Source of the DNA: a virus
Taxonomy: Duplodnaviria > Caudoviricetes
Strand: one strand, 5' to 3'
IMG/VR virus record: IMGVR_UViG_3300032218_002577
Location: 1-29,438 of that record
Length of the DNA: 29,438 nt
Shown here: positions 1 through 29,438 of the stretch, piece by piece
Layout: each line of letters opens with the position of its first letter
How positions within the stretch are numbered: position 1 is the stretch's first letter
The notes under the pieces: model-generated
Database searches by the model: none
The model's input: only the letters and a program-made list of their open reading frames with translations
Told to the model about the DNA's origin: nothing
Position numbers and translations under genes: made by a program

Positions 1-639
1 GAAGATGCTGTTATCAGCATTGCCGACATGCTTACCCGGTCGATTGCGTATCAGTTCGCACGCAATGAGGACCTTGCAGGCTTTCTCGGTGATGGGACCA
101 GCACTTACGGCGCAATCGTCGGGCTTGCAAATGCTCTCGGCTCGGCGTCCAAAGTCACAGCAACCGGCAACACAACCTTCGGTGCGTTGACCATGGCAAA
201 CTTTGAATCTTGCATCGCAATTCGCAAGATGTGGGCGGGATCAACGCCAAGTTGGTACATCTCCCAAGTCGGCTGGGCCAACTCAATGCAAAGATTGATG
301 GATGCCTATTCTGGCAATACCATCATGACCATCTCAGACGGCTCGGCAGGACCTTCGGGAATGCCTCGATTGTCATTCCTTGGCTTTCCGGTTGTCATTA
401 GCCAAGTGCTTGAGTCGAGGTCTTCTGGAACCACCGGAGGTAACGCCTGTTTCTTCGGAGACCTCAACCAAAGCGTGATGATGGGCACGCATAGAGGGCT
501 TTCGGTACAGACCGATCAAAGCCTTTACTTCAATTATGACGCCATCGCAGTGCGTGCAACCGAACGCTTTGACGTTAACGTTCATGATCGAGGCGACTCG
601 ACCAACGCAGGCGGCTTGGTTGCCTTGGTTTTCGGCTAG
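1..639 (+). CDS. Major capsid protein, HK97 fold (5'-truncated by window edge)
   Basis: Frame is open from base 1: EDAVISIADMLTRSIAYQFARNEDLAGFLGDGT, with LGFPVVIS, FFGDL and IAVRATERFD, typical of HK97-family capsid C-terminal halves; followed by a terminator and head-tail genes. Confidence 0.93.
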   Translation, partial: EDAVISIADMLTRSIAYQFARNEDLAGFLGDGTSTYGAIVGLANALGSASKVTATGNTTFGALTMANFESCIAIRKMWAGSTPSWYISQVGWANSMQRLMDAYSGNTIMTISDGSAGPSGMPRLSFLGFPVVISQVLESRSSGTTGGNACFFGDLNQSVMMGTHRGLSVQTDQSLYFNYDAIAVRATERFDVNVHDRGDSTNAGGLVALVFG

Positions 640-663
640 TCCCCTGTTTGCTCCAGTGGGCTT

Positions 664-694
664 GGGGCTATCTCAATCGAGATAGCCCCTTTTT
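664..694 (+). terminator. Rho-independent terminator after capsid gene
   Basis: Perfect 11-bp stem GGGGCTATCTC-aatc-GAGATAGCCCC followed by TTTTT. Confidence 0.85.
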
Positions 695-725
695 AAAAAA
701 CGACAGTCACAAAAAGGAAAATAAA

Positions 726-1145
726 ATGAAATCAAGTCAGTTTGTAGTACGTTCAATTATGCTCGGACCAGTCACTGCGGCCACTACGGCCAGAACAGCC
801 AACCTTGACACTCAAGGGGCAAAATACGCGACCATCGAGGTTGTTTTGGGTGCTCAGCTTAACACCAATGCAACCGCTCCAACGATTTCGATCAGCGAAT
901 CAGATACCACGGTGGCAACGACCTTCGCGACGTTCAACAGTTCGTTTTCAACGAGCCAGGCGAATGTTGCCGCAACGGTTGGAGCGTATCACGTTGATTT
1001 GAAGGGTCGCAAGCGATATTTGCGACTTACTCTGACTCCAGATACAACCACCAACGGGGCTGTGCTTAGTTCCGTTGTTGGAATCCTGGACAAGGAAATC
1101 AGATCAGCCAATAGCGGCAACGCTGATACCGTTGTTGTCGGCTAG
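726..1145 (+). CDS. Thr/Ala-rich beta-strand virion protein, probable capsid decoration/cement protein
   Basis: ATG at 726 after AAGGA; directly downstream of capsid; LDTQG...KRYLRL pattern resembles small jelly-roll decoration proteins. Confidence 0.6.
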   Translation: MKSSQFVVRSIMLGPVTAATTARTANLDTQGAKYATIEVVLGAQLNTNATAPTISISESDTTVATTFATFNSSFSTSQANVAATVGAYHVDLKGRKRYLRLTLTPDTTTNGAVLSSVVGILDKEIRSANSGNADTVVVG

Positions 1146-1168
1146 TTCAAACCACTGGAGCAAAACAG

Positions 1169-1888
1169 ATGGGTCTTATCAAGAACGTCAAAGCATGTGC
1201 GGTGATGACCGCTGGGCGATACGAGAACACTTGGTGTCGCAATCAAATTGAAGCAGCATTGAGGTCTTTGGGCATCCCGTTTACAGTTTCTGGCGGCGTT
1301 TATTATGGCCAATGCATGCAAAAAATGCTCGAATCGGCAATTGAGCAAGGAGTCGAGTACGCTATCACCGTTGACGGGGATAGCGTATTTACCCCAGGTC
1401 AATTGCAGAGGCTTCTAGGTATCGCGGTGCAAGAGTCGCACAAGATCGACGCCATTGCAGCAATGCAAGTGCGAAGAGGCGCAAAAACGATGCTAGGCAC
1501 CATATCAGGCAGGCTATCCGCAGAATGGGACGGTTATCCTCTCAAAGTGGATACCGCTCATTTTGGATTGACGATTATCGACCTAGCAAAGCTTGCCGAC
1601 ACGCCAAAACCTTGGTTTTTTTGTCAACCAGACGTCCAAGGTCAATGGGGCGATGGTCGGATTGATTCCGACGTATGGTTTTGGAAGCAATGGGTCAAGG
1701 CTGGCAACACGATTTACATCGATCCGGGCACTAGGATCGGGCACGTTGAAGAGATGGTTGTCATGCACGATGAAAGCCTTCAAGTAAAACACGTTTACCC
1801 GGCTGACTGGGTGAAAGGAAACTCGGATGTTGACGAAGTTAGTTTTTGTGAGGGCGTGGCGGCGGAAAACACCCGGCTCGACGGTTGA
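1169..1888 (+). CDS. GT-A fold (family 2-like) glycosyltransferase
   Basis: YAITVDGDSVF (DxD motif), HFGLTII and DSDVWFW...AGNTIYIDPGTRIGH, the C-terminal pattern of phage GT2-like enzymes; GGAG RBS. Confidence 0.75.
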   Translation: MGLIKNVKACAVMTAGRYENTWCRNQIEAALRSLGIPFTVSGGVYYGQCMQKMLESAIEQGVEYAITVDGDSVFTPGQLQRLLGIAVQESHKIDAIAAMQVRRGAKTMLGTISGRLSAEWDGYPLKVDTAHFGLTIIDLAKLADTPKPWFFCQPDVQGQWGDGRIDSDVWFWKQWVKAGNTIYIDPGTRIGHVEEMVVMHDESLQVKHVYPADWVKGNSDVDEVSFCEGVAAENTRLDG

Positions 1889-2066
1889 GATTGAAAGCGG
1901 CGTTGCAGATTTGCTCGTAAGGCGAAAGGTTGCGGAATATGTCGATACTCAAGCAAAGACGATTGAGCGCGGAGCTGATAACGGCAGCGACCTCGGAGCC
2001 GTTGACGCTAGACCAAGCCAAGGCTCAGTTAAACATCGCGACAAACAACAACGACCACGACCTTGA
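1827..2066 (+). CDS. Small head-module protein overlapping both neighbours
   Basis: KLVFVRAW...PGSTVEIESGVADLLVRRKVAEYV resembles small proteins often found between capsid and connector genes; AAGGA upstream. Confidence 0.55.
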   Translation: MLTKLVFVRAWRRKTPGSTVEIESGVADLLVRRKVAEYVDTQAKTIERGADNGSDLGAVDARPSQGSVKHRDKQQRPRP

Positions 2067-2526
2067 ACTGTCGGAATTGATCGCGCAAGCAAGGGAACAA
2101 TGGGAAGGCGACACCGATACGGTTTGCTGCACCTCGACTTGGCGAGTGCGAAGCGAGTACATGGAGGACGGTCTAAAGCTTCCAAAGAGGCCGATCCAAT
2201 CCATCGAGTCGATCAAGTATTACGACGGGTCGAATACGCTCCGAACACTGAGTACCGACATCTACAACTTTGACGCGCCGAAACGTGAGATTAGGCGGCA
2301 GTTCCTGAAGGTATTTCCTGTCAGTCTTTATCGATGGGACGCCTGGGAAACGATATATGTTTGCGGTTATTCAAAGGATGGCTCATTGGTTCCGGCAATC
2401 GCTAAACGGGCTATGCTGTTGCTTGTCGGCTATTACTTTGAGCAACGCGGGGACGCTGACAGCCAACACGACCTTAAAGCTTACGAAAAGCTCGTAGCTC
2501 GATTCATGCGAGGCGACTATCCATGA
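1939..2526 (+). CDS. Head-tail connector protein (HK97 gp6 / SPP1 gp15 / phiE125 gp8-like)
   Basis: EPLTLDQAKAQLNI...D.EL..LI..ARE; LPKRPIQSIESIKYYD; VPAIAKRAMLLLVGYYFEQR. Confidence 0.9.
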   Translation: MSILKQRRLSAELITAATSEPLTLDQAKAQLNIATNNNDHDLELSELIAQAREQWEGDTDTVCCTSTWRVRSEYMEDGLKLPKRPIQSIESIKYYDGSNTLRTLSTDIYNFDAPKREIRRQFLKVFPVSLYRWDAWETIYVCGYSKDGSLVPAIAKRAMLLLVGYYFEQRGDADSQHDLKAYEKLVARFMRGDYP

Positions 2527-2867
2527 TCGCAAGGCCAAGAAAATTTTGCGTTGGCTCTATGCGTCATCGCTGCACGATCCAACAACCGACAGAGACGCAA
2601 GACTCAGCGGGCCAGCCGATTGTTACATGGTCGGCATATGTTGCCAACGAGCCTTGCCACTACACGCCAACGGGTGGCTTTGAAGTGATGCGAGGTAAGC
2701 AGTTGGAAGCTCGTACGAAGGCAGTTTTTAGGGTTCGATACAGACCTGGCTACAACGCACAAATGCAGGTGGTTTTCCAAGGTGAAAGCTATGGCATAAT
2801 TGCACTTAATCCGGTCGATGGGCTTATTCGATTTATCGACATCGTTTGTTCGGCGGTGGTTTCATGA
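2523..2867 (+). CDS. Head closure / head-tail adaptor (SPP1 gp16-like)
   Basis: MRHRCTIQQPTETQDSAGQPIVTW and FRVRYRPG...MQVVFQGESYGI; ATGA overlap with connector. Confidence 0.88.
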   Translation: MIARPRKFCVGSMRHRCTIQQPTETQDSAGQPIVTWSAYVANEPCHYTPTGGFEVMRGKQLEARTKAVFRVRYRPGYNAQMQVVFQGESYGIIALNPVDGLIRFIDIVCSAVVS

Positions 2868-3412
2868 GCACATCAATCCAGATTAACGAAGCGCTGATAA
2901 AGGCGGTAGGCGATATTCCGATTACGCTTAGAAATGGGCCGCTAGGACGTTGCCTTGGCTCATTCGCAAAGCCTATCGCACAGACGGCAGGCTCATTGGC
3001 TACATCGTCTAGGGCCACAGGATCGCGGCTCAAGTGGTCGAAGAAATTTAAGAACAATGCCAAGTCCCAAAACGATTCAAAAAAACACTTCGGGCACAAG
3101 GTCCTAAAAAGTGCGGTTGGCGTTCTTGTTGGTGCTACACATCCGCAGGGCAACAAGCAGCAATTCGTCATGCCTGCAAAGCGAGGTCCTAGCTACACCC
3201 GGCACAGTTGGGGCTTAGAGGGCTCAACGATTGTCTATACGAGTCGCAGCGGGAACACATTCACGCGAATAAACAACAGCAAAGCGACTGTAGCCAATTT
3301 CCCACTAGCAGAACGAGCGACGGTAAAGGCTTACCAGCAATCGGGCGGCTCGGCGGAAGCGGCTTTTCTCGACCAGCTAAACAAGGAAATGAAGGAGCTT
3401 CGACTTGGCTAA
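2864..3412 (+). CDS. Basic neck/tail-completion protein (HK97 gp10-like position)
   Basis: Synteny between head closure and tail terminator; basic composition; ATGA overlap. Sequence similarity only weakly recognisable. Confidence 0.55.
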   Translation: MSTSIQINEALIKAVGDIPITLRNGPLGRCLGSFAKPIAQTAGSLATSSRATGSRLKWSKKFKNNAKSQNDSKKHFGHKVLKSAVGVLVGATHPQGNKQQFVMPAKRGPSYTRHSWGLEGSTIVYTSRSGNTFTRINNSKATVANFPLAERATVKAYQQSGGSAEAAFLDQLNKEMKELRLG

Positions 3413-3728
3413 GAATCTAAAGTTGACCGACAAGGTGACGATTTCAAGCGGGACGACATCGACGGCGTTTACGTTGCAGGGAACCATACCGTTAGCAATC
3501 GTCACTCCAGCGGGATTGGCTAGCACGTCGATAACTTTTCAGTGTTCTCTCGACGGTTCAAGCTTTTACGACCTCTACAACGGATCATCGGCGTACTCGC
3601 TAACTGTTGCAGCGTCGCGGTACATCGCACTTAATCCAGACGTTTTTGAAGGCGTACGATACATTCGGATCGTCACAGGTTCAAGCGAAACAAGCAAAGA
3701 CATCTACATTGTCAGCGGGGAGCGGTAA
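3405..3728 (+). CDS. Small Ser/Thr-rich beta-strand virion protein
   Basis: TTG start after AAGGAG; ITFQCSLDGSSFYDL...VRYIRIV pattern similar in style to the 726..1145 product. Confidence 0.6.
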   Translation: MAKNLKLTDKVTISSGTTSTAFTLQGTIPLAIVTPAGLASTSITFQCSLDGSSFYDLYNGSSAYSLTVAASRYIALNPDVFEGVRYIRIVTGSSETSKDIYIVSGER

Positions 3729-3731
3729 ACC

Positions 3732-4148
3732 TTGTCGGCAATCGGCGAAGCACTGAGAACAAAACTGCTGTCCTACTCGACAGTCTCGACGCTAATCGGG
3801 CAGCGAATGTATCCCGATACAGCGGTCGAGGGTGCTACCATTCCGTATATCGTCTACTACGTTAACGGAACCGAACGCGACCACGATCTAGCTGGAGTCG
3901 GCAAAACGGCTCACGCAAGAATAACCGTTGAGGCCTACGCTTTAACTCGCAGGACTTGCAATGCAATCAGCAAGGCAATTCGCGAAACTGGAATATCGGC
4001 ATTTATCGGCACTGTGGACGGCTACGACTTAGACGGCGTAGAGTTTACCGCAGGCGATCAGTATTTGCAGGAACCTCCTACCGATGGAAACCAAGAACAT
4101 CGGTACGTTGTTAGCTTTGACCTCTTGGTTCATTATGGGGAGCCTTAA
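3732..4148 (+). CDS. Tail terminator (DUF3168 / SPP1 gp17-like)
   Basis: LRTKLL...VSTLIGQRMYP...PYIVY...ARITVEAYA; directly upstream of tail tube gene. Confidence 0.85.
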   Translation: MSAIGEALRTKLLSYSTVSTLIGQRMYPDTAVEGATIPYIVYYVNGTERDHDLAGVGKTAHARITVEAYALTRRTCNAISKAIRETGISAFIGTVDGYDLDGVEFTAGDQYLQEPPTDGNQEHRYVVSFDLLVHYGEP

Positions 4149-4150
4149 CT

Positions 4151-4573
4151 ATGGCAGCATTGACGAAAGCACGAACCGGACTTGGGGCGACCATTTCCGG
4201 GACCGGGTTAGTTACTACGCAAATTACTTCAATTGGCGGAATCAAGGTCAGCACTGACGCGCTAAATATTACCACGCTATCAACGACTGGCTTTGAGGAG
4301 CTTCGGCCAAGCGACCTGAGAAAGAATCCAGATTTGCCGGTTGAGTTCAATTGGCTTGGAGCGGCACCACCGATCACTACAGCAATGATTCCATCGGCAG
4401 AGCCTTACGCCGGAATCGCTGTCACGATTACACTCCCAAGTGCGGGCTCAATCCAAGGAACGGCGTTTGTCAAGGAAGTCGAGTTCCCGTCGCTCAAGCA
4501 GGGCGAAATCATGAAGGGTAAGTACGTTCTTCAGTTCGACGGCGACACCGATATCACTTTCACCCCAGCCTAA
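4151..4573 (+). CDS. Major tail (tube) protein
   Basis: 140 aa; ITSIGGIKVSTDALNITTL...FEELRPSDL; GTAFVKEVEF; synteny before chaperone and tape measure. Confidence 0.8.
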   Translation: MAALTKARTGLGATISGTGLVTTQITSIGGIKVSTDALNITTLSTTGFEELRPSDLRKNPDLPVEFNWLGAAPPITTAMIPSAEPYAGIAVTITLPSAGSIQGTAFVKEVEFPSLKQGEIMKGKYVLQFDGDTDITFTPA

Positions 4574-4586
4574 TTAGGAGGCTATT

Positions 4587-4901
4587 TTGTTTTCACTAAA
4601 ACAGCAGTACGGCATCAGCCTATCAACCGGCGAGAATAAGAAACTCAAGCAGTTTCAAATTCTTTTCGCTGGTGCTCTTGTCGGCTATTTGCCGTACGGA
4701 GAAAAAGCTCAGATCCAAGCGATCTTTCAGTTCCCACACGACAAGTTAAACGCAGCAGTACTTGCCAAGCTCGGCAAGGAAGCAGCAGAAGGCCAGGGGC
4801 TTGCCAGCGTAACGGTCGAGGGACCGGAACAGTACTCTCGGCAATTCGTCGAGCAAGTAGAAAAGGCCCTAGCACAAGAGGAGGCAGACGATGACGAGTA
4901 A
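4587..4901 (+). CDS. Hypothetical protein between tail tube and chaperone
   Basis: TTG start with AGGAGG RBS, acidic C-terminus, overlaps next gene. Confidence 0.65.
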   Translation: MFSLKQQYGISLSTGENKKLKQFQILFAGALVGYLPYGEKAQIQAIFQFPHDKLNAAVLAKLGKEAAEGQGLASVTVEGPEQYSRQFVEQVEKALAQEEADDDE

Positions 4902-5250
4902 ACGCGATGCGTTTTTTGCTTTGGCGTCAAGGCCACTTCGAACGACGCAAACGACAATTGACGGCGAGGTGTTTACGCTTCGCGAATTGTCGGAGGCGGA
5001 TGCATCGGAGATGGAAGTTGCGATGCAGTCCAAGGATGGCATATTCGAGTACGCACGGCATCGAATGCTGTTGGTTGCCTATAGCCTCATCGACGACGAT
5101 GGGAATCGCATCGTCGATAACTGGGAGCAACTAAAGCCCGTGCCTAGGTCCATCGTCGGCAAGCTTTATGAGGCTTGCTTGTCGTTGTCGAAATACGACG
5201 AAAGCGAGATAAAAGACCTTGCAAAAAAATCAGAAAGAGCCGACGCCTGA
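4891..5250 (+). CDS. Tail assembly chaperone (lambda gpG-like)
   Basis: GGAGG RBS; FTLRELS, LVAYSLIDDDGNRI, ends LAKKS over a slippery site. Confidence 0.85.
   Translation: MTSKRDAFFALASRPLRTTQTTIDGEVFTLRELSEADASEMEVAMQSKDGIFEYARHRMLLVAYSLIDDDGNRIVDNWEQLKPVPRSIVGKLYEACLSLSKYDESEIKDLAKKSERADA
5223..5229 (+). other. Programmed -1 ribosomal frameshift site (A AAA AAA)
   Basis: GCA AAA AAA TCA in chaperone frame; the -1 frame stays open to 5582. Confidence 0.8.
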
Positions 5251-5582
5251 GAACAGCGTTTAGGCTCTGCGAACGATGGGGAATCGCTGACCCGCTAGGA
5301 TGGCTTGCAAGTCAACCGGCGGGCGTTCTTAATCAGTGGCTAGCATGGGAGACGGTGGAACCGATGGGTGAACAGTGGGCGCAAACCGCGAGGATCCTAG
5401 AAGCCCTGCTATTGCCTATTTACGCCAGAGCGGGCTCGGATGCTCCAAGTGCAAACGACCTTATGCCGGTTCGCTTTAGACGGCCAAAGAAGACGATTGC
5501 AAGCGAGATTAGAGCGGCCATCGAAAACGCCGAATCGATTGGCGATCAACTAAAGGCTTTCGGAACGATGGGAGCGAAGTAG
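5229..5582 (+). CDS. Frameshift extension of tail chaperone (lambda gpT-like part of gpGT)
   Basis: -1 frame ORF without a convincing start of its own; AFRLCERWG...WLAWETVEPMG; ends 2 nt before tape measure. Confidence 0.8.
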   Translation: MRKSRRLRTAFRLCERWGIADPLGWLASQPAGVLNQWLAWETVEPMGEQWAQTARILEALLLPIYARAGSDAPSANDLMPVRFRRPKKTIASEIRAAIENAESIGDQLKAFGTMGAK

Positions 5583-5584
5583 CC

Positions 5585-7522
5585 ATGGCTCAAACGATCA
5601 ACGTTGCGAATATCAAGGTCGGCATGAACGTTGAAGGAGGGGAGTTCCTGCGATCTGAGATCCGCAGCATGAGCACGATACTAAGACAGTCGGAACCGAC
5701 TCTGGATAAGTTCAAAGCTCAAATGGCCGTCTTTGAGCGGGCGCTGCGTGAGGGGGGTATAAGCATCACGCAATTTGTTCAGGCTGAAAACCATCTTATT
5801 GCCAAATACGGCGTTGCGACTCAGCAAACCGATCAGCAGACAGCAGCAACTAAGCGACTAGCACAAGCTAGCCAAGACGCATCTAGCAAGATAAACAACG
5901 AAGCTAGCGCGGTATCGTCACTCAGAAACGCCGCAATGCAATACATTAGCATTGCAGCAGCATTTCAAGCGGTCAAAAAATCAGTCAGCCTTGCTACCGA
6001 GTTAGAATCCACAAAGATTGCTTTTGAGGTGATGACGGGCTCGGCATCGAAGGCGGAGACGCTTATCAAGCAGTTTAAGCGGCTCGATGTTGAAAGCCCG
6101 CTGAACTACTCCGAGTTCGCAAATGCGGGCAAGGTGCTTATGCAATTTGGCGTGAGTGCCAGCGAAGTATCGACGACGATGAATCGACTTGCAGCGGTAT
6201 CGCTTGGCAACTCTGAGCAATTCCAAAGGCTTTCACTTGCCTTCGGTCAAGTCCAGGCCAATGGCCGATTGATGGGGCAAGAAGTACTCCAGATGGTTAA
6301 TAGCGGGTTTAATCCGCTACAGGAAATCAGCCGGACCACTGGGATTAGTATGGTCGAGCTGAAGAAGCGAATGGAAGACGGGCAGATATCCGCCCAGATG
6401 GTCTCGATGGCTTTCAAGACAGCAACGGAAGAGGGCGGGCTGTTCGCTGGAATGAATGAGCGATTGTCTCAGTCAATGGCCGGACAGTTCGCAAAGATGG
6501 AGGGCGATATCAAGGCGGCAGCGATCAGCCTGGGAAATGATTTGATGCCACTCATCAAGGAAACCGTAGGGCTCATTCGCTCAGGCTTTGGGACTTCAGA
6601 GTCGGGCGAACGCGGGCCATTCGCGGCTAATATCAAGGGTATTTCAGATTCATACACTTCGTTGTTTGCTGGAGTCGGCGCAGGATTTCAAACGCTAGGC
6701 CAAAGACTAAGCAAAGGCGACGTAGTATTTGGCACTGGCGAAGCAATGATGGCGGCTTTCAATGGCGTGCTAGATAAGAGCCAAGAAATCAAAGATGCCG
6801 AACTGGATCGCGAAGCGGCATTGATTAGGGCAGCAAACCAGGAAAGCGAAATAGCACAAAAGAAACAAGAGCAAGTTGCCGAAGCTAAAAAGCTAGCGGA
6901 AGCGGAAATGGAACGATCCAGAGCCGACAAAGAGCGACTAGACAAGCTCAAGGCGGAAACTGAGTTTCAGAAAAAGGCGGGTGATGAACTATGGAGCATG
7001 CGCGACCGGCTTAACAAGCTTACGCTAGGCGAGGATGAAGCAAGGCGACAGAAGCAAGCCCGCGAAGGCTACAAGCAGATCGACATCGAGCGATACGACG
7101 CAATGCTCAAGCTCATTGGGGCAGAAGAGGATCGCAAAAAGGCGATGGAAGAATCGCAGGCTATCGAGAAAGAAATGGTATCTGACAAGCAAAAGGCGAT
7201 TGATGAAATTCGCAGGCTTCAAGGGCTTTACGATCAATTGTCGGTCGATCAGAAAACGGGCACGATGGGCCAAGCGAATCTTGCTAAGCAAGAACAGATT
7301 CGGCAGCGATTTGGCGAAAGTCAAAAAACTGAGGATCTCGCCAAGAACCTAGCCCCAGCAATCAAAGCAGGCTCAAAAGAGGCGGCAGCATTCTTGCTCC
7401 AACAAAACGCCGACGCAGCGGAAAAAGCAGAGCGGAAGAAATGGCAATCTGATTTGCTAAGTGAAACACGGCGGGCAAATGAGTTTGCAAAAGAGGCCCC
7501 AAGAATTCAATTTGCGAGGTAG
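5585..7522 (+). CDS. Tape measure protein
   Basis: 645 aa, helical Ala/Glu/Lys-rich; tape-measure domain pattern AFEVMTGS...SPLN...LAFGQVQANGRLMGQEVLQMVNSGFNPLQEIS. Confidence 0.95.
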   Translation: MAQTINVANIKVGMNVEGGEFLRSEIRSMSTILRQSEPTLDKFKAQMAVFERALREGGISITQFVQAENHLIAKYGVATQQTDQQTAATKRLAQASQDASSKINNEASAVSSLRNAAMQYISIAAAFQAVKKSVSLATELESTKIAFEVMTGSASKAETLIKQFKRLDVESPLNYSEFANAGKVLMQFGVSASEVSTTMNRLAAVSLGNSEQFQRLSLAFGQVQANGRLMGQEVLQMVNSGFNPLQEISRTTGISMVELKKRMEDGQISAQMVSMAFKTATEEGGLFAGMNERLSQSMAGQFAKMEGDIKAAAISLGNDLMPLIKETVGLIRSGFGTSESGERGPFAANIKGISDSYTSLFAGVGAGFQTLGQRLSKGDVVFGTGEAMMAAFNGVLDKSQEIKDAELDREAALIRAANQESEIAQKKQEQVAEAKKLAEAEMERSRADKERLDKLKAETEFQKKAGDELWSMRDRLNKLTLGEDEARRQKQAREGYKQIDIERYDAMLKLIGAEEDRKKAMEESQAIEKEMVSDKQKAIDEIRRLQGLYDQLSVDQKTGTMGQANLAKQEQIRQRFGESQKTEDLAKNLAPAIKAGSKEAAAFLLQQNADAAEKAERKKWQSDLLSETRRANEFAKEAPRIQFAR

Positions 7523-7525
7523 TAA

Positions 7526-8404
7526 GTGGCAAACGAAATAGTAGGGACGGAACTTCGCAAAGGATCGGGATATTGCCGAAAGGGAGAGGGCTTTACCCTT
7601 GTATTCGGCGAGACGTGGAACTACCTAGTTAAGACCGATCAAGTTACATCGAGTCGGTATAGCGTCCTCTACGATACTCCAGGATTGCCAAAGGCAGGCT
7701 TGCTCTACGGGCCATTGCAACTAATTTGCGACGAGGTGAGCGGCGACCGCGATGAAGGGCATGCACTTTACTGGCGCATCACAGCGAATTTCAAAACGGG
7801 CCAGGAACAACAAAAGCAGAACTCAGAGCAAAACCCGAACCCGGCAACCTGGATTCCGTTTTTCAAAATTGATTCCTTTCTTACCAAGGAAAAGGTATTG
7901 CCGAAAGATCGATCCGCGACTCCAAAGGCTTGCGTAAACTCAGCGGGCACGCCATTCGATCAGCCATTGGTGACGACCTCTAGTCTTTGCCAGTTTTCGT
8001 TTGTGCAATTCGATAGCCCTTCACTGCTAATGAAGGATTTCTTGGAACGCAACGATACGGTTAATAACGCATCCTTCGACACTGGGCGGGAAGTACTAGC
8101 GGCTCGAACGATGCTCATTGAAGTGCAAGAGGCCGAACTAGGCACGTATGGGGGCTATCAGGCGTGGCGGGCAAAGTACAAGGTAACTTATGACCCGGAC
8201 ACGCACGACGAAAAGCGGGCGGACTTAGGGCCATTCTACCTCGATGCAGCAGACGGCAATAAACGCAAGCGATACATGGACGACACGGAGCATTTTGGAA
8301 TCGTCGGCGCTCTCGATGGATCGGGCGGAAAAACAACCACGCCAGCAGAGCTAAATTTCCGTGCCAAAAAAGAGGCTTCATTCTCGTGGATAAGGATCTC
8401 CTAG
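7526..8404 (+). CDS. Probable minor tail (distal tail/hub position) protein
   Basis: 292 aa directly after tape measure; VNSAGTPFDQP motif; no family recognised with certainty. Confidence 0.55.
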   Translation: MANEIVGTELRKGSGYCRKGEGFTLVFGETWNYLVKTDQVTSSRYSVLYDTPGLPKAGLLYGPLQLICDEVSGDRDEGHALYWRITANFKTGQEQQKQNSEQNPNPATWIPFFKIDSFLTKEKVLPKDRSATPKACVNSAGTPFDQPLVTTSSLCQFSFVQFDSPSLLMKDFLERNDTVNNASFDTGREVLAARTMLIEVQEAELGTYGGYQAWRAKYKVTYDPDTHDEKRADLGPFYLDAADGNKRKRYMDDTEHFGIVGALDGSGGKTTTPAELNFRAKKEASFSWIRIS

Positions 8405-8405
8405 G

Positions 8406-8735
8406 ATGGCCGATGAAACACTCTACGCATTCAATTACTCAGACTCCGAAGCCCTTTTAGCGGGCATTGGAAAGAAACGGCAAGGCGGGCAGATCGCAAG
8501 CGATGCAATCAGCGACAATGCCACCTACATCGGCATCGCAACAACTGCGATCACAGCTAGGAGCGGGACAACCGTCGGAAGCGGGACGGCTCAACTAAAG
8601 TATACCGACAGCAGCAATGTACTTCAAAATCTTTACTCGGTGGCTGTCAACAATGCAGGATCAGCAATCGCAATCGGTGCTTACCTGAAAGTCTTTAGAG
8701 TTGGCAATCGATTTTTTGCAGTGGAGGTGTGCTAA
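8406..8735 (+). CDS. Probable minor tail protein
   Basis: 109 aa, tightly packed; TAITARSGTTVGSGTA beta-rich C-terminal half. Confidence 0.55.
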   Translation: MADETLYAFNYSDSEALLAGIGKKRQGGQIASDAISDNATYIGIATTAITARSGTTVGSGTAQLKYTDSSNVLQNLYSVAVNNAGSAIAIGAYLKVFRVGNRFFAVEVC

Positions 8736-10124
8736 ATGGGATGCTTCGGGAAGTGCGGTTGTCCATGTTGCCTCGACGCTCAAGATATGCCCTTTACAAG
8801 CGTTTCGCTCATTGCCCCTACAGATAACTGCGAAGGAGGATTGGGTGGCTCAGGTGGCGATATTGGGGGCGTTGGCATCGGCGGTGGCGGGATAGGCCAG
8901 CAGTATCCATCGGCTAGCTTTTCGCAAGCCAACTGTTGCTTTGTTGCCAACTTTAATTTGGGTTGCCAGGATTACGTTAAAAACTGCGCGGTGTTGGCAA
9001 CGGTTGATATGGACTATGGGCTAAACCTAGATTACTACCGAAACAAGGCCAGCTATATTCAGCCTGGAGGAACGCCAGATTGCCCTTGCGTCAAAGTGCA
9101 AACAAGCAGGATCGACAGTCATGTCAGGTATAAGGCTTGGTGGCTAGAAAGGCACAAGCTTATCGGAATTCAAATACATGTCGGCAAGGTAAACGTGACT
9201 TGCACTGGCGGGGAGCAAGCTTGCAAATTTTACGTTGCGGCTACTTATGTTTTCGAGACTTGCGAATTCATTTTAGGATGGTCTGGAGGGGCGTCTTTTT
9301 ATCCAGAATATACAGTCGATCACACTTGCACGGGCGTCTATCGCAATGGGACTTGCAGCTACACGGGGACGAGCCAGTCGGCTAGCTCAGTAAACAATTG
9401 CAACGACCTAAAAGCAAGCTTCCCGGATCAGTATTGCACAGCTGGCCAACGAAGGTACTTCAGTCGGATCAAGCTGTACGATACTTTGCCTACCGGACAA
9501 ATAACCATCACGAACGCAGATTTGCCCCCAGTGAGTTGCTGCAATGGCGCGACTGGATGCACAGTGACAGGAAGCCCTTGCGGGCTCAATCTCGATTCAA
9601 ACTGCATGCCGAATCTACCGCAGTTTAGCGATTTGCTTTCTTTGGGTTGTCAGGGATACGCAAATGGGCCAGGCGAACCACCATATCCAGACGGATGCAG
9701 TGTTGTTTCGGGATGCCCTGAAGTGTTGACAAAAACAGCCGAACCCGACGGCATTTGCGAGTACTTTGCATTTGATTCAGCCAGCGGGTGCTATGAGCAA
9801 AAGCAACCGATCAACACAGCCCCAAGACCTGGACGCGATAAGCTGGTTTGCGGCTATTGCGACACTGAAAACGGGCGTACTTACTACGAATATCCTTTCG
9901 AAGAGATTTGCAACGCTGGAAACTTTTTGTGCTTAACGGGTGAATGCTGCTTGTCGCTAGAGGATCGTAACGTGCAGTTTTTGTGCAAAGAGTTTAGCGA
10001 TCCAGATAACTCATTTTGTCGAGTAGACATTTCAAACTATTCTTGCTCAATAGGATCGGTCCAGCATTACACTGCTGGGGCTTTTTGTTACGCACTTCCA
10101 ACAGTGACGATTCAGCTATCATGA
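8736..10124 (+). CDS. Cysteine-rich protein at tail fibre/tip position
   Basis: 462 aa, about 39 Cys by hand count; N-terminal GCFGKCGCPCC and a Gly-rich linker; GGAGG RBS; no signal peptide. Confidence 0.75.
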   Translation: MGCFGKCGCPCCLDAQDMPFTSVSLIAPTDNCEGGLGGSGGDIGGVGIGGGGIGQQYPSASFSQANCCFVANFNLGCQDYVKNCAVLATVDMDYGLNLDYYRNKASYIQPGGTPDCPCVKVQTSRIDSHVRYKAWWLERHKLIGIQIHVGKVNVTCTGGEQACKFYVAATYVFETCEFILGWSGGASFYPEYTVDHTCTGVYRNGTCSYTGTSQSASSVNNCNDLKASFPDQYCTAGQRRYFSRIKLYDTLPTGQITITNADLPPVSCCNGATGCTVTGSPCGLNLDSNCMPNLPQFSDLLSLGCQGYANGPGEPPYPDGCSVVSGCPEVLTKTAEPDGICEYFAFDSASGCYEQKQPINTAPRPGRDKLVCGYCDTENGRTYYEYPFEEICNAGNFLCLTGECCLSLEDRNVQFLCKEFSDPDNSFCRVDISNYSCSIGSVQHYTAGAFCYALPTVTIQLS

Positions 10125-10510
10125 CAGAGCGAACAGTCCCAGTATTTAAACCGGATGGATCGCACAAAGGCGAGTCGATTACGCGAATGCTGTCGTTTTC
10201 AATTATTCAGCTAGTCAATCCTTGGATTGCATTGCATAACGGCTCTATACGCGATGCCATCGGGCTTGCAAACTGGGAATTGACGATTCCCCAATACGAA
10301 TGCAATTGTCGGAGATTCTACGCCGATTGGAAAGCGGCCAACCCCCCTGACTTCACCTTAGCCGAAGCATTCTTCGCATGGGGTGTAGCATTGCACAACG
10401 CGGTGAACGCGAAGCTTGGCAAACCCGAGATCACGATTGAAGAAGCCTATTCCATTTGGAGAAAAACCGATGGCTTGGACGAGCAGGAAAATATCGCGGA
10501 ACGTAGTTGA
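10121..10510 (+). CDS. Erv1/ALR-like FAD-dependent sulfhydryl oxidase (CxC variant)
   Basis: WIALH ... IPQYECNCRRFY ... WGVALHNAVNAKLGKP ... EEAYSIW matches the Erv/ALR W-x-x-L-H and W-x(3-4)-H-N-x-V-N-x-x-L-G-K signatures; ATGA overlap with the Cys-rich gene. Confidence 0.8.
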   Translation: MTERTVPVFKPDGSHKGESITRMLSFSIIQLVNPWIALHNGSIRDAIGLANWELTIPQYECNCRRFYADWKAANPPDFTLAEAFFAWGVALHNAVNAKLGKPEITIEEAYSIWRKTDGLDEQENIAERS

Positions 10511-11363
10511 AATATCCATCGACCTAGTACGCAAAAAGGACTGGGAGCAATGGGTATTGCTTCGGTCGGACGTCCACCATGATAACCCCAAATGCGATCA
10601 AGACCTCGAAAAGCAGCATCTTGATGAGGCTCTTGAGTACGACGCTCCAATCATCGACAACGGCGACCTTTTTTGCGCGATGCAAGGCAAGTGGGACAAG
10701 CGAGCCGACAAGAACGCACTGAGGGAGGAGCATCGAGGATCGAACTACTTCGACCTGCTAGTCGAGACGGCTGCTAATTTCTACCGCCCCTACGGCTCAC
10801 ACTTCGCGGTGCTAGGAAAAGGCAATCACGAGACAGCGGTTACAAGCAGGCACGAGACTGATTTGACCGACCGGCTAGCGTCTAGGATGAGGGCCCACGG
10901 ATCTAATGTTGAAGCAAGTGGCTATGGTGGTTTCGTCATGTTTCGATTTTGCGACCTTGCGTTGAAGGGCAAGAACACAAGCCAACCGAACGCGGTTAAG
11001 GATTCCAAGACGCTCTATCACTTCCACGGGACCGGCGGTGGCGGGCCAGTGACGCGGGGAACGATCCAGACTAATCGAATCTCGGTTTGGTGCCCGGATG
11101 CGGACATCGTGCTAACCGGCCACACGCACGACGAATGGAGCGTGACAATCCCGCGAATGAGGCTCAGTAACCAAGGGGAGATTTGGCAGGATGAACAATT
11201 GCATGTTCGAGCTCCGGGCTACAAAGACGCCTGGGGGGATTCTCACGCAGGGTGGGAAGTGGAGAAAATGCTAGGGCCAAAAGCAATCGGCTCGGCGTGG
11301 TTGCGCTTTTGGTGGGACTGGAGAACGGAACGGGTGAGGATCGATACCGTGAGGGCAAAATAG
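10470..11363 (+). CDS. Calcineurin-like metallophosphoesterase
   Basis: All five motifs present: SDVH, NGDLF, GNHE, FHG, GHTH. Confidence 0.9.
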   Translation: MAWTSRKISRNVVEISIDLVRKKDWEQWVLLRSDVHHDNPKCDQDLEKQHLDEALEYDAPIIDNGDLFCAMQGKWDKRADKNALREEHRGSNYFDLLVETAANFYRPYGSHFAVLGKGNHETAVTSRHETDLTDRLASRMRAHGSNVEASGYGGFVMFRFCDLALKGKNTSQPNAVKDSKTLYHFHGTGGGGPVTRGTIQTNRISVWCPDADIVLTGHTHDEWSVTIPRMRLSNQGEIWQDEQLHVRAPGYKDAWGDSHAGWEVEKMLGPKAIGSAWLRFWWDWRTERVRIDTVRAK

Positions 11364-11659
11364 TGGACCTATTCGCCAAGCTACGCGATTCGCTGAAAGC
11401 GAAACACCCCACTATTTCGGTATCGGTCAGGCGATGCAAGATGCCCGAAAGCCTGCTTGGCGACTGCCTTCGGATGGATGGCTATTTCAGAATTCGGATC
11501 GACGCGAGCCGACCGGAGCAAGTCCAGTTAGACGCACTGGTTCACGAGTTCGCCCATGCAATCGCCTATTTGGAGTGGGAAAACACTGGGCAGCATGGGC
11601 CGCAGTGGGCTCAAGCTCACCTGGATTGCTACCGGATCTACGAGCAATCCGTGACCTAG
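11363..11659 (+). CDS. Small zincin-like HExxH protein (SprT/ImmA-like)
   Basis: DALVHEFAHAIA followed by HGPQW; GTG start overlaps the upstream TAG. Confidence 0.75.
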   Translation: MDLFAKLRDSLKAKHPTISVSVRRCKMPESLLGDCLRMDGYFRIRIDASRPEQVQLDALVHEFAHAIAYLEWENTGQHGPQWAQAHLDCYRIYEQSVT

Positions 11660-11748
11660 CCAAAAAAACCACAATCTTTTTTCCCTGCGTTTTCATTGGC
11701 GAAACGCATGTTTTGGGAAAAACTTCGATATCTTTATCGGTAAACCTG

Positions 11749-11777
11749 TTGACCTTTGTTTGGCCGGTCGATAATAT
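11749..11777 (+). promoter_or_regulatory. Sigma70-like early promoter
   Basis: TTGACC-17 nt-TAATAT in the AT-rich gap between late and early modules. Confidence 0.6.
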
Positions 11778-11834
11778 ACACACGTCGGAAGCAAATGAGA
11801 CGACCGACGAGAACCTAACCGGAGACGATGACAG

Positions 11835-12062
11835 ATGAAGACCAAGACTCACGAAGAAGCAATCGAAAGCCATGTTGACTCAAACGTATTGATCGCAATC
11901 GACCAATCGGAGTCTTACGGCGGGCTTCGCGGGGCATTCGATGCCTTTCGCCAAAACACAATCGATTCGTGTATTGAGGACGGATATGACGCAGACGAAG
12001 CACTCGACGCGGGAAGTTTGTTTTGTGCAAAGTTCAACGAGGCTGCCGGCACGGAATTTTGA
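11835..12062 (+). CDS. Small acidic early protein
   Basis: GGAG RBS; first ORF after promoter. Confidence 0.7.
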   Translation: MKTKTHEEAIESHVDSNVLIAIDQSESYGGLRGAFDAFRQNTIDSCIEDGYDADEALDAGSLFCAKFNEAAGTEF

Positions 12063-12107
12063 TTGATGAGCCGGGAACGGCGAAACCCTTCGGGGTCTGG
12101 GTTTACT

Positions 12108-12469
12108 AACACTTTTTCGGAGGATGAACGATGGATGCGACAGCACAAAAAACAACAGTTGGAACCAAGGTTTGCACGGTCGGACGGCATGGGGCAAAGT
12201 GCGCCAGCCATTCGGCGATCTACACGGGTAAAATCTACGAGTCGGCAACACGCAAGGACGGAACGCTTGTCTGGTTGCTTAGTGGCACGTTTGGCGGAAC
12301 TCGAACTGGCAAGGCTGGTCCTAGTGGCAAATTCGTCGCGGAACTCAAGGCGGCGGCTCAGTACGCCTGGGTTGACGGGATCAAGCAGAATCAGGTTTGC
12401 GAGTAGCCCCCAAGCCCCCACGCCGGGATGGGCTCCGGCTCAACACTTTTTTGGAGATGATGAACGATG
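12108..12469 (+). repeat. Repeated start-associated leader (copies at 12108-12133 and 12442-12469)
   Basis: AACACTTTTTCGGAGGATGAACGATG vs AACACTTTTTTGGAGATGATGAACGATG, each ending in a start codon. Confidence 0.75.
12131..12406 (+). CDS. Hypothetical early protein
   Basis: GGAGG RBS within repeated leader; 91 aa. Confidence 0.7.
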   Translation: MDATAQKTTVGTKVCTVGRHGAKCASHSAIYTGKIYESATRKDGTLVWLLSGTFGGTRTGKAGPSGKFVAELKAAAQYAWVDGIKQNQVCE

Positions 12470-12760
12470 AACAACACGCAAAGCCAACAGATGACCAAGC
12501 AAGCTATTGAGACAGTCCGGGCGTTTATGAGCAACAAGATTGCCCGATGCTACTTCACACATAACCACGATGAGGACACCGAAGGCCGGATTACTTGCTA
12601 CTTTTCCGGGACGCTCGAAACGGGACCGTTTGGATTTTGGGTCCAGTTTGGTGGCGAGGTTGTCGCTGATAGCACTGTTGGCAATGGCGAGTTGCCGAGC
12701 TTCAAGATTGTCGAGCCATGCCAACGGGCAGCGGCAAGCTACCTCAACTACAACAGCTAA
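12467..12760 (+). CDS. Hypothetical early protein
   Basis: GGAG RBS within repeated leader; 97 aa. Confidence 0.7.
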   Translation: MNNTQSQQMTKQAIETVRAFMSNKIARCYFTHNHDEDTEGRITCYFSGTLETGPFGFWVQFGGEVVADSTVGNGELPSFKIVEPCQRAAASYLNYNS

Positions 12761-12788
12761 CCAGCCGATTCGGCGATAGGAAATCACG

Positions 12789-13031
12789 ATGGCAATCTAC
12801 AACCCCAAGACAGACGTCGAGCTACTCGGCGACATCCGGACTACAGCTAGGGCGATCCGCGATGCGAACGACTCTTTGCCTACGCTGGATTTGATCGAGC
12901 TTCATCAGATCCAGCGACTGGAGAGCCTAGGAAACGCACTGGCGATCTACTGCAAGCTCCTCGGCGACCGGCTTGACGCTCGGCCAAGTGCGGCGGTAGT
13001 GCATCTGAGGGCTAGCCTGGAGGGCGAATAA
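12789..13031 (+). CDS. Hypothetical helical protein
   Basis: AGGA RBS; TAATG coupling to next gene. Confidence 0.65.
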   Translation: MAIYNPKTDVELLGDIRTTARAIRDANDSLPTLDLIELHQIQRLESLGNALAIYCKLLGDRLDARPSAAVVHLRASLEGE

Positions 13032-13270
13032 TGGATCGCAACATTGGACGAGGGAAGGGGTGCTATCGAGTGCTCGACAGATGGGGACAGGTTGTTTATC
13101 AGGGGAACCTCATTGACTATGCGATTAGGGCGGCGGAAGAAGGCTTTGCACTGCCTTACATCGAGTCAAAGCGTGGGCGCCGACCGGTTGTAGATGGCGA
13201 AGTCGGCAGATTCGGAGAAACGCTAGACTCGCTCAAGGAACGCATCTACGGGCCAGCGGTGGCTAGGTGA
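13031..13270 (+). CDS. Hypothetical protein
   Basis: GGAGG RBS; coupled at both ends. Confidence 0.65.
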   Translation: MDRNIGRGKGCYRVLDRWGQVVYQGNLIDYAIRAAEEGFALPYIESKRGRRPVVDGEVGRFGETLDSLKERIYGPAVAR

Positions 13271-13464
13271 CGCCTGAGGATCGGGCGATTACCGAATGGT
13301 ACATCGAGAGACTAGGCATCAAAATCTACGACGCATCGCTGGAGGAAAACGAAGCGAAGCGGCAAGCATATCACGAAACAAAACGGGTCTTCGGTAGCGT
13401 TACCGAAGCGATAAAGCGAGAGTATTCGAAAGCGATTGGGAGTAATCATGGCAGGCAAAATTGA
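13267..13464 (+). CDS. Hypothetical protein
   Basis: GTGA overlap; YIERLGIKIYD...EAKRQA. Confidence 0.6.
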   Translation: MTPEDRAITEWYIERLGIKIYDASLEENEAKRQAYHETKRVFGSVTEAIKREYSKAIGSNHGRQN

Positions 13465-13864
13465 TGGCGTACCGGACGGCTGGGAGTTGGTGCACGCGAA
13501 CAGGTACGTGCAGAAAGGCGAGTATTATATTTTTCGCGATGGAGGAGTTGTCCGCTGGGCTGAGGAGTTTGAATCCACATCTGTCTACCCTATCATTCGC
13601 AAGATCGAAAAGCCCGCGAAGTATCGACCGTTTGGGAATGCGGAAGAATTTAAGCCGCATCGGGACAGGTGGGCAAGAGTCATCAAAGAGGACAATAATA
13701 GCGGTTGCGACCTAGAAGAATGGCTTGGCGACAGCCTGAAATTTCAGGCGCATAGCGAAAATGACGCGTGTGCTCCAGGTGGATGGCTAGCTTACGATCA
13801 GGCTTTCGAATGCTTTGTGTTTGATGACGACGGAACCCCCTTCGGAGTGCGAATCGATGAGTAA
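13448..13864 (+). CDS. Hypothetical protein
   Basis: GGGAG RBS; KYRPF.NAEEF and F.DGTPFG motifs familiar from phage hypotheticals. Confidence 0.7.
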   Translation: MAGKIDGVPDGWELVHANRYVQKGEYYIFRDGGVVRWAEEFESTSVYPIIRKIEKPAKYRPFGNAEEFKPHRDRWARVIKEDNNSGCDLEEWLGDSLKFQAHSENDACAPGGWLAYDQAFECFVFDDDGTPFGVRIDE

Positions 13865-14111
13865 TACCGTCAACGTCAACACAACCCAGCCTGCCCCTTG
13901 GGTGGCATTGGCACGCAAGGCGGCATCTGTCGAGGGCGTCGAGTGGTCCGCTTTCATCGGGCACGCAATGGTGGATCGGGCAATTGCGGTGCTCGGAATG
14001 AATCACGCCGAGACATGGTCTTCGCTACCCAGTCGCGGTAGAGGCAGGCCGGTTTACGATGTCGCAAAGGCTCCAATGGCTAAACGAAAGCGAGGGCGGA
14101 AGAATGCGTGA
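13857..14111 (+). CDS. Putative ribbon-helix-helix DNA-binding protein with RGRP (AT-hook-like) basic tail
   Basis: NVNTTQP.PW..LARKAA..EG..WSAFI; RGRGRP; KRKRGRK. Confidence 0.55.
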   Translation: MSNTVNVNTTQPAPWVALARKAASVEGVEWSAFIGHAMVDRAIAVLGMNHAETWSSLPSRGRGRPVYDVAKAPMAKRKRGRKNA

Positions 14112-14457
14112 GTTTCACCTACTAGCCATTGTCAAGCGGCTCAACGGCGATCCCGATTCGATTACGAGGATCGCGCGTGCCTGGCACGAAAAAGACGCGG
14201 AGCATGACGGCGAAACAATCGGTTATTGGTATAGGCTTTTCGCCTACAACAACCCCATCAATTCGATGCTCGACGTATTTTTCGTAGGGCTTAACGACGA
14301 TCCAGGAATACGGGCAGCAGCGGTACTGGCCGAAAGGCTTGAGGGCGGACTCAATCAAGGCAAGCAGCGATGGAAGGCTCATTGCGGGCCAATCGATGAG
14401 GATGACGCGGTACAGATCAGGATCGAGTTGGAAGTTTTAACCTTTTTGGAGGATTGA
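14104..14457 (+). CDS. Hypothetical protein
   Basis: Overlapping start in a tightly packed operon. Confidence 0.6.
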   Translation: MREFHLLAIVKRLNGDPDSITRIARAWHEKDAEHDGETIGYWYRLFAYNNPINSMLDVFFVGLNDDPGIRAAAVLAERLEGGLNQGKQRWKAHCGPIDEDDAVQIRIELEVLTFLED

Positions 14458-14460
14458 AAG

Positions 14461-14679
14461 ATGGAGATTAAACTTGTCACCCTGATGAGATGGCGACGTG
14501 AGAGTCTAGAGCGGGTGGTCGCAAGCTTGAGCCACAATCGCGATACGCTAGCGGAAATGCCAGACGATGCCGACGTAAGGCGACTACGCGAAAAGGCGAC
14601 GATCTGCCTGCTCAAGGTGCAGGAGTTGCGGGCGGAGATGGAGGAATTGATCGAAAACCTGGAGGCGAACCATGAATAA
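14461..14679 (+). CDS. Small coiled-coil protein
   Basis: GGAGG RBS; heptad-like C-terminus. Confidence 0.65.
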   Translation: MEIKLVTLMRWRRESLERVVASLSHNRDTLAEMPDDADVRRLREKATICLLKVQELRAEMEELIENLEANHE

Positions 14680-15094
14680 ATTTGAAGCGTTGAAAGAGTT
14701 TCAAGGCTGGCCCGCTGATTGGCAGCGGTTGTGCGCGGAATACTGGATCGAGATGGGCGATGTTGATCCTAGGTTTGTTTTGGCGTTTCCGAAACAAGCT
14801 GAAAAAACCCCCCTTGAGTCAGTGTCTCCGCTTTGGATACTCGATCAGCCTAAGGCGGAGAAGGTGGCGGAGAAGGTGGCAGCAAAGACATCGCTTATCT
14901 TTACCCATAACAGGCTGTCAGTAGAGCAATTAGAAAAAGATGCTCTTGATAGCCTGATCTATCAGCAGTTAAGCAACACAGCGATTGCGAAGGCGATGGA
15001 GAGTCGATGGCCTTTTCGCAGAACCAAAAAAGCGTGGGAGCAACTGGCTCGTGAACGAAGAAAGCTTAATAGCGGAAAAGGCGGTGCAAAATAA
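14672..15094 (+). CDS. Hypothetical protein
   Basis: GGAGG RBS; contains a 12-bp tandem duplication (AEKV x2) at 14855-14878. Confidence 0.65.
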   Translation: MNKFEALKEFQGWPADWQRLCAEYWIEMGDVDPRFVLAFPKQAEKTPLESVSPLWILDQPKAEKVAEKVAAKTSLIFTHNRLSVEQLEKDALDSLIYQQLSNTAIAKAMESRWPFRRTKKAWEQLARERRKLNSGKGGAK

Positions 15095-15180
15095 TGGAAA
15101 CCCTACTTTTTCTAGCCGGTCTCATTCTTGGTTGCTCGTTCGGATGCGGCCTAACTTTATGGGGGCTCATGCATGATTGA
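15094..15180 (+). CDS. 28-aa hydrophobic peptide (not in ORF track)
   Basis: METLLFLAGLILGCSFGCGLTLWGLMHD; TAATG coupling to upstream gene. Confidence 0.5.
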   Translation: METLLFLAGLILGCSFGCGLTLWGLMHD

Positions 15181-15268
15181 CGCAGCTGAAGTCTGCCGAG
15201 CATTGTTTGCCGGTGGTTGTGTTGCGATTTTACTTACTATTTTTTCAGAGGTGATTTATGGAGAGTGA
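15173..15268 (+). CDS. 31-aa hydrophobic peptide (not in ORF track)
   Basis: MIDAAEVCRALFAGGCVAILLTIFSEVIYGE; overlaps both neighbours and fills the gap exactly. Confidence 0.45.
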   Translation: MIDAAEVCRALFAGGCVAILLTIFSEVIYGE

Positions 15269-16091
15269 CTATTACGCAATCAAAGCCATCTCGCATTCGA
15301 TGCTAAGCTGTCTGGCCCAAAATCCGATGGAATGCAAAATGCGATACGTTGACGATCCGACGACGCTACCGCCGAAAGACTCGGCAGCGTTTGCTATGGG
15401 CCATGCGGTTCATTGCTTGGCGTTTGAGCCAGGCAAGTTTGATGAACGGTTTGCGGTTGCTCCAAAGATTGATCGGCGAACTAAAGAGGGAAAACTGCAA
15501 GCTTTGCTTCTCGAACGCGACAACCAAGGAAAGACAGTATTGACAGTCGAAGACTACGCCGACGCAGTAGCTTGCGTCCAGGCACTAAATAACCATGCTG
15601 ACTTCGCAACGATCATGCAGCAACCTAAGCGGGTTGAAGTGCCTTTCGAGTTCGATCTATTCGGGCATCGCTTCAAGGCCAAGCCAGATTGTATTGTGGA
15701 CTCGATGCGGTTGATCCTCGACATAAAAACAACCGACGACGCAAGCCCTCACAGGTGGCAATGGTCGGCGGTGGACTATGGCTACCATCGGCAGGCTTTT
15801 ATTTATCAAGGGGCGGTAGAGCTTTCGCACGCCAACAAAAAGCGCGTCGATGAAAGCTATCGATTTATCTTTGCCGTTGTCGAAAAGCCAAAGCCGTCAA
15901 CCAGAGGCATACCGCCAACGGTGGCCTTGTACGAGCTTGACGCTGACACGATGCGAATGGGGGCTGAGGATACTTTTGCACTCGTCCAAGAGTATGAGCG
16001 ACGGATAGAACAAAACGATTGGCAACAACCTTACAGCAGCGGGATTGTCCCGTTGCGGTTGCCGAGGCGAAGGGTTTACGAGGGAGAATAA
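15258..16091 (+). CDS. PD-(D/E)XK exonuclease (RecE / exonuclease VIII, DUF3799-like)
   Basis: ISHSML, MGHAVHCLAFEP, KAKPD, ILDIKTT, YGYHRQAFIY, FIFAVVEK. Confidence 0.9.
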   Translation: MESDYYAIKAISHSMLSCLAQNPMECKMRYVDDPTTLPPKDSAAFAMGHAVHCLAFEPGKFDERFAVAPKIDRRTKEGKLQALLLERDNQGKTVLTVEDYADAVACVQALNNHADFATIMQQPKRVEVPFEFDLFGHRFKAKPDCIVDSMRLILDIKTTDDASPHRWQWSAVDYGYHRQAFIYQGAVELSHANKKRVDESYRFIFAVVEKPKPSTRGIPPTVALYELDADTMRMGAEDTFALVQEYERRIEQNDWQQPYSSGIVPLRLPRRRVYEGE

Positions 16092-16094
16092 GCG

Positions 16095-16793
16095 ATGACA
16101 AAAACAACGACAGATCAACCAGCGGCGGCGGTAGTTCAACCGCCAAGCGAACAGGCCAACACAGGGCTCATTGCGGCTCAACAGCAAGTGATTGAAGTGG
16201 GTTTCGGGAATTCCGAGTCCTACGCACTAGCCAAGCGGGTCGGAACGATGTACTCGGAAAGTACGATTGTGCCAGAGACGTACCGAAAGAACATTGCTAA
16301 TTGCATGATCGCGGTGGAGATTGCAAACCGGGTCGGGATGCCCGTCATTATGGTGATGCAAAATCTCCATATCGTTATGGGCAGACCTAGCTGGTCCAGT
16401 CCATTCCTGATTGCGATGACCAACAATTCCAGGCGGTTCACTCCTCTTCGGTTTGAGTGGATCGGGGAAGAAGGAAAGGATTCCTTTGGTTGCCAGTGCT
16501 ACGCTAAGGACAAGGAGAGCGGGGAGGTTTTGACAGGTTCTCCGGTTACGATCGCGATGGCGAAGGCCGAAGGATGGTACGGCAAGAACGGATCAAAATG
16601 GCCGACGATGCCAAAGCAAATGTTAATGTACAGATCGGCGGCTTTCTTTGTTCGGATCTACGCTCCGGATTTGTCGGTAGGCTTGCATACTGTCGAGGAG
16701 CAAGGGGATATCATCGACGTTGAATCCAGGCCCTTAAACCGCGTTGCACTTGGACGCAACGAACTGCCGGCCATAGAGGGTCCAGCAGACTAG
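16095..16793 (+). CDS. RecT-like single-strand annealing protein
   Basis: VPETYR.N.ANC.IA...VMQNLHIVMGRPSWSS...AKAEGW..K..SKW.TMP.QML.YR.AAFF.R; adjacent to the exonuclease. Confidence 0.8.
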   Translation: MTKTTTDQPAAAVVQPPSEQANTGLIAAQQQVIEVGFGNSESYALAKRVGTMYSESTIVPETYRKNIANCMIAVEIANRVGMPVIMVMQNLHIVMGRPSWSSPFLIAMTNNSRRFTPLRFEWIGEEGKDSFGCQCYAKDKESGEVLTGSPVTIAMAKAEGWYGKNGSKWPTMPKQMLMYRSAAFFVRIYAPDLSVGLHTVEEQGDIIDVESRPLNRVALGRNELPAIEGPAD

Positions 16794-16853
16794 CAAACCA
16801 TCGAGCTAGCGGGCCGTTTCCATTTTCACTACGGAGTACTCGCTAGCTTGATT

Positions 16854-16942
16854 GCCCCGGAAGTTATTGCGGCGGAACACGCCATTACGCGCCTCTTGGG
16901 GTGAGCGAGTGTCGGGCGATGGTTCGAATCCATCTCGGGGCT
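16854..16942 (+). ncRNA. tRNA-like element with non-canonical anticodon arm
   Basis: Acceptor stem GCCCCGG/TCGGGGC, perfect T-arm GATGG-TTCGAAT-CCATC, 3-bp D stem GTT/AAC; no canonical 5-bp/7-nt anticodon arm and no encoded CCA. Confidence 0.5.
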
Positions 16943-17016
16943 TTTGCTGGTGCCGTCCAGCGGCCAAAGCGGAAACGTGAAGGCACAAAAAGCGGAGACA
17001 GCCGGAAAGACGGCAA

Positions 17017-17072
17017 GGATCGGCATTGAGCGAGCCTAGCGGCTTTGGCGGGTTTAAGTCCTGCCCGATCCT
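17017..17072 (+). ncRNA. Minimal tRNA-like element (acceptor stem + T-arm + one short hairpin)
   Basis: GGATCGG/CCGATCC stem abutting GCGGG-TTTAAGT-CCTGC; internal AGCC-tagc-GGCT hairpin. Confidence 0.4.
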
Positions 17073-17112
17073 TTTGCCGAACCACTTCGGGGCGGCGTAA
17101 TGGAGGTTAACT

Positions 17113-17187
17113 ATGATCGAGGTCCTACTATGGTTTTTCGTGCTGGTTGTCTTTGTTTGTGTTGTTGCGTTTATGTTTGCATCGTAG
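17113..17187 (+). CDS. 24-aa single-TM peptide (not in ORF track)
   Basis: GGAGG RBS; MIEVLLWFFVLVVFVCVVAFMFAS. Confidence 0.55.
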   Translation: MIEVLLWFFVLVVFVCVVAFMFAS

Positions 17188-17244
17188 GTTGCAAGTCGCA
17201 GCCTGTGCGGTACGAGATTATTCAAGTTTACTAGGAGTTTTACA

Positions 17245-17760
17245 ATGACGGAAAAGATCGAAGCGTTTTGGGTTAATGCAACTGCTGATGATGTTGTTAG
17301 GGTGATGAAGGGCGAGACGGTTGAGGCTAGGTTTCGGGATGTAGCCGATCAAGCCTGGGGCGATTGCTTCACGCTAATCGGATGGGTTAACGAGCAACGG
17401 CATCAATGGAGGTCGGCTGAGGCAGGCGGAAGGTGGAATCTTTGCCAAGTCTACCGCGAACCCTCCTGGTACTCCAACAAGCCCGTTCCGGGGCCTGGTT
17501 ACAGGTTGCTGGAGAAGTTTCCCGATGAGCCAGTCATGGGCGGTGATTTTGCTTGCAACTCCGATAAGACGTGGACGGAGCTATGTCCCGAGTGCAATCC
17601 TACGCAGCGTGCGAGAATTTGGTATCGCCGACGCATCGAGCCGGTGGAGACAAGCCCCCAATTTGACAGGCGTGTGTCTCTCCAAGTCGGAGATCGCGTC
17701 CGGCATCCAAGCGGCTTCCTTGTTGTAGTCACAAAGAAAGGATTTGAGGTATCGCAATGA
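17245..17760 (+). CDS. Hypothetical protein
   Basis: AGGAG RBS; 171 aa, Trp-rich; PGPGYRLL...WYRRRI. Confidence 0.7.
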   Translation: MTEKIEAFWVNATADDVVRVMKGETVEARFRDVADQAWGDCFTLIGWVNEQRHQWRSAEAGGRWNLCQVYREPSWYSNKPVPGPGYRLLEKFPDEPVMGGDFACNSDKTWTELCPECNPTQRARIWYRRRIEPVETSPQFDRRVSLQVGDRVRHPSGFLVVVTKKGFEVSQ

Positions 17761-17990
17761 TCGACTTTGCATCAATCACCAAGACCATCGACGGATACGA
17801 CTGCCACTACTTTGGCCAGCGTAATGTTTTTGAATGGCGAGTCCACTGCATGGCGGTTTGGAGTCCTGATTTGGGCTCACATGAAAGGTGGTATGACGAT
17901 CAGGGGCAAAGGCTTACGTTTGTCGGCGGGAGGGTTGTAAGGTCAGCAAACAAAAAATTTAGGATTGTGGAGGCGGGAAATGCCAAATGA
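17757..17990 (+). CDS. Hypothetical protein
   Basis: GAGG RBS; ATGA overlap. Confidence 0.65.
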   Translation: MIDFASITKTIDGYDCHYFGQRNVFEWRVHCMAVWSPDLGSHERWYDDQGQRLTFVGGRVVRSANKKFRIVEAGNAK

Positions 17991-18231
17991 CGACGATGAA
18001 ATTCAAGTCTGGCGCGTTAGCCCAGACGAGGATGGCAAAAATAATCGAATCGTTTTCGACGACTCAGACGAAGCGATTCAGTACGCTCACGAGGTTCTAG
18101 ACGCCTTGTGGAACCGGCTAGGATCTGAAGACGATGAGGACTGCGAAATTCTTACCATCGAGCAAACGAGAATGACGAGGGGCGAATGGCGGGCGATTCA
18201 AAAAAAGAGCGAGGAGAACGATGATGAATAA
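17980..18231 (+). CDS. Small highly acidic protein
   Basis: GGAGG RBS; D/E-rich. Confidence 0.65.
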   Translation: MPNDDDEIQVWRVSPDEDGKNNRIVFDDSDEAIQYAHEVLDALWNRLGSEDDEDCEILTIEQTRMTRGEWRAIQKKSEENDDE

Positions 18232-18580
18232 ATGGGAAAAAGGCCAAGTCAAACTGGCCAATGGAGAAGATGCGTTTATTGACGCGATCAACGAGGGGCA
18301 GGAGGACTGTCGGTACACCGGGCGGGCTCGTAATCACGCAGGAGACTGGATATCGGCTGGATGGCACGCCAACGGGCGGTACATGTTTGCGCACACGGAT
18401 CACGGATGCAACCTATCCCCACCGCAGAAGAAAACGTTGCGGGTGAAAAGGTGCCTAGTAATTCGCCAGAACGGATTGATAAGCACTTACGCCGATAGGC
18501 AAAAGGCAATAGCGGTAGAAGAAAACATTTTCGCCGTCATCGAAATCAATCGCGAAGTCACAGAAGGGGAGGGGCTATAA
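18221..18580 (+). CDS. Hypothetical protein
   Basis: GAGGAG RBS; W..NGRY motif; ends EVTEGEGL. Confidence 0.7.
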   Translation: MMNKWEKGQVKLANGEDAFIDAINEGQEDCRYTGRARNHAGDWISAGWHANGRYMFAHTDHGCNLSPPQKKTLRVKRCLVIRQNGLISTYADRQKAIAVEENIFAVIEINREVTEGEGL

Positions 18581-18957
18581 TGATCTACATTTACAAAGCC
18601 GAGTTGGTTCGCGTCGTCGATGGCGATACGGTCGACCTAGTTATCGACCTGGGATTCGACACATCGCGCAAAGAGCGTTTTCGGCTCTACGGCATCGATG
18701 CACCTGAAATGAATACCGCTGAGGGCAAGGTAGCCAAGGCGTGGCTTGAGGATGCCCTGATGCCCCTTGAGGCGATCTACGTTGAGACGATCCAGCTAGA
18801 GACCAAGGCCAAGCGTGATAAGTACGGGCGTTTCCTGGCGGTGCTTTACGGCAACATCGGAGACCTTCGGGCAAACCTACCGCCGAATCCTCTTGCTCTC
18901 GAATCGATCAATGCCCAATTGATCGAAGCAGGCCACGCCAAGGAAAGGTACTGGTAA
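18580..18957 (+). CDS. Thermonuclease (staphylococcal nuclease-like)
   Basis: RVVDGDTVD, RLYGIDAPE, DKYGRFLA, INAQLIEAGHA. Confidence 0.92.
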   Translation: MIYIYKAELVRVVDGDTVDLVIDLGFDTSRKERFRLYGIDAPEMNTAEGKVAKAWLEDALMPLEAIYVETIQLETKAKRDKYGRFLAVLYGNIGDLRANLPPNPLALESINAQLIEAGHAKERYW

Positions 18958-19115
18958 TGAACCCCTATGACCCCCACAACGCCGACGAAAGCCAACTCGA
19001 CCGGATCGAGCGTAAACTGGATAACCTCGAAGGATCATTCCTGTTGACAATCCTACTTGGGGCGGCGTTCACGGCGATAATCTTTGTGTTTTTTGAAACG
19101 GTTCTGCCTAGGTGA
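18957..19115 (+). CDS. 52-aa membrane protein (not in ORF track)
   Basis: MNPYDPHNADESQLDRIERKLDNLEGSFLLTILLGAAFTAIIFVFFETVLPR; TAATG coupling. Confidence 0.55.
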   Translation: MNPYDPHNADESQLDRIERKLDNLEGSFLLTILLGAAFTAIIFVFFETVLPR

Positions 19116-19147
19116 TGTTTTAAGTTTTAATTTTTTTGAGGTTAATC

Positions 19148-21685
19148 ATGAAGTACGATGAGTTTATTCGGTCAAAAATGCCGGTGGTTCAAGACGATGG
19201 GTTTGTCCCTGAGTCCCCCTGTCCCGATTGGTTTAAGCCTCACCAGGTGGTTTGCGTCGATTGGGCGATCAGAAAAGGAAGGGCAGCATTGTTTGAGGCT
19301 TTCGGGCTTGGTAAGACGGTCCAACAGTTGCAGCTAGGGAAATGGATACACGAAAAGACGGGCGGCAAAGTCCTTTTTGTTGCCCCCTTAGGAGTGCGTC
19401 AAGAATTTACCCGCAACGATGGACCAAAGATGGGAATGGAGGTTGTTTATTGCCGGACCGATGCGGAGGTTGATGCTTGCGATTCGCCCTACGTTATCAC
19501 TAACTACGAGCGGGTTCGAGACGGCAATATAGACCCGGCAAAGTTTGAGGGTGCGATGCTCGACGAAGCTAGTTGCTTGCGATCTTACGGGACTAAAACT
19601 ACGCAGCAATTCGCTATGCTATTCAAGCAGATCCCCTATCGGTTTGTTGCAACGGCAACGCCATCGCCTAACGACTTCATCGAGCTTATCAACTACGCCG
19701 ATTTTCTTGGCGTAATGGATCGAGGGCAGGCGATGACTCGATTTTTTCAGCGCGACAGCAAGAAGGCCGGGAACCTTCAGCTGTATCCTCACGAGGTCCA
19801 TCGGTTCTGGTTGTGGGTTGCATCCTGGGCGGCGTTTGTAAACTCTCCGGGGGACCTAGGATTTGACGACGAAGGATACTCGATGCCAGAGTTAAACGTA
19901 CACTGGCACGAGGTCAAAGGCGATCAGGGCCAGCCTGGGGACTACGTCGATAGCAGAGGTAACGCGATGCTATTCCAGCTACCCGGAGGCGGAATCAAGC
20001 ACGTTGCTAAGCAGCGACGGAAAACGAAGGATACTCGCATTGATAAAATGGTCGAGATCGTCCAGCAAGATCCGGATGAGCATTGGCTTGTTTGGCATTA
20101 CCTGGAATCCGAACGCGAAGCGATCCAGAGGGCCATACCGCACAGCAAAGCGGTTTACGGCTCGCAAGAGCTTGACGAGCGGGAACAGATCGTAGGCGAC
20201 TTTGCCGATGGTCGGTTGCAGATCCTAAGCAGCAAGCCTGAGCTGCTTGGTAGCGGTTGCAACTTTCAGAGGCATTGCAATCGAGCAATCTTTATAGGGC
20301 CAACTGACAAGTTCAATGACTTCATTCAGGCGGTGCATAGAATACAGCGATTCATGCAAACCAAAACGGTTGAGGTGCACATCATTTTTGCGGACACGCA
20401 ATTTGATACTGTGATGACTATGCGGAAAAAATGGGAACGCCACAACGAGCTTTCGCAACGTATGCGAGAGATCATCCGAGAGAATGGTTTAACTGGAGAT
20501 CGATTAAAAATGAAATTCCAACGTGGTTTAGGTGTGCCAAGGGTCGAGGTTAGCGGAGATCTTTACAGAGCGATCAATAACGATTGCGTAGCAGAGCTGA
20601 AAGAATGGCCGGATCAGTGCGTAGATGAGATCGTCACCTCGATTCCGTTTAGCGATCACTACGAATACAGCCCGAACCTTAACGACTTTGGCCACAATCA
20701 GGGCGACGATGGATTCTTCGCCCAGTTCGATTTCTTGGTTCCTGAGTTGTGGAGGGTACTCAAAGACGGTCGAGTTGCTTGCATCCATACCAAGGATCGG
20801 ATTCAATACGGCACGATGACGGGAAATGCGATGTACTCAGTCAATGAGTTTAGCGATAAGACTGTGGCGGCGTTCAAGCGGCATGGGTTTATTTACATGG
20901 GCCGGATCGTTATTGATACAGATGTTGTTCGAGAGAACGCGCAGACGTACCGATTAGGCCACACGGAGAATAGCAAAGACTCAACGAAGATGGGATGCGG
21001 CTCGACCGAGTTTGTTTTGTTGTTTCGCAAGTGGGATGCGTCGATGAGTCCGAACCAAACTGCAAACGGCCCGGACCCGGTGACAAAAGACAAGGCGGAA
21101 TACTCGAGGTCTCGATGGCAGATTCACGCTTGCGGGATTTGGCGATCTAGCGGAAACGAACTTGTCTCGCCTGCGATGCTCGAAAGCTTTACGACATCTG
21201 AGGTGTATCATTGGTGGCGTAAATACGCCAAGGAGAATCGGTACAACTACAGAGACCATGTAGCGTTCACGGAGGCGGTTGAAAAGGTTGGTAGGCTTCC
21301 GGCGTCGATGATGCTTTTCGCTCCGGTGTCTAAAAACAAAGACGTTTGGACGGACATTATCAGAATCAAGACGCTCAACACAGAGTTAAGCCGAAAGACT
21401 TCGGAGAATCACGTATGCCCCCTGCAGCTTGACGTTATCGAGCGATTGGTCGAAAGGTACAGCAATCCCGGCGATGTTGTACTTGACCCGTTTGGGGGTG
21501 TTCACTCAACGCCATATCAGGCAATCAAGATGGGACGCAAAGGATGGGGGATTGAGCTAAATCCAGACTATTGGAAATTCGGTGTAGCGTTTTGCGAAAG
21601 AGCGGAAAGGCAAATGACGGCTCCAACGCTGTTTGACCTGACGGAATTAGATACGGTCGACGCCGACGCGGTAACGATTGAATAA
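19148..21685 (+). CDS. SF2 (SNF2-like) helicase - beta-class N4C/N6A DNA methyltransferase fusion
   Basis: Helicase motifs FGLGKT, LDEAS, ATATP, GCNFQ, QAVHRIQRF; MTase motif IV VTSIPF precedes motif I VLDPFGG, with HVCPLQ and GIELNPDY. Confidence 0.9.
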   Translation: MKYDEFIRSKMPVVQDDGFVPESPCPDWFKPHQVVCVDWAIRKGRAALFEAFGLGKTVQQLQLGKWIHEKTGGKVLFVAPLGVRQEFTRNDGPKMGMEVVYCRTDAEVDACDSPYVITNYERVRDGNIDPAKFEGAMLDEASCLRSYGTKTTQQFAMLFKQIPYRFVATATPSPNDFIELINYADFLGVMDRGQAMTRFFQRDSKKAGNLQLYPHEVHRFWLWVASWAAFVNSPGDLGFDDEGYSMPELNVHWHEVKGDQGQPGDYVDSRGNAMLFQLPGGGIKHVAKQRRKTKDTRIDKMVEIVQQDPDEHWLVWHYLESEREAIQRAIPHSKAVYGSQELDEREQIVGDFADGRLQILSSKPELLGSGCNFQRHCNRAIFIGPTDKFNDFIQAVHRIQRFMQTKTVEVHIIFADTQFDTVMTMRKKWERHNELSQRMREIIRENGLTGDRLKMKFQRGLGVPRVEVSGDLYRAINNDCVAELKEWPDQCVDEIVTSIPFSDHYEYSPNLNDFGHNQGDDGFFAQFDFLVPELWRVLKDGRVACIHTKDRIQYGTMTGNAMYSVNEFSDKTVAAFKRHGFIYMGRIVIDTDVVRENAQTYRLGHTENSKDSTKMGCGSTEFVLLFRKWDASMSPNQTANGPDPVTKDKAEYSRSRWQIHACGIWRSSGNELVSPAMLESFTTSEVYHWWRKYAKENRYNYRDHVAFTEAVEKVGRLPASMMLFAPVSKNKDVWTDIIRIKTLNTELSRKTSENHVCPLQLDVIERLVERYSNPGDVVLDPFGGVHSTPYQAIKMGRKGWGIELNPDYWKFGVAFCERAERQMTAPTLFDLTELDTVDADAVTIE

Positions 21686-21828
21686 AGCCAAACAGGCTGG
21701 TCCACCTCGGCAATGGTGCTTGCTCTCTAAGCATGCATCCAGCCAAACGACTGGTGCGCGGTACGAGCCTGACTAATCATCTAATCGACCGTCGGCAAGC
21801 GGGGACTCTAACCTCCAACCGTTTGCCC

Positions 21829-21863
21829 AGGGCCGTCGGTTCTAACGGGCGGGCGGCTCTTTT
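21829..21863 (+). terminator. Possible terminator/attenuator hairpin upstream of replication module
   Basis: AGGGCCGTC...GGCGGCTCT stem with G-U pairs followed by TTT; large loop. Confidence 0.35.
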
Positions 21864-21899
21864 ACGCTCCGAGTGGGGCGGTTTAACTTAAAAGGAAAT

Positions 21900-22187
21900 A
21901 TGATGGCAGAATCAAAATTTACTAAGGGGCCGTGGAAGGTTTTGCACTATTCCGGTGCATGTCGAGTGAGGACGATAGTTGCTGGATGCAAAGAGCTAGC
22001 CGTTGTCCGCAATGCCCATATGCACCTCGCAGAAGTTGAAGCCAACGCCGAACTTATGGCCGACGCTCCAAGGTTGCTGGAGGTACTCGATACGCTTTAC
22101 GATTGCATCGATCACGAAAAGTTACTCCCTAGTCAATTAGATGATTATCATCGGGCTAGGGAGTTACTGGCAAAACACGGCGGCTAG
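21900..22187 (+). CDS. Hypothetical phage protein
   Basis: AAGGA RBS; SKFTKGPW...EANAELMADAPRLLEVL, a widespread phage motif. Confidence 0.75.
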   Translation: MMAESKFTKGPWKVLHYSGACRVRTIVAGCKELAVVRNAHMHLAEVEANAELMADAPRLLEVLDTLYDCIDHEKLLPSQLDDYHRARELLAKHGG

Positions 22188-22219
22188 ATTGTTCGGTGGT
22201 CTTAACTGAGGGCTGGATT

Positions 22220-23122
22220 ATGGCCGGTGATTGGATCAAGATGAGAACGGATCTCTATCGAGACCCAAAGGTGTCGGTTATGGCCGATTTCCTTATGGAC
22301 GAAAACGGCGATTTGGCGGCGTATGTGGACCAACATTGCCAGCGTAACATGACCGTAACGCGTAACGTAACGCGTAACGCTTGCGTTGGCGCGTTGTTAT
22401 CGGTGTGGGGCGTCATGCGACATCGAGGCGTTCGGATCGACGACGATTTGGTTTGCATGGGTGTTGGTCTTTGGGTGCTCGATGACATCGCCGACATGCC
22501 TGGATTTGGTAACGCGATGAAGTCTACCGGCTGGGTGCAGGAAAACGATCAGGGGTTGATTTTTCCAAGGTTTTTCGACGAATACAACGTCGAGCCGGAC
22601 GGGAAAAACAAGAGCAAGAACGCCGAAAGGCAGGCCCGGTACAGGGAGCGAAAACGAACCCCTACCACCCCTGAAAGTAACGTAACAAGTAACGTAACGC
22701 GTAACGTAACTGTTACTCCTAGAATAGAGGAGAGTAGAGAAGAGGATACTCACACACACACACTCCCGCTCGACGATCCAAATGCATTGATAGGACAAGA
22801 CGTAATCGTTCCAGACCATCTTCGAGAGTGGTTCATCCGATGGCTGGATTGGCGATGGCACGATTCAGGCAAGAAACCCCCCGCAACGCTCCAACAGGTC
22901 TGGGTTCACGATCTACTTACCAGGGGCAAGGAAAAGGCGATCTTAGATCTACGGTTCTCGATCAGGAAGCAAGGCAAGAATCTTTTGGACTCCGGAAACG
23001 ATTTTGAAAAGAACGGCAGCAACAAGACGGGCCAAGCGGCGGTGACCCAAACCGGCAGAAAGCTATCGGCAGCGGAAAAGACGGCTCAACTACTGGAGGA
23101 CGTTAAAAATGGACGTGTCTGA
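22220..23122 (+). CDS. Phage replication initiator / replisome organiser
   Basis: MAGDWIKMRTDL..DPKV N-terminus, NAERQARYRER, internal iteron-like repeats, followed by a loader-like gene. Confidence 0.82.
   Translation: MAGDWIKMRTDLYRDPKVSVMADFLMDENGDLAAYVDQHCQRNMTVTRNVTRNACVGALLSVWGVMRHRGVRIDDDLVCMGVGLWVLDDIADMPGFGNAMKSTGWVQENDQGLIFPRFFDEYNVEPDGKNKSKNAERQARYRERKRTPTTPESNVTSNVTRNVTVTPRIEESREEDTHTHTLPLDDPNALIGQDVIVPDHLREWFIRWLDWRWHDSGKKPPATLQQVWVHDLLTRGKEKAILDLRFSIRKQGKNLLDSGNDFEKNGSNKTGQAAVTQTGRKLSAAEKTAQLLEDVKNGRV
22343..22716. repeat. Two GTAAC iteron-like clusters (22343-22380 and 22677-22716), probable replication origin
   Basis: 5 + 6 GTAAC copies plus one inverted GTTAC; exact 18-mer GTAACGTAACGCGTAACG at 22362 and 22689. 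Confidence 0.7.
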
Positions 23123-23585
23123 AAATCGAGTGTTTTTTCTGGAGGTTGCGTTGGTGCACTTCCCAAGCCTTAATACCTATTTGACCAACTCGACATCCAA
23201 CATGCTTGCAACGCTTGACGCTTGGTCAGTAACGCTCAGGGACATATCGACCGAAGAGGCTATATCGGTTGTCTACCGATGGAGTAGAGACGAATTGCCA
23301 AGGCCATCATTTTACGAGCTAGGCGATTTTGCCCTGCATCTGCGCGGCGTCGTCATGCGAGATCGGGCGGACAGTCGGCAAGCGATCAGCCTTGACACTA
23401 TGAAAGATCGAGAGACGCAAACAGGATCTTACACCCATGTTAGCCTCAAGCCGTTTATGGCTCGAATTTGGGCGTCTGGTGATGCATACCGGGCGGGCAC
23501 TATCACTAGGAATCAACATGACCAAAACACGAAGCAAGTATTGACCGATCACGATGCCGAATATCGAAAGGCGAACTTGCGATGA
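23109..23585 (+). CDS. Putative helicase loader/inhibitor (SPP1 G39P-like)
   Basis: LDAWSVTLRDISTEEAISVVYRW...P pattern; position right after the initiator. Confidence 0.5.
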   Translation: MDVSENRVFFLEVALVHFPSLNTYLTNSTSNMLATLDAWSVTLRDISTEEAISVVYRWSRDELPRPSFYELGDFALHLRGVVMRDRADSRQAISLDTMKDRETQTGSYTHVSLKPFMARIWASGDAYRAGTITRNQHDQNTKQVLTDHDAEYRKANLR

Positions 23586-23731
23586 CAACCGACGAAACCC
23601 GCAAACTCCAAGACAAAGTGTACTGGCTCGAATTGCGGATCAGATTACTACAGGAAAGAAAAAAGGGACTACGGCAATGGATCACGAAACTGACAACAAA
23701 GAACCATCCAGCACGGAGGGCGGCAAAGTGA
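23582..23731 (+). CDS. 49-aa basic coiled-coil protein (not in ORF track)
   Basis: MTTDETRKLQDKVYWLELRIRLLQERKKGLRQWITKL...; ATGA and GTGA overlaps at both ends. Confidence 0.55.
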   Translation: MTTDETRKLQDKVYWLELRIRLLQERKKGLRQWITKLTTKNHPARRAAK

Positions 23732-23949
23732 AATGGAGCGACGAGACCAGAGGCGGATTTTGGGTGCGAGGCGTTGAGCCAATAGACAGGCAGGGCGAAT
23801 ACTGCGATCTTCGCGGGCAAGTAGGCAATCACATCATCTTTCCACCCAGCGATGATCCTACCGACTGGACTTGGGAGACTTGGCGAAGTGATGGGCGGTA
23901 TACAGATAAAGAGAGCATTTTTGATTTAATTGAGGTGCAAGGTGAGTAA
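23728..23949 (+). CDS. Hypothetical protein
   Basis: GTG start after GGAGG; TRGG...WRSDGRY...DLIEV. Confidence 0.65.
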   Translation: MKWSDETRGGFWVRGVEPIDRQGEYCDLRGQVGNHIIFPPSDDPTDWTWETWRSDGRYTDKESIFDLIEVQGE

Positions 23950-24514
23950 GTTCAAAGTTGGCGACAAGGTTTGGGTTTTGTGTGAGGTGGACACGGATCG
24001 TTCCTTTGCATCGTTTCTTGATGTCACATATCAGGGGCTTATTTTCTTGGCAAGAAAGGACGACTGCCGACCTGTCGAACCGGACCAAGACGATCTCCCA
24101 GTCGAATTCAAAGTCGGAGATAAAGTTGTTTCATGGTCTGGGCGTCAAGGTATTGTCGAGGCAATCAACGAGATCGAAGGATTCCCGATCACGGTGAGGC
24201 ATTCGATTCGAGAACAGGTTTCGTACAAGCTCGGCGGCGTCAAGCATGATGATGATCCTGTCGAACCGGCCAGCTGTCCAAAAATCCCGGATAGTGCGAC
24301 CGACTCAATCAATCCTGCCCACTACAAGCATCTCCCCGCAGAGGCGATCGATATAATCATGGCGGCGATAGCCAAGGCTCCCTCAAACGGGTCCGCATTC
24401 CTTCAAGGGCAGGTAATTAAATACTTGCTTCGATGTTGGTCCAAAAAAGGTATCGAGGATCTTCGAAAAGCGAAGTGGTACTTGGATCGATTGATTGAGG
24501 GGGTTAGCAAATGA
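23942..24514 (+). CDS. DUF3310 (SaV-like) protein with two N-terminal FKVGDKV modules
   Basis: INPAHYK...EAIDII...GQVIKYLLR...KKGIEDLRKAKWYLDRLI. Confidence 0.85.
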   Translation: MSKFKVGDKVWVLCEVDTDRSFASFLDVTYQGLIFLARKDDCRPVEPDQDDLPVEFKVGDKVVSWSGRQGIVEAINEIEGFPITVRHSIREQVSYKLGGVKHDDDPVEPASCPKIPDSATDSINPAHYKHLPAEAIDIIMAAIAKAPSNGSAFLQGQVIKYLLRCWSKKGIEDLRKAKWYLDRLIEGVSK

Positions 24515-25017
24515 TTTACTTAGGCATTGACCCAGGGCCGGTCGAAAGTGCGTTTGTTTGGTGGGATTCGGAATCGGAAAAGGTTATCAGGCTTGAATCG
24601 ATTCCGGCGTTTCGGATCTATACATTCACGCTCAAAGGATTGCTTCGCGAAGTCGATCACGTTTCGATAGAATGGATCGAGTGTTTCGGCATGGCAGTCG
24701 GCCAAGAGACGTTTCGGACAGTGGCCGGCATTGGCTGGTTTGCGTCACTCATGGCCTATCACGATAGGCCACTTCGCCTTGTCCCCCGTCGAGCGGTCAA
24801 GATGCAACTATGCAATTCGATGAGGGCCAAGGATGCCAACGTAAGGCAAGCCCTTATCGATCGCTTTGGGCCAGTTGGGACCAAGAAAAAACCGGGCAAG
24901 CTCTACGGCGTAGCCACTCACTTTTGGGCGGCGTTAGGCGTGGCGGTGTACTCGGCGGATGTATTTGACCCCGGGCAATTTTGGATCGAGGATTTAAGAA
25001 ACAAGGCAAGCAAATGA
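24511..25017 (+). CDS. RuvC-like Holliday junction resolvase
   Basis: IYLGIDPG, VSIE, VK..L....AKD..VR, WAALGVA. Confidence 0.75.
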   Translation: MIYLGIDPGPVESAFVWWDSESEKVIRLESIPAFRIYTFTLKGLLREVDHVSIEWIECFGMAVGQETFRTVAGIGWFASLMAYHDRPLRLVPRRAVKMQLCNSMRAKDANVRQALIDRFGPVGTKKKPGKLYGVATHFWAALGVAVYSADVFDPGQFWIEDLRNKASK

Positions 25018-25214
25018 CCAAACGCAAAAACATAATCCAACCTGCCGATGTTTGGGCGGTCTGGTCTAAGATTGCCGAGGCGAAAGGCTGGACGATGGCA
25101 CACTTAATTTTTGAGGCCGTAAACCATCGCCACAGGCTCAACCAAGAGCGACCCGGGCGAGGTCGGCCAAAGTCCAAGCCGGTGGCGCGGAAGCGTAGGA
25201 GGGGCAATAGATGA
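25014..25214 (+). CDS. Putative ribbon-helix-helix DNA-binding protein with RGRP basic tail
   Basis: RKNIIQPADVW..W..IAEAKGWTMAHLI.EA; PGRGRPK; ATGA overlaps. Confidence 0.6.
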   Translation: MTKRKNIIQPADVWAVWSKIAEAKGWTMAHLIFEAVNHRHRLNQERPGRGRPKSKPVARKRRRGNR

Positions 25215-25453
25215 CGTTTATTCCAGGGCACTACAGCACGGGCGTACCGATCAATCACCAGCCACTCATGCCTTCTGCGCCGACGAGCCACAGAGTCGGC
25301 ACCTGGGAGCGGATCGAAGTGATGAGACTGCGGGCCGAAGCGGGCGAAGAGCTTTGGCACCCGGACGACGAGCGGAATTTTGCCGATCCGGCTCAACACG
25401 CAGCGATGAAAATTGAGATTAATCGATTGTTTAGGCGCAAAAGGGGCGGTTGA
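25211..25453 (+). CDS. Conserved hypothetical protein
   Basis: PT...GT.ERIEVMRLRAEAGEELWHPDD motif, which I recall from planctomycete proteins (unverified). Confidence 0.65.
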   Translation: MTFIPGHYSTGVPINHQPLMPSAPTSHRVGTWERIEVMRLRAEAGEELWHPDDERNFADPAQHAAMKIEINRLFRRKRGG

Positions 25454-25506
25454 CTTTTTAGCCAGTCTGTGCGTCAATGATGCGACCTAATTAGGAGGGT
25501 TGCATT

Positions 25507-25695
25507 GTGAAACTAGATGGACTTTTGAAATCGAAGCGGTTTTGGCTTTCGGCGGCAGCAGTTGCGGCCATTCTTTTGCAGGACCGAACCGGATTGTCGG
25601 CGGACCAAATCACCAACGTTGTTTTGGCCATTGGGGCTTGGGTTGTTGGCGACTCACTGAGGCCAGTCGATCCGAAGCCGGAGGTGGTCAAGTGA
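25507..25695 (+). CDS. Holin-like two-TM protein
   Basis: AGGAGG RBS; LLKSKRFW followed by two hydrophobic segments and VGDSLR. Confidence 0.6.
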   Translation: MKLDGLLKSKRFWLSAAAVAAILLQDRTGLSADQITNVVLAIGAWVVGDSLRPVDPKPEVVK

Positions 25696-25991
25696 GCCGA
25701 TTGAAACTATCAGACCGACTCGCAGCACGCCGAGCAGCCAGGGAAATTTGGATCGCCAGCAAAACCGACGCCGAAGTTGCCAAGCTAGTCAAGCAAGCGG
25801 TCGAAGGCGACGAGGACGCGCAGCGGTTGCTTTTTGCAACCCACCCAGAAATGCCGATGGGCATTGACCCGGCTACGTTGTTTTTGCTCATCGAGATCGC
25901 GTTGAAACTTTGGATTTGGTGGCAGCAAAACAAGGTCGAAAAGCCATCGGAATTGGTCGATTCTAGCGAACCTTTTGACGACGACGAATAA
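25692..25991 (+). CDS. Hypothetical protein with one hydrophobic helix
   Basis: GTGA overlap, GGAGG RBS; GIDPATLFLLIEIALKLW. Confidence 0.6.
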   Translation: MSRLKLSDRLAARRAAREIWIASKTDAEVAKLVKQAVEGDEDAQRLLFATHPEMPMGIDPATLFLLIEIALKLWIWWQQNKVEKPSELVDSSEPFDDDE

Positions 25992-26060
25992 CCCCTCGCC
26001 AACCCGAACTTTTCCGACTGCCCTTAGCTTCGGTGAGTTGGCAGGGGATTGAATGGAGTG

Positions 26061-26441
26061 ATGATGGCCGAAAAGCAAGATAACTCGAACCTAGTGACGC
26101 TGATACTTGTCGGCGCGGCCATCTGGTTTGTTTCGACGCTCAAACCAAGGGAAGGGGGTGATTCATCTACTGGGGTAACGGCAGTTGTAAAATCGACGAT
26201 GCCGAATATCCGCGAAGCATACAGGTCGGCGTTCCTTGAGGCGGCAAAACGCATCGAGGACGGCACGATTAAAGACCAAGAAGGCTGGACGGCATTTATC
26301 AAAGCCAATGCTGGAGCTAAGCAGCGCGAGGCATTGGACGCGGTTTATCAGGCCATCGATAAGCTTGACCTGCCTGCGTCGTTTGTGGGTAAGGAAAAAG
26401 AGATCGCGAAGATCAATCGGGATATTGGAGGTGCGTGGTGA
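26061..26441 (+). CDS. Membrane-anchored helical protein
   Basis: N-terminal LVTLILVGAAIWFV then helical soluble domain. Confidence 0.7.
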   Translation: MMAEKQDNSNLVTLILVGAAIWFVSTLKPREGGDSSTGVTAVVKSTMPNIREAYRSAFLEAAKRIEDGTIKDQEGWTAFIKANAGAKQREALDAVYQAIDKLDLPASFVGKEKEIAKINRDIGGAW

Positions 26442-26662
26442 TGCACGGACGTTTAGACCACACGCGAATCAACATCGACGTAAACCGAAATCAAACCGAC
26501 CTCGACCAAGATCCTCGCGGCGACGGGCTATTCTCGTCACAGCAAAAGCCGTGGGCGATCCGTCGAGGAATAGGGCGGGTGATTGTCGGTTGCCTAGCCT
26601 GGGGTGTTTCGGTGTTAACGCTTGGGATCTTTATCGCGGAGAGGCTTTTTGATGCCGATTGA
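26441..26662 (+). CDS. Small protein with C-terminal TM helix
   Basis: GGAGG RBS; VIVGCLAWGVSVLTLGIFIA; overlaps both neighbours. Confidence 0.5.
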   Translation: MHGRLDHTRINIDVNRNQTDLDQDPRGDGLFSSQQKPWAIRRGIGRVIVGCLAWGVSVLTLGIFIAERLFDAD

Positions 26663-27479
26663 TTCCGTTTGGACGGGTTACAATCCAGAGCTTGAGGATC
26701 GGCTGTTTTTACAATCCGGTTCTTACGCTTTGCCCTTCACGCTTAGAGACTACCAAGTCCCAAGCGAGATCGATCCTCGAGCGTTTATCCGCCATGACGA
26801 CCAGGGGAACATGGGAAGCTGCGGCGGGCACGGGAACACGAATACCGCCGAGTATGTTTGGGCACTGGCTTACGGCTCATTTTCAAATGACCGGCAATTC
26901 TCGCGGCTTTTTGCCTACCTCGAAGCTCAGCGATTCGACCGACTATTAGGTCGCGACTCAGGATCTACGATCAGTGGCGGGTTGAAGGTAGCCAAGGAAG
27001 TTGGCTATCTGCCTGAGTCTGAATTGCCTTACCGCACTCCCTACCCGGCGAATGCATCGACACTAATTACCGATGCGATGCGGGCCAAGGCAAGCCCGTA
27101 CAAGATCCGTTCACATACTTGGCTCACGTCTTACGACGAGCTTTTTAAATACTTGTCCAGCGGGGCCGGTGCGGCGTTCGCTGGCACGCTTTGGAATAAT
27201 AGCTTCTACGCAAGTAGCGGCATCTTGGAGAAAGTCTCGCTCAATGGCGGCGGCGGACATGCTTATTGCTTCGCTGGATACTCGACGCGAAAAGACTCGT
27301 CAGGGCGGAACTATATCTGGAGGAAGAATAGCCACAGCAACGACAATTGGACCGAGGTTTCGCCCAAGGTGCTCGATCAGCTGTTCAGGCACAACTACAC
27401 ATCGATTGTTGGGATGAGCGATCTAGCTATTCCAGGGCCGCGCAAGATTTCTTGGATGAAGGATAGGCCATTGGAATGA
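26652..27479 (+). CDS. Papain-like (clan CA, C1-type) cysteine peptidase
   Basis: DQGNMGSC (oxyanion Gln, catalytic Cys), FSRLFAY, DSGSTI..G, GGHAYCFAGY (His), KNSH (Asn). Confidence 0.85.
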   Translation: MPIDSVWTGYNPELEDRLFLQSGSYALPFTLRDYQVPSEIDPRAFIRHDDQGNMGSCGGHGNTNTAEYVWALAYGSFSNDRQFSRLFAYLEAQRFDRLLGRDSGSTISGGLKVAKEVGYLPESELPYRTPYPANASTLITDAMRAKASPYKIRSHTWLTSYDELFKYLSSGAGAAFAGTLWNNSFYASSGILEKVSLNGGGGHAYCFAGYSTRKDSSGRNYIWRKNSHSNDNWTEVSPKVLDQLFRHNYTSIVGMSDLAIPGPRKISWMKDRPLE

Positions 27480-27931
27480 ATGAAAGGTCTTTAGGTATGG
27501 CTTTACTTGTTATCGCTGGATTGTTTTGGTGGATGGCTCCGGCAGTCAAGCATAATCCTACGCAATGCGATATTACACCAGATTCATCGGCGTTGATCGA
27601 GGAATTGGCAACCGTCCAAAAATCCTGGATAGTTCAGCCGGATCATATTCCTGACGGCACGAAAATGATTGAACCACAGCCAAGCCCAAGCGACAAGCCA
27701 CACGAAAAGCAAAAACGTGAGTTGCTCATTTTCGTCTCCAAGAACTGCCCGCCATGCGAAAGATGGAAGCGTTGCGAAATGCAAAAGTTCATGGATTCAG
27801 GGTGGACGGTGGGAATTGTCGAGGTTCATTCCTACGGACTTACGCCGACTTTTGAGATCGAAGCAAACGGCAAGAATCAGACGCTAAAAGGCTATGCGTC
27901 GTTTGAACAGATCGTGGAGGCGATGCGATGA
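27476..27931 (+). CDS. Membrane-anchored/exported thioredoxin-fold protein (CPPC)
   Basis: N-terminal hydrophobic segment, Pro-rich linker, LLIFVSKNCPPCERWK, cis-Pro motif TPTF, LKGY. Confidence 0.8.
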   Translation: MNERSLGMALLVIAGLFWWMAPAVKHNPTQCDITPDSSALIEELATVQKSWIVQPDHIPDGTKMIEPQPSPSDKPHEKQKRELLIFVSKNCPPCERWKRCEMQKFMDSGWTVGIVEVHSYGLTPTFEIEANGKNQTLKGYASFEQIVEAMR

Positions 27932-28146
27932 TGTTTCTATTGGCTCAGATGACAAGCAACGACACGACCGTCATAGCAGTCGGAACAGCGATTTGCGGCG
28001 GGCTTACTTCTGCTGTGATTTTTTTGTTCAAGCTTTTTGTCGACGACCGGAAAGAATGCAAGGAAGACAAAAAAGCCCTTTGGATTGAGGTATCGGCATT
28101 ACACGCCAAGGTGGCCACGCTACTGGAGGGCAAGAAGCATGAGTAA
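27928..28146 (+). CDS. Small TM + coiled-coil protein (lysis accessory-like)
   Basis: TM VIAVGTAICGGLTSAVIFLFKLF followed by ECKEDKKALW coiled coil. Confidence 0.6.
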   Translation: MMFLLAQMTSNDTTVIAVGTAICGGLTSAVIFLFKLFVDDRKECKEDKKALWIEVSALHAKVATLLEGKKHE

Positions 28147-28582
28147 CGCACTAATCGACGAGCTTTCCAAGCCTGAATACTCAAGCCTGAGCGACCAAGC
28201 GGCGGCGGATAGGATCAATGCCAAGACTGTGACGATTCGCAAAGCCGTTGACCTTTGGATGGTCGAGGAACATGCAAGTCGAAAAGGTTATCGAGCAAAG
28301 CTAGAACGGGCATCGAAAACAGAGGGGCATCCCTGCCAGGAAGTCGCGTTGAATATCCTGGCCTACATCAATTCAGCGCGGCTCAATACTGTGGACATGG
28401 ACCTAGCGGACACTCAGCTAATGATTGGGGCTATGGTCCAGTGCCAATTCGCTACGCAAGCGATGGCTAACGAATTGCTAGCCCTAGCTAATCAAACAAT
28501 CAGTTGGACTGAATCGGTAGGCTTGTCGACCGCAACGCCTGGAGCGGTCAGAGTCGCTAGAGAATACATGGGAACGAGGTAA
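28139..28582 (+). CDS. Hypothetical protein
   Basis: GGAGG RBS; SDQAAADRINAKT...SW.ESVGL. Confidence 0.7.
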   Translation: MSNALIDELSKPEYSSLSDQAAADRINAKTVTIRKAVDLWMVEEHASRKGYRAKLERASKTEGHPCQEVALNILAYINSARLNTVDMDLADTQLMIGAMVQCQFATQAMANELLALANQTISWTESVGLSTATPGAVRVAREYMGTR

Positions 28583-29184
28583 TGGCAACAGTAACAAAAA
28601 CATCTCCAACATTTACGCAGATTTACGCTCCCGCGATCCTTTCCGACTCATCGCTTGGGACGTTGCAGACCTTGGATTTAACTACCAAGATCGGAGCAAC
28701 GCTGCTTGTATTTATTGGTCGCAGGGCATCGACCACGCCAACAAGGGCGGGCTATGTTGCGATCCGAAATAGCAACAACAATGCAGTAGTTTTTCCTTCT
28801 CAAGTCTTTGACGTTGTTGGCCAAGGTCCAACTACAGCAGCAGCAGCAACAACGCTCTCGGCCAACGCTTCGAGCGGTGCTAGCACGATCTCGATCACAA
28901 GCGCGACAGGCTTCGCGGTAGGCGATACGATTTGCCTGTCCGAGTCTGGAGGGGCTAGATTGCAGTTTGCGAGGGTTGCGGGTCTAAGCGGAACCACACT
29001 CACACTCGAAAGAAACCTTCGGGCGGCAAGCAACAGCGGGGACACCGTTTCAAACCTCGCGGACGCTAGGCGGATCTACATTCCTGGCGGCGATGTTTAC
29101 GAAATCCGAACAGTGAATTTTAGCGGATTGGCTTTAGTTTTTGAAGTCGAGGCGATCATCGACAACGGAGAGACGATTACTTAA
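28582..29184 (+). CDS. Thr/Ser/Ala-rich beta protein, probable virion appendage component
   Basis: TTLSANASSGASTISITSATGFAVGDTI...GTTLTL module common in virion proteins. Confidence 0.6.
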   Translation: MATVTKTSPTFTQIYAPAILSDSSLGTLQTLDLTTKIGATLLVFIGRRASTTPTRAGYVAIRNSNNNAVVFPSQVFDVVGQGPTTAAAATTLSANASSGASTISITSATGFAVGDTICLSESGGARLQFARVAGLSGTTLTLERNLRAASNSGDTVSNLADARRIYIPGGDVYEIRTVNFSGLALVFEVEAIIDNGETIT

Positions 29185-29438
29185 TGTTTGCCTACTACCC
29201 GCCGGAATGGGAAAGTCTGCAAAACCGAATTGTCGGTCGGTGGTGTCCGTCTTTTACTGGTGCTACCGGCTTGCAGCTGCCGGACACGATGGGCCGGAAT
29301 CATGGCGTGTTGACGAACATGGACCGCAATACGGCGTGGGTTAGTTCAGAACAAAAAACATCTTTGCTTACGGCCAATGGTGGATACATAAGGGCAAGCA
29401 GGCCGCGAGGCTTTTTGCTTAGTGATTTTACAATTTGC
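29184..29438 (+). CDS. LamG/concanavalin A-like domain protein (3'-truncated)
   Basis: TAATG coupling; open to the window end: IVGRWCPSFTGATG..LPDTMGRNHGVLTNM...W...DFTIC. Confidence 0.65.
   Translation, partial: MFAYYPPEWESLQNRIVGRWCPSFTGATGLQLPDTMGRNHGVLTNMDRNTAWVSSEQKTSLLTANGGYIRASRPRGFLLSDFTIC

Follow-up and report, generated by a model that had tools for sequence, protein, structure and literature searches.

An Erv/ALR-like gene with a CxC dithiol lies beside cysteine-rich tail-end genes in tailed phages, probably of planctomycetes

Gene order at the tail end of the record

The DNA analysed here (the window, that is the whole stretch of 29,438 nucleotides) is the 29.4-kb Caudoviricetes virus record IMGVR_UViG_3300032218_002577, in which Pfam and PHROG matches place genes for the capsid, head-tail connectors, tail terminator, tail chaperones and tape measure all within positions 1-7522, a set like that of long-tailed phages. 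The tape measure gene is followed, in order, by a 292-aa gene, a 109-aa gene, a 462-aa gene encoding 39 Cys and a 129-aa Erv/ALR-like gene, and it is the identity of the tape measure protein that leads us to read this following module as tail genes. The features are:

5585-7522, plus strand: tape measure protein (Pfam TMP_3, E 2e-20; PHROG tape measure, E 5e-39)
7526-8404, plus strand: conserved 292-aa gene after the tape measure gene, a distal-tail protein by position only
8406-8735, plus strand: 109-aa gene whose C-terminal residue, Cys109 (codon 8730-8732), is invariant; a proposed adaptor
8736-10124, plus strand: 462-aa, 39-Cys protein in a single ORF, proposed substrate
10121-10510, plus strand: 129-aa Erv/ALR-like flavoprotein homologue with a CxC dithiol (Pfam, profile and fold matches, dN/dS)
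10223-10237, plus strand: W35-x-x-L-H39, first flavin-pocket motif, aligning with W-x-x-L-H of ALR
10301-10309, plus strand: Cys61-Asn-Cys63 dithiol, Cys63 aligning with the second Cys of the ALR CxxC
10394-10426, plus strand: H92NAVNAKLGKP102, second flavin-pocket motif, aligning with HNEVNRKLGKP of ALR

An earlier note on this DNA had placed the Cys-rich gene last in the tail run, with its stop overlapping the next start, and both points hold: the head and tail genes listed above precede it, and the TGA of the 462-aa ORF (10122-10124) overlaps the Erv-like ATG at 10121 (ATGA), while on its other side the TAA of the 109-aa gene abuts its ATG. The approximate count of 39 Cys given there is exact (8.4% of the residues), and no other ORF exceeds 3.5% Cys among 46 selected plus-strand ORFs of the record. 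As that note also stated, no signal peptide is apparent, as judged by Kyte-Doolittle hydropathy only: the 462-aa and 129-aa proteins lack a hydrophobic N-terminal stretch, the 19-residue maxima near the N-terminus being 0.85 and 1.25 for the module proteins versus 1.98 for a signal-anchored ORF at 27476. The 292-aa protein has no Pfam or PHROG match, none of the 292-, 109- and 462-aa families has a sequence match in the PDB, and an ESM Atlas search with the 109-aa protein returned unnamed viral clusters only.

Other genes of the window were recorded in passing. Two overlapping tail-chaperone ORFs (4891-5250 and 5175-5582) precede the tape measure gene in the arrangement of a programmed frameshift, and a 239-aa gene among the head genes (1169-1888) has a DGD motif and is glycosyltransferase-like by eye, with a weak PHROG match and function unknown. 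A phosphoesterase-like gene (10416-11363; PHROG DNA repair exonuclease, E 3e-9) overlaps the 3' end of the Erv-like gene and comes after Erv in most close relatives, and an 849-aa fusion (19136-21685) joins an SNF2-type helicase to an N6/N4 DNA methylase. Promoter-like sites were at chance level (5 versus 4.3), and no RNA holder was found in 8400-10510.

The Erv/ALR-like protein and its cysteine-rich neighbours

The motifs from which the 129-aa protein had been read as an Erv/ALR oxidase, W35-IA-L38-H39, C61-N-C63 and H92NAVNAKLGKP102, are all present in its translation. The family assignment stands on Pfam, profile and predicted fold, with the exception that the CxxC signature of the family is missing and the active site is CxC. 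The protein matches Pfam Evr1_Alr (PF04777) with 31.6 bits against a cut-off of 27.6, over profile positions 37-92 of 93, and a 132-sequence profile of its family matched 18 PDB sequences, all of them Erv, ALR or QSOX (best E 3e-15, to ALR). Its predicted model (five helices, pLDDT 80) matches the Erv helical-bundle fold: structure alignment with VIA gave Z 8.7-10.3 to 15 Erv/ALR entries, the best being ASFV pB119L (Z 10.3, rmsd 2.1 A over 84 residues), and the best 21 ranks listed by Foldseek are Erv/ALR with probability 1.00, though with E > 0.001. In Erv/ALR enzymes the residues of the W-x3-H and H-N-x2-N motifs have a role in FAD binding. In this family W35, H39, H92, N93 and N96 are conserved and aligned to ALR, the W and H of the first motif being kept in 120/121 close homologues; the family consensus also has a Gly at the fourth position ahead of the Trp, which the 129-aa protein lacks. 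The median dN/dS is 0.16 (47 unsaturated of 66 pairs), and the core of the protein evolves, as judged from these sequences, under purifying selection.

Searches among 1.84 billion representatives retrieved 623 proteins at E 1e-10 or better, a set that includes canonical Erv proteins. By tblastn, 50,697 annotated phage records gave one weak match only, in a 620-kb record that we take for a giant virus filed under phages. A quick tree of 110 columns separated a phage-type group (74 rows) from a mostly giant-virus group (50) with an SH-aLRT of 84. Four homologues (P0217, P0249, P0253, P0239) have two tandem Erv domains, the second domain of P0217 being without the dithiol.

The co-occurrence of phage Erv homologues with Cys-rich genes is borne out by three sets of loci, anchored on the Erv protein, on the 292-aa gene and on a sequence pattern. 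The Erv-protein search gave 36 viral loci, 35 of which have a 31-48-Cys gene directly upstream, the 36th being incomplete. With the 292-aa gene as a neutral anchor (66 viral loci), 39 loci reach far enough and both genes are present in 39/39. A scan for the CxC pattern yielded 120 stretches, 80 of them with flanks and 65 with a true Erv match and enough upstream DNA; several viral matches and 5/9 genome matches to the pattern were chance and were removed by HMM score. A partner of >= 5.5% Cys lies upstream of Erv in 57/65 of these loci versus 1/309 background ORFs, the loci being redundant in that 43/65 fall in one Erv cluster; counted by Erv cluster at 60% identity, the linkage is seen in 10/16, or in 10/13 without the giant-virus-like clusters. 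Of the eight exceptions, five resemble giant viruses in their record name, neighbours or clustering. L104 and L146 are phage-like loci with no 5.5%-Cys partner. In the mostly giant-virus CxxC set, a Cys-rich partner is found in only 3/70.

The partners fall into seven groups without BLAST links that occupy the same slot and have an N-terminal cysteine cluster in common, and they appear to be exchangeable: at one locus (L038) the 292-aa gene is 94% identical, the partner is of a different subfamily and Erv is still next. There is also one natural fusion (P0204, a singleton on two contigs) in which a 23-Cys domain is followed by a CxC Erv domain. In many long homologues Erv is fused to glycosyltransferases and not to a Cys-rich domain. 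Some of these (P0212, P0222, P0259, P0272, and the loci L226, L227, L179) have Erv fused N-terminally to glycosyltransferase or sulfotransferase domains; among the 25 long homologues scanned with Pfam, the GT4 call is above cut-off in 4 and GT8 is weak. The fusions and the glycosyltransferase neighbours suggest a virion-modification cassette.

In regards to the host, a genome scan gave true Erv matches in a Pirellula MAG, a Planctomycetota MAG and a short contig of a Nitrosomonas MAG. A loose search, which may miss copies, found Erv in 5/401 genomes of the Pirellula MAG's family and in 1/401 genomes of a sample of the phylum. Eight Erv regions from four further genomes of that family lie in prophage-like tail gene runs, and in all eight a gene with 16-22 Cys precedes Erv, either directly or with one gene in between; in 6/8 the order is a tape measure-like gene, a 292-aa homologue, one or more small genes, the Cys-rich gene and Erv, and in 5 of those 6 the gene just before the partner has a Cys <= 4 residues from its end. 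Three of the eight Erv copies are CxC and five are CxxC. A 2023 survey (PMC10598087 section 16) assigns Erv1/Alr to eukaryotes and giant viruses, with only isolated entries from bacteria, including Pirellula; our regions suggest that the planctomycete entries are prophage tail genes, and a planctomycete is the likely host of the phage.

The claim of the earlier note that the phage carries its own disulfide catalyst for the Cys-rich protein is partly supported by this linkage, with the qualification that the dependence runs one way. The 292-aa family occurs at 126 places in 85/401 genomes of the Pirellula MAG's family. From 120 of these not already known we fetched 60, from the upper part of the list, and none had an Erv match within the stretch read. 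In the 50 Erv-less loci with at least 2.7 kb downstream, the best 200-aa window has a median of 9 Cys versus 11 in nine Erv loci (p 0.23), a comparison to be read knowing that the nine are non-independent (two genomes and near-copies) and that wrong frames in GC-rich DNA may inflate some Erv-less values. The tail ends of these Erv-less relatives are thus equally Cys-dense, so that Erv is not generally required and Cys density is a trait of the phage group; an obligate dependence of partner on Erv is rejected by the same 50 loci.

In 14/50 of the Erv-less loci, versus 1/212 redundant Erv loci, about the slot of Erv is taken by a small helical protein or domain with G-x-G...CxC or CxxC and then a helix, found with a profile seeded from nine such sequences (L256:2966-3493, L299:3141-4016, L304:2982-3515, L309:3021-4286). 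It has no Pfam match and a weak one to phrog_32048, and it is a candidate for an unrelated disulfide catalyst. Glycosyltransferase genes follow the Erv-less tail ends too. Some of the tail-end proteins there (L256, L274, L294, L299, L304) contain very long stretches of Ser or Ser-Gly that separate their cysteine clusters, and are often followed by glycosyltransferases; they are possibly mucin-like glycosylated fibres.

It could then be that the disulfides are real but form independently of Erv, by air oxidation after lysis or by host systems, and that Erv travels as a non-essential accessory in a mobile cassette at the tail end, or has other targets such as glycosylation partners or host thiols. 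The Erv-less prophages and the frequent Erv-glycosyltransferase fusions speak for this, as do disulfide-rich virions described with no phage oxidase in the portions of the reports available (crAss001, PMC10172136; Jabs, PMC13419713). Against it, the slot is kept behind exchanged partners, as at L038, Erv is retained in all 39 close relatives and is under purifying selection, and the P0204 fusion has a Cys-rich domain and Erv in one chain. We consider this explanation unlikely, but it deserves a serious hearing.

The CxC dithiol and the cysteines of the partner

Both cysteines of the C61-N-C63 dithiol are invariant in 121/121 close homologues, and of 151 representatives examined 129 are CxC, 15 CxxC and 7 other (2 of these being false matches). 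Since section 16 of the survey gives C-X-X-C as the Erv1/Alr active-site signature (PMC10598087), the 129-aa protein is filed here as a non-canonical, Erv-like variant. The second Cys stands 23 positions from the conserved Trp in 87 CxC and 13 CxxC homologues, and C63, where a predicted helix begins, lines up with the second cysteine of the ALR CxxC; the equal spacing indicates that Cys63 is the conserved and probably flavin-proximal cysteine, and that the loop before it was remodelled. The loop reads Pro-x3-Cys-x-Cys in 103 of the 151 representatives, Pro-x2-Cys-x-Cys in 20 and Pro-Cys-x-x-Cys in 14. CxC Erv genes also occur on giant-virus-like contigs (L114, L124, L115, L127, L147). In the quick tree L114 lies within the phage-type group and L127 among the giant-virus CxxC forms, so that the CxC form either has several origins or has passed from one virus group to another. 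A literature search at the level of listings found no published case of a working CxC Erv active site.

This remodelled loop also speaks for a different activity, in which the CxC protein is a flavin-linked reductase, isomerase or chaperone and the thiols of the partner are held reduced or reshuffled until assembly. A disulfide in a smaller ring should also differ in redox potential. The cytoplasm, however, already keeps thiols reduced, and Pfam shows no NAD(P)H-binding domain in the 129-aa protein. Furthermore, CxC and CxxC forms share the slot behind the same kind of partner, which suggests that they do the same job, and we regard a reductase or isomerase as improbable.

As for the partner, the earlier note had preferred disulfides to metal ligands, and for most of the cysteines parity, paired loss and spacing in the sequences agree with that preference. 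Partner Cys counts range from 17 to 43 and are odd in 32/39 representatives at 70% identity (p 7e-5), even in 7/39, and odd in 24/31 at 50% identity (p 0.003), p values that overstate independence since parity is inherited and they are not corrected for descent. For the control residues W, H, Y, F, M and P, odd counts occur in 15-20 of the 39. Within the window's subfamily (n=28) the count is 39 in 13, 37 in 11, 35 in 2, 41 in 1 and 40 in 1, so the number of Cys appears to change in steps of two; a Cys stands at position 3 or at position 8 and never at both (12 and 16 of 28), and C198 and C392 are jointly lost in 2/28. Five Cys fall within the first 18 residues in 33/39 partners. The odd cysteine has a possible counterpart, as the gene before the partner has a Cys in its last three residues in 49/57 loci versus 12/551 background ORFs, C109 of the 109-aa protein being invariant in 18/18 aligned. 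The simplest reading that fits is one of paired intrachain disulfides and one bond to the upstream terminal Cys. The parity, CxxC-depletion and terminal-Cys results are new in the present analysis.

Some known tail-tip proteins bind Zn or Fe-S through cysteines, and the partner might do the same, its adjacency to Erv being unrelated to folding. Cysteines crowd the N-terminal cluster (C3, C7, C9, C11, C12) closely enough that it could bind a metal, and directly adjacent cysteines (CC) are commoner than in shuffled sequences (172 versus 105 +/- 9). Beyond residue 20, however, the CxxC enrichment of Zn or Fe-S proteins is absent from the 39 representatives, in which CxxC is depleted (51 observed versus 80 +/- 9 shuffled) and CxxxC as well (25 versus 80); His makes up 0.8% of the Cys-rich partner, and the stepping of the counts in twos is likewise against metal, which leaves this explanation very little room.

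The 462-aa protein itself begins with the five-Cys cluster and continues with a Gly-rich linker. Its AlphaFold2 model (pLDDT 82, pTM 0.72) is all-beta with very long hairpins, including predicted strands of 24 and 38 residues, and it has no fold match in PDB Foldseek, viral models, ESM Atlas or VIA wide, where the best Z is 4.6 among 48,161 chains. The earlier description of it as a tail-tip or receptor-binding protein rests on gene position, and the protein has no counterpart in sequence or whole-protein fold among known tail or receptor-binding proteins; a tail-tip subunit is what we would predict from that position. A complete 41-kb relative has no second large Cys-rich gene (in 40 of 41.3 kb read, on one strand), and its other large unassigned genes could be its fibres. 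That the protein is instead a disulfide-restrained delivery or membrane-piercing protein, its long hairpins joining into a barrel, hardly merits belief, since the strand lengths and the pore-form perforin-2 and membrane attack complex at Foldseek ranks 2 and 3 are offset by the non-significance of those matches (E 0.005-0.009, TM 0.11-0.13), by the low best VIA Z and by the fact that long hairpins resemble one another by shape alone.

Proposed mechanism and comparison with known systems

Our preferred reading, held with a confidence somewhat above even, is that the partner acquires its disulfides before lysis from a flavin-linked oxidase co-translated with it, which also links it to the upstream protein; it is likely that the CxC Erv-fold protein binds FAD and oxidises the 39-Cys protein in the host cytoplasm. 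In the presumed planctomycete host, the overlapping stop and start would couple translation, such that the oxidase is made beside its substrate. By analogy with compact viral Erv enzymes lacking a shuttle pair, Cys61 would attack substrate thiols and Cys63 would hand the electrons to FAD and then to O2. Thirty-eight of the 39 cysteines could form about 19 intrachain disulfides, and the remaining one, which most likely belongs to the five-Cys cluster at the N-terminus, would bond to Cys109 of the 109-aa protein and lock the exchangeable 462-aa subunit onto the tail. Erv would not be the sole solution, related prophages putting other proteins in the slot.

A wider picture can be offered tentatively, with a confidence clearly below even. 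Planctomycete phages would practise their own cytoplasmic oxidative folding, using a large undescribed clade of CxC Erv proteins to make some 19 disulfides in a tail-tip protein that is exchangeable and has a new fold, and that is then stapled on through the C-terminal Cys of its neighbour; the slot would be a cassette for protein modification, open also to glycosyltransferases or to another small dithiol catalyst unrelated to Erv, and genes would have passed between the clade and giant viruses.

Large DNA viruses of eukaryotes are known to encode their own disulfide formation; in one of them, vaccinia, E10R, A2.5L and G4L form a disulfide relay pathway. E10R has a role in vaccinia morphogenesis, and no phages are among the Erv1/Alr holders named in that same part of the survey (PMC10598087 section 16). 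Our literature search, which covered titles and abstract openings and left most subscription papers and all supplements outside it, found no published example of a phage Erv. The vaccinia relay resembles the phage system as a virus-coded route to virion disulfides, and the phage too has a thioredoxin-like gene with CPPC (27476-27931; weak Pfam, E 0.005), behind a papain-like peptidase gene (26622-27479). This gene, however, encodes a hydrophobic anchor at the N-terminus, is 17 kb distant and is found in only 12/25 Erv-bearing records (with CPPC in 8/12 loci), and we rejected it as a shown relay partner.

The closest likeness is to ASFV pB119L (PDB 3gwl), which is the best structural match, is similarly small with one dithiol and no shuttle pair and, like other NCLDV Erv oxidases, has a proposed role in forming the disulfides of virion proteins in the cytoplasm; compact viral Erv enzymes of this single-dithiol kind have been described (PMC3509050). 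The phage protein differs from pB119L in its CxC with a longer Pro-to-Cys loop, in having about 12 fewer residues between its first and second helices, and in that its gene stands directly behind that of the proposed substrate, in a tailed bacteriophage. The best sequence matches are to ALR, Erv1 and Erv2 (PDB 3o55, 1oqc, 2hj3, 3w4y, 1jr8), with which it shares W-x-x-L-H and HN-x-VN-x-x-LGKP; unlike them it has only two cysteines, with no shuttle or structural disulfide, and no compartment-targeting sequence is seen in it. On the side of the substrate, inter-subunit disulfides in phage tails are established in crAss001 (PMC10172136) and in mycobacteriophage Jabs (PMC13419713), whose virion has about 1,700 disulfides. 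No catalyst is named in the accessible parts of these two reports, and the word 'oxidase' is absent from that of the crAss001 tail paper, whereas here a candidate catalyst gene adjoins that of the proposed substrate. If active, the enzyme would explain how some phages obtain heavily disulfide-bonded virion parts, would show that an Erv active site works as CxC, and would make available a cytoplasmic oxidase adapted to bacteria, together with a natural test substrate of 39 cysteines. The pairing of Erv with a Cys-rich tail-end gene is real and widespread, and would carry an already known viral strategy, in modified form, into a new kind of virus.
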